From positions 62,806,001 through 62,870,000 of the forward strand of contig CM060734.1 of NCBI GenBank assembly GCA_030704615.1: 64,000 nucleotides of DNA. Direction: 5' to 3'. Positions 1 to 64,000 of the stretch are shown here, in pieces. Both the position numbers and the translations under genes were made by a program. This DNA comes from Takakia lepidozioides (taxonomy: Eukaryota > Plantae > Bryophyta). Below the pieces are notes generated by a model, which searched no databases, was not told where the DNA came from, and worked only from the letters and a program-made list of their open reading frames with translations. Numbering within the stretch: the stretch's first letter is position 1; each line of letters opens with the position of its first letter.

Positions 1-804
1 CGCAACGGGCACATGAGGCGCAGGGAGGCGTGCTGCGCGGCAGCTGCCGCGCGGTGTGCGGGCGACGGAGGCGGGGTGGGCATGGGGTGGCGGGGGGGTC
101 CACGCTGGCTGAACCGGCTCCCTCGCATTCAACTCCAGGGCCCCATCTAATGCTTGGCTATATGTATATGTACCATATATTAAGGTTAGCACTACACTGT
201 ATACCCGGATTAGTAAGGCGTTTTGACCCCTAGAGCGGTTACAATTATGTATAAGACACGTTCCTGCTCACACAACGCATCTGCATTTCTAGCACCGTCT
301 CTCCATTAAAGGCGTTCAATGAATCAGCAAGCTACATCAGCATCTAGAGCATGAATACGATGTTTGGATCTTCTAAGCACATGGATGATGTGGGGAGACC
401 AGTTGTGCTGATAGCAAGAATGGTTTAGAGTTCCAGGCTCCTGGCCACTGAGGTGGTGACAGAGGGTTTCCTTGTGACATAGCTCATGGCCAAGCTGCTC
501 CACCCTGGAGCCCCTAGGGATGTCATGTGTGAATTGATTATTTTTAAAGAAAATCATTGAGAAATACAAGTGCCCATTCAATATATTATATGTAACCACC
601 AATTGCATATATATCCGCCAGTTTTAGGACACCTCTAACCGTCCTATTCACAACCGTCTAAATTTGAAGAATTTTGTAGAATAGATAACCGGTGAATATA
701 CTAAAATAAATCCTTATACATAACCATGGAGTGTGTCCGTCCCAAAAATATTGAAGTAACCTTAACCGGCGGATATATAAAATTCTTATAACCGGTCAAC
801 ACTG
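1..804. mobile_element. Right portion of a hAT-type non-autonomous element (MITE)
   Basis: Ends in ...ACCGGTCAACACTG at 804, the reverse complement of the CAGTGTTG terminus of the hAT element at 45220-48192. Repeated subterminal AACCG/CGGTT motifs lie in 230-800. Left terminus not identified. Confidence 0.5.
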
Positions 805-1520
805 GTTAGCACACCACCCCATTGATTATTATTATTGCAAATGTTAGAGGTTGCGCGCATAGCTACAATATTAATGTCATATTGCCAAGAGAACATGTTC
901 CCAGACCAACCCCACGACATTATCTGGTAGCCCACAACCCGGTGATTGCTGCTATCTGTGCTAAGCTTTGCTCATTCCCCACGTTGGCTCTCGGAGGTTG
1001 CTCGCAGCTCCAATCCAGAAGGGATCCAGTGGCCACTTGCCTCAATCCGATGATCTTTCGCAGGAAGCCCTCCCCAACATTCCTTGTCACTGCTAGGGAG
1101 AATATGAGCTTTGACTCTATCTGGATTTCTGTGCATGACATACAATCATTCATATCTAAGAGTCCTATGGACAACAGTCCCATTCCCACTTTATGCTCCA
1201 AAATTCAAGCCTACTTTCACTCTAATTTTTCTCTCTTCTCTCTCCTTTCCCACTCCACCGTAACTTGAGGTACTTACGCAGAGTCATTCCCTGGTTTACG
1301 TCAAGACCTTACCCCCAACACTAATATCCTCAACAACAACAACAACAACTGTAACACTTCTGTTAAAAGAGTTTGGGCCGGGTAAATCTGAATTTGCAGA
1401 GAGTTTGTCGAATTTGTGCATCAGATGCAGCTATAGTGTGCCAGAAGTGATTGGACAATTTGTGGTGGAGTACTTCGGAATGTGTCCATTTTTGGATATG
1501 TTGTTTGGTGTGGCTGAGGA

Positions 1521-1680
1521 CCCATATCACCAAAGTATTTCTCAAATACTATGAAATGTTTCTCAATGCGAAATCACTGCTGCTTACGTTTGTGTCCATA
1601 TCACCAAGTTTGTCTCAAATACCAGTAAGGGTTTCTCAATGCGAAACCCACCACTGCATAGGTTTGTGCCCATATCACCA
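1521..1680 (+). repeat. Degenerate ~74-bp tandem repeat (about 2.2 copies)
   Basis: Recurring CCATATCACCA...TCTCAAATAC...TTTCTCAATGCGAAA units. Confidence 0.6.
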
Positions 1681-2269
1681 CATCTTCATCAATGCCAAAC
1701 TCGTCGCTGCATGTTCCTGGCTACTCAGTTTTTGCCTCGTGGAATTGGCGCAGATGTACTGTATATATGCACCGGTCCTCTATTATACCCGCTTATGGTT
1801 TTATTCTGTTTTGGAAACATATAACTCCTACGACCGATGTTAGAAAAACATAAAACTCCCATGACCGTGGGTTGTGCTCACGCGATACCAACCCTTGATC
1901 TGTGGTATGTACAAAAACTCGGGTGGTTCCAGATAGGTCGGAAATCCGTAGAGTACCTACATGCAGGATATGATAAGGGTTTTGGAGAGGCCGATACCCT
2001 AGCCGACTGTTCTCAGCTCAATAGTTGTTGATGTTGTTACTTGTTTTGTCACTCGAACTCAGTTGCTGGTATCGGCGTTTAGGTATCAATGCGTGTAGCC
2101 TAGAGATGACGATAGCGTGATCTTTTCTAAAGTAGTGAGGAGTGAGGTATTTGGTCCATAATGTTGTACCTCAATATATTGTAAGCATGTGAATTTGCAT
2201 GCTATAATCAGTGTGACTTCCTTCTGAATGTAGTTTCTTAATACTTTACCACCCAACAACTCAATCGAC

Positions 2270-2900
2270 AAGTTGACAAGCTATCCCGCTTTAACCAATG
2301 GTCTTAGATGGAACGAAGCCTCCATAAATGCGCCGTCACAGCTGCGACCCATCGAAGACTTGCTATTGCCTCGCATTGCAAGCTATACATCCATTATCAA
2401 AACAAGTCATTTCCCTTCCTAGGTCGTGACAACCCTACACATACTTAGGCATCCAACTTGTCCCCTTGCTTTACCCGGCACATATAGAAAAGCTCTACTC
2501 TTGCTAAATTAACTTATAAGAGCTTAGTGCTACTCAAAGCGTCACTGGCCATAGGACCCAAAGAATCACTCATCCAGTCAGTTCTTGATATCAGCAGGTA
2601 TCACAGTTTTCATACCATTGTTGATTGAAGTCTGCAAATGTGAAATGCTGGCATTCAATTGATACCCTACAAGTACCAAAATCTGGGTTTTTTTTTAATA
2701 TTGCATACCTTTGTTTGGGACATCTCTAAATTTTTATACTACCAGGACCCTCCTGGTATCTCCAAAACACCATACCATACCAACACCGGACAGAACCTAC
2801 CCTGCAAGTTCTACCCAAAACCAGAGAACACCCGCCCAGCACTTCATTATACCTCTAGAAAGGTTCTCTTCCATTGGACATTTACCCTTAATTTTGAAGA
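2270..2900 (+). mobile_element. Highly degenerate non-LTR retrotransposon RT relic
   Basis: Broken frames around 2400-2460 give an IPFL...TYLGI-like RT thumb motif; many stops and frameshifts. Confidence 0.35.
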
Positions 2901-4559
2901 GCTTTTAAACTGACTCAAATTGTATGAGAAAGAGAGCGGGAGAACGATGCATGAATGAATGCACGAGCGTCGTGTGGGCCACAACACAAGGCATGAATGC
3001 AAATGCTCGTTGCGAGACGAGTGGAGACGCGTTTTGTGAGCAATTATGAGCGCTGCGTCCGAGGCAGGCTTCGCAGATGTTGGTTGCGGACAAGGGCATG
3101 TGAGGTGGTTGATGCGCGCTCTGCAGCCGCACTGTTTTTCCCTCTGACACCGCCGCACATTATTTGAATTGGATCGCAATTATGACCAACGTCACGTGCA
3201 TCACAAGACCAGCGATCGGTACTTGCAACCGTGCCAGGCTTGGGTTGCGTCCTTTTGCGCTCGGATCCTGATTCCTGACTGACCCACAACTTGGAGGGAT
3301 GCAAACTTGGGCGATGGAGTGTCAGAAGATACTTACTAAGAGCGGCTGTGGGCCTTGGTACATATAGCCTGACACTAGAAGCTGCAGCGATGCAGAGGCT
3401 GCTGCTATGCATCTCTGACTCAGTCACGTGTGGGCCACAGCTGAAATTGGAAACTAGAGCGACCACTTGAATCATACTGCAAGCCGCTTAGAAGGAGCGA
3501 CACCATCGCAAGCTAGACAAGACATGGGTAGCAAAACTTGCCTCAAGTTGAATAGGAATCAAAATGTTCGTGAAGGTGATTCATTTCTTTCTGTACTTTG
3601 GATCTACTGGATTCCTGTCGAGTCGGATGTCTGGATGCCTGGCCGATATATAGGCCTAGACAGCAACGACAAAGAAAGAAATAAACTTTGTAACGTCCGA
3701 AGAGAGCAACACCCAGCTCTCTTAGGGAGAGAGGGAGACAGGCAGCTTCATCTCTGGCGAACCTTGAAGTGACGTTACTTAGTACATTTCTTCTCGTACG
3801 TACTGGGTTTTCTGGCAGCAGAGGGGTTTGGCAGAGGGAGAGACAGCATTTTATTTTTGCCATTGCAAGAGGGCACACACTTTTCTTCTGAAGACATCAG
3901 TTTCCCCCCTCCCACCTCCTTTTTCAGACAGAACATCGTATCCACTACCTCTGGCGACGCAAACAAGCGCAGCACATTTTCAATCACCTCGAGCTGTGGG
4001 GTTCTTCTCTGTCGTGGACGTATGTCGCTCTAGCCGCTTTCCAAGTGCTGCTGTTTTGCAATGTAGGTACGAAAGTGCCATGTGCACTGCTGTATGCATC
4101 ATCTTGGCGGGCATTGAACTAAAAGCGAGGATTACATGAACTTGAGCTCCGGTGATTTACCCTTTGTGGAAGAGCTACAGTCATACGTAGATGATGGCCA
4201 TTTTCAGTTCCAGCAACTGGCATTTGGGATGGAGAGCTCCAAGTTTTCACTTTGAAGCAGGAGTGAGAGAAGGAATGTGTCCAGGCTGTAACCGCCAGGA
4301 ACGCAAATTTGTGTTATAGGCCATGATCGGCAACACCAGCTACTCTCGACATTGTATCGATTTCTACCAACGGATTGCTCCAAATGCAATTTCCACGACC
4401 TGCTTAATGACAGCCATTCCCCAACTCGATCCTTGATCAAGTCTTATATATGTCAAATTCAAATCAGTTGCAAGCTGATGCCTTTCCTTATTCACACTCC
4501 GAATGCCCATACAGGAGCTTCCTATAGGTAATCAACAGAGAAGCAGAGAGAGACTTCAC

Positions 4560-7500
4560 ATGAAAGCCATGGCCCATTCGTCTTCACGGTGTGGAGTTCT
4601 TAAATTGCTCTATTTGATTATTGTAATGGCTTCTCAGCTGCAATGCCACGCCTCCAGACCTATGAGACTCTTGCTGAAAAGCCCAGGCTCTTCAACTACA
4701 AGCACGACCACTTCAACATTGGACTCAAGTTTGGCTGAGTCTTTCGCAGTGCCAAAGGACACAATCGATCAAAGGTAGGACTGCCTGGTCCCTTCCTCCT
4801 CCCCTCTCTCAACTCTCCTTTCTATGTTGCGTGGAGCACAACATTATGAAGCCCGAAAATCAGAGTCAACCTTAAAGCATGAGAGAGTGCCTCGGTTGAT
4901 ACCAAGTGTACCATCACTTCCTTGCCGTGGTTTTCTCCGAACAACCAGGCCATCAACTTTATAATGTGTTAATAACGAGAGACCAAAGCAATTTGCAGAC
5001 TGTGCATACGTGACCTAGACTCATACTTCCAAAAGCTTTATGCAATTTGCAACAAATTCAAGAATTCTTTGATTCTCTGGCTTCCAGATGGATCTATGTG
5101 CACGCCTGAATTTAGATCTTGAGTCCAATGCTCAGGCACATCGGTCTTTGAAGAATGAGCTGATAGCAGTGACTTTCTCTCTGTCTCTCTCTTGGATTAT
5201 ATGGGAGGGCATCTTGTGGATAATATGTTCTGACCTCGATGTCCAGACGATTCAAACTTGAGCTGACCAGAAAAAGCATCTTGTGGATAATATATTCTGA
5301 CCTGGATGTCCAGACGATTCAAACTTGAGCTGACCAGAAAAATCCTCATGGGATTTTCAGAGTTTGATCTCTAAAAGAGATGTGTCTTGCACTTGTGCAG
5401 CAGGGAAGCGATCCCAAGCTCTTCACACAGGGTCTTGGTGGATGGATGTAGCACAGGGAACCCAATTGATGATTGCTGGAGATGTGATGCTAATTGGGAG
5501 CAAAACCGCCAATCCTTGGCTGATTGTGCTATTGGATTCGGCAAGCATGCCATTGGTGGCAGAGATGGGCAAGTATATGTTGTTACTGATGACAGTGACG
5601 ATGATGTGGTCACTCCTGCCAATGGCACATTGCGCTATGCAGTAATTCAGGAAGAACCCCTCTGGATAATCTTTGAACGAGACATGCAGATCAAACTCCA
5701 GCAGGAACTCATCATGAACAGCTACAAGACCATTGATGGCCGGGGAGCCAATGTCCACATTGCAGGAGGCGCTGGCATAACTATACAATATATATCAAAC
5801 ATAATCATCCATGGCGTACGTATATATGACTGTGTCCCCACTGGTCCTGCCATGGTCCGAGATTCACCCACGCATTATGGTCAGAGATTACGGTCAGATG
5901 GAAGTGCAGTGAGCATCTTCGGAGCCAAAAGCATCTGGCTGGACCACTTGTACCTTGCCAATTGTGCCACCAACTTGATAAGTGCTATTGAAGCTTCAAC
6001 TGCCATCACAGTGTCCAACAACTACTTCACCCGACATGATATGGTTCGATCATATATCCTGATGGCTGTTGCATGGTCACCATGATAAGATGGAGAGAAA
6101 AATCTAGGGTTTTGTCTTTCTATGCCTTCACTCTCATAATCTAGTCACCCGACTCTCTCTCACCTTTTCCTCCTGATTTTGGTTGCCATTCCAGATTTTA
6201 TTTCGTTTCTTCACAGACGTGCAGATGGTGTTGCAGATGCTTACAACGAACTGAATTTTCTTCGGGAGACCAATTATGCATTCCAAACTCTAGAACTCTG
6301 TGGACATGTATTCCAATGGTGATAATATATCGATCAGAACGTAATCACATATGAATCTAGTTACCATCTTCCTCTTTGCATCCTAACAATACTTATCTGT
6401 CACTGTGGGTGCTTGCAGTCACATAAATTTGTCTCATACACAGGCTCATGGATAAGGGCAACCAGCAGTCTCTGTGACATTTTGGACTTCCTGTGTAAAT
6501 GTGACTTATCTTGTTGCTGTCATGTAGGTTATGCTGCTTGGTGCTCACCCAGAAGATACCTTCGACACGGTTATGCAGGTGACGGTTGCCTTCAATCATT
6601 TTGGGCCAGGACTTATCCAACGCATGCCAAGGTAGTCGTGACATTGTTTTTCCTCTCTCTGTTTCTGCCCCCCATATTATTCCTAATATTTACACATACT
6701 TCTAAAATTGGTACAAAGTATTCTCTCAAAGCATTCAGCCACCTGCATCCAAAATCTGTGCAACTATCAACCATAATTAGATGAACACAACATTCTGTAC
6801 TGCTTAGGTCCCTGGATTGCAACTCCCTCATAATTGTTTTTTGACAGAGGGAACCGATGCTTGCTTAATGACCTCATGAGCCTCCTTCCTTCAACCTCAT
6901 AATGGAAGGACCTCGGAGTGGGGCTTATGTTCGATCTTTGAGGGGGAAAGTATGGTGGAATTGTGCAGATGCCGGTTTGGTTACTTCCATGTATTTAACA
7001 ATGACTACACACAGTGGGAAATGTATGCCATTGGAGGCAGTGAAGATCCCACCATCCTGAGTGAAGGCAATCGCTTCTTGGCTCCTGATGACAGTAATGC
7101 CAAAGAGGTTTTTGAATTCTTTCTTAATTCACATTTGATCTTTCCAGTAACCTATCTGATCTTTCTCTCTCTCCCTGGCACTAATGCATATGCACTACAT
7201 GGTCTTGTTTGAACAGAAATGTCTTCTGGTCAGCAAGTATTGGAGTCATTGCTGTTGAGGTTATCTTATATAGAGTGTAACCACATGATTTTCAGTTCTC
7301 CTCAAAAGGTGACTGACAATCGCAGGTGACCAAGCGTGTGGAGGACGGGGGTAATAATTATGGAGGCTGGGAAAACTGGAACTGGAGATCGTCAGGTGAC
7401 CTGTTTTTGAATGATGCATTCTTCACAAGTTCTGGAGCAGCTGATATTGACTCAGCCATGTATGATAAGGCCACCAGTTTTACTGCTCAACCAGCCTCCT

Positions 7501-8498
7501 ACGTGGGATCCTTGACAGCAAACACGGGCCCTTTCGAATGCGGATATGGGGTGGGTTGCTGGACACTTCCCCTGATGACCATCATTCGAATTTCCATTAA
7601 GAAGTCCCCTGAGTCCTAGATCATTGCCATCCTTTCCCGATGTAAAGGATTTTTTGTACCCTGTTTTCCACAATGGATTTGATATTATCTAGGAGCCCTG
7701 GCCCTTTTTGCAAGGAGTTCTTCATGGAAGAGAAATCTTTCCCTGGGACCTAGTGCACTTGTCTTAAGCCGGCCTCCTCTTCTCAATTACCCTTAAGAAT
7801 CTCAATCACCTAACCATGTATTGTGCTACTATCATATATGTACTACTCAGTTTTGTTGAGTCTCGGGATGCTTTTGGTGTGCAGAATTTCAAACTGCCAA
7901 CCAAAATTATTGCATCTTGGGAGGAAAGTGTAGTTCGGTGCTAGACACAGAAAAGGACCCCTCAGTGAATGAAAGTGCAGCCTGATACATAGATGTAGCA
8001 TCAAATGTGTCCAAGCGCATTTCCTACCTGTTCGGTCTTTTATTCTCAACCAGTGAGCTGACAATTTGAGCCATTTAGTGTTTCAAACTTCCACTTATTC
8101 TTTCAGTTCCTTGTGGAATTTACGAATTAGTTCCTGGCAAGAGGCACCGGCACTATTTGAGATGGTAATGTCAGAGCTGTCTCGCATGGTTTTGCATCTA
8201 TGGATTGTGATTAGGGTCAATTCCGGATGGACGGACTTCTTGAGTGCAGGGGTATGGATCATGTGGATCGAATGGATCGAGTGGATCGAATGGATCGAGT
8301 GGATCGAATGGATCGAGTGGATCGAGTGGATCGAGTGCTTCAATTACTGGATCAACTGACCCAAATGGATCCACTGGAGAGCCAGAGACAAGTAAAACAC
8401 TGGTCAATTCTCCTCGCATATCGGTGTCCCTATCTCTAGCATTTTGCTTTCTAATATTTTGTGCATTGACTGAAGAATGGTACAATTTTGTACTGTGA
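4560..8498 (+). CDS. Pectate lyase-like protein (PL1, PMR6-like architecture), probably catalytically impaired
   Basis: Exons 4560-4774, 5401/5404-6043, 6528-6631, 6969-7107, 7326-7550 (or read-through to stop at 7619) and putative 8250-8498, all GT-AG and phase-compatible. Signal-peptide-like N-terminus. PLL motifs [69 protein letters not shown]. Confidence 0.92.
5208..5343 (+). repeat. ~68-bp direct tandem duplication in intron 1
   Basis: GCATCTTGTGGATAATAT...AAACTTGAGCTGACCAGAAAA present twice back to back. Confidence 0.9.
8264..8337 (+). repeat. 9-bp minisatellite GGATCGART encoding Gly-Ser-Asn/Ser
   Basis: About 8 tandem units inside the putative last pectate lyase exon. Confidence 0.9.
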
Positions 8499-10670
8499 GC
8501 CTTAATTCACCCCAGACGTTGCTGGCCAGGAAATTGGTTGAGTAAATTTGATTGACAAAGCGAAGCTTGAAGTTCCTTATCAAACTAGTCCAGTAGTCCG
8601 ATTGTTGAATTATGATTCCATCAGCATCAAGTCACATTTTGGAAGGTGTCTGCAATCCTTGTTGGAAAGGTTGTTTGATAGTAAGGCTTGTCTGAACAGC
8701 TCCACGTAGCAATTCATCCAGTGCCCCCTTGTTTTCTCCCAACTTGTGTGGTTTTATAGCCCACCATTGGATTATCGGCTATGCACTGATTGTTTAAAGT
8801 TTCTTCTGCCACACATGGCAGTGAAATTAATGCCGTGACTGCTCTCATACCCACTGCAATTTTGGAACTTGGCTTTCTGTGGTATGGCTGGCCCACTATG
8901 CACCCTCACATACAGTCGAACCTGCTTTAATGTTAGGCCTCTAGAGTATGAATTTCCTAACAGATAGCCAGGTATCACATATAACCGGAAAGCAGGGCAA
9001 ACATTTACAAGAGGCACAGTAAACCAGGTTATGCCAATGAAAGATAGCATTTAATCATTGACTAGGTTGGAAATATGAAAGAATGTCGGTTTGTCGAGAA
9101 GTAGAATGCATAGCTAGCTAAAATCACTTCCTTTTGGATTGCTAAACACTTCACGAGGGGTCCCCTGCAAACATGTGCTGCGACGGTAAGAGAGACCAAT
9201 TCATTCACCAAGCCACACTAGGCTACGGAGAAGTCATCACCCTTCTACAGCGGGACACCTCACGTAGGGCTCCGCCAAATTCTCTTGGAACACATACGAG
9301 CCATGCCCGCTTCTTATGTTGGTTTCCAGGTTACCGTGTGAAGACTTTGCATTTAGGACAAACACATACATTTCGTTCACGGAACCAGGGCAAATGCACA
9401 TGCCATTGCGCACGATATAAATTTTAAGTGTGGATGGCAGCTTGAACCTCATGAACGGATGGATGGATGCTCATCTTGAACCTCATGAATGGATGAATGG
9501 ATGCTCTATTTTGGGGATGTCTCTTTATGGAATCTAACTAGTATGGAGGTGCGTTAACACTATGAAGAGTAGGATAAACGAACAATTAACCACTTAACAC
9601 TCTTGACATGGTTTTTAGTGTATTTTTTTTGCACAATATCAAAACCATAACAATTACAGTGAAATAACACATAAGCAGGTAACAGTAAGGCAGGGTCGAC
9701 TGTATCCTTGGTGGCTGAAGTTTCCATTTTAATGATACTCCAAGGAAACATTATGGATGAAAAGAAAGGTCAGAGGTAGCACTATTTTAACACTACAGTT
9801 GGATCTGGCTAAGTGGTACCTCTATAAGTGTTAAAAACCCATAACTGTTATGGAACTTCTACTCCCGCAGAAAATACACTAGCAAGTGTTAAGTGTTATA
9901 AAAGTTTTATTCCCTTCTTTATCAAAATGACCCATGTAAGTGTGAAGGGTGAGGATAATGGATTAGAATCATGATAAGGCTTGCATGGAAGTAGCCAGTA
10001 ATAATCCATATCAGCTGATCTAAAATAAATCCTCTTCATGTGGTCACAATTTGTTTACTAAAACCACCAACCACCAACCTCACGATACCACTTCCACAAA
10101 CGCAACCTTTACCCAAAATCAGCGACGTGAACTGCGATCAGTGAGAGGTTTGCACACCATGCAGAAAACCTGGAATCTATTTGAGGTTAGAGCACACATA
10201 AGTGAGAACTATACGTGTATCAATTGTACTGCTTGGAGGTGGTTATCAAATGCACATCCCAAATGCACATGTAGACTTCATCTTTGGGCTTCTCTTGGAT
10301 TAGATTTTGCTATCAGAAAAAAAGAGGAATTATGGATATGCATGCACCTGAGGCTCAACTCATTGACGAAGAAGAAGATGCCTTTGTTTGATGATCATGT
10401 AGCCAGGTCCAACTGTAGCTAGATCGCATGACCCAATTGAAGTGTTTAGTCAAAACGTCATAAATGTGCAAGATTCAAAATATGTATATACACACGGAGA
10501 AGACTATGCTTACCATTTACTGAACGAACGAATTGAATGCAAGTGTGGAAGCCTTGCCGGTACGGCAGCGCGAGATGATGGCCATACCGGCGATGTTCCG
10601 ACGAGGTGTGCTGTCAAATCTCCATCCACCCTTGCTCTCCTCTCACCTGCGAGTCTGTATTGTAGATTAA

Positions 10671-11488
10671 CCCCTAAGCGACCAGACCTGTTTTTGGATT
10701 TTGGGACAACATCGGGATCCACCCTCACACGTCAGCCTGTAGTTGCCTACCCCGTTCATCCACGTGGATGAACCGTACAAAGTCATATCTACCTACCATA
10801 TGCACAAGCATCCCAAATTTGGGGTGATTCCACCGTTTTGATTGGGAGATTACAGCAATTAAAAATGGTGCATTTTCTGAAAAAAAATGAAAAAAATGAA
10901 AAAAATGAAAATAAAAAAAAAAAAAAAAAAAAAAAACCAAAACTTCATGTTTGACCAAGCAAAAAATCAATGTCACAAAATTTTGCTGGGAGAAAAAGTG
11001 CCATATTCTAGTGTAATGCTCCATCCCCAACCCTTTCACCAAATTTCAGATGAATCTGCTAAAAATTAGGGGGGGTGTTTTGTATATGAAATCTGGGGGT
11101 AAATTATCATGGTTTGGCTTCTTACCCAAGTAAAGCCATGACCTGATATTTTTTTTCTAATTCCTCTCGTAAGTAGATGCACATTAACATTACATAGTGC
11201 CTTGTCAAAATAATTTGGCATTTTGAGAAAATCTGAGCCCTAGATGTTGTTTTTAAGATTCATCATTTGGCCTGCCTTGTAGGCAAGTCAACGCTGAATT
11301 TGCACTTTGAAAAATTCTAGGGATGAGAGCTTTTAATATTTGAGGGTGCTTTAAATTCGCACATGTGCTTCTTCTTAACCCCCTCACTTTATCTTTGGGA
11401 CCCACCTCCATCCACTCACATCCACGAGAGGTGGATCCTGGTGCCCGACTGAAGCGACCCAAAATCGGGTCGCTTCGTCGTTTAGGGG
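10671..11488. mobile_element. piggyBac-like non-autonomous element (MITE), 818 bp
   Basis: TTAA at 10667-10670 and 11489-11492. TIR CCCCTAAGCGAC / GTCGTTTAGGGG (11/12). Subterminal palindrome GAAGCGACCC-N6-GGGTCGCTTC at 11451-11476. Removing the element restores a sequence matching the uninterrupted copy at 44630-44656. Confidence 0.8.
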
Positions 11489-13560
11489 TTAAAGCATTAA
11501 AATGTTGAAGGTTTGATATGAAGTGGCCAGTAGTATGTGTCAAGTATAAGAACATGACTGAACACAAACAAGAGATCAGACTAGAGATACAAGACTAGAC
11601 AAGAAATCAAGATCGGTGTGGCCATATGCACGATGAGTAAATATGAATCAATACGATCTTTATAACAATGAACAAAAGTACAAGATATTGGAACACGACT
11701 TGAATACTGGAATGCTGGAAACTGGACTGGAGTACCACATACAGGAAATTGGGCTAGAGTATTGGGAACTGGAAACAAGGGTAGCTTGAACTGGTGTTGG
11801 CGAGACTGAAGAGTGTCCAGTCTCGCCTCCTATATATACTAGCTACTAAGAAGTCTCCTAAGAAGCTTCCCCCCCCTACGGAGGTTTCTTGATGCAGAAG
11901 TTTCCAAGAGTAAACAAAGGTTTCTTGATGGAGAAGCTTCCTTAAACAAAGGAAGTATCTTGATGGAGAAGTTTCATCCAAAAGAAGCTTCATGAGCAGT
12001 TTCTCAAGTTATTCTTGGTAATTTGATAAACTCCCGGTAACATGGTAAGTAATGATAGATAATGGTAGATCATGGTAATTTCTGGTAACATGGTAACTTG
12101 GTAACTTCTGATATTTACTCCTGGTAAGTTCCTCTAGGCTATGTCTGTGGCATCACCCCCTCCTCTAGCACCGAGTTCCTCAAGGAGCGGTAAAATCTTG
12201 GACTTACTTAGAGTTGGAGAAAATCCAAAATCCAACGAATGATACTTGTCAAGTATTCGGCTTTTTGTTCTTGACTCAAATGATTTATAGGTCCCTGCAA
12301 CCATCGATAGTGTCCAACACCTTGAACTTGGGACCACGCAGTGATTTGAGCATTCTGATTTTCGAAATTGTATTCAAACATGATTTCGTTGCCTTCTGGG
12401 TCCGAAGCCTCAACCTCCAACAGAATCGAGTAGGCTCCACTTGTCGTCGTACGGGGTTTAGAGGAAGTACGCGTCGCATTGGTGGCCTATCGTCTCGAGA
12501 GCGTCGGCGTAATGTTGAAGGTCGTGAGAGTCGGAACGGCTGATCTGATAGTTGGGTAAGCGACAGCTTCAATGTATTTGGTTCTTGTAACTCCATGCTG
12601 CTAATACAAGATACAAGAGTACTAGAAGTGTAGCTATATATACTGATGTGTGGTGCTCATCTCTCCTTAGCGTGTATCAGGTACATTGAATGTGGATGTT
12701 TCACCTTGAAGCTAACTTGGCTGACATCATCGCATTGGCGAGGTTGGATGAAGGTTCCCACGTTCGTTCGCTGATGTCGTAGCTTTTCCAATGTACGAAA
12801 TACTCAAGATGTTTATACTTGATGTAAGAGTCTAGGACTTCGTCGACTTCATACTCAATTTCCTAATTGACTTCGATTAGTGGAGGTGATACGGAGACTC
12901 TCCCTAGAATATTCGACGGATGATACAATTCCAATAATGAAACATGAAAGACTGGATGGATGCACATACTTCGTGGGAGTTCAAGCCGAAAACTGACCGG
13001 ATTTATTTGTCGAATAATTTTGAATGATCCCAGGCGTTGATAATCCAACTTCCTTGATGGTTGCGAGGTTTGTATGTCCCGTCGAAGAAGCCACACACGA
13101 TCTCCGACCTTGAATTGAGGTTGGAATTGACGACGTTGATCTGCATACTCCTTGTATTGTTTTTGAGCTTCTGCGAGGTGGAATGTAAGCTCATTGTGAA
13201 TTATAGCAAGATGAGTAGCAAGGTTTTCTGCAGCAGGGCTTCCAACAGTCTTCATGTGGAAAATGTTTGCTCGAGGATGATGACCATAATTGGAGAAAAA
13301 TGGAGTTTGCTTGGTCGAAGAATGTATAGTGTTGTTATAGGCAAACTCAGCCAATGACAGAAGGTCTGTCCAATTATCTTGGTGATAATTTATTGTATAG
13401 CGAAGATAATGCTCCAAAATCTGGTTTACCCATTCGGTTTGACCATCAGTTTGTGGATGATTAGCTGTAGAGAGGTTGATCTTAGTATCCAATATATGAA
13501 ATAATCCCTTCCAGAAATCTGATATGAACTGTGGTCCTCGATCAGATACGATGTCCTTCG

Positions 13561-14285
13561 TGTCGCACACCTCACTTCGGTAAGCTTCCTTTCAAGTCAT
13601 AGTTACTCGCTTGATGCGCGCGCCTAACTCCCAAACTGGCCGCCCGGCCAACTCGGAGCTTCGGCTGCTCACCGGGGCATAACGGTCCCCCTTTACTCCT
13701 CCACAAGACCCTCTTTCAATTTGGGCCAAGTGAAAATTCCCTGTGGTCGATGGCAGTCCGGAATCGCTCCTAACACCTTGGTCGCTTCCCGGCTCGCACG
13801 CTTACTCACTAGTTTTTGGTCACCAACGGGCTTGCACCATTCTCGGGGTTACTACTCCCTATATATACTTCTGTGACTATCCGCGGGGGTTTAAAAAACA
13901 ACCATGTCATTTTATGACGAACCACCACAAAAACCCTCGATTCCCGGTGATGAGTTGCGGTGAGTCTTGGCCCACCCACCACGGTCCCATTGGACCGTGA
14001 TGAGTCCCAAGACTCCCCACGACTCCTACCACAAGGTCTCCGCCCCCATGGTGAGTCCTATGCCACCCCCACTAAGTCCCACTAAGCTACCACCACCCCT
14101 CATGGAACCATCCCCACCACAACCCGGTGTGCGGGGCTCCACCTAGTGAGCGCCTTCGCTTCCTTGAGTGCCTTGGGCACTCAAGGGTGCTTCAGCCCCC
14201 GCAACTAATGTTGTCACTGCCCCCACCACAGGGGCAGCCCCTCACGTGTCCCGACCCCCTGCCCTCAAGGCAAAGGGCGGCGACA
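13561..14285. mobile_element. Solo LTR (725 bp) of a second family inserted in the integrase
   Basis: TGTCGC...GCGACA termini with 5-bp TSD CTTCG (13556-13560, 14286-14290). Integrase sequence continues on both sides. Confidence 0.9.
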
Positions 14286-15875
14286 CTTCGGGAGTCCATG
14301 AATGCGGTAGATATTATTGAGGAATCTTGAGTCTTGCAGTTTCTTCGCCGGTAACCATCTTATTACATGGAATGAAATGTATCATCTTCGTAAAAAGATC
14401 TACAATAACAATGATTGAATCGGTGGTCTTGGAAATTGGAAGGTCCGTAATAAAGTCCATAGACACGGACGACCATGGGCCCTTGGGAATGGGTAATGGT
14501 TGAGAAGGTCGTAAGGTCGATGTCGTGGTCCCTTCGCTCTAGCACACGCGTCGCAAGATTTTATAAATTCTTTCACGAGTTTCCACATCTGCGGCCACCA
14601 ATAATCCCTGGATATCAATTCCACTGTTTTGTTGAAGCCAAAATGTCCTGCAGTCGGAAGATCATGACATGTTTGAAGAATTTGAAGTCGTGTAGGTCCT
14701 GGAGGTACATAAAGAAGTCCCTTGAAATAAAGTAAGTCATCTTTGAATTCGAAGTCGTTTGTAACATGTGGGTTGTCTCGATGTCGATTTAGTTGACTTC
14801 GTAGTGTCGTAGCAAATTGGTCGCTCTTCAGTGCTTCCTGAATCTCTTTTATGATCTCTACATCGTCATAGGTGGAATACATGGATAGCATATTCAATTG
14901 GAGATTTGGTGGTTTCAAGATGATGGATTTTTGTTGGTCAAAAGCTGCATCTTTTTTTTTTGGCGCAAGATACGATCGTCGAGAAAGAGTATCTGGTTTT
15001 CCTTGAAGATGTCCGAGACGGTAGATAATAACAAAATCAAACCTTGCTAGTGACATACTTCATCTTGCTTGTCGTTGATTCAAAACACGAGCACTCATAA
15101 AATACTCGAGGTTTTCGTGATCGGTATAGACTGTGACCTGAAGTTTAGCTCTCTCCAATAGATGACGCCACTCCTCAAAAGCATCGATAATCGCTAAGTT
15201 CTTTGTCATGGATTTTATAATTGATCTCCGCAGCGGAAAACTTGCGAGAACGAAAACCAACAGGGTGAAGTCGACCATCTGTACCGTATTGAGAGAGTAC
15301 CACGCCAAGTGCAAAGTCCGATGCATCTGCTTCCAAAAAGAATGGTTTAGATGGGTCTGCATGTACCAGTATTGAAGCCGTTGTAAATGCCTACTTCAGC
15401 ATTTCAAATGCTTGGTCAGCCTTCTCGTCCCATACAAATTTGTCCTTCACTGTGAGTCGTGTTAATGGTGGAGTAGTCATTGATAAAGATTATATAGAAA
15501 TTTGCAAATCCTATAAAATATTGTACATCTCGGACCAAAGTTGGTTTAATCCACTCGATGATGGTTTGTATTTGCTTCTGATCTATAAAGACTCATTTGT
15601 CGGAAATAATGTAGCCCAAAAATTCGACTTCAGATTGGTGGAAAAGACATTTTTCCAACTTGACGTATAGTCATTTTTCCCTCAATTTATCAAGGACAAG
15701 GCGTACATGACGACCATGTTCTTCTTCATTCTGTGTAAATATCAAAATGTCATTCAAATAGAAGACTACAAAGTCATCTAAAAATTCTTGAAAAATGTCA
15801 TTCATCATGTGTTGAAAAATTGCTGGAGCATTTGTAAGACCGAAAGGCATAACACTGTATTTGAAATGTGCGTAC

Positions 15876-16581
15876 CAGTGTTGTGCGGTTCTTGCCATAT
15901 TGAAGGAACCTCCGGTTCCGGTTCCTTGGTATATTTAAAGAGACCGATCCAGTTTCGGATCCGGTTCTTTTTTATGAAGCGGTTCCGGTTCCGGTTCCGG
16001 GTATTTTTTTAGGAAAGAACCGCCGATTCCAGTTTCCGGTTCCGGTTCTGTATTTTTTGAATTTATATATATATATATATATATCGTTTTTTATAAATCT
16101 GAAAATGATTTGTGAATCCCCATTAGTTATATCAAATCTTTTGAGCATGTTGAAAAGAAACAACACCACATTCATATACAAATTTATGAAATAATAATAA
16201 TGCAATGTAAGCGAGTATAAATTAATGTGTGTAGAATACACAAAGAAATAATTTTATCTCAAACAACTCGGCCTCTGCAATCAATTCTTCGTTGTTATCT
16301 AAGTGGACTTCCTCACTATTCAAAAACAGACGTGAGAGACGATACAACGTAGGGGAAGAAAAAAAAAAAAAAAAAAAAAAAAAAAACCAAAACCAAAACC
16401 AAATTTGCTGCCTACGATGCTACCTCCCTACACTGCTCCCTCCCCCGTGCTGATGCTCGCGCTGCTGCAGGTGGGAGGTGCGAGACTACAAGACTAGGAA
16501 AACCAACCCAAAGAAAAAAAAAAAAACCGCTACTCCCTCCCTCACGCGCTGAGGTGCTGCTCCCTCCCCCACGCGCTGGTG
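15876..16581. mobile_element. Truncated hAT-type MITE inserted in the gypsy RT, with adjacent deletion
   Basis: Starts CAGTGTTG followed by many CCGGTT subterminal repeats. The other end is missing together with the protease and RT N-terminus, so gag abuts the insert. Confidence 0.7.
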
Positions 16582-18391
16582 TCCTCCTTGTCGGAGATTT
16601 CGCATCTTTGTCTTTGTAACTCTCTCTCTATTATTCCCTCCAAACGTTACAGTGAACTCGGACATGAACGCTTCAAAATTGTATAGTAAATGCGAAATTT
16701 TCTCTAATAGCGGTGCAAACCAAGATAAGGCAGTGCCTGATAGAAGGGTGCCCACGAATCCCACTTGAATACCTTCATCAGGGTAGCATTGTAGATGTAG
16801 TCGTAGGAACAATCGTACTTATTGAACAAAACCGCGAAATCTTGATCTCGTCCAATCAAATTTTTCGGGCATGCTGAACTTTGGTTCCCTTGTAAAGATT
16901 TGAAAGAACCGTTGCAGTATGATTTGTTGTAGTAAGACTTGTTGTAGTAGAGACTCGTAAGGTTGAAGATCCATTGTTCGCCTCCTTCAACTTTGAAATT
17001 TGGTGTTGCAAATTGTTAAGAGCGTTGCCAAGATCTTGAGACTGATCAACTTGTAGTTGGGCAGTAGAGGCACGAAGTTCTTGCATCTGGAGCTGAGGAC
17101 TCTGCAATGTGGCGACCATTTCCGCAAATGTGCCTTCCATCTTAACTAACTAAAGAACAAACTTTAGTCTCGTCAAACTGTCAAGGACAAGAACATGACT
17201 GAACACAAACAATAGATCAGACTAGAGGTACAAGACTAGACAAGAAGTCAAGGTCGGCGTGGCCGTATGTACGATGAGTAAATATGAATCAAGACGATCT
17301 TGATAACAATGAACAAGAGTACAAGATATTGGAACACGACTTGAATACTGGAATGCTAGAAATTGGACCGGAGTACCAGATACTGGAAACTGGGCTAGAG
17401 TACTGGGAACTGGTAGGGCCCAACCCTTGTAGTCATAGATGGGTGATTGGATGCAGTTTTTCTGGTTACTAATCCTTAACTGAGTAGAAAAACCATCAAC
17501 TCTGGACACTATATTTTGAAGATACATTACATTCATTGGCATAATAGATCTAGAATATGAAGACACATTAGGGTTAACATATGATGCCTGAAACACTCTC
17601 AAGATTTCATGTGAAGTTGTGCACTCTCTCATATCAATTTTTAATAGCACAGCAAAGATGCCTAAGGCAACTGTGAAGATACCTTGCTACTGAACAAACT
17701 ACATAGAAAGGTGGCTTAAAGGGACATGGAGCAGCGAATAGTAGTAACGCACCACAGAGTTTCCTCAATGTCGTGTGCACTTCTCAACTAGCTTGTAAAC
17801 TTTCATAACGTTACAAGGGTAACTTGAACTGGTCTTGGCGAGACTGAAGTCTCGCCTCCTATATATACTGGCTACTAAGAATTCTCCTAAGAAGGTTCCT
17901 CTATGGAGGTTTCTTGATGAAGAAGTTTCCAAGAGTAAACAAAGGTTTCTTGATGGAGAAGCTTCCTTAAACAAAGGGGATATCTTGATGAAGAAGTTTC
18001 TTCCAAAAGAAGCTTCCTGAGCAATTTCCCAAGTTACTCTTGGTAATTTGGTAAACTCCCGGTAACATGATAAGTAATGGTAAATCATGGTAGATCATGG
18101 TAAATCATGATAAATCATGATAACTTCCGGTAACATGGTAACTTGGTAACTTCTAGTATTTACTCCTGGTAAATTTCTCTGGGCTATATCCGTGACAGTA
18201 TGATGACATATGTAATATTGACATTTCTTATAATTGCTGGATGGTCCAGCATCAAACTTTATTAAAAAAGTTCAAAAAGTGTGCAGTTGGTGCAGCAGTA
18301 CCCTGAGTTGTTGCCAGTGTCTCCAGTTCGTGGATATCAGCAGGCCTTTTGGACAACGATGTAGTTGTGTAGCGATATGTATGCGCACGAC

Positions 18392-18551
18392 AAATGTCCA
18401 GTGAATTTACGGAGCCTACTGCTCAACACATAGGCCATCGAGGACCCAATGGACGGTCTGAAGGCACAGGTTGAAGGATTGAACCGAGGATCACCTAGGC
18501 TATGCACAGGCAAGGCACAAACACCCAACCACGGGGCTACCTGCTCAAGTG
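18392..18551 (-). mobile_element. tRNA-derived SINE copy
   Basis: Reverse-complement copy of 19089-19240; B-box on the minus strand (GGATTGAACC on plus). Confidence 0.7.
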
Positions 18552-19088
18552 CAATTCTTAGAGAGAAATTTGCATGGCTATACAAAGAACATGCTATACA
18601 TAAATGGAAGTGCAAAAACTTACTATACATGGATGCCACTCTACAGTGGACACCAAATTAAAGTCAACCCACCTAACATGCATGTTGGTTGTTAGTAAAC
18701 CTATCAGCAAGTGGAATAAAGGGGACCTGGGTAGATGCGAGTTCATCCATTGGCCTAAGTTTGGTTCTTTTTAAATCCACAGTCAGATTGCACAGGTAAA
18801 GTGACAAAATTATCAGCTTCAGAAGCAATTTGTGCACATATGAGGTCCCGAAGTCGTGAAGCACTTGTCGAACAGTCGTAAAAAATTCGAGCGATGTCCA
18901 CCATTTCTAACTCTTGCAATTTCAACATTGCTTTCCAGATAAAACTAGCTGTGTGAAAACCCATCCCACTATTTTGTCTAGGACACCACCTATGTGGCTG
19001 TAGGGTAAAACCGACCAAATTTTAACACATCGAAACACTTGCCTCTATGAACTTTTCTGCACCCTTTGCCACCTTGGCTCTCTCTCTC

Positions 19089-19272
19089 CACTTGAGCGGG
19101 TAGCCCAATGGTTGTGCCTTGCCTGTGCATAACCTAGGTGATCCTGGGTTCAATCCTTCAACATGTTCCTTCAAATTGTCCATTGGGCCCTTGATGGCAT
19201 GTGTGTTGAGCAGTAAGCTCTGTAAATTTATTGGACGTTAAGCAAACTTTATCTTTATCTTTATCTTTATCT
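19089..19272 (+). mobile_element. tRNA-derived SINE copy with (TTTATC)n tail
   Basis: A-box TAGCCCAATGG, B-box GGTTCAATCC (19147-19156), 3' end GGACGTTAA plus (TTTATC)n. The same tail occurs at ~44207-44241. Confidence 0.75.
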
Positions 19273-20864
19273 CTCGCAACCACCTTTATCCTGCCTGCCA
19301 TACTTAGTAGCATAAATGGGCCACCCTCAAGATAGGAAACAACTAGTGACATTGGCTGTCCCACCACTAGTGACATAGGTAGCCAGTGACCAGCCCTTTT
19401 TTTTAAGGCGAAAAATTAGCCAAAAAGCTACAAATAAAACATGGAGTTGACATAGTTATATAGAAATATGGGATGAAAACACTTTGTTGGAGCCAGCTAC
19501 AACTCTGTAGATAGGGAGTCGGAGCCAAAACACTTCATTATCATATAAGCTTGCCGCCTTCATTTTTGGATCTCAATTTTGTAACTACAGCCAGATCTAT
19601 ACAGGTACACCACTAGATACACCACTAGATATCGCAGAGTCTGCACTCCGTAGAAGTTTCCATGTAGTGCATACATGTGCTGTCCATGTCTTGGCATCTA
19701 TTCCATGGGCTGCTGCCTTGGTCATTGTGCTGAACTTGATGTGGTGTCGTCGTGTGTGATGATTGCAAGGTATGCAAGTAGCGTTCAGACCAGCCTTTCT
19801 TTTTTCATATTCCAATATTGGAGCCACAAATTCTGTATCCTAAAAATCAGGGTGTCGTCATCACAAATTTTTACACTTCGCCATCACACTTCGCCAAAAC
19901 TCAACCTGAATGTAAGTATAGTTGCCAACCGTTGCACCAAAAAACTTGAATATAATCGCCAATTCAGTTCCAAGCCTGCTGACTGTAGCCATGTCTGTGA
20001 AACTTCATAAATGAAAAAAAAGGGCTGCCTGTGACACCATGTTGAAGATACCATTTGCAAGCAATTAATGAGTTACTTCTCACCCCATCGACAATAGTAG
20101 AACTATCCAGAAAGTCAACCCATGGAAGAGTTTCAAGAAGTTTCCTGGTCTCGATAATCTGGTCAGTCCCGAAAACCAGAGGAGCTGGTATAACAATACC
20201 TGCATAACATATTTCCTCAAGTAGGCTACATTATACAACATGATGTACACAGTAACCTTGCATGCTGCACTAATGATGATTCTGATTATGAGAACTGAAC
20301 ATCAAACAAGGAATGCTCTGCGAGCGGCGCACGCCTACGAGTCATGTACTGCCTACAACTTACTTCCATTCAGAGTAGCTTGTTAGAGCAGCATGGAGCC
20401 TGGATAAATTGTGCCAACCAGCTAAAGATGCCAGAGACTTGAGGCCACAAACAACGTGATGGCCAAAATTGTCCTGAGATACTGGACAGAATCAACTCCA
20501 GTCGCTACCAACCTGAATATTGTTCTCATAAAACAGCCATCTACCTTCGACGAGTCCCACGAGGTTTGGGTTTCACAGCGGCAGTCTGCATCAGCGACAA
20601 ACACCACCCACATCACTCCTAGTATCCCTTTCCTCAAAACAAAATGCAGGAAAACGAAGTCACAAGAACTTGTACAGAGGTAGACAAATGTACGGTACAT
20701 TCTCTCCGACTTTTGTTCCTGCATCTGCCTTTACCGATTCCCATCCCTACTGGTCTAGATTATATAGAAGACCCACACTTAATTATCAGAGAAGGCCATG
20801 ATGCAAGCATTCACACAAACTGCAACATCCCAGCATCCTAGAGTTTACTGACTGGTCATGCAAC

Positions 20865-23800
20865 TCAAGGCATGGGCTGCCTAATCCCCCTCTTGGGTTC
20901 CGGTTCTTCGTCCTGTTTCCTTTGCTAGAAATGAAGTATACAGGGTGTGGATATGAACACGGGGTAATAACAACATACTCCTGTTGCTGAGCCAATTCCA
21001 AACACAGGCACTCCTGTATTTGTTGCACCTGCCATTTCCCCATGATGCACACAATTAGCATATATTAAGGGGAAGTAACATGGTCAAGATGCTGGAGGGA
21101 AAACAAACTCTATGGCAAAGGGTGGAAAGAAGGGTGCTCACCAAATGCTGGAAGGGCCGGGGTGCTGAAGACCGGGGCAGAGGAGGGAGCACCGCCTAGC
21201 AATGTACTCCCCACTGTTGGGGTCCCAAATAAGCCAGTGGAGGCTGGTGTTGGTGTTCCAAACAAGCCTCCTGAAGCTGCAGGGCTAGAACCTGCACATT
21301 CATGGAGCCCAACCAGATCTTTTCGATCATCAGCAAACCTAACAACGCATGCTCACCACTTCAGTTACATAAAGCACACTGCTGACATAACTCACCCAGC
21401 AGAAATGAACCATGCCTCTGTATGCCTAGACTCCTGCACATGAGACTGGTTCCCAGACAAGAAGAAAACATCTTTCACTTTCATTGCAGGTTAAAGAGAG
21501 CTAATACATGGAGTAGCAACAGAATGTACCACCTGGAGCAGGCAACGCTGGGACAGAGAAAGAAGATCCAAATAGTGAGGGTGATGAAGTGGCTGTGATG
21601 CCAGAGGCGGTGGCAGCGCCTGACCCGAACAGCGAAGGTGTAGAGGTGGCAGGGGTGCCAAACAAAGATAGAGGGCTGGCAGTTGGCGTTGGCTGTGCTT
21701 GGAGTGCCCCAAAAGGAGAAGGGCCAGGAGTGGAGCCAGGAGGTGCATTGGGAGCCGGCAACGGGGAGAGGTGGAGCGTAGGGTGCAGAACACGCCTTTC
21801 AGCAGCATCTCGTTGAGCCATTGCTCGGCGCTCTGCCTCCAAGAATGGGTTGCTGTCATCTCCATGTCGCCTCCGCTCTGTTAAATAAGCAGAGCGCACT
21901 GCGCCCATGTGCTGATGAAGAGACTCCACCTGCCTCACCCGCCCCCCTAATCAGCCCATCTCCTCCTCTCTTTTGCTCTCCATGAAGTCCAGCAGCAAGG
22001 GCTGTGGAGTATGCAAGCCTTGAATAGTGTGGTCTAGAATGTGTGATATCAATGGGAAAAGCGAGAGAGAGAGAGAGTGTACTCATGAGATGTTTGCTGT
22101 AGCCATGTGGCCATAGACCCTGTGCCCAGTTTGGGGCGAACAAGGGGAACAGACACTACCTTTGTGGGGGGCTCCCTTCAGTGGTGGGACTGACATTGAT
22201 ATAACCAATTATGTCAGTTTCCTCTAGAAAACCCTTCACACAAGCATCAACCTGTTGTGAGTGAGCTGTCCAGCAAGTAGACACCAACATGGCCAGGGTT
22301 TTAGGCTCAGCCTTGAGATTTTGAAAGTTGGTGAACAGAGGTGCAGGGACCATGCTCTTGGTGGTCCTAAAGAGGATCGGTCTCTGATGAGAACACCCCG
22401 GACATCGTGTCAGAAAATTTAGAGTCTTCAGGCTGCCTCCACATTGGGCATCGACAATCTCCTTTTCCACTCTGCATCTGTTTATTGTTCAATGGTAGAC
22501 TCCCCGCCCTAATTCTAAATACGGAGTTTAGTAGTGTACTAAATATACTCCTCGGTATGAATGGACCCAAAAATATGGGAAAGTGTACATAGGGTATCTA
22601 GTATCAGGCATGCAATTCAACTAACCCCACCATCTGACCTTGACATCGAGAGCTCAAAGGGTGCTACGCCAAACTCGCCCCGTATATTTTGAAGCGGCAC
22701 GGGCTGCCCATAAAAAAAAATTGAAATATGAAAATCATTTTGTCAAATCTGCCCTAACAGCTGTGTTAGGTGGTCAGGATCACACTGACATGCATTCTTT
22801 GAGCACAAAAGCTGAGTGGATTCTAAAGTTTTAAAGTGGTTAAGTTGCCTTCCCACAGAAGCGTACTCCAAGGCAGGCCTAATAGAATGTACTCATAAGA
22901 TGTTGTTTGCCGTAGCCTTGTGGCCATTGACCCCGCGCCCAGTTTGAGCGGAACACAGGTAGGCCTGAGAGAGAGAGAGAGAGAGAGTACTCGTAAGACG
23001 TTGTTTGCCCTAGCCTTGTGGCCATTGAGAGAGAGAGAGAGAGAGAATGCACTCATGCTATTCCCTGTGACCGTTAGCTTGCCATAATCTTACAACCATC
23101 AACCCTGCGGGAAACTAACCCGCCTGTAGCCTTTTGCGGGGTTTGTACCCACCAGGGAATAGCTTATCCCCACATCTCAGCTTGCAGGTATTTTCCCGTA
23201 CTGCCATTAAGGCACTCACAGAGGCGCTTGTCCATGACAGCCTGGTTGCAGAGTTATTGATTTTAGTTCTGCGTATACCACAGGAACAACATGCATGGGG
23301 AAGGCATCTGCCCATCACTCTGGGTTGTGTGCAGAGAGAGACTGTTTTTCTTGAGGCCTACTGGATACACACCCTGCCTGAGCCAGCTGTGCTTTTCAAA
23401 CTAGCATGGCTTGTAAGACTCAGCACGAGATTGTCACAGCACAACCTCATGCAAAGCAATAACAATCCGGTTACAGCAATAAAAGTGTCCATTTTATGGC
23501 TAGTATTTACATCATGTTAGGGAGTATGACTTCTACCCCTATAGATAGCCACTGAAATGAACAGGTGCGGCAGAAGGATCCACGAACACTGAATGAAAAA
23601 GGCTAGGCATAGTGCTTAATCTTTTGCAAGCAGGTAAGTCTTGTCAGCATGCCTTAGCTCCAGAGGTGGTATTGGATAAAGTCACATAACCTTCCCTCTA
23701 CTTTGGCATCCTTGATTTCGAACAGCGGTGTGACACATGGAAGTTACATACACAAGAGGCCGAATAATCTAGATAACTTTTGAGGAGTTGCACACCTGCA

Positions 23801-25442
23801 TTTCTGTTCACATGAACCAATTTCACTTGCAGAGGCCTTCCAGACAGTTCGGCCTTCCTGATGGTGAGTGACTGCTTACAGGCAAAACAGGGGCTTCACC
23901 TTAAACCCTTCACTGGAAACTCATCAACAGAGTTGGTAAGGTTTGGAATTTAGCAGCACGTTTCAAAGACAAAGCTTTCCATGTCAAGAAAGGTGTCTAC
24001 AAGGGTGTTTGTCTATAGTTCAATCTTGTCATTACTCTTCCACCCTCTGCTTTAACATCTTATGCCACAAATTCCAATAGAGGTTCCAGACTTCGCAGGG
24101 TATGCCAGGAAAACAATCAGAAAGGATAAACAGGTGTGAAAATGGGGCTCACCTCGGCTGCAACATGGATAAAAAAGTCATGTACATTGGTCATGACAGT
24201 TGGCAGAGAGTGCAACAGCGACAGTTGAGAGCCATAACTATTCTCCTTCCCTGTGGCCAACAGAAGCAGGCGCTCCAGCTCCTCAATGCGTTGTTGGTAT
24301 TTTGAGAGGAGGCGCTCAAATCTGGCCACTGTTTGCTGCAGAAATGGAGAGGGCTTTGCAGGAAGTGTACTGAAGAAGTCCAGCACTGCTGCTTGCATGG
24401 CTCCAAAACGAGGCTGCAACACCAGGAAAGTACGGACTGCCACCTCCGTCTGGCGTAAGAGCTGCTGGCTGGCTTCTGCCTGCCCTCCTCTCACTGCAGC
24501 TGCCTCCCTGATAACTGCCCCTGCCACACCGCCTAGCTCCTGTCCCTCAACCCTCCCTATGTTAGGGCACCACCCAGCAGCATGACCACTATACCTCTTC
24601 CTGTGCTGGCCCTCTCCCGACAAGTGAAATTAAGAATAACTCTCTGGGCTGTTACCAATTATAATTGGCAGCCCATCCTGCACAATGGAAGACACAGCCA
24701 AAGTCAGAAAATGCACCTGAGAGATGCGGGCAGCATCAAATTCGAAGCCCTTATGCAGGGCAGCAAAATTAGACCCACGATCCTTCTGCTCCAGTTGCCG
24801 ACTCTCCTCCCTGTACTCCTGCACCCTCTCCCTGGATCCCATTTTTCATATTCAGAACCCACAGTAATTATATTTTGCAGATTCCGGTAAAAAAATCCTG
24901 ATTGCTAGGCTCTGCCAAGCGAGAAGGATGGCCCAACAGACGAGGTTGATCTGGCCTTTCCAGGTTATTGCGAGGCTAGACTGGAGCAAGCGAACATAAT
25001 TACACTCCCAGAGAGGTGGGGGGCTAGCAGACCAGAATTCCGGCATGAAACGAAGATTCAAAACTGTGTAGAAGTGTACATGAAGGTCGTACTCAATGAG
25101 TTGATTTTAGAAAACTATCTGGGGGTAAAACGGGTCGCTAAGTCACAAGCCTGACGCCATACAGATAGACACCACTGAAAGATAGACACAGTTCGAGGTG
25201 GAAGCGTGCAGACACGTACTACAACAGGAAGGAATGAAGGGGGAGAATGGAGGTGAGGTGACTCACTCAATCTGCAAGAGAAGCTGTTGCGAATGAGGAT
25301 GAAGGTCCGTCCATTTGGCCTGGTATGACACCAGCAAGCCGTCCTTGCTAACAAGATGGATAGGGCCTCCCCCACCAGGCCCCTGCTGCTGGAAGGCTGA
25401 TCCCGGCTGCTCCTGCGCCGAGCGAAAGAGCGGAGACGACAT
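20865..25442 (-). CDS. NUP58: Nuclear pore complex protein NUP58
   Basis: Exons 25442-25267, 24831-24717, 24539-24153, 21929-21530/21533, 21291-21142, 21028-20979; terminal exon uncertain (candidate 20924-20865). Plant NUP58 motifs KWTDLHPHSQQLLLQIE, GFEFDAARISQELGG, KPSPFLQQTVARFE, NVHDFFIHVAAEVES, NPFLEAERR, plus a C-terminal SLFG/GLFG repeat region. Confidence 0.93.
22078..23056 (-). mobile_element. Cluster of 3' fragments of LINE family A in NUP58 intron 3
   Basis: Homologous to 39793-40767. Several 3' ends (GTACTCATAAGA-type on plus), most next to (GA)n tracts. Confidence 0.85.
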
Positions 25443-25849
25443 TATGGGTTTGTCTTCACCCCCTCCAACCCATGAATTCCACCCACCTCTACCAGTTATC
25501 TGCTCCTCAGGAATGAGAGCGTCGAGCGCTGGGCTTGCTCATCATCTCGGCCTCGCAGCAACCCACCCCCCACCTTTAGCTCTGGCACATTCTCAACTTT
25601 TGAATGAGAAGTAGGCCCGCTTTCTTTCATCCTTCGTGCGCAAGAATGCAATGAATTTAGGGTTTAGGGACGAGGATACTCGATTGATTTTAGGTGCAGG
25701 ATGGCCTTGTCGGATAGTCGCGCATGTTGTACGTCTATGCTGGAGATCTCTGTCGATGGGGCAGCCAATCTCTGAGCTCATCCAGCATCTATCCCTGGGA
25801 TTTTTCAGTAATCTCGTTTACTGCGAGACCGGAGAGGGTTGAAAGGGCT
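25443..25849. promoter_or_regulatory. Bidirectional promoter/5'UTR region shared by NUP58 and LSM11
   Basis: 407 bp between divergent ATGs. Telo-box TTTAGGGTTTAGGG near 25656-25669 and a site II-like TGGGCT near 25530. Confidence 0.6.
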
Positions 25850-28800
25850 ATGGAGCGCTCTTCGCCTTCGCTCGACTTTCTTTCTGTACGTCAGCCCTTG
25901 TTTTTCCCCATAAGAGTTCATTACTGTATCCTATATCCCTCATTATCTCTTTGTGTCTTTCGAAATTCTCGTTGTTCTTGCACTTAAAGCCATAAATTGT
26001 TTCATTGTTTCTGGAGCTGGAGGAAATCCTTTGGACGCTTCTTTTCTCCTGACAAATGGGGACGAAATTTTTTGAAGGAAGAATTTGATGCTTTGGAGGC
26101 TCTAAGGACCGAAGGATTGCAGCCTCCGAATCCGCGCGTGCGACCTCTTGACAATCTCAATAAGTGCCGGCGTATTCTGCCCCAGGTTTCTCTTCATTCT
26201 CTCTCTGCCCTAGGAAATGAATCCACTCCAAGAAATTGTCGCAATTACACCTAGAGTAGACGTGGGATTGCAAATGTACAGTGGTAGCTGTCTGATTGAA
26301 TTCCGCAGCTGTCCCATACTGGTTACAGAAAACCGCTGTCAACAGTGCGGATACCCTATTGTTTAATGTTTTCTTGGGGGAATCACGATACAGTGTTCAC
26401 CTCACCATTATTGGGCTTAATGTACACTACTGATTACGTAGCCAGGAATGTGTTAAATCTTTGGTGAATCATGCTTCGGAGATGGGCCTACAATTCACAT
26501 GGCCTAATGAGACACTCTTTCTCCATAGAACACTGAAATTCAGTTTTTTTTCCTGATGACTTATGAACATTTCATTTACGCAATCATCCTTTGCCCAGTC
26601 TGTCCATATCCCTTTATCCTCAGACACCACAATACAGGGCTTGCACTTGCTGTCCTAGTTACAACAGACGGTACTGTTACAAATAATCCTAAATTACTGC
26701 TTTCGGAATTAGAGAACGTTGATCAGAATACTTAGGGGTGTGAGTTCCCTAGTACACCTTTTTGGTGAGAGAAACCTGAGGACAGTGAACTTGGGCATCA
26801 CAGATTGTCTAACAGGGGCTGGTTGGACTTGTCTGTGACAGGAGGTGCCTGAGTCTCTCGCCAATGTGCCTGTCCGGGAGCCTCGAACACAGGAGTCGAT
26901 TGAAGCACAGCGGCGAGCCAAGGTTTAACATAGTGTTCCCTTCCACCTTTCTTATGTTGTAATTTGCCTTCCCTTCCTCTTCGTATCTCTATAAGTTTAT
27001 GAAAGGTCGATAAATAGAATGACTGAAGACTTACAAAAAGGGTCACCTGGGACAGGCTCGCACCTCATTGGTGCTTGAGAAGGTTGGGGAGCGTGCCCGT
27101 CAAACCAAGATTCTCGACCATCTGGCAGGTGGCTGTTGTATGTTTCCTATTTGTGTTTCTGTTTTCTCATCTGTCTGCAGCTCTTGTGTCAATGCGCCTG
27201 CACACCTTACAAGATGTATTGTATGTAATTGCTAAAGTAAGGCCTGGCCCGGCATTGACAGCATATTAGAGAGGGCTCTAGTTTGTATTTCGGTAGCACC
27301 GATTTCTGAAAAAATTGCCATGTTTTGTTTCAGAGAAGTTGAGGCAGGGCCCCCTGAGTTTACTGGTCGAATGCTATGAGCAGCGAGGTCGTGTGCAGAT
27401 ATGGACCCGCCATTCGCATGGTGTTCGGGGGGCACTGGTGGGATTTCTACAGGCCTTGGACAAGCACTTTAACATGGTACTCTCACCTTCTGTTTGAAGG
27501 TAAACACTCAGGGTTATCCTAGGTGGGTGATGAGGGATGGAGTTAGAGAGAAATAGTTCATTAAAGCCATAGATACAGATACCAAAGACAGGCAGAGGTG
27601 GAGATTATAAACTAGAGTGTGGCAGGCATATGCAACAAGATGTTCAGAAACAAACTTAAACTAGTAAATTGCACAGCTAGGGTCTGTCCCATTTGACCAG
27701 GAGTCGGAAGCTTAGAAGTAAGTGAATCCAACAGACACTGCAAACCCTATTGAACTTCTTGGGACAAAGTTGTATTGGGCACATGAAATGCAATCCCTTC
27801 TCAAGGCTGGCCACAGGTGGGAGTGACCAGAGACATTTTTGCTGAAATAAATTTGTGAGAAAGTTCGTAGTAGTTTTGAGAGTTACAGGACCACACTATA
27901 TCCATCTAATTCAGGACTGAGATGAGATGGGAGAAAAGAATTGCCAATTATTAGTATTTAGTTTGACCTTAAGTATATATTCCCAACACATTCGCTAGGC
28001 AGGCTACCTCACGTCAGTTAATTCTGGAACTTCAGCACAGTAGGACTGATCTTATACCAAATTTCCAACATTTCAGGCATTGAGTTGGTCACTGCTGCTC
28101 ATTGTGGGCCCAATTCTAAACACCCTCTGTAGTGAAATGGGAGCTTATCTGTCAAATTGCAGGTTTTGCAAGATGTCGATGAACAATATACAGGTCAGCT
28201 TGATCTCATATTCTCGCTCTCGTTCTGCCCAGCTTGTAGATTTCTTTGGGAAGCACCAGCAGCTACTTCTGTCAAAAACTAACTCATGCTGTACTGCCAT
28301 ATGCATGTCGATTTCTGCTTGAATTATTAGCCCACGTCATTACGTGTCCTCACCATGGAGTAGCTTCCTGTGAAAGTACACCTGCAGATGTCTTAAGATT
28401 CAGCTTTGTTGTAGTTATCATGCTTTTCTCTTGAAAGTAGTGATGTGTATATCTAGTGATTGGGGATGAAGACAGTTCCAATTTCACTGTCTGACTGAAG
28501 AAGAGGTTTAGCCTTGGCTCTAGGAGATTGGAACACTGGAGGCTGGGGTCAGATCTGTTCAGAGGTCAACTTTTTACTACTCTCACTTCTTTAGTCTTCT
28601 CTCTTCACAGTGGTACGCCGGGTGCCTCGGCCAGTGCGTAAACGGGGCCGTGTGTGGACAATTCAATCTGAAGGAAAAGATGAGGTAGACTCCCTAGCCA
28701 TAACTTCATTGGAGCCAGCGGCCCCAGAAGTTTGTGCTGAAGCAGTTGAGACCCTAATAAAAGAGATGAAGGAGGTAAAATTGTTTCCAAAGCTGGAAAA

Positions 28801-29387
28801 CCGGCGCCGACACCTCAAGCAGGCAAGTGCATGCACATGGAACTTCTTCACATTTGTGATAACTTAAACTTATCCTTCTCATTTCTGTACCTGGCAGAAC
28901 AGCCTATGACCTTCCATCTTTTCCAGTACAGATGTCAATGCTTTTAAGTTAAAAACCCACTAGTGCCCTGTGAATTGGGGTGTTTCTGGGATTTTCGAAT
29001 CTTTGCGCCTTATCTTCACCCTCTGAGAATGCTCCACGCCTCTTTGATACCACTGTAGCTACTGAAAGGTGTGTCGTCAACCTGTGACACTAAGATTTGA
29101 ATGGAAGAAGTTGATTGCTTTCAAGTGCCCTTCTTCTAACAGGGGGCAGTAAGGATCATCTACACTACCTCAGAGGAGGCTGAGCTAAATATTCCACTGA
29201 TAGCATCTACTGAGTTTAGGAAACAATAGCTGAACCCTTTTTGTGTTGAAGGATTTCCTGAGAATGATGATGCTTGTGAGTCATTAACAACTCGTCAATG
29301 AGTTTTCCTTAAGTTTTCTCTTCAATGCCATGTTCATCACAGGTCTTCGTTCGAGGAGCCAGCGTGGTGATGGTTCGCAAGTTGTAA
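25850..29387 (+). CDS. LSM11: U7 snRNA-associated Sm-like protein LSm11 homolog (242 aa)
   Basis: Exons 25850-25885, 26078-26185, 26842-26922, 27056-27128, 27334-27476, 28163-28193, 28611-28822 (GC donor), 29343-29387; 729 nt, all phases consistent, no internal stop. N-terminal LDFLSEEFDALEAL...PPNPRVRPLDNL. Sm1 GPLSLLVECYEQRGRVQIWTRHSHGVRGALVGFLQALDKHFNMVLQDVDEQY. Spacer of ~65 aa. Sm2 RRHLKQVFVRGASVVMV. Confidence 0.88.
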
Positions 29388-30235
29388 GCTGTTGCTTGAA
29401 TGGGCTCCAGAGCATGTCACCAGGCAAAGCATTGTGCCAATTCAGTGGATGGAGACGTTTAAAGTTGATGGATCTCGTGGTTTTGTTTGCTAGAGAGTTC
29501 AAAAGCTGCTATTGCACACATCTGCCATCAAGCTCTAACTAGCTCTGTCATAGACAACACCCTACTACAAGGGATCCACAGGATTGAGCGACTCTGTATT
29601 GTCAATCTGAAAAATGAAAGACCTCAAGTTCTGAGTTTTGTTAGCAACATAGGATGATTGAGGCACCACCTTCATATACGGTTTGTGATTCCTACCAAAT
29701 GCTTTCTTACATCGATGGCACTCTCCATTGGTTAAATACATGGTGTGATTCCAGCACCACTGCATTTGCAGAGGTTGGCTTAGCAAAAAATTTAGGCAGT
29801 TGTGGCACTATCAAATGAATCCAGAAGCAGGATGACAGTACCTGTTTGTTCAGGTTTAAATCCAGTCACAAAGGACTTGTGTTTGCAGTGTGCGGTAACT
29901 CCCTGGTGCAGAGTGGGTAAGAGTACCGAGAGCTCCAAATCTCTTGTACCAACACATGAATGACTTGATTGTGGAAGCAAGTAAGACAAACACTCGGAAT
30001 AGTGAGAGGGTGGGCAAGCAAACTCGCTTTGTAGTTATACTGTGATGAACAAATATGATGCTGCACATTTGACGACTAATCCCCACATGGACCCGGTGTG
30101 TTGGCCTGGGGATTACTTTGTATCCTCATCGGATGAATTATTAACGAATGTATGTTGAATGTCGGTGGATGAAGCACGCACGTCGAGTGTTGGAGCTTTC
30201 CTCGGGAGGGAGAGAAGTGAGAGAGAGGGAGAGAG

Positions 30236-33200
30236 ATGCAGGGATCGCAGGGGAGTTCGTATGGCCTCAAGTACCAGGTACGTTCGCTTTCACACAATAT
30301 CTTTCTCAATATCGTTAGGATATATGTTCCATTCTCTACGAAGAATCTGCTGTCTCTTTCCTTGTCTTCAATAATGCTCACTAGTTTACGTTAGTGATCG
30401 CATTGGTATTGAAGATGTTGTCCCTCCTGAGAAGTGTAAATAATGAGGAAGATGTGAGATTCCTCTTGGCACATCCATTCACGGCTAAATCACAATTGCT
30501 ATAGCAGTGCCAATAAGTACAATTTTTCCTTATTCTGTAAAAATTCAATAGCTATGCCCGTGCCCTGAACTTGCGTCTGGTGATTGCGCATGGATTGATA
30601 AATTGAATCATGGGCCATGTTGATATGCTATGGCCTCACACCCTTTCGTCGATTTTCTTGATTGCATGTCTGTGAGAGAGAGACAGAGAGATAAAACAAT
30701 GTGGAGAGTAAATACATTTGAAATCAAAGAAATGCACGGTGCTTGTGGAGCAGGCTAGATGTGTGGCAGCTCAGGCTGCTAACAAACAGTACACAGGCTT
30801 CCTGGTGGGCACTACGAGCTTGCGGGAAGAGAATGAGGTTTGTTTATCTTAAATCTTCTGGAACCTGACCGGCAGGTTGTTTTGAGAGTTTTCCTTACTT
30901 GCTTTTAGAGACACAGTTGAGTCCACCTTGATTTCAGCAAGCACTTTGAGATTTGATGTCTTAAAGGAAGATTTGGGGTCGCAGAAGATTGCTTGTTTCT
31001 AGTAATCAAGGATTTCTGACCTAATGTGCTTACAGAACATACAAATGTAAGCTACCAACTGAGGGGGTTGTCATAAAAAGGGTGGGTTTTTTCTACTGAT
31101 TACTAGCTCAAGTATGTACACAAAATGATGGTGTTGTTGCTGTCCACATTTTGGAGATCTTTGAGGTTCCCCTTGACCTCAGTGAGCATTGGTGGATTTA
31201 TCATGTTTGCAAAAATTCATATTGCTTCTCAAACTAGATTTGCATGTTCGGGATTGAATTGGGTAATTTCCACTAATGAAGGCATCATGCTGACCATATG
31301 TTCTTATGCAGTTTGCATGTGGAATTCGCCAACTGATGAAAATGAAACATTATTTCGTCTTCTTGTTTTCTGCTTGGGCCAGTCTCCACTTTCTGGCCGA
31401 CTCCTTCTTGTTGGTTATCAACTACAATACACACATGAAGCAATTCACGCCCATAGCATGAAAGGTCCATTAGTCTCAAGAGCATGCATCACGTGCAGCC
31501 TACAACCTGTTTTTGATACAGGTGTATCTAGTTATACACAAGTTTTAGGCGGCATTCCATTGATGACTTATTGAGAAAAGAATTTGGTGACAGCACGTAG
31601 TGACTGCACAGCCATTTCTCTCTTTCTGTGTGATGGAGCTTACTTTAGCTGTTATGTAAGACTGCACTAGAGGAAGCTCAATCTTGGCCAATGCATGTGT
31701 GGTGGAATGGGTAGGTACATCTGATTCGTCTTCTGGAAGACACTGCAGACATTGTTTGTGAAGGCTTGTACATGCATCAAAACGAGATATGGGACCTTGC
31801 AGCTTGTCCATTTGATTCACAGCTGTTCTCAACTGTCTATGCTTCTGGTAATCTATTACTAGGACCTCCTCTCTAATACCAATTTTTTGGATCAGGATCT
31901 TAGGAGAAGCTTGCAGTTCAAGGCAAGTGTTGTTTTACCCTTCACAATTAGAGACCCTCCTGCTGAACCTGTCTATGTAGTTCATGGAAATCCGTGATAG
32001 GGCTTGGAGCATTTGCTTGGCAGAAAATAGCTTAGTGTTCTTCTTAGATTTTGGAAAGCTTCTAACTGCAATGCCCTCGTCATAATTTCCCTGGTTATCT
32101 AATTTGGCAGTTGTGTGTTGTAGTATATTCATTTATCTACCCGAAAGGCTGGTGGGCTGATTCTAAATCTGCGGTTCTTGCATGCCTAGAGTTCTCAAGC
32201 AAGAAGGGAAGAGAGGATGTACTCATAAGATGTTGTTTGCCGTAGAAGGGTAGAGAGCAGGAAGAGGTATAGATGGAGAGAACTGGTGAAAACATGTTCA
32301 AGAGTGAATGCCATTTTTTGTGCGAGAGGTTAGGGAAGAGCTCTGGTAGAAACGAAAACTATGCTGCTTGACTTACTACTGATGCTTGGGAGATCTTTGG
32401 GACGTATACTCTGTAAGGGGCTGTGGAGCAGCATGATGGAATATACTTCTGCCTGGGTAGGGAGGTACTCTGCCACTGGAGAATGCTCAGTCTTAAAAAG
32501 AGGCAGCAATATTGCCAAATGATTTCCTCTGATGCTTGGGAGATGTTTGGAATGTGTTTGTAAGGGGCCGAATATGGAGCAGCAGTATGGAAGATACCTG
32601 AGCCTGGGCCAGGAGGTAATCTAGTTGTTATGCCACTGGAGAATGTTGCTTCTCTGCAAGGTCACACCCACATCATAATTTGGTATAGTGTTCCCCCTTT
32701 CTTTTGTGAAGTAATGGAGCTATATGATGCGTAGGCAATTTTGAGATGTCCTGGAAGGGGGGAAAGCACACAGCTTCTACACTAAAACTGCTGTGAGGAA
32801 GTATAAAAACACCCATCCAATTTAGGGACGGGTGAATTGTACCCATTAGGGAACACATTGACAGAAAGAAATACAGGCCGGTAACACAGGCCATGGCCGA
32901 TGTCGAGGGACGTGCTTGAGGAGACACTGCATGACAGAAAAGGGCATAGAAAGTAGCCCTTATAGTGGATAGAGGATGGGTAATGTAGAGTATTCATATG
33001 CAATTGAGTTGTGTACAGGAGTTTGACACTTATCACATAATTAAGCCGTTGCTCATCTGAAGTGATGTGGGTGTTCCTCTTTGCAGCACACTGTGGTGGC
33101 CATCAGCCCAACACCACCAGCTGGTGAGCATGGACACAGAGAATATATTTTTGTGGGATATTGACACCTCTGTGAAGACTGCACAGGTTTGCTTCCACTT

Positions 33201-36200
33201 TCATTAATCATCTGCCTATTCAGTTTTTCTATCAGTTTGGGAGGAGGGAGGCTTGATTGACTTGTTGCAAGGATGAGTATCCAAGCACCAAGTAAGTAAC
33301 TCTTGGTACCCTCCTTGGTGATCAAGTAAAGAATGGGGTCAAAGTTGGATTTGAATCAAGTGCCGGATGATATCTTAGCATGGAGGGATTGTATGCACTT
33401 ATAGGACATGCCAGAACAACAATAATCATACTTTCTTCCTTTGAGGGGATGTTGTAATGTTTCAGACACATTGCAGAAAAATGTTGCTAGCTGCTGATTG
33501 GTGGTTCACTGAGGTAGTAGGTTTAAGCACTTACAAGGAACTATCAAACTTCCATAATTGCAACTTCTGGTGAAAAGGCTGGGCAGAGCATGCCATGGTG
33601 CTGTGTTGTTGGCTTTTCTCCTTAGACATGTTACAGTGTGTAAATCTGAGATTCCACTAGTTTTCATGCCTTCTATTGAGCACTCTGTAATTTCCGATAT
33701 TGAATCTCGATAACGGCCATCATTGTGTGGGGTAGGTTGGGGCCCAGACATCAGTAGGGGAGCTCAGTCACCTAGCAGGAGGTCGTTGGGACCCGCATGA
33801 TGTCAACAACATTGCAACGGCCACTGATATTGCTGTTCAATGTTGGGATCTTCGCTCCATGATGTATTTCCGTTCTCCTGCCATGTCTTCAAGGGTGTAC
33901 ATAGTGATTGTCATGGCTTGCTTGTAGCTTAGCCTACCCTTGTGACTCAACTCTTGAGCTTTCAAGCGAGGTAAGGGAGATATATGTACTCATAAGACGT
34001 TGTTTGCCGTAGCCTTGAGGATTTCTAGAGGATATCTGGAAAACCCGAATTAATTCTATTTATAAAGGTAAGTCTTACTACCAATGTCAGCCCCTGACGG
34101 AGGTAGGTTCTGTCCCTTTGGTTTCCGCTCAAACTGGGCGCGGGGTCAATGGCCACAAGGCTACGGCAAACAACGTCTTATGAGTACATTCTCTTCTGCC
34201 AGGACTTAGCCTGACAGGGCGGTCCTGTTTCCAAGATATAGAGTCGATTAACTTAGGATATCTTGTGTTGGACATTTGTTGCAACTGACCCCACCATCTG
34301 ACCTTGAATTCATCTCGTCGGGAGCTTAAGGAAGGGATGCCAAACTCAACCCGAACAGCCACATTGGCTGTTTTGGAGCATGCTGACATGCACTCCTTAA
34401 GCACCCCCACTTGAATGGATTCTAGAGACTTAGCCTGGTTGGAGTTATCAACCCATATAGCAGATCTGTACTCCAAGGCAGGTCTAATAACGCGGCAAAG
34501 CAAGGTTTTCTTGACCTCAGAGTTAATCCCTCTGCAGTGGAAAAATTTAGTGAGACTCAGCGCTTTGCCCTTGCCAGTTTGAACAACTTTCTGGATATGT
34601 GCATCCCAGTTACAGTTGGAGGAAAACTCAAGGCCCAGGTATGTGTAGGAAGAGAGGACTGGAATCTCTTGGCTACCCCACTGCCACTTAAGATCACTTC
34701 CTCCCTCTCCTCTGTCGTTGAATGCCACCACTGCACATTTACTGACGTTAGCCTCGGTTGGAAGGAGTCTCCCCTATGCCTGCAAAGTCATCCGCAAACA
34801 TAGGGGCTGGAATGGTGGCATCACCCACCCTTAATCCAAATCCCTCACGTTCCACATCCTTGAGGAGTTGATTGATGAAAACATTGAAGAGCAGAGGGGA
34901 GAGGGTACATCCTTGAGCTACACCTTGGTCTATGTCAAAGAAGTTAGACCTCTGTCCATTAACAGTGACACAGCTTTTGGTGTGACAAGTTATGGACAAC
35001 TCTCCACATTTTTCCCTTGATCCCGCAAGACCAGAGGCGGAGCCATAGACCATCTCTCGAACTGTGTCATAAGCCTTTTTGACATCCAAGAAAAAGACAT
35101 AAGTGGGTTTCCCTTCTTTTTTCCTTCCCTGGATAATCTGGCTTAGAGTGAAGATATGATCCACACAGCCCCTGTTTCGCCGAAAGCCAGCTTGGCCTTC
35201 GTGAAAGCAACCTCTAGATTTCGAGACGAGTACTTATAACTCTGCAAAATATCTTGCCAACAGCATTGAGAAGCGTGATGCCAAGATAGTTCCCCGGGTC
35301 TTCTCTGTCACCCTTCTTATATAGATTGACAATGACCCCCTATCGCCAGCGAAAGGGGATCATTTCAGTCTTCCAGGAGAACTAGGGCCTCTATCATGGG
35401 ATCGCCACCGTGCTTGATAAGCTCGTTGACTATGCCATCAGGACCACCTGCTTTATATCCATTTAGATGTTGCTTCCGCAATCTCAGAAGAACTAATGGG
35501 AGCGTTGTAGGTTTTTGAAATATACTCCAGTTCATGAGGGCTGTTTTGAATCATAGGAACAGTTTTACCAACTGTGTCCTTCCATTCATCAGAGGACCCC
35601 TCACTGTTAGACCTAGAAGTTCTGCCAAGGATACTGTAGTGGGTTTCAAAGGTTTTGACACTGTCAACCGATGAAGTTACCACTGCACCCTTAGTAGTCT
35701 TCAGCGCTTGTACTTGTTGACAGCTTTTCGGCTTGTACAACCGTTGAAGGGCCAACCAGAATCTCTTGTCATTACCACCATGGTGGTTTGAGTTTATTTC
35801 ACTGTATAACTTGTCCCAGTATAATTTCTTCTGAGCCCTTACAAGCTGATTGATATCTTTACGGATCTGGTAGTACCCTGCCCACAATTCTTTGTTGGTT
35901 TTCAAATTGCAGCACTCTTTATAAAGTACTCGTCTCTCAGCTATCTTGAGTTTAATCTCATTGGTCCACCAATTAACAGCTCTACCGCAGACAATTAGTT
36001 TCCTCCCAATGATCTTGTCAGCTGCAGAGGAGACGAAACTCCCCAAGAATCCACTGCTCTTTCGACTTCATTTCTTGCATTGTCAGCGCGAGACCGAAGT
36101 TCTTGGAGCGAGTGGACAAAATGAGGGAGAGCCTCTTGCAACAGCCTTGACCTCTTCATTATGGAATTTTTCTATGCGCCACTTCTGAATCGAACGTTTC

Positions 36201-39200
36201 ACAGATCTCTTGGTGTTGGGAAAACATCTTTTGATCTCAGTCCAAACCAGGAAGTGGTCAGAGGTACCAATATCAGTTCTGTCGATCAGCACATTGGCAC
36301 TCTGGGGAAACAAATTTTTGTCCATTATGATATAATCCACAATGGAACGTTCCCCAGTTTGGGCTTTCTCACGAGTCCACTGCACTTGGAGCTGAAGCTC
36401 TTCCAGACAGTTAATTAACCGTCTGCCATTAGAGTTCAGCTCGTCCTCACCAAAAGGCCCAATGATATCATCCTGATGGAGACCTTTACCCACCCGGGCA
36501 TTGAAGTCACCCAATAAAATCACCTGACCTTTGGCAAGGAACGAAGCACAGTCTAGCACTAAGGGTCTGCGTCAGCACTAGGGTCCCCTCTGTGGGCATG
36601 TAAACACAACCCACAAAGAGGTCCTTTGTACTCACGCCACCCTTCAGTTTCAGTTTTAGCCAGATACTATGCTCGTACCTCAAACCCTTGTTGATAATTT
36701 CACAGTTGTCAAACAAGAAATCACGGACAAAGAATCCAACCCCTTTTTGACCACGTTTGGCAGAGGCTGCCTTGAGAGTACACATTTACCTGCCCATTTA
36801 TAACCATTGACATCTCCAACCAGTTTATCCGACGTTTCCCATGTCTCTTGCCCAGCACAGATGTGAATATCATTAGTCCGAAGAACTTGTCCCACTTCGA
36901 GTTGTTTCCTTTGGTTTGTCAGCCCTGAGAAGTTGAAAGTGCCCAGCCGCAAGCCAGCCCTGTGCATGTGAATTGTTTGTCGTCTAGGTAGCTTAAGATT
37001 GCTCCTGGACGGCCAACCGTTCTGCAAAGGGGGGACAGTTACCCCGTGTGTAGATTTTGCTCGTCTTGTGTAAACTTTGAGAATTGGTAAACCATTCAGA
37101 GTACCAAATCCTTCAGTTACACGACGTTCAGACTCCGCACACTTAGGGACAGGTTGTCCGTCTGACTGCTTGGTGACAATTACCCCATGTATAGATTTTG
37201 CACATCTTGTGTAGACTTTGAGGATTGGTAAGGGAGATATAGAGCATATGCAAGAGCTAGAAATGGAAAGCTCATTGGAAAGGGAATGCAGCCCCTTTAC
37301 TTCTCTTGTAAATAGTAGGAATAATCAGAAACCAGTCTCCTCGGTCCAATGAAGGGTCCTGAAGTAGGCAAAGACCAAAGTCATCTAGCCTCAAGTGTGC
37401 CTTAAGTGCACCTCAAAACTGCACACCCTCCTTTGAATAGGTGGTGTTACGAGTGCAACCTCTTCAAGTAGGTGTTAGTTCTAAGAACTTTCTAGATGAC
37501 CAAGGCTCCCCACTAACTCTCAACAGAGTAGGGGCCTTCATTTGTGTTTCACATTGGGAGAGGGGATGGATTTTCAACATTCAGCATGAGGAAGATCTTA
37601 CAGGATCTCTCAGCAGCATTACTTGCTTGTGGTGAAGTTATTGAGGGCAATGTGATGACTTCCTCTGGTTCATGGTTATGTATGTTTGCCAACGGTCTGA
37701 TTAGGTGAGGTTGGCATGTGACAATATTGGTACATTCAGCCAAACAAACAAGATTGAGCAAGCACATGTCCTTCAAGTGCGTGACATTGATTTCAACCCA
37801 AAGAAGCAGCACATAATTGTACGACCGTCTTGACTGATGTTTCTCTGCTTTCTTTTCCCCTTAACTTTCCCTTCACAAAGCTTTCTAGTTCAAGGTGTTC
37901 ATGTATGGGAGTAAAGAAAGAACTGGACGTACGCCTGTGGGGATGTGGAGAGGATATGGATGTAGAGGCACTTCTATTGTTATTATTTTGGTGGCCCCTG
38001 TGGAGTGAGAGAAAGGGGATCAGGAGCGACGTAGATTCATTAGAGGGATATAGATATATTCAGGGTTAGAAAGTTTCTTTGTCACAGAAATTTGCGTAGG
38101 CGGAAGCTATGTCACAGCTCCCCTAGCTGTCTGTTTTTTCTCATGACACTCGCTTCTGTGGTGGAAGATAACTGCAGGAGATGATTCATGGATCCGTGTC
38201 TGGGATCTGAAGATGCCCCGCATTCCTCTCCAGGAGCTGCCTGGCCATCAACATTGGTGATCACTGGAAACTCTCCACACTGTAGATCTCCTCCCTTGTT
38301 ATGGCAGTTACAGTAAATGCTTCCTTGCTATAATGTGGGTTGGACAGACACTCGTGACTTATTTTTGTGAGGGAAGCTCTTTGTCTGGGTGGAAATGCTG
38401 AACTGTCCACCTGTGCCTAGGATGATGCTAATATTAGCCCTCAATCCAAGTCAATGAACCCTGTCATTGGATTTGTCAGCTTTGTGCGAGTGCCACACTA
38501 TGGCTGGTGGGTGAGAACAACAGATCCACTCATAGGAGGGTTACAATCTTGTCAGATAATAGACCATGAATAGCCAAATTGTGGAAGCAAGCAATTGGGC
38601 ACTATTTATTCGGAAATATGTTCCATCGCAAAATATCACTTCCAATTGCTGAGGATCAGGAAAATACTGCCATATTTTAAAGAACATACGTCAAAGAGAA
38701 TCTTAACCAATTACTCAACAGTTATGCATTTCTATCCATTTTCGCACAATCTAGTTTCTTCACAACCCAAGGTGCTATGCATATCACAAGCATGTTGGCC
38801 CTTGCAGTCAACTACCTCTAACAAACTTAGAATGTAGTACACCAAGTTGTATGCAACATAGATTTCATGAAGGCTCTTCTCTCTGAGGAGAGTGGAACAA
38901 TGAATTGCTATTTGGGGACCTACTTATAGATATTTCTTGCAATAGATTGTGGTTGTGATGTATGGATCAATTCAGGGATATGTATCTGTAGTTGCAGTGC
39001 CAGGGAAAAAATGTCCTTAATAGAAAATTGTCTCGTTCTCATGTCTGGTCGACTCCACTTCTATGGATGCAGGACATGGCGCGTGCAATATAATCCACAA
39101 TATGAGGAGCTTGCACTTGTACGAAACCCTTTTTCTCCTCCACTTTTTCCATTTCCTGCAAATGTAATGAGTGGTAATGAGTTAATGTGCATTGAGGAGA

Positions 39201-42200
39201 TCATGTTGAGCTCATATCAGCTGGTTTGAATTTTGGCACAGCCTAAGGTTGCTGGCCATTCAATCAGCAGTTGCCCCTGTGCAAGCCTTACTTTTCCAAC
39301 ACAAAGCCCTGTTATTAGGCCACCATAGCAGGAGGTTCTGGGTTCAAATTTATATAGATCTATGTTAAAGAAAATTTGCTGTCAGCAGGTTCTGTGAGCA
39401 CCTATGCATTTTAAGACCTTAGGAAGGACTCAAGAGAATGGCAATCCTGGAGTGTCCCAAACCAGAGCTAATCTAATAGATGCTATCACTGGCCAGATGG
39501 CCTTGTTCCTCGAGCACCCTCGGCTGAATAGCTACACAGCATCTGCAATTAGAACATTTTCAGTGATGGCTGGCTAAAATATCACAGCAAATGTGTCTGT
39601 GAATACATGTGTAGATGTACATGGATAAATACATGAACAAAAAGCACTCTACAGATTGTGCATATAAAGAGCAGGAACCATGCAAGAAGAGCAGTCAGAT
39701 GGCTACACTATTTGAAGAAGGGGAGTGAGGTTGGCAGCATTAGTACTTGGTTCGTGATATGGTTTCCCTCAGTCTTTACATTGGTTGAGAGATTGTACTC
39801 ATAAGACGTTGTGTGCCGTAGCCTTGTGGCCATTGACCCCGCGCCCAGTTTGAGGGGGAACAAAAGGGACAGAACCTACCTCTGTCAGGGGCTGACGTTG
39901 GTAGTAAGACTTACCTTGATATATAGAATTAATCCGGGTTTTCCAGATATCCTCTAGAAATCCCTTCACACAAGCATCAATCTGCTGTGTGTGATTTGCC
40001 CAAAAACTAGGCCTCAGGAGGGCCTGGGCTTTCGGCTCAGCCTCGAGACTTTCAAAGTTGGTAAACAGGGGTACAGGCACAATTCCCTTGATAGATTTGA
40101 AGAGAGCGACTCTTTGGTGAGAGAACCCTGGACAGTGTATCAGAAAATGAATACTGTCTTCAGATTGCCCACACAACGGGCAATTGCACTCTCCCTTTCC
40201 TCTCTGCTTCTGTTTGCTGTTCAAAGGTAGGCTTCCTGCCCTGAGTTTAAATTTCAGTCTAGTGCCGAGAGTGGGTAGACCCTTGAGGTCATCCAAGATG
40301 TCCTCCCCCATGTCACTGACTGGAAACAAGTTCAGGGAAGTTTTCTGCCTAACTTCATTTTCATCAGACAATCTCATGGCAACAGACATGGCTTTGGACA
40401 CTACAGCCTCTAAGTCAGATTTATCCAGCAGGGTCAAGACTTGCGGATCCAGGTCCAGGTCCTTGAGAATCTCTTCTACTCTCTTCTGCCAGGACTTAGC
40501 CTGTTTGACAGGGCGGTCCTGTTTCCAAGATATAGAGTCGATTAACTTAGGATATCTGGTGTTGGGCATATGTTGCAGCTGACCCCACCATCTGACCTTG
40601 AATTCATCTCGTCGGGAGCTTAAGGACGGAATGCCAAACTCACCCCGAACAGCCACACTGGCTGTTTTGGAGCATGCTGACATACACTCCTTAAGCACCC
40701 CCACTTGAATGGATTCTAGAGACTTAGCCTGGTTGGAGTTATCAACCCATATAGCAGATCCATACTCTACATTGGTTGAGAGAGAGAGAGAGAGAGTGTG
40801 TGTGTGTATGTGTAAATAAGAGCCTCTTCCCTTGTGGGGGTGGGCTCTATCGTAAGGACCTACCTACAACTTCACTCATTGATTGACACACATGCAAACA
40901 ACTGAACTCCGTAAGGTTTTCTTTCTGTCAGCAACATCTCATCTGTGCCTTAGGTTGAACGGTATGGGTTCAAATCAAAATTTGCTACCAGCATGTAGTT
41001 CTCTGGTCTATTCCCCTCTGCCTTAATCCGCCCGGTGCATCTGTTGGTCAAGGACGACAGCAATCTGAATAATGCATTCAATTTTGTCATGGCAGAGTTC
41101 GGGAACAGACTCAGTGGTGAACCTGTGGCGTGTGCGGGGTGTGTCCAGTGGTGATTATAGTTTGATGAGGTTGGTTGCCCTTCTTCACACTATTATCATT
41201 TCATCACTCTTCTTTGTTTCCTTCAGCTTTTCCTGCTGTTGTGCAAGTTTTGAATGTCATTGCTGTCTGGCCATGAAGTTAGAATTCAATGACTGGACTG
41301 AAATTGCTGCATCTTGTGTTTATGCATCAGCTCCTGGCAGGTAGGTGATACTACCATCCCCAACCCAGAAAGTCTACTGGGGCTCATAGACAAGAGTCTA
41401 GGGATACATTGATGTTAGGATCCCAAGCCAATGTAAGCAGAAGGGTGGTTGTAGTCGCAAGCAACTAAGGGCAAGGTGAGTGTTCAGTGGGATCAAAATT
41501 GTAGTACCCCTCTTGGTTTCTGTAAGACCGAGGTTATGGCGAGGGAGGTGGTTGTAGCACTTGGCTGGACCTTAGCTGAAGTTTGTGAACTCTGTCCCTT
41601 GAAAGCAAGACCATCCTGTCAAACAGACAGAGTTGTGGTAGAAGAGGGTGGATGAGATCATTTTGGTCCAGCTGAAGCCCAGCACAATCCACTCTAGAGC
41701 TATATAGGGCCTCACATTGTTGAGCTCTAGGCTGAGGTTGAGACTATAGTAGGGGTGCCGATCTATGTCAAGTAAATTAATCAAACTCGAGAAAAGGTGC
41801 TCTGATATCTGATCTGTGGCCATGATGGTGAGGATTGTGGAGTTTTTTGCTGCAATGATGAGAGGCACTCTCCTTTCACCTCTTTTTCCCCTCAGTTCGA
41901 GAAGCTGGAGACAGGTGTGGCCCTCCTTGGGTCTGACTCAAGTGTTCAGAGGTTTAGAGCACAAATGGGGAGGATCAGAGCCGACTTTATTTTAAATGTT
42001 TGTCGCAGTAGTCTTCCGCAGTGTAATGGCTTCACGAGGACACGGCAGCAAGGTGTAATCCACTCATCTAACTTGTTTGTCTTCTTTTGCAGTCCTTTTG
42101 GTTCGTCAAGGAACCCGTTAGACTCTCTGGCTCGCTCTTACACCGAACAGGAGGATAGTGTTTATGGTCTGTTCTTTCCTGGTCTACTTCCTGCTTCTGT

Positions 42201-42643
42201 TTTCCCCTCCATTCCCGCCCATCCTCTTTCTCTTTCAATTTGTTCTTTGATTCTGTCTAACCTCCTGCAAGCTATTTGAACAGCTCTTTCATGCCGTTCC
42301 TGTTGGGTATAATAAAATAGCATGTGTGTTGATGGACACCGGGGTTTGGATGGGGTCATGACAGGGCTTGCATGGAGCTCCAGAGACCCCTGGGTTTTTG
42401 CCTCTGTCTCTTACGATGGAAGAGTAAGTTGTGGTTAATGAAAAGAAAAGTGTAGATGTGAAGTCAACTTTTTGCAGCACAATCTGTTGGGCAATCGATG
42501 AACCTAGTATTAAAGTGGTTTCCACTGCACGAGTGAGATTTTGGCATCATTTGCGACATAATTGGTGTGGTTGCATTTATGTGCAGGTGATGGTTGACAC
42601 TGTACCGCAGTCGCTACAAAAACAGCTCATGAAGAGGAGATGA
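30236..42643 (+). CDS. DWA2: WD40 protein DWA2 / EIPR1 (TSSC1) homolog
   Basis: 13 exons: 30236-30277, 30754-30837, 31715-31847, 32565-32682, 33087-33186, 33736-33863, 37740-37818, 38168-38256, 39073-39118, 41096-41169, 42093-42166, 42365-42423, 42587-42643. Motifs [73 protein letters not shown]. Confidence 0.93.
32216..32243 (-). mobile_element. 28-nt extreme 5'-truncated LINE family A insertion
   Basis: LINE 3' terminus flanked by a 14-bp TSD: AGAAGGGAAGAGAG (32202-32215) / AGAAGGGTAGAGAG (32244-32257). Confidence 0.8.
32378..32490 (+). pseudogene. Degenerate tandem duplicate of the DWA2 exon 4 region (pseudo-exon)
   Basis: CTGATGCTTGGGAGAT...TGTAAGGGGC...GGAGCAGCA...GCCTGGG...GGAGGTA...TGCCACTGGAGAATG parallels 32529-32646 with indels. 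Confidence 0.75.
33985..37226 (-). mobile_element. LINE family A (APE-RT, RTE/RTEX-like), long degenerate copy in DWA2 intron 6
   Basis: 15-bp TSD GGTAAGGGAGATATA (33970-33984, 37227-37241). APE motifs GTFNFSG, GQETW, LLGDFNAR, SDHFLV; RT motifs FLDVKKAYD, GVAQGCTLSPLLF, FADD, YTYLG. Multiple frameshifts. Antisense 3' fragment at ~34018-34195. Confidence 0.93.
39793..40767 (-). mobile_element. 5'-truncated LINE family A copy with intact C-terminal frame
   Basis: 16-bp TSD TACATTGGTTGAGAGA (39777-39792, 40768-40783). 301-aa ORF with Cys/His knuckle CPLCGQSEDSIHFLIHC; the stop codon lies a few nt from the 3' end. Confidence 0.92.
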
Positions 42644-44506
42644 GTCATCTAGCATACCCAGAAACGGTTACTTTCATTCTAGGCAGTTACATATAGGAAC
42701 CGCGACAGTCTGTGCATTTTGAAATTATTACTAATAAATCGGTCTTAGCCTGGCAATCTTTTCATGAAGATAACTGTGTGCACCCCTTATATAGGAGAAG
42801 GGTCTCTCTTGAGGCCAGCTTGGGGGGGGGGGCAAAGGGAGTATTTGTGGTATGCCAGCGTGGCAAGGAACATACGGGGGCTGGAAGGTATAGTGCAATC
42901 TTCTGCCCTATAGACGACCTAAAAATGAACTAAGAAAAATATCACCGTTCTTTCCGTGTAGGGTCTCGGAGGCTTAGCGCAGAGATTATAGGATCGTGTA
43001 TCTCATGGTGCGGAGATTCACAGGTTTAAGTCAATGGTTTCCTTTGAGGGAAAAAGCTGAAAGTTCTGTTGGCTTTCGGCCTTTCATTACCGTCACCTAA
43101 CATGCGCACATATCACAACCGACACACTTACTTGCCAAGGACGAATCTCCGACTTTGAATCTCCGTACATTGTCCTACTTTGTCTTTGCATCTCCCACAC
43201 ATTTGCGTGGTTCTAGGTTGCACCCAAAAATACACTTTTGTCGGAGATCTGATTGGTCAACCTATCCTTGTTAATGATTGAATCAAGGATATAATATGTC
43301 CGTCGGCACATGGGACGGCTGCTTAACAATGGCCGACATATCGGTTCGATATGGATGAGATCATTTTTCATCGGTGTGGAGCAGCATCTGCTCATATCCA
43401 TTCACTTTTCATCCCTTTGCACCTCGACTCCCATATGTCAGGTGAATGGTGCGAGATATGAAGATTCTGAATTGAACGAACAATATGAAGATGATTTCAC
43501 CCAGAAGCGAGATTTCAAAGCACCACACCCCACATTATATAAAGCGGAACTCAACATCTTGGTTGAAAAGAACAAGCCTCCAAGGACAAGAATGGGCTCT
43601 CTTGGTTTGGCAATCATAACGGGCAGGTGAGACAGGGCATGCCACAGCCATCCGAGCCTTGACATGGCCTAAGGTCTTCGACCACTTTTTGTCCATTGAC
43701 TTGAGCGCTTACCACCCATGCCAAGCTAGCCTTTGGAGTTGTTAGTCCACAATGCACACAAAGACAGGTGTGGTGATGTGAGTGGTTGGTCAAGGCACCA
43801 AATTCAGGGCACCACGCTCACATAAAACAGAAGACAGAACATGTACTGAGAGGACCGACCAAGCATACCATATTATTATTATCATCATTAGTGCAACGGA
43901 ATTGTTGTTCCGTTGAACACTTCCCGACCAACAATGCAACCAACTTTCCCGGCAACTCTTCATCCTTGGATGCGACGATATTCATCAGTGTGGCTTTCGT
44001 CCATTGGGCATTAGCAACTGAAAACCGCAGGTCCGTTTCATGGGACCCTCCACGGTGGGTAGGGAGAAATGGCGAGTCAAGGTACGACGCGTGGTGATGA
44101 GACATGCCACGCGTTGCCGGCTGTGGTTGCACTTCAACGGACGGCGTCGCGTCACGGCTTTGCTCTTCTGTGGGAGCTGCTTTCTCTGTCTCTCTCTCTC
44201 TCTCACTGGACGTTAAAGAACCTTTATCTTTATCTTTTATCTGTCTCTCACAGTAACAAAACAGTTGGGTGTTTGCGACGGGTCGAGAGGGAAGACATTG
44301 AATGTCAGATATGTTGATGTTCGTGTTCGCACCTCGGCTCCCACGCCGCTGCAGCTGGTCCTCTGTTGGGGGACCACAGAATCTCGGGTCCTGGGACCCG
44401 CCTCGCAAGCTAATGCACAGGAACCTATTATTAACACTCTGACCTGCACGCACTTGTGGCAAATAATTCCATCGCATTGTGCAACAAATGGAGCACACTT
44501 CGCTTA

Positions 44507-44656
44507 TCCCACGACTTGAATGCAAGCGTGGGAGCCTTGCCGGTACGGTAGCCGGGGATGGCCGTACCGGCGATATCCCGGCGTGGCGCACTGTGCAATC
44601 CCTACCCGTTGCTCCTCTCTCACCTCATGCGAGCCTGTATTTGTAGAATAAGGCAT
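44507..44656. repeat. Structured ~150-bp dispersed element (second copy at ~10528-10670)
   Basis: Clear similarity between the two loci. Stems TCCCACG/CGTGGGA and GCCGGTACGG/CCGTACCGGC. Confidence 0.75.
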
Positions 44657-44682
44657 CAGGAAATCAGTGGTGCTAGAAGCGG

Positions 44683-44790
44683 CTGGTAGCATGGTGGCTA
44701 AGGTGATGTGCAATACAAAGACGAAGTCTCAGGTTCAATTCGTGGCAGTGGGAAGCACATTGACGGATTGAATGCCACTTTTTAACTTAT
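44683..44790 (+). mobile_element. Possible degenerate tRNA-derived SINE (different family)
   Basis: A-box-like GGTAGCATGGTGG and B-box GGTTCAATTC (44732-44741), followed by a T-rich end. Confidence 0.4.
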
Positions 44791-45219
44791 TTTATCATCT
44801 CCAAAATAATCCTAAGTCCAAGATCATCGCTCCGATGCCCTGTCCCTCTCAATGTGCCAATTTCCATTGGCTATAGCATACTCTCTAAGTTGTTAGTCCC
44901 TATGACCTGCGGGCTGCCGTGCGTGTGCTCCGTGGGGAAGCTTACCTTGGAGCCAGCGTTTTCTCTAAGAAATTTGGAAAGCAGCACAAGTGGCTACAAA
45001 GTTTTGCGAAAAATAGTTGTACATTCTGTGCATCCACTGAAATTCATCCACCTTGGTACTTTAATCCATTTATATCATCCATATTTGGCAAATTCATCCA
45101 TAATTTATTTTTTATTTGGAGCAGTTTGGCGATTTCATCCATGAAAAAACAGAGAATTTGTGACAAAATATTCCATTTTATTTCTTGAGGTCGAAATCTG
45201 ACAAAAGTTCGGTATTCAC

Positions 45220-48192
45220 CAGTGTTGGTATGGTAACCACTCCAACACCTGCAAGAAAGCAATCCTAGATTAAAACCACATACATTCAAAGCTGGAGACT
45301 CAGCCAAAATGCAGAAAAAAAAATAATTTCAGAGTTCACAAGCCTACCCCTACTCGTCGTTCTCAAACAGCCCTCCCTCCTCAATCAGCTCCTCGTTCTC
45401 GTCAACTAGTATGTCCTCATCCTCCAAGAAGTCCTTGAACTTTCCTGCTTCGACTAGCTTACAATCAACACGGGCATCACTGGGCCAATTTTTGTAAACC
45501 ATTACCAATTTGTCCAGATTATCCACCCCCAGACGACATCGTCTAAGATCAGTCAGCACACCTGCCACGGAGAAAATTCTCTCTGTCTCAATCTGAGCAC
45601 TAGGTATTCCAAGAATTTGACGAGCCAACCACCCAACATTAGGGAACCTTGTCTCATACTCAAACCACCATTTCATTGGATCCAGTTTCTCCTCATTGTC
45701 AACGGGAAAACGTCGGAATAAAGAAAGCTCAGCCTTCAATAAGCACTCACTGGCCTCCTCAGTGGAGGCAGCCCTACCAAACAATCCATGTGAGGGTAGC
45801 TCAGGAGTGGGTGGATGCGGAGCTGTGCCACCTTTAGGGTTCAAGTGCTCAATCACAGTGATCAATAGTGGCAGCAATACAACTGAATCATATTCTTGCA
45901 CCAGACGTTCAGCTGACATCCTACCAATGTAATTAGCAATGCACTGTAAGCCTTTGAACTGTGGATCCAACATTAAGGCTAGCATGTTATGTGCCTTGTT
46001 CTCAATGAAATATTCAGCAAATGAAAGAAATGGGCGAAGAACCTCTATGATTTGGAGGGCCATGCGAGCATAAAACAACTCTATCTCCGCATCAAAAGAT
46101 CCATATTGTAAGCGTGGCACATGAGCTGCCTTACTTCACAATCTTCCTCATCTCCGTCATGATAGCCAAGCCAGCGAAGAGGGCATCTGAGAGCAGCCAG
46201 TAACCCCTTCGCTGGTTTAGAATGCATTGGTGCACTACAGGTGTCAAAGTGTCATCCACGGCTCTAGCTATGGCCCATGTCCACCCACTGGGAACCCTGG
46301 TTTGCAAAGCAGCAGATTGCCGTGTGTAGCAAATATTGATGGCATTAGCATACGCCAACGTCTCCTGAAACATAATGACTTTCGATGCAAATCTTGTCTT
46401 GACAGGGGTCCTAAGTTTTCTTTTGGGCAAGCCTGCATCCACACAGGCCTTCTCCCACTCCAACTTGCCCTTACCACTTTTCTTCGTCCAAGTGATGGTT
46501 TTTTGCAAGGCTGCCTGAGCCTCTTTCAAGCTCACCTCAATCATACTACCACTGACCTTCTCATCATTTGTTGCGTATTGGCATGCCTTAGACATGGCAT
46601 GACCAAAGCAAGACCCTGGTTAGGGCTTTGACAGCTTCAAAGGATCACATTTCACCACTGAAGTTAGGGCAGATTGCAAAGTCGCAAGGTTAGCCCCTTC
46701 ATCCTTTACATAAGCTATCACCTTGTCTGATAGCTTGAATTGAGCCAGCAGAGCTTTCACTTGGGCTGCAAGAGCAAGTCCAGATGTATCTGGAGCTTCA
46801 AAATACCAATTGTAATATGGCATGGACACCAAACCTCGTTGATAAAGTTTACCACAAGTGCAAAGGTATTATGTCCTGATCTTGACATCCACAAGTCAAA
46901 GGAGCAAGACACGGTGGATGCAGAGGCTATGGCAGGTAAAACATATGTGTCCATCGTTTTCTTGAACAAAGCAGGTAGATGGTCTTTCACAAGCTGTTTT
47001 CTGCTAGGGAATACAACCTGACCACACTGTCTCATGATTAATCTACGGAGCCAGGGATTCTCAACAACTTATAGGGGCATGTACCCTTTACAGACCAGAA
47101 GTACCAGATCTTCAATGAACCTCAGCTGGGCAGGATTATCTTGCCTGTATGGCCTACAACTGCCAAAGAACGAAGTGATAGCACTCGCACTCGGAGGCAC
47201 AGACTGTCGTTTTTTGGTTTTCTGACGTTTATTGCTACTTTGATCTACAACCGCTTGCCTATGGGCTTTGTATTTTGCAAGATCAGATCCATGCTCATTA
47301 GAGACATTTCTTCATTGCAATTATACCATGATCTGGATTGTAGTTTACAAAGTTTTTTCTAGTTCTGGTTGAGTTACTAGAGCTGTGAGCATTCTCCACT
47401 GAATGACACATAATGCACCTCATCAATTGTGTCTCATTCATCTCTACCTTAGCACTTGCATCGTTTAGGACAAAAAACGCCCAACACTCAGAACCTCTAT
47501 GATATTGGAGCCAAAGTCCTTGATTGGCGACCAAAACTTGCAAGCGCTGGCGCCACAGAGCCTCCTCCTCGGCAATTCAGTCTTCTTCCGCCTGATCACC
47601 AACTTGCAGGACCTCCTCGCTTGTCACGCCTGTCTCCAAGTCCTCTACATCCTCCCCAGTAGATAGAAACAATGTTTTCAGTCTCACTGATCTCTAATGC
47701 ATTGAAGAAATCCATCTCCCCTAGCTAACCTTGTCACAAAGTTGATGTGAATCCCATAAAACAAGCATTCAACACTCAACCGCATGTAACGAGCAACAAA
47801 TGACCAAGATGCTCAAAGCAATACCTAAATCGGCCTCCTTGCTTGATGCTGCATTGAAAGCCAACAAACCACCTTCATTGTGATCCCTTCCGTAGCCAAA
47901 ACCAAAGCAAGAATCTCACAAAATCTGCCGCCATCTCTAGGCTAAGCGCATTGATACCTGAACGGCGATACCACCAACCGAGTTCCAGCGAAAAAAAAAC
48001 AAGTAACAACATCAACAAAGGTGAGCCGAGACCAGTCGGCTAGGGTATCGGCCTCCCCGAAATCCTAATCATACCCTACAGGTAGGTTCCTCTACGCATT
48101 TCCTTTTCTCTGGAACCGGCTGGTAGGGGTTCCATACCCGGGTGCATAACCGGGTTGATACCCGTATTTTTGTACATACCAGACCAACACTG
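45220..48192 (-). mobile_element. hAT DNA transposon with frameshifted transposase
   Basis: TIR CAGTGTTGGTATGGTA / TACCAGACCAACACTG (15/16) and 8-bp TSD GTATTCAC (45212-45219, 48193-48200). Transposase pieces in 45350-47715: BED-like finger (CWAFF, CIMCH), SFDLW, VKDEGAN, TPVKTRF and dimerization domain WW...LARQILGIPSAQIETERIFS. Confidence 0.95.
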
Positions 48193-49934
48193 GTATTCAC
48201 CCTAGCGATCATGTTGAAAGTGTTTAGATTCACACGAACTCATTCCTCCTATTTTTGCTGTCGAGCCTCGCAGGTACTGCATTTTGTATCTGCTGCCAAG
48301 GAGATACATCCGTAAGATGCCGGACATATTGATTGCTTGGGCCTCCCAGAGGTCGGCGTGCTCGATGTACAACGGCAAACAGTTAGTGGAGTACACTCAA
48401 GCTCTCAATGAGCAATGCTACTGGTGGCTTGATTGTCCTCCGAATTTTATTCCCAAAGAGGAGTCGAAAATACATGTGCAGTACATCCGTCTTGGGACAG
48501 TGAATGCGGGGCCACTGCCTTCCTATCTCTTGAGAATTGATGAGGAGAGTTGATAAAGTTGTTGTGCAACATCTTGAGACTGCAGAGGAGACTTTACAAG
48601 CAGAAGAAGAGGACCCAAAAACAGAAGCAGAAGAAGGCAGCGCGGACGGGGATTGACACATCTCCTAGAGGTGTGACACGGAGGCGACGAGGACAGGCCC
48701 AACACGAAGAAAAAAACGTTGTGTCTAGCTGGCTGAACTTAAGTAAGTTGGATTGGACTGCCATTTTTCAGATTTGGAATGGCATGAAGAACCATAGAGT
48801 TGTTCCATTGGATATACATTCCGATTGAATTTGTGTTGTAGCTTTAATCGTATGTGGACTTCTGGAATATGAAAAGACTTTCATTTCAAGTGTACTAGGG
48901 TAGCCTGTGCCGTTGGGCCAAGTGTCCAGTGTCATCTAAGTCCAAGTGCAATCCCCTATGTATTAAAGTGCGTCTCCTATGTTGAGGCCCAAATGCAACC
49001 TCTAGGGTAGCCTTTGCCGTTGGCCCAAGTGTCTAATGTCATCCAAGTCTTATCGTTATTTTTCCAAAGAGCCTACGACCAGATTTGAACCGGAGCCTTT
49101 CCCCTTTATAGCTCTCCCGGCTAGGCTCCAACCATTGTCCCAGAATGCCCACTTTGCCATTTTTGCTATTTTTTGTGAATTTCCAGCTACCAAAAGCACT
49201 TGGAATTCACATCTCCCACGTCGCATGTCCAAAAATCATGAGACCAAGCACCCCTCCTCTTGGAGGGCTTTCCGACTGTACCAAGCACCAGGGCCGGGGC
49301 CTTCATGACAAAACAAAACAAAACAAAACAAAACAAATAAATCGTCTTAATTCATATATTGATTGTCCAGCAACAATTTTTTTATGCTACATACTAGGTA
49401 CATACTGGCATGCTCGCCGAATGGCCGCCAAAAAGAATGACGGGCAAATTTTTTAGGAAACTTGCAAATGCAAGTCTAAGGTGCCCTTCAAAAATAAACA
49501 GTATCAACGAGATGGCTCATCAGGACAGTAGGTTGCAATCGAGAGGGATACTAGGACATCGCAAGGACCTTCAGGAAGTATCAGAGATACAGCTTGGCAG
49601 ACCTATTACTTACTATAACCTGCCAAGAAAAATGGCAGGCTGAGAATAGCTGTCCAGAGTGGGTCAGGTCTGGTTAGAACATGCTCAAGTGAATCAATGC
49701 TCCTCCGATCCAGGATTTGTACAGCAGGAAAGTAGGTATGTAACCCAGTGGTTCAGAGTGGCCCGGACCCGCAAGGTGAACTCCGTGAACTCAGCCTTTA
49801 TCCCCAGAGGTGTGGGGGCCCCACAAATATTTGACCTTGTATCGACCTGATCTGGGAACTCAAGATCAGCCCTCACCAAGTGATGATCAGGGCTACTTAC
49901 ATGCACAGGTGTCAAAACAGATCTGTGACCCTCA

Positions 49935-50180
49935 CTGCCCTCTATTTCGGCAGGCTGCTTAATTAAGAGCCTATATATAGTATGCCTCAACGGCCGTCCC
50001 TGTTTCCTCACGACAGGGAGCTGCCTATATATAGTATGCCTCAAACGGCGTCCCTGTTTCCTCACGACAGGGAGCTACTGCCCTCTATTTCGGCAGGCTG
50101 CTTAATTAAGAGCCTATATATAGTATGCCTCAACGGCCGTCCCTGTTTCCTCACGACAGGGAGCTTGTCGTGGGAACTTT
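49935..50180. repeat. Complex tandem repeat of hairpin-containing units next to a LINE endonuclease relic
   Basis: ~87-bp unit twice plus a partial copy. TCCCTGT-TTCCTCACG-ACAGGGA hairpin three times. Minus strand 49700-49930 gives SPDHHLVRA (APE C-terminal motif). Confidence 0.75.
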
Positions 50181-51355
50181 GCAACCGGTTGAACATCAGG
50201 GAGAAGGTAGATCACTATTCCTGTACACGATTGCTTTTGGCATTTTTGGTCTGCGAGAAGAACATCCACTACCTAGAACAATCAGTATCTGAGAAACTCG
50301 AGAGTTTCAGTACAGGGAGATGTATATCGTGGGAGCCTGCTAGCATAAAGAGAGAGAAAAAAAGAGTTAAGAAAGATTTACGCTGTTGAAATCTTGAGGA
50401 ATGTTCAGTGTATTTCAAACCCCGCTCCCGCATTTGAGATACTCGAGAGCGAGGATGGAGGTATCATCATTGTTACATGGGATGGTACTTTGGCATCTGA
50501 TGAATTCAGGCCTTGCACACTGCAGGACCTCAGAGCGCAAAGCACATCAGGTACTTTGCCAGCCACTCACACATGCAACCCTCAAGGACAGGGCCACACA
50601 AATTGCCCTAGCTACTGAATCTGCATGATCCATGGCTCCAGATCCCCCCGTAAAAGAAGCAGTCACCTCACCCCCACCCCAAACACTCTCCTTCAGAGGT
50701 TCATATTCAACGATTTTTCCCTGTCAATGGAGAAGGACTTGTCTTACTACGATAGTAGCTGACAAATTGCCCAAAACATAGAAATTAGCATTTATTTTGT
50801 GTTTGCATCCAAGCGTCAATTGAGCTTCCTCAGGACGATTGATAGCGTTCCATGTCTTCATGAAGGACCGGCAGTCCTCCGTGCCATCCAGAGGTTTGCT
50901 CTACTGCACACGCCGTTGATTGATGAGAGACCAAGATAAGAGACCTGAAAAGTGGTAATACGCAGAACTAGGAGCGCACGAAGTAGCCAAGTTGCACACA
51001 GGGTGAACAGTTGTCTGGTTTTCTGCATTGCTGCAGTTGACAGCTTTAGCTTGAAGTACTAGACTCAATTTATTGATCATGTGCTGCTCTCTAGTCTTTC
51101 AACTGGACAATGTGGTGACGTCCATTTTCCTGTTCAGGTTTAAGATCAGTCTCAGATGCTCAATCTTAGTGGCCCTAGCATTTACAGTACTGGGATTTAC
51201 AGTACTTTCGCTTCCTATCGTCAATGACCCGACCTTTACATAATCGAGGACGAAAGGAACTGAATATATGAGAGGTGCAGCTCGACAGTGAAGAAGAATT
51301 TTGTGCCCGCGCGAGGGCGAGAGAGATGAGTGTGTGTGAGAGAGAGATTTTTGGT

Positions 51356-51539
51356 TTCTAAAGTTTGATTTGCGTTTTTCCTCGGTTTCTAAAGTAGGAA
51401 AGTGAGACATGAATCAGGTAAGTCATGAATAAAAATTACACACACCTAAAAAGTTTGATTTGCGTTTTTTCTCGTTCTTAAAGTAGGAAAGTGAGACATG
51501 AATCAGGTAAGTCATGAATAAAAATTACACACACCTAAA
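51356..51539 (+). repeat. ~90-bp tandem duplication in GRDP intron 1
   Basis: AAAGTTTGATTTGCG...AAAATTACACACACCTAAA occurs twice. Confidence 0.9.
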
Positions 51540-54261
51540 CCCGTTGGCTGGGTCCGAGGCTCTGGCATGATTGATGCCGATGTATGTTTACCAAGTGGTT
51601 GCATCTGTGCAGGTATAGGGATTGCTGGATACCTTTGGCTGCTGAGGCTATGGACTTCGACACGACGCTGGATGACGATTGGGAAAGCAAAGTTCTTCTG
51701 CCTCCACTCGACGTGCAATGGTTGTGGCATTGCCATTGTCTCAGCCCGGTTAGTGGTAACACTCCTTTCAGACATATTACAATAAGATTAGTCAAGATTA
51801 GCATAAGTTGAAATGCGTGGGTAATCCTGAAGTCCTTTGAGTGAAGCTAGCCTCTCAATTTGGACTTGGTATATTATTCGTAGTAACTGTCTCTCCGAGC
51901 CATTCTGTCTGCTACCCTATATATTCTGAAAGAATTAGTAAGGAATGAAAACAGACTCACAAGTAACCTATCTGATCCATCCCTCACGTTTTTTTCCCCG
52001 GTGTGAGTGGTTGTCTGTATCGATAGATGGCTTACAGGGAGTACTGTAAATCAAGATATCAGATGGAAGTAATGTAAATCAAGATATGGACGGGTCATTG
52101 ATTTTCCTCATCTGCCCGATGCTGCAAGCGAGGCTGTGGCCCGAGAGAGATGCAAAGCTTTATGGTCTGAGCGTTACCCCAGGGAGCCCTTCGGTATGGT
52201 GGCCCAATTGTCTAAGCTTCTAGACAGCGGTAGGGCCGTGGGCCAGGCGTTTCCTGTTGATGAATCCGCTGGGCTGGAGCTGGGTGAGCTTGTTCATGCT
52301 GTTTCCAGGCAAAGCTCCTTCTATTACCAGGTCAGAATCTGAGAGCACGAGAGAAGTCAATGCAGGTTCACAAATTATTGAGGAGAAGTTTATTTCCTCT
52401 AGGATTTTCTTTATCTTAATTTGGTTGAAGAAAAGAGAGCCCCCCTCCCACCCACCCCCCTCCCCCCCCACAACTGAAGACTCTGCCTGAGAAGCTCACT
52501 TAGAAAATTGGAGGATTCCAATGTCTACAGCCTAGTTTGGATCTAAATGGTCTTGTACTCTTGGAAAACTTGGCCAACTGGATCTGTCATGTGAGCTTTG
52601 ACCAATATTGGATATGCCATAATTTACATGCTAATCCGCCCTTGAACATACTACACCTAAAAGCTTCATCTGGGACCAATGGTATGCAGAATGTACATAC
52701 ATGACCTGCATTAACAGTGCTTTAATCATGTTAACCAGGTGCAACAATATCTACGACACTGGTTAGATCCAGTGTAATTTTCCTGCCCTGATACTTTCAG
52801 AATACAGGTTCACGAAGTATGCTCAGCGCCTGTTACAAACATTTCTACCCAACCTTTCTGTGGTCTGTTCAAGCATTTTCCAACACATTCGTATTTCAAG
52901 AGTGAGAAGGGGACATGTTACTCAAAAGCTTGAGCCATAATAAATCTGGTTAGTTCACCCTGCTTGGTCTCAAGTTATGGCTTACCAGAGGGCGTAGTAA
53001 CCCTGGCCATAAATTACTGAGCCCGTCCTTAGGGCCCGTCATGAGCTAGCCACGCACATACTTCAAGGCTGAATTCTCAAGTCTTTTCCTCCTTTTCTGG
53101 GCCCTTTCTGCTCTTCTTCTACTAACCTACAGCTGATGGGTGGCAGAAATGTTTGACCTACTTAGATGAAGGCCCTTTCTGGCCAATTGCATTACTTCCT
53201 TATCATACCTACAGGTGAATTATACTTACTGCCAGTGCTTAGTTTTATGTACTGATGGAATAAGCTAGTGAAGTGTGGTAACAAAGCTTCAAGCCATAAT
53301 TAGGCTACATTGTGCCATTCTCGACTTGCTTAACCGGCTTATTGAACACCCAAGGAAGCTCCACCCTGTTCTTGCATTTTGTCCATGTCAATAGTACAAG
53401 GGGCTCATGGTACATTGGATTTACCTGTCACATCAATAATTTTTGCCAAACACATACCATGCTTTGGTTGTATAAAGAGAGTGTATCATGATGCAGGTAT
53501 CGCAACCATACATGTGGGAGGAAGCCTTTTTGCGAGCTGCAGTGGAGAGATACAAATGTTTTCTGCACATTGTTTTCAAATCCCAGGGAAAAATCCTCTG
53601 TGTACCCACCTTTGACATTGATCTCATGTGGCACTCTCATCAGGTACCAAGTCCTTGAACTCTACATCAACTCTTCTATGAGTCCTAACGTTTTTCTCAG
53701 GATTGAGAGGATCATCAAGCATATATGACGCATATTGGTTGCTGACTCGCGCAATCCTTTGTCCTTTGTCCTATGTGTACCTTGACACAGTGGTGGTGTC
53801 TCTCTTTCACCTGATCGTAAGTGGCTATTGTGGTGATGGGGGGCCTGGTCTAGCTCTCCCCAGTTGCATATGCAAGAGACACAAAAGCCCTTCTAGGCTG
53901 TGTGGTAGACCACGATGACACCATGGAGAGAGGTCCAAATACCAAGCTTGGAAATGGATTCGAGGATACCACGAGACTATGGGAGAGCACATTTGGCCAC
54001 CCTTACGAAAGGGCTGGCTCCATGTACCGGGGATCTAAGCCAGTCAATCTACCAGCTCCCCCTTCAACTGAAGTGATTGAAGGTGATCAACTTATTGAGA
54101 GCATCCCAGTGACCTTACCTTGGGACTACCGTATCCCAGATGTCAACAGCAAGTTTCGTCTTCTCACTCCACGGCTTGTAGTCCAGGTGGGGTTCCTAAC
54201 TCTTGACAACTTTTGTGCTGAATTTACATACAAGTGGATGAGTTTGCATTGACTGAATGGA

Positions 54262-54930
54262 AGGGAAATGAAATGAAATGAAATGAAATGGTGCTTTATA
54301 ACGTCCGCGGAAAGCTCATAGAGCTTATGGGACAAAATGGAAGAAAACATGAGAGAGGAAACAAAATCAGAGCCAAAAAAAAAATTATTGCTCGAGTGAT
54401 TGTCTAAGGGTGAAGGCCTCGTGCAGGTAAGCTGCCAAGCATTTCTGATCCTCCTAGTGGAAGACTTCAAGGAGAGATTGGGTTCCACGGAATAGACAGT
54501 GGAATCTACCACGGATCTCTAGTATAGAGGACAATAGAAGAAGAAGTGTTCTTCAGTTTCAATTTACCGGTTGGGAGAACAGAATTGAAATGTGAAATGG
54601 TACTCTCTAACGTCCGCTGGAAGCTCAAAGAGCTTATGGGACAAGAGGAAGAAAGATACAAGAAAGATAGAGGGGCCACAAGCAGCCCCAAAGCAACTAT
54701 AGCTCAGGGAATGTCTAAGAGTCAACACTTCATGCAGGTAAGCTGCCAAACATGTCCAGGGGGAATTCAGGGAGACAAAGAAGGAAAGAAACTTATTTAG
54801 CCAGTGGGAAATGAAATTAAATGGTAGTTTATAATGTCTGCGGAAAGCTCAAAGAGGCTTATGGGACAAGAGAAAGAGAGGAGCCAGAAAGAGAGAGGGG
54901 CCCTCCACAAGCAGCCCAAAATCAACTTTT
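54262..54930 (-). mobile_element. Three stacked 3' fragments of LINE family B with (CATTT)n tail
   Basis: Reverse-complement matches to 57540-57828; GAAAT repeats; shared AAAGCTC...GCTTATGGGACAA motif. Confidence 0.8.
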
Positions 54931-56479
54931 TTTCAAGGATTGCGGCAGTGGGGGATCTATGTCCATTGAAAACTGAAAGAGTTCTGAGCCAAGAATGCAT
55001 AAAATTTAAGACAACACTAGAAATCAGTTCTGTTGAACACATCAATTCAAATTTTACTTCTGAAACGGATTTGTGCACACATGAGTGCTTGAAAACGGCA
55101 CTGGCATCAGATGAAGCTTACAGATCAAAACAGCTTCGTGCGACCCTCTCATTGACATTTATGCCACTTGGCACATGTGCCCATGGAAATCAGGTGTGTA
55201 TTCTTATCAAGAGTGCGACAAACGTGATTCCAATAGCCCAGGAGAAGACCGTAGATCTCTTCGTACGGTTGCAGGCACTCGAAGCTCACAAACTGCTGAA
55301 GCTCGACACTCCAGTAGTTCCCTTTACCTCAGATCCCCAGTGGCAGAAGCTCTGGCTTCTTCAGTGCGAGGTCAAGACTCGTGGGGTCGCTCTTGAGTTG
55401 CGCTGCCAAGCGGAAGGTAGCTGCCTTCGAACGCTAAACCAGTCGAAGCTAATTGGTGGGACATTGCTCACTTGGGTCGAGCTTCAGAATGCACCCATGC
55501 TATCGATCGACACTCTCTTCACACTAAAGGAGTCTAAAAGCAGGGCATCAGATCGCCGAAAGTATCCTCTTCAGCTTCGCCTTGGAGCTTCGATCACTCC
55601 CCCAGTCCAGGCAAGTACATGTGGAAGTTATTCATGACCTATTCTAACATTTTTCACTACCGCGCGTCCACATTTCTGAAATTGAAAGTAAGCCCATCTT
55701 TTCTTTGTGTTAAAGAGGTCTAATTGCAGGCTCCATATCTACTCAAGTCAGTGCCGGATCAGGTGACTGATGACACGGGGGCCACGCTATCCAACATAAT
55801 GTTGCGCATGAACAAATATCAGCCACAGCGTGGTCGTTGGATCACACGAACGGTACTCAACCACACAGGCAAAGAGTGCTTTGTCATTCGAATTCGGTGA
55901 GTCCTTCAATCTACAAGTAGTTTCATCAGGATTAAAATATCTCTGGTCCTTTTAGCTCTCACAGTTTTCGATAGCAGGAAAGGTAACCTGTCCCCAACAA
56001 GAGAGATTCACTAACAGCAGATCAACGCGGTCACCTCAACAACAATCAGAATAAACTATGAACTTGGTCAAACCAGGCAAACCAAATACATCTGACTGTT
56101 CATTACAGGGTGGCCAAAGGGATATGGAGGAAAAGTGGGGATCGACCAGTGGGCGTGGATTGGAATGAGCGCGTCATTAATGTGTGTGAGGGTGGATGGA
56201 CTTACGTAGCAAATGCAGTTGGATATGCCTCTGGTGATCTGCTCTACCCTCACTCCTCCTATGAAAACTTTTGTCTCGCAAGGTGCACGGGAATTTCATT
56301 TTGATCCCTCTCTCTCTCAGTATCTAAAGAAGGAGATTATAGTTTGTTTCTCTGTGCCAATCCCTTGCCTAGGTCTTTCATTATAAATCAGAAATGATTG
56401 GCAGCATATCTGCATGAGGCGGTCCGTCTCTTGACGTTGTTGGGCCAGCTCAGAGCCCAGATTTCCCTGCTTTCTTTTG

Positions 56480-57828
56480 TGACCCCTTTCAGCTTTCGGC
56501 GGACATTATAAATCTGTTTTTTCTAAAACAAACATAAGCTCTTTGAGCTTTTTGCGGACGTTATAAAGTATCTTTTCATTTCTCTGTCCGATGGGTCCTC
56601 TGGGCTTCTGCGCACGTAATTAAGTTGCGTCTTCTTCTCTGTCTCTCGTTGGCTTCCTGCTAACATACTAATTTCACACAGCCTGTGCATAGAGTCTGGT
56701 TGATGGGACAGCCTGGAGTGTGCTGACCGCGTGCCCCCTGCTCGCACTAGACATGACTAACTCGGAGATTGAGACTGAGAACACTTTTGCTTTCGCTGTC
56801 CTCTCCACTATGAAATCCGTGCTCGATACTGTCGTTTATTCTGGGACACCAATCCCTCCCTGAGGTTCTCACTACGAGGCTCTCCACCTTAGAGATCTGA
56901 CTTTGACTAGTTGTTTTTGGGCTGCTTCTTGAGGAACCCACACCTTTGTGTGTCCTGCTTTCTCTTGTCCCATAAGCTCTTCTGAGCTTTTCGAGGACGT
57001 TACGAAGTATTATTCATCTCAATTTCATTACGAGGACCAGAAATGCGTGGCCCACTTCGTTCTTGTGTTATTCTTTCTTTTGTCCATGCCAATAAGCTCT
57101 TTGAGCTTCCCGTGGACGTTGTAAAGTTCTTTTCTTTTCTTTCCTTTGAATGTTCCTCTGTTCTTCTGTGTTTGTTAGTTTTGTCCCATATGCTCTTCCG
57201 GCTTCATATGGAGGTCCTAACTGAGTAGACATCCTAAACCACCATGCCATGAACCCTCAGTCACTAATTTGGAAATCCATATAGATCAGCTGGCATCCAA
57301 TTGTCTAGTAACTCTGTCTAGGAAGATGACAACAGGATTGTGAGAGAGATCTCCCATGTCGAGGCCCATCTAAACCTAGTGTGCAATCTCCTATGTATCC
57401 AAGTATGTCTCCCACGTCATAAGCGTTGGGGGGGTTCCTTCTAAGTAGCAATTTCTATCCACAACCTACGGATAGAGACTGGCCGATGGGAAAACCTGCA
57501 GCGGGAGGACCGCCTATGTCCAGCTTGCACAGGGCGCAACCGAGAATTTGAAACTGAAGAACACTTCTTCTATTGCCCTCTATACTATGAGATCCGTGCG
57601 AAATTCCACTGTCTATTCCGTGGAACTCAATCTCTCACTGAAGTCTTCCACTATGAGGATCAGAAATGCTTGGCAGCTTACCTGCACGAGGCACCCGTAG
57701 ACAATCACTCGAGCAATAGTTTTTATCTTTGGCTCTGGTTTTGTTTCCTCTCTCATGTTTTCTTCGATTTTGTCCCATAAGCTCTATGAGCTTCCGGCGG
57801 ACGTTATAAAGCACCATTTCATTTCATT
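56480..57828 (+). mobile_element. Cluster of LINE family B 3' fragments in a GRDP intron
   Basis: Repeated CATAAGCTCT...GAGCTT...GGACGTT 3' ends. 57471-57660 encodes GRWENLQREDRLCPAC...ETEEHFFYCPLY, a LINE C-terminal Cys/His motif. Confidence 0.75.
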
Positions 57829-59184
57829 CTCTTCTGAAAGAATACTTACACCCCCGTCTCTTTGGATGGATCTAAGTGCTTTAGCATGTCACTGCACACC
57901 TCCTGCTGATGTGTCCAATCTAGGTCTCTGTCCCCCCCTCTTGCAGTCACACCGGTTTTGTCTATTCCCTCTGTTCCCACACTTTCTTATAAGAATGTCT
58001 TTGTCAATTTTATGCTACTTAAGTGCAAGTTCAGCTTTGAGCTAAGACATACAGCATTTGGAACATTGGTGTACTGTTGCTTTAGAGACCTCAGGCATAA
58101 ACCAGAGAAACTTACTCAAAAAATGCAGCTTGCTGGAAAGTGAGACGACGTGGCATTTCACCAAGATTTTATATGATCTGCTTTTACACCTTGCTGATTC
58201 CCCTTCTGCTTCTGTGGAATGTTGTAGCAGAAAAGATTGTTGGAAGCGCAACTCCATTTACTGATGAACTTGAGCAATACAGACTGAGCTGGTCCCTCTC
58301 CAACGGTGACGCCCTTGTTATTTCCAGACCCATGGATGACCTCAATTGGGAGCGTAGCCTTGAGTTCAGTCTGAGAAACCCATCTGTCGATTTGGTGAGG
58401 CAGATCATTCCTGGCATGTAAAATAATCATTGATATATAACACCATACTCACATTGGACACCTGCCTGTGGAGACTACTCATGTTGCTTCTGGACTTGCC
58501 AAAGATCAATGGAAGTCATGAAGGTTGAAGACTGATCCACCTTTGTTGCATGTGACATAGGTGCGACTAATCAATGGAAGAAAGCTACAGTACAAGATGC
58601 CAGGTGCTACCCCCGAGGAGGAAGAGGGCTTTGTCACTCTCATCCGCTACAGCCCTCAAGCACCGCTGGGGAAGGCTACAGCACTCTTCAACTGGAAGGT
58701 CTCGGCGATGGAGGTTCATCCTGAGGAAGATGTAGTACTCGTGCTTCTGTTGTGTACAGCTACGGTGAGATCCATAGCTGACTTTGGAGGGACAACCCAT
58801 GGAAATATGTATGCCCGCAGGCGAGTGAAGGAGAACAAACCAGGGTTGAAAGACTGGGGCTCAGTGGTTCTCGAAAATGCTAATGCACAATCGAATTTGA
58901 CAATGTGGTATTTAAACACGCCTCAAATCATCAACGCTGACGATGGCTCCCAGAGGGTCCATAACATTGCAGGTATGCCATGGAGGGAGCGTGTATGCTT
59001 GATACTATCAATTCAGCCAACAGCTGCAAATATTAGGTTAAAAAAATTCTGATTTGTACAGGCTTTTGAACACTGCAAAAACTCGACACTCTGAGTGGAA
59101 CGACTGTTTCCTAGAAGACATTGGCTGCTCCATAAAACTCAGTTCTAAAACTCTTGTAAACAATAAGCCTCTGTATTCCCCCTG

Positions 59185-59226
<42 letters not shown>

Positions 59227-59227
<1 letters not shown>

Positions 59228-60563
59228 AGAGAGTCTGTTGCCAGGAAATTGTCTGATGAAAATCAAGTTAGGCAGAAGACTTCCCTGAACTTATTTCCAG
59301 TCTGGGACATGGGGGAGGACAGCATGGTTGACCTCAAGGGTCTACCCACTCTCGGCACTAGACTAAAATTTAAACTGGGGGCGGGAAGCCTACCTTTGAA
59401 CAGCAAACAGTAGCAGAGAGGAAAGGGAGAGTGCAATTGCCCGTTGTGTGGGCAACCTGAAGACAATATTCGTTTTCTGAATCACTGTCCGGGGTTCTCT
59501 CACCAGAGAGATGCTCTCCTCAAATCTATCAAGGGAATTGTGCCTGTACCTCTGTTTACCAACTTTGAAAGTCTCGAGGCTGAGCCAAAAGCCCAGGCCC
59601 TTTTGGGGCCTAGTTATTGGGCAAACCACACACAGCAGATTGATGCTTGTGTGAAGGGATTTCAAGAGGATATCTAAAACCCGGATCAATTTTTTATTCC
59701 AAGGTAAGTCTTACTACCGACGTCAGCCCCTGACAAAGGTAGGTTCTGTCCCTTTGTGTTCCGCTCAAACTGGGCGCAGGGTCAATGGCCACAAGGCTAT
59801 GGCAAACAACGTCTTATGAGTACATTCTCTCCAAGAGAGAATGAGGTTAGGCAGAAAACTTCCCTGAACCTGTTTCCAGTCTGTGACATGGGAGAGGCCA
59901 TCATGGATGACCTGAAGGGTCCCACCCTTGGCACTAGACTGAAATTCAAACGCAGGGCGGTACCTTTGAACAGCAAACAGAAGCAGAGAGGAGATTGTCT
60001 GTTCCAAGGTAAGTCATATTACCGGTGTCAGCCCCTGACAAAGGTAGTTTCTGTCCCTTTGTGTTCCGCTCGAACTGAGGGCGGGGTCAATGGCCACAAG
60101 GCGACGGCAAACAACGTCTTATGAGTTCATTCTCTCTGCGACAGTGCGTAGACCCTTGAGGTCATCCATGATGGCCTCACCCATGTCACAGACTGGAAAC
60201 AGGTTCAGGGAAGTTTTCTGCCTAATTTCATTTACCCACTCTTGGCTCTAGACTGAATGGGTAGCCTACCTTTCAAACTCAGGGCGGGTAGCCTACCTTT
60301 GAACAGCAAACAGACGCAGAGAGGAAAGGGGGATAGTAAGTGCACGTTGTGTGGGCAACCTGAAGATAATACCCACTTTCTGATTCATTGCCCTGGGTAC
60401 TCTCCCCATAGGACACCCTCTTCAATTCCATCAAGGGAATTGTTCCTGTACCTCTGTTTACCAACAAGTAGTTTCTGTCCCTTTGGTTCCGCTCAAACTG
60501 GGCGCTGGGTCAACGGCCCCAAGGCTAACAGCAAACGTCTTAAGAGTACATGCTCTCTCTCTC
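59227..60563 (+). mobile_element. Rearranged array of LINE family A 3' fragments after a (CT)n microsatellite
   Basis: At least three sense 3' ends (59820, 60125, 60545), each followed by TCTC, plus an inverted piece at ~60140-60235. Confidence 0.88.
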
Positions 60564-62459
60564 CACAACTGCCTGTGAGTGCTAAGTTTCACACTTGATG
60601 TGTTAAAATCCCTACTGGTTCTCGGATGTTTGTATGATCCGTCAGGACAGCTCGTTCACATGATATGCTTAATGATGGCATGCAGCGTACTTAAATCACA
60701 GAATATGAAGAGGTGGCTTTTCACATGTCAAGTAATTTGACAATCTCAGTATGGATGATGACAGGTCCGATGGGAGGTGCATGTGGATCTAGCTGCAAAG
60801 CTGGTGACTGGGGAGGGGGAGCTGCAGGAGGTTGGACAGGAGGGCGAGTCCATGGTGGGGATGCAAGTTTACATGGGGCTGCTGCCACCACAGGTGCCTG
60901 GGGAAGGAGGACAGGAAGTGGAATTCGGCTTGATGTCACTGGAGTACAAAAGAAGTGAAGATTTACAGGTGATCATAGCCAGTTTAGATAGAATTAACTT
61001 AGCTACAGCTACCTATGTCCAATGTCACTGGCACCATGAATGCTTGAAACAAAATTGGTGCCCTACACTCCCCTGCAGCCAGCTTGATCATCCAATTACA
61101 AGTACTCTCGAGGGCAAACGTGGTTGCAATCTGCGACTGTAAGTTCCAACGGAGTTTACCTTTGTGGCTGTATTATATTTTTCTTGGAGGCCTTCAAAAA
61201 TCTACTATGGTTTAGAAGCTTGAAGCTGCTGCAGTTTATTAAAGAGTGTATGTGCTTGTATAGAAGGAGGAGGTTGACTCTTTTGGAAGCAAGTGTAACT
61301 TATGGTGTCACTTCACCCCGAAGGGCTACTGCCTCCCATTTGGAAGGTGGACACCTTACCTATATGGAAAGAACTATGTGGCAGATCACAATAATCGAGC
61401 ACTTCAGTCTGTAATCGGCGCCGATTTCCCCTGATGGCGCCTTGGGGATTATGATGAAATGGACAGAACAGCGAGCAACAACCTGCTTTGGAATATGGAT
61501 GTTCAAATTGGCGCCGATTTACTCTTACAACCAAAAGTACAGTCCATGTCTGTTCTGGCATTGAAGGAGTTCAAGCATTCCCCAAACTTAATTAACAAAT
61601 CTCCTGAAAAAGATCGGGCTGTAACAGCACCTATGTCCACAAATCGGCGCCGATTACCCCTTACGACTGCTTTACCCCTGAAGACCACTTTCACCAGTTA
61701 CAGAACACAGCGTTTGGAATGGTGAGGAAATTTCAAAAAGCTACTTTGTGGACAAAACGGGGCCAATTCACCTGAGCACCACGTACCATCTTTCCACTAC
61801 CCGCCGCATGGGTCGTTTCGCAGGACCGATATCCTGAACTCGCGGATGCTCACACCAATATCAGGGTTTTGCTCAGGTCAGCAGACGATAGGAAACTGCA
61901 GGACAAGCAGGCACTACCACGACACCGACTTGTCACACCAATCATAACCGATTTTTACAGCAGACTCGCTGACGTGGCGTGTTTCTACTGGATTTGAGGA
62001 GGGGTGCTGTATGTGGTATTCTACGACCTACTAGATTTTAACTACCTACCCGGCTCGGTAGGTCCTGGCTCCCTGCTATATCCGGTGGCTCGCTGCCCTA
62101 AAAACCGGTTATGTCCAGTAGCGCTCTAGAGGAGCTCCTGCTACGGGATACAGCAGGTCGCCATGACACCGAACGCGGGTCGGTTAGGTCCTGGCTCCCT
62201 GCTATATCCGGTAGCAGAGGCTCCTCTCGAAGGCTACCTAGTCCATATAGAGCATTGGTTGGACACATGCAATATAAATCGGCGCTGATTTGCACAGGAA
62301 AGCTTCTGCTCACAGTAGAAGAAGTGATTTGCTCATGTTAGCAAACAATTCAGAACTTATTGATAATCATTGCAGGCATACGTACAGCCCTTACAAACGT
62401 CCCTAACTGTTTGTAGCGGTAGATCCACCATGACAACCAGCACTCCAAGGCATGAACAT

Positions 62460-62803
62460 CAACTAGCTTTGCAGCACCAAACGATGACCACCACGATCTA
62501 ATGAACGTGAACGCCATTCTCGGCTTCTTGCTTGGTCTTTGTAGTTCGCCATTGGGCAGCTAAGGAAAGGTGAGCGGAGTGGAACCCCTCCTGGATGTAT
62601 TTTTTTTGTGTACGCCTGTAAACTTTGCCCCCATACACCTTCCGAACTGCCGCCCAGTTCGCGTTCGCATTGTCTACCATAGAAACCCTTGAATTGGGGC
62701 CGCCTCGTTCCTGGCCTCTGCATCTGTTCGTTAATGCACTCCCACTTCAGGACCTACGACGCCGTGTAGGGAATTCCAAAAAGGCCTTGATGTGAAATGC
62801 ATC
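62460..62803 (-). mobile_element. MULE (Mutator-like) transposase relic
   Basis: Frameshifted pieces read WECINEQM, PQFKGF, MVDNANANWAAVRKVYG and QSL, resembling the MULE DDE core. Probably continues at 63809-64000. Confidence 0.55.
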
Positions 62804-63808
62804 GCAATTCACTTGATCACCCCCTAAAAGTGCGCAATTCAATTGAATTGCAAGGGCAATTCAATTGAACTAACCCTAATTTGCAATTCAATTGAATTGT
62901 CGGCACACGATTCAATTGAATTGCTGACTACAATTGAATTGAATTGTAATCTATAATTTTTTACTTATTTTTGTATATAATATATAATATATATGTACAT
63001 GTATATATTCAAATTATATTTATACACATATAAGAGTATAAGCTAAAAATCAGCCTCAACGAGAAAGGGAGAGCTAGAGACGGAGACTGATCGGCAGCTT
63101 CCTATGATTCACTGGCAAAAGAAACATGGCTGGCTCCGAAAAAAACAGACAAAATCAAACTTGACAATTGATGAAAGGCTTCCCTATGGCGTGGGGTGCA
63201 CTTGGCTTGAGGTTATATATGCATGAGTTTATGCTTAAGCTTTGTGAGCTCGCATGAGCTTGTGCTTGTATTCTTCTCCTTTATCATTCGAGAAAGATGG
63301 GCTCGTATCTGTTAGTGCCCTTCCCCTGTATCACCATGTAGTCCCCTAACACTAGTATCTGGCCCAGGACAAAGAAAACAAAAAATATGTTCATCTTGAG
63401 AATCATCAAAAATTTCGATACCCTTACAAAGGTATCATGTTGAAGTTGGGATGTGTGTTCTATATAAGTTTAATATATCAAACTCTTACACGTTGATACT
63501 CTTACATTTGTATCATGTTTGGTATATGTACATAGCCATATATTGGCACCAACATCCACAAAGAGAGACAATCCCGCTTTTACAAGCGCTTCGTGACTTC
63601 CCCTCCCTCTCTCTTCCTCTCTCGCTCTCCCTTAGGCTTATCTTGGGCTCAAGCCTTACCACGGGCAAAGGATTGACAGACGGACAGCAAAAATAGATGG
63701 GCAACATGTATTTTTAGCTTATACCTGTGTATGTATATATGTATAATTTAAATATATACATATATGTATTATATCCAGAAATAAGTTAGAAAATATAGAT
63801 TACAATTC
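62804..63808. mobile_element. Foldback/MITE-like insertion with long AT-rich inverted arms
   Basis: 62941-63050 is an imperfect inverted repeat of 63710-63808. The left end carries an array of the palindrome CAATTCAATTGAATTG. Confidence 0.7.
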
Positions 63809-64000
63809 GTCTTGCGTTTCCGCGGAATGCAAAACTACGTGGTTGAAGGTGTGGAACTCCGATGTGGATCGACTAGGAAGTTTCCACTTGCCCATCGCCA
63901 AATCATGTCCGGAGACGGCATTTGGCGACTGGCTGGATAAGGCCACATGGTGGTGTCAGGTAAGAATGCTTCGACTTGCAGTTAAGGTGGGTTGGGGGAG

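What the first reader, a model, noticed from the sequence alone, without database searches (positions are those of the whole stretch)
25850..29387. Intact LSm11-like gene: possible U7 snRNP-type RNA processing system in a land plant
Seen: eight small exons, fragmented in the ORF track, splice into an uninterrupted 242-aa protein (MERSSPSLDFLSEEFDALEAL...GPLSLLVEC...GVRGALVGFLQALDKHFNMVLQDVDEQY...RRHLKQVFVRGASVVMVRKL). It has the LSm11 hallmarks: a long N-terminal extension with an LD..S..FD.L.AL / P.P....DNL motif, an Sm1 with R...G.RG...GFL.A.DK..NM, and a long spacer between Sm1 and Sm2. Established: in animals LSm11/LSm10 replace SmD2/SmD1 in the U7 ring, and the LSm11 N-terminus with FLASH recruits the cleavage complex for non-polyadenylated histone mRNAs. 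Angiosperm histone mRNAs are polyadenylated, whereas Chlamydomonas/Volvox histone mRNAs end in a stem-loop. Inference: this lineage either retains U7-like histone 3' processing or has repurposed an LSm10/11 ring for an unknown small RNA. I cannot tell whether orthologs are already annotated in non-seed plants.
Basis: partly seen in the sequence, partly recalled or inferred. Interest (0 to 1): 0.9.

Follow-up and report, generated by a model that had tools for sequence, protein, structure and literature searches.

The report
Expressed LSm11 gene in a bryophyte
This is a real, spliced and transcribed plant copy of LSm11, the protein that in animals marks the U7 particle that cuts histone messages; such copies are already in databases for mosses, ferns and conifers, so it is a new member of a known family whose role in plants is still untested.

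Summary
Eight exons on the + strand (25850-29387, 729 nt with the stop, 242 codons) have GT-AG borders, except a GC-AG seventh intron. One 1146-nt transcript contig from a public run carries all seven junctions.

The protein is an LSm11 orthologue, not SmD2:
- The Sm1 exon alone hits human LSm11 best among solved structures.
- A streptophyte-only profile scores human LSm11 at 76 bits against 46 for SmD2, in three collinear parts (N-terminal motif, Sm1, Sm2).
- Orthologues carry Pfam LSM11_N plus LSM.
- A family profile picks seven of the eight exons as the top seven of 3,858 six-frame segments.
- All seven intron positions match the Physcomitrium patens gene, which one public source names "U7 snRNA-associated Sm-like protein LSm11".

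Named homologues occur in streptophyte algae, mosses, a lycophyte, ferns and gymnosperms; none is from an angiosperm. An October 2026 preprint already reports LSM10/LSM11 homologues in land plants, so this is a new member of a known kind. The U7-like histone 3'-end role is inferred, not shown.

The scan has no earlier LSm11 note on other DNA. Unchecked notes on this genome report SLBP and FLASH-like genes. The joined protein was never sent to a tool; all tests were exon by exon or on database orthologues.

The parts
25850..25885 (+). Exon 1: start codon and 12 codons ending in the LDFLS start of the LSM11_N motif
   Evidence: junction 25885|26078 in transcript contigs of two runs; tblastn match to Sphagnum and Psilotum orthologues
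26078..26185 (+). Exon 2: core of the N-terminal LSm11 motif (FDALEAL ... PPNPRVRPLDNL)
   Evidence: Family profile positions 21-68, E 1e-17; 85% identical to Sphagnum fallax and also matched by algal and insect LSm11
26842..26922 (+). Exon 3: conserved ESI.AQ.RAK segment of the N-terminal extension
27056..27128 (+). Exon 4: basic helical segment before the Sm fold (ends in phase 1)
   Evidence: Junctions 26922|27056 and 27128|27334 in contigs; orthologue matches; predicted long helix in the Sphagnum model
27334..27476 (+). Exon 5: Sm N-terminal helix and Sm1 motif
   Evidence: Best PDB hit is human LSm11, E 0.004, against 0.12 for SmD2; 208 hits at E<=1e-3 in 1.84 billion proteins, and about a third of the 150 listed show the LSm11 N-terminal motif by a simple pattern; profile E 3e-26
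28163..28193 (+). Exon 6: 31-nt micro-exon (VLQDVDEQYT), end of Sm1
   Evidence: same 31-nt exon in Physcomitrium
28611..28822 (+). Exon 7: Sm1-Sm2 spacer of about 60 residues, then FPKLE.RRRHLKQ leading into Sm2
   Evidence: E 3e-8
28823..29342 (+). Intron 7 with a GC donor (GC-AG)
   Evidence: Sequence; joint 28819>29340 with 4 ambiguous letters, in both runs, allows 28822|29343
29343..29387 (+). Exon 8: Sm2 strand (VFVRGASVVMV) and TAA stop. Reads RGA where ten streptophyte orthologues have RGD
27477..27499 (+). Alternative 5' splice site. Use of the donor at 27500 retains 23 nt with an in-frame TGA, giving a product cut off after Sm1
   Evidence: Joint 27497>28161 (cut +2) in run X1 only; sequence
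25854..25871 (+). Short CTTCGC-type repeat in the first codons with in-frame length polymorphism (+6 nt in X2, +12 nt in X1)
   Evidence: table 4

Best explanation
The locus is a functional, transcribed orthologue of LSm11 in a non-seed land plant, probably a liverwort. The identity is shown. The protein has an Sm fold split by a spacer of about 60 residues, preceded by an extension of about 105 residues with the LSM11_N motif and a conserved basic helix. The function is inferred. As in animals, it most likely replaces SmD2 next to an LSm10-type partner in a seven-membered Sm ring on a U7-like small nuclear RNA. Its N-terminal extension would dock a FLASH-like protein and the CPSF73/CPSF100/symplekin cleavage module. 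Together with SLBP, this particle would cut replication-dependent histone pre-mRNAs after a 3' stem-loop. Identity as LSm11 is about 0.95 likely. The histone 3'-end role in this plant is about 0.55-0.6 likely.
For: - Gene model and expression: eight exons with all seven junctions in one transcript contig, from two independent studies.
- LSm11 rather than SmD2: the Sm1 exon alone scores LSm11 at E 0.004 against 0.12 for SmD2. A streptophyte-only profile scores human LSm11 at E 3.4e-20 (76 bits) in three collinear stretches, against 5e-11 (46 bits) for SmD2. An AlphaFold model of the Sphagnum orthologue (pLDDT 80.6) has human LSm11 chains from U7 snRNP structures as its top four Foldseek matches.
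- Family domain: orthologues carry PF28412 plus PF01423, and PF28412 is LSM11_N. Named insect and algal 'U7 snRNA-associated Sm-like protein LSm11' proteins carry the same pair.
- Window versus family: seven exons are the top seven six-frame hits. Of 65 positions invariant in ten streptophyte orthologues, 62 are kept.
- Orthology: intron positions are identical to the Physcomitrium patens gene, which one public source names LSm11.
- Function in animals: the Lsm11 N-terminal extension binds FLASH and recruits the cleavage complex (PMC3884669, PMC5636114, PMC12774660).
- Pathway context: preprint 10.64898/2026.10.14.759114 reports LSM10/LSM11 homologues in land plants, SLBP in mosses and stem-loop features after bryophyte histone genes. 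Unchecked scan notes report SLBP and FLASH-like genes in this genome.
Against: - No U7-like RNA, LSm10, SLBP, FLASH or histone gene could be examined here. The window has no Rfam match.
- No experiment in any land plant shows non-polyadenylated histone mRNA ends or a U7 particle.
- Sm2 reads RGA instead of the RGD that is invariant in ten streptophyte orthologues, so RNA contact might be altered.
- One run shows an unproductive splice form.
- A formal tree with an SmD2 outgroup was not built, because no SmD2 sequence was available by reference.
Confidence: 0.6

Rival explanations
1. It is a true LSm11 orthologue, but in land plants the LSm10/LSm11-type ring sits on a different small RNA or serves another 3'-end or RNA-surveillance task, with histone mRNAs made by ordinary polyadenylation.
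For: Plant histone mRNAs studied so far (angiosperms) are polyadenylated, which is established knowledge. The preprint describes plant stem-loops as increasingly divergent and decoupled from SLBP. The text I read reports no plant U7 RNA, although 3,424 plant genomes were scanned with the Rfam U7 model.
Against: The part under strongest conservation is the N-terminal extension. Across plants, algae and insects, six N-terminal positions are invariant in 16 sequences (F19, L25, P32, P33, D41, N42), and many more in streptophytes alone. In animals this region is the FLASH/cleavage-complex docking hub (PMC3884669, PMC12774660). The family is missing from angiosperm hits, the group whose histone mRNAs are known to be polyadenylated, which fits a histone-linked role. 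SLBP and FLASH-like notes exist for the same genome (unchecked).
Confidence: 0.2
2. It is a diverged SmD2 paralogue working in spliceosomal snRNPs, and the LSm11 resemblance is superficial.
For: SmD2 is the next-best family in every comparison, and LSm11 and SmD2 share Sm1 features.
Against: There is a 30-bit margin for LSm11 with a plant-only profile. The LSM11_N domain is present, and SmD2 lacks such an extension (PMC10578488). There is a long Sm1-Sm2 spacer. The Sm1 exon search returned LSm11-type proteins: about a third of the 150 listed show the N-terminal motif by a simple pattern, and none of the short ones read was SmD2.
Confidence: 0.02
3. It is a transcribed but decaying gene in this lineage, no longer making a working protein.
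For: The RGD>RGA change in Sm2. An alternative donor gives a premature stop. One low-depth contig carries A>C at 27405, which would turn the invariant Thr of WTRH into Pro.
Against: The reading frame is open across all eight exons. 62 of 65 invariant positions are kept. The length polymorphisms are in frame, +6 and +12 nt. The fully spliced productive form is the only form in run X2. The position after RG also varies among the other family members aligned (E in insects, N in Klebsormidium).
Confidence: 0.05

Closest known systems
Animal LSm11 (U7 snRNA-associated Sm-like protein; human chains in PDB 6V4X, 8G1U, 9N96, 9NH5)
   Same: Same three-part layout: an N-terminal extension with the LD.xS..FD.L.AL...PP motif, an Sm1 of the G.RG..G(F)L.AFDK..N type, a long insertion, then an Sm2 R-G strand. 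It is the best sequence, profile and fold match.
   Different: The plant protein is shorter: 242 residues against 360, an N-terminal extension of about 105 against about 150, and a spacer of about 60 against about 130. It has no obvious RG-rich methylation tract. It has a strongly conserved plant-specific ESI.AQ.RAKA..S helix. It reads RGA instead of the human RGE. No partner RNA or protein is known in plants.
Physcomitrium patens protein (accessions listed include XP_024359265.1) and other bryophyte, fern and gymnosperm homologues (Sphagnum, Ceratodon, Diphasiastrum, Ceratopteris, Adiantum, Ginkgo, Cryptomeria, Taxus)
   Same: Collinear over all eight exons with 52-68% identity. All seven intron positions and phases are identical in Physcomitrium. 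Same LSM11_N plus LSM domains.
   Different: No orthologue at 90% identity or more was seen, so this species' protein, probably a liverwort's, appears not to be in the searched collections. It uses a GC donor in intron 7 where the moss has GT. It has the D>A change in Sm2.
SmD2 (spliceosomal Sm ring subunit that LSm11 replaces in U7 snRNP)
   Same: Closest paralogous family. Similar Sm1 and Sm2 (GPL..L, FD.H.NM.L, (F)LRGDSV) and the same predicted ring position.
   Different: SmD2 is about 110 residues with no LSM11_N extension and only a short loop. It scores 30 bits lower with the plant profile.

Membership tests
LSm11 (U7 snRNP-specific Sm-like protein) | Sm fold with Sm1 and Sm2 motifs | tested here: met
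   Exon 5 (Sm1) and exons 7-8 (Sm2) match the family profile. Orthologues pass the Pfam LSM threshold. The Sm core is modelled at pLDDT above 90.
LSm11 (U7 snRNP-specific Sm-like protein) | Closer to LSm11 than to SmD2 or any other Sm/LSm protein | tested here: met
   Sm1 exon alone: LSm11 E 0.004 against SmD2 0.12. Plant-only profile: 76 against 46 bits. The Foldseek top four are LSm11 chains. A formal tree with an SmD2 outgroup was not built.
LSm11 (U7 snRNP-specific Sm-like protein) | Long N-terminal extension carrying the LSM11_N motif (Pfam PF28412) | tested here: met
   Exon 2 matches profile positions 21-68 at E 1e-17. The local Pfam copy lacks this model, so the window itself could not be scored against it.
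LSm11 (U7 snRNP-specific Sm-like protein) | Long insertion between Sm1 and Sm2 | tested here: met
   Exon 7 encodes about 60 poorly conserved residues between the two motifs. This stretch has low pLDDT in the orthologue model.
LSm11 (U7 snRNP-specific Sm-like protein) | Gene is intact and expressed | tested here: met
   Open frame over eight exons. The fully spliced contig is in run X2, with most junctions in X1.
LSm11 (U7 snRNP-specific Sm-like protein) | Assembles with LSm10 and SmB/D3/E/F/G on a U7 snRNA with a non-canonical Sm site | not testable with these tools
   Only this window of the genome is readable, and it has no Rfam match. No LSm10 or U7 sequence was available.
LSm11 (U7 snRNP-specific Sm-like protein) | N-terminal extension binds FLASH and recruits CPSF73/CPSF100/symplekin | not testable with these tools
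   Known for human and Drosophila (PMC3884669, PMC5636114, PMC12774660). A FLASH-like gene is only an unchecked note for this genome.
SmD2 | Protein of about 110 residues with no N-terminal domain and a short Sm1-Sm2 loop | tested here: not met
   242 codons, an extension of about 105 residues before Sm1 and a spacer of about 60 residues.

The most novel reading that the evidence does not exclude
Non-flowering land plants, from bryophytes to gymnosperms, still run a complete U7-type, SLBP-dependent, non-polyadenylating histone pre-mRNA processing pathway with a plant U7 RNA that has not yet been found, and the pathway was lost on the angiosperm stem. This locus would be its LSm11 subunit in a liverwort.
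Probability: 0.4. Interest if true: 0.6.

Novelty: new member of a known kind. Interest (0 to 1): 0.4.

Why it matters
Textbooks treat U7/SLBP-dependent histone mRNA 3'-end formation as an animal mechanism, with some protists, and plant histone mRNAs as polyadenylated. LSm11 is conserved, expressed and under strong constraint in its N-terminal extension, the part that docks FLASH and the cleavage complex in animals. It occurs in bryophytes, ferns and gymnosperms, and no angiosperm homologue was found here. This makes the question 'do early land plants still use a U7 particle?' directly testable in tractable models such as Physcomitrium and Marchantia. The gene itself is not a discovery. One public source already names the moss orthologue LSm11, Pfam has an LSM11_N model that covers plant proteins, and a 2026 preprint lists LSM10/LSM11 in land plants.

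Tried and rejected
- Pfam on single exons gave nothing relevant. The exons are too short, and the local Pfam copy lacks PF28412.
- Exon 2 alone against PDB sequences gave no hit. The N-terminal match to human LSm11 appears only with profiles.
- An Rfam scan of the whole window found no RNA family, so no U7 here.
- I tried to fetch SmD2 sequences for an outgroup tree by searching with an Sm-domain-only alignment at E up to 10. The 120 listed hits were all LSm11-type, so no tree was built.
- The Lopez and Samuelsson 2008 paper is not held.
- Literature search for LSm11 together with bryophyte names found nothing beyond the 2026 preprint.
- Full-length tests used database orthologues (P0178, P0174, P0319 and others) as stand-ins.
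- Complex prediction was not used because no partner sequence (LSm10, FLASH) was available by reference.
- My first seven-exon model (217 codons) was rejected in favour of eight exons once orthologues and contigs showed exon 27056-27128.

Full report
**Observation**

Reading the + strand gives eight exons:
- 25850-25885
- 26078-26185
- 26842-26922
- 27056-27128
- 27334-27476
- 28163-28193
- 28611-28822
- 29343-29387

Six introns are GT-AG and the seventh is GC-AG. My first pass missed the 73-nt exon 4 and gave 217 codons. Orthologue matches and transcript contigs restored it. An in-frame ATG 42 codons upstream (25724) cannot be excluded as the start. Orthologues have only 10-20 residues before the LDF motif, which favours 25850.

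**Expression**

Two public runs from two studies hold the locus. When they were laid on 25700-29500, a 1146-nt contig of run X2 carried all seven junctions at the predicted borders, with no mismatches and no intron coverage. Run X1 carried six of them, plus intronic contigs. It also showed an alternative donor at 27500 that retains 23 nt with an in-frame TGA, so that form is unproductive.

Both runs differ from the window by in-frame insertions (+6 and +12 nt) in a short CTTCGC repeat near codon 4. The runs are only guessed to be RNA, but a fully spliced contig is itself the evidence. A processed retrocopy in DNA is a remote alternative.

**How the protein was tested**

Each was searched by reference, and full-length tests used database orthologues.

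*Single-exon searches.* Pfam on single exons was blank. The Sm1 exon alone hit human LSm11 chains best among solved structures (E 0.004), ahead of SmD2 (0.12). The same exon searched exhaustively against 1.84 billion representatives gave 208 hits at E<=1e-3. Many are 200-400 residues long with Sm1 in the middle. About a third of the 150 listed show the N-terminal LD.xS..FD..xAL...PP motif by a simple pattern, and many of the rest are short fragments.

*Who the homologues are.* Names and sources place them as follows:
- Streptophyte algae: Mesostigma, Chlorokybus, Klebsormidium, Chara.
- Mosses: Sphagnum, Ceratodon, Physcomitrium.
- A lycophyte: Diphasiastrum.
- Ferns: Ceratopteris, Adiantum, Psilotum.
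- Gymnosperms: Ginkgo, Cryptomeria, Taxus.
- Chlorophyte and insect proteins named 'U7 snRNA-associated Sm-like protein LSm11'.

One public source gives the Physcomitrium protein that same name (accessions listed include XP_024359265.1). The plant proteins carry precomputed PF28412 plus PF01423. PF28412 is LSM11_N.

**LSm11 versus SmD2**

A profile built only from ten streptophyte proteins (A2) scored human LSm11 at E 3.4e-20 (76 bits). The match came in three collinear stretches: N-terminal motif, Sm1 and Sm2. SmD2 scored 5e-11 (46 bits). An AlphaFold model of the Sphagnum orthologue had mean pLDDT 80.6 with the Sm core above 90. Its top four Foldseek matches were human LSm11 chains from U7 snRNP structures, followed by SmD2 chains. 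I could not obtain SmD2 sequences by reference, so no outgroup tree was made.

**Tying the window to the family**

Orthologues align collinearly to all eight exons, with 52-68% identity overall. Mosses are highest. A 30-sequence family profile scanned against all 3,858 six-frame segments of the window returned seven of the eight exons as the seven best hits, in profile order.

Of 65 positions invariant among the ten streptophyte proteins:
- 62 are kept.
- One falls on a split codon that reads Val as expected.
- Two differ: V>I in Sm1 and D>A in the Sm2 RGD.

The Physcomitrium gene has eight exons. Its introns fall at CDS positions 36, 144, 225, 298, 441 and 472, and at the KQ|VF border. These are identical in position and phase to the window gene.

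**Mechanism**

*Shown:* this is an expressed LSm11 orthologue whose N-terminal extension is under strong constraint.

*Inferred from animal work:* Lsm11 replaces SmD2 in the U7 Sm ring. Its N-terminal extension binds a FLASH dimer, and together they recruit CPSF73, CPSF100, symplekin and CstF64. A basic helix in the extension holds CPSF73 in place (PMC3884669, PMC5636114, PMC10578488, PMC12774660). The plant family keeps both the N-terminal motif and a conserved basic helix (exons 3-4). Whether that helix corresponds to the human CPSF73-contacting helix is speculation.

*Context:* preprint 10.64898/2026.10.14.759114 reports LSM10/LSM11 homologues in land plants, SLBP in mosses and seed plants, and stem-loop features after bryophyte and gymnosperm histone genes. 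Unchecked first-reader notes on this same genome report three SLBP loci and a FLASH-like gene. Another agent's note calls the genome liverwort-like. None of these could be verified from this window, and Rfam finds no RNA family in it.

**Distribution**

No named hit or 59 is from an angiosperm, despite the abundance of angiosperm proteomes. This suggests loss in flowering plants. However, those searches depend on shared words, and the exhaustive search carries no taxon labels, so this is a lead and not a result.

**Verdict**

The U7-like histone role is plausible but untested. The gene family in land plants is already in databases and in a recent preprint, so this is a new (probably liverwort) member of a known kind. 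Interest is moderate, mainly as a handle on an experimentally open question.

Noticed in passing
window 27477-27499: An alternative 5' splice site in run X1 retains 23 nt carrying an in-frame TGA. This is an unproductive isoform that would end the protein right after Sm1.
   Followed up: partly
window 25854-25871: In-frame length polymorphism (+6 and +12 nt) of a CTTCGC-type repeat in the first codons, between the assembly and the two transcript data sets.
   Followed up: partly
window 27405: One low-depth X1 contig reads C for A, which would change the family-invariant Thr of WTRH to Pro. This is probably an assembly error or a rare allele. It sits in the same contig that carries the unproductive splice form.
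   Followed up: no
window 29358-29360: Sm2 reads RGA where all ten streptophyte orthologues have RGD and human and insect LSm11 have RGE. Both transcript contigs agree with the genome.
   Followed up: partly
window 12866-15056 (-): Remnants of a Ty3/gypsy-type retrotransposon: an integrase zinc-binding domain and a Tf2-1-like SH3 domain in two ORFs.
   Followed up: no
window 45353-46120 (-): An ORF with a hAT-family transposase dimerisation domain.
   Followed up: no
P0011 (Chara braunii GBG85701.1) and P0018 (Mesostigma viride): In these streptophyte algae the LSm11 module lies inside very long gene models (1247 and 804 residues) with Arg/Asp/Glu-rich N-termini. In Chara the model also has a C-terminal N-acetyltransferase-annotated part. 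These could be real fusions or merged gene models.
   Followed up: no
P0151 / P0003 (Sphagnum fallax BDL97_13G112800): The deposited Sphagnum fallax isoforms lack the equivalent of exon 3 or the N-terminus, while the Sphagnum troendelagicum model has them. These are likely annotation gaps or alternative isoforms.
   Followed up: no
(database hits): No named homologue comes from an angiosperm, although gymnosperms, ferns, lycophytes, mosses and streptophyte algae are all represented. This hints at loss of LSm11 in flowering plants.
   Followed up: partly
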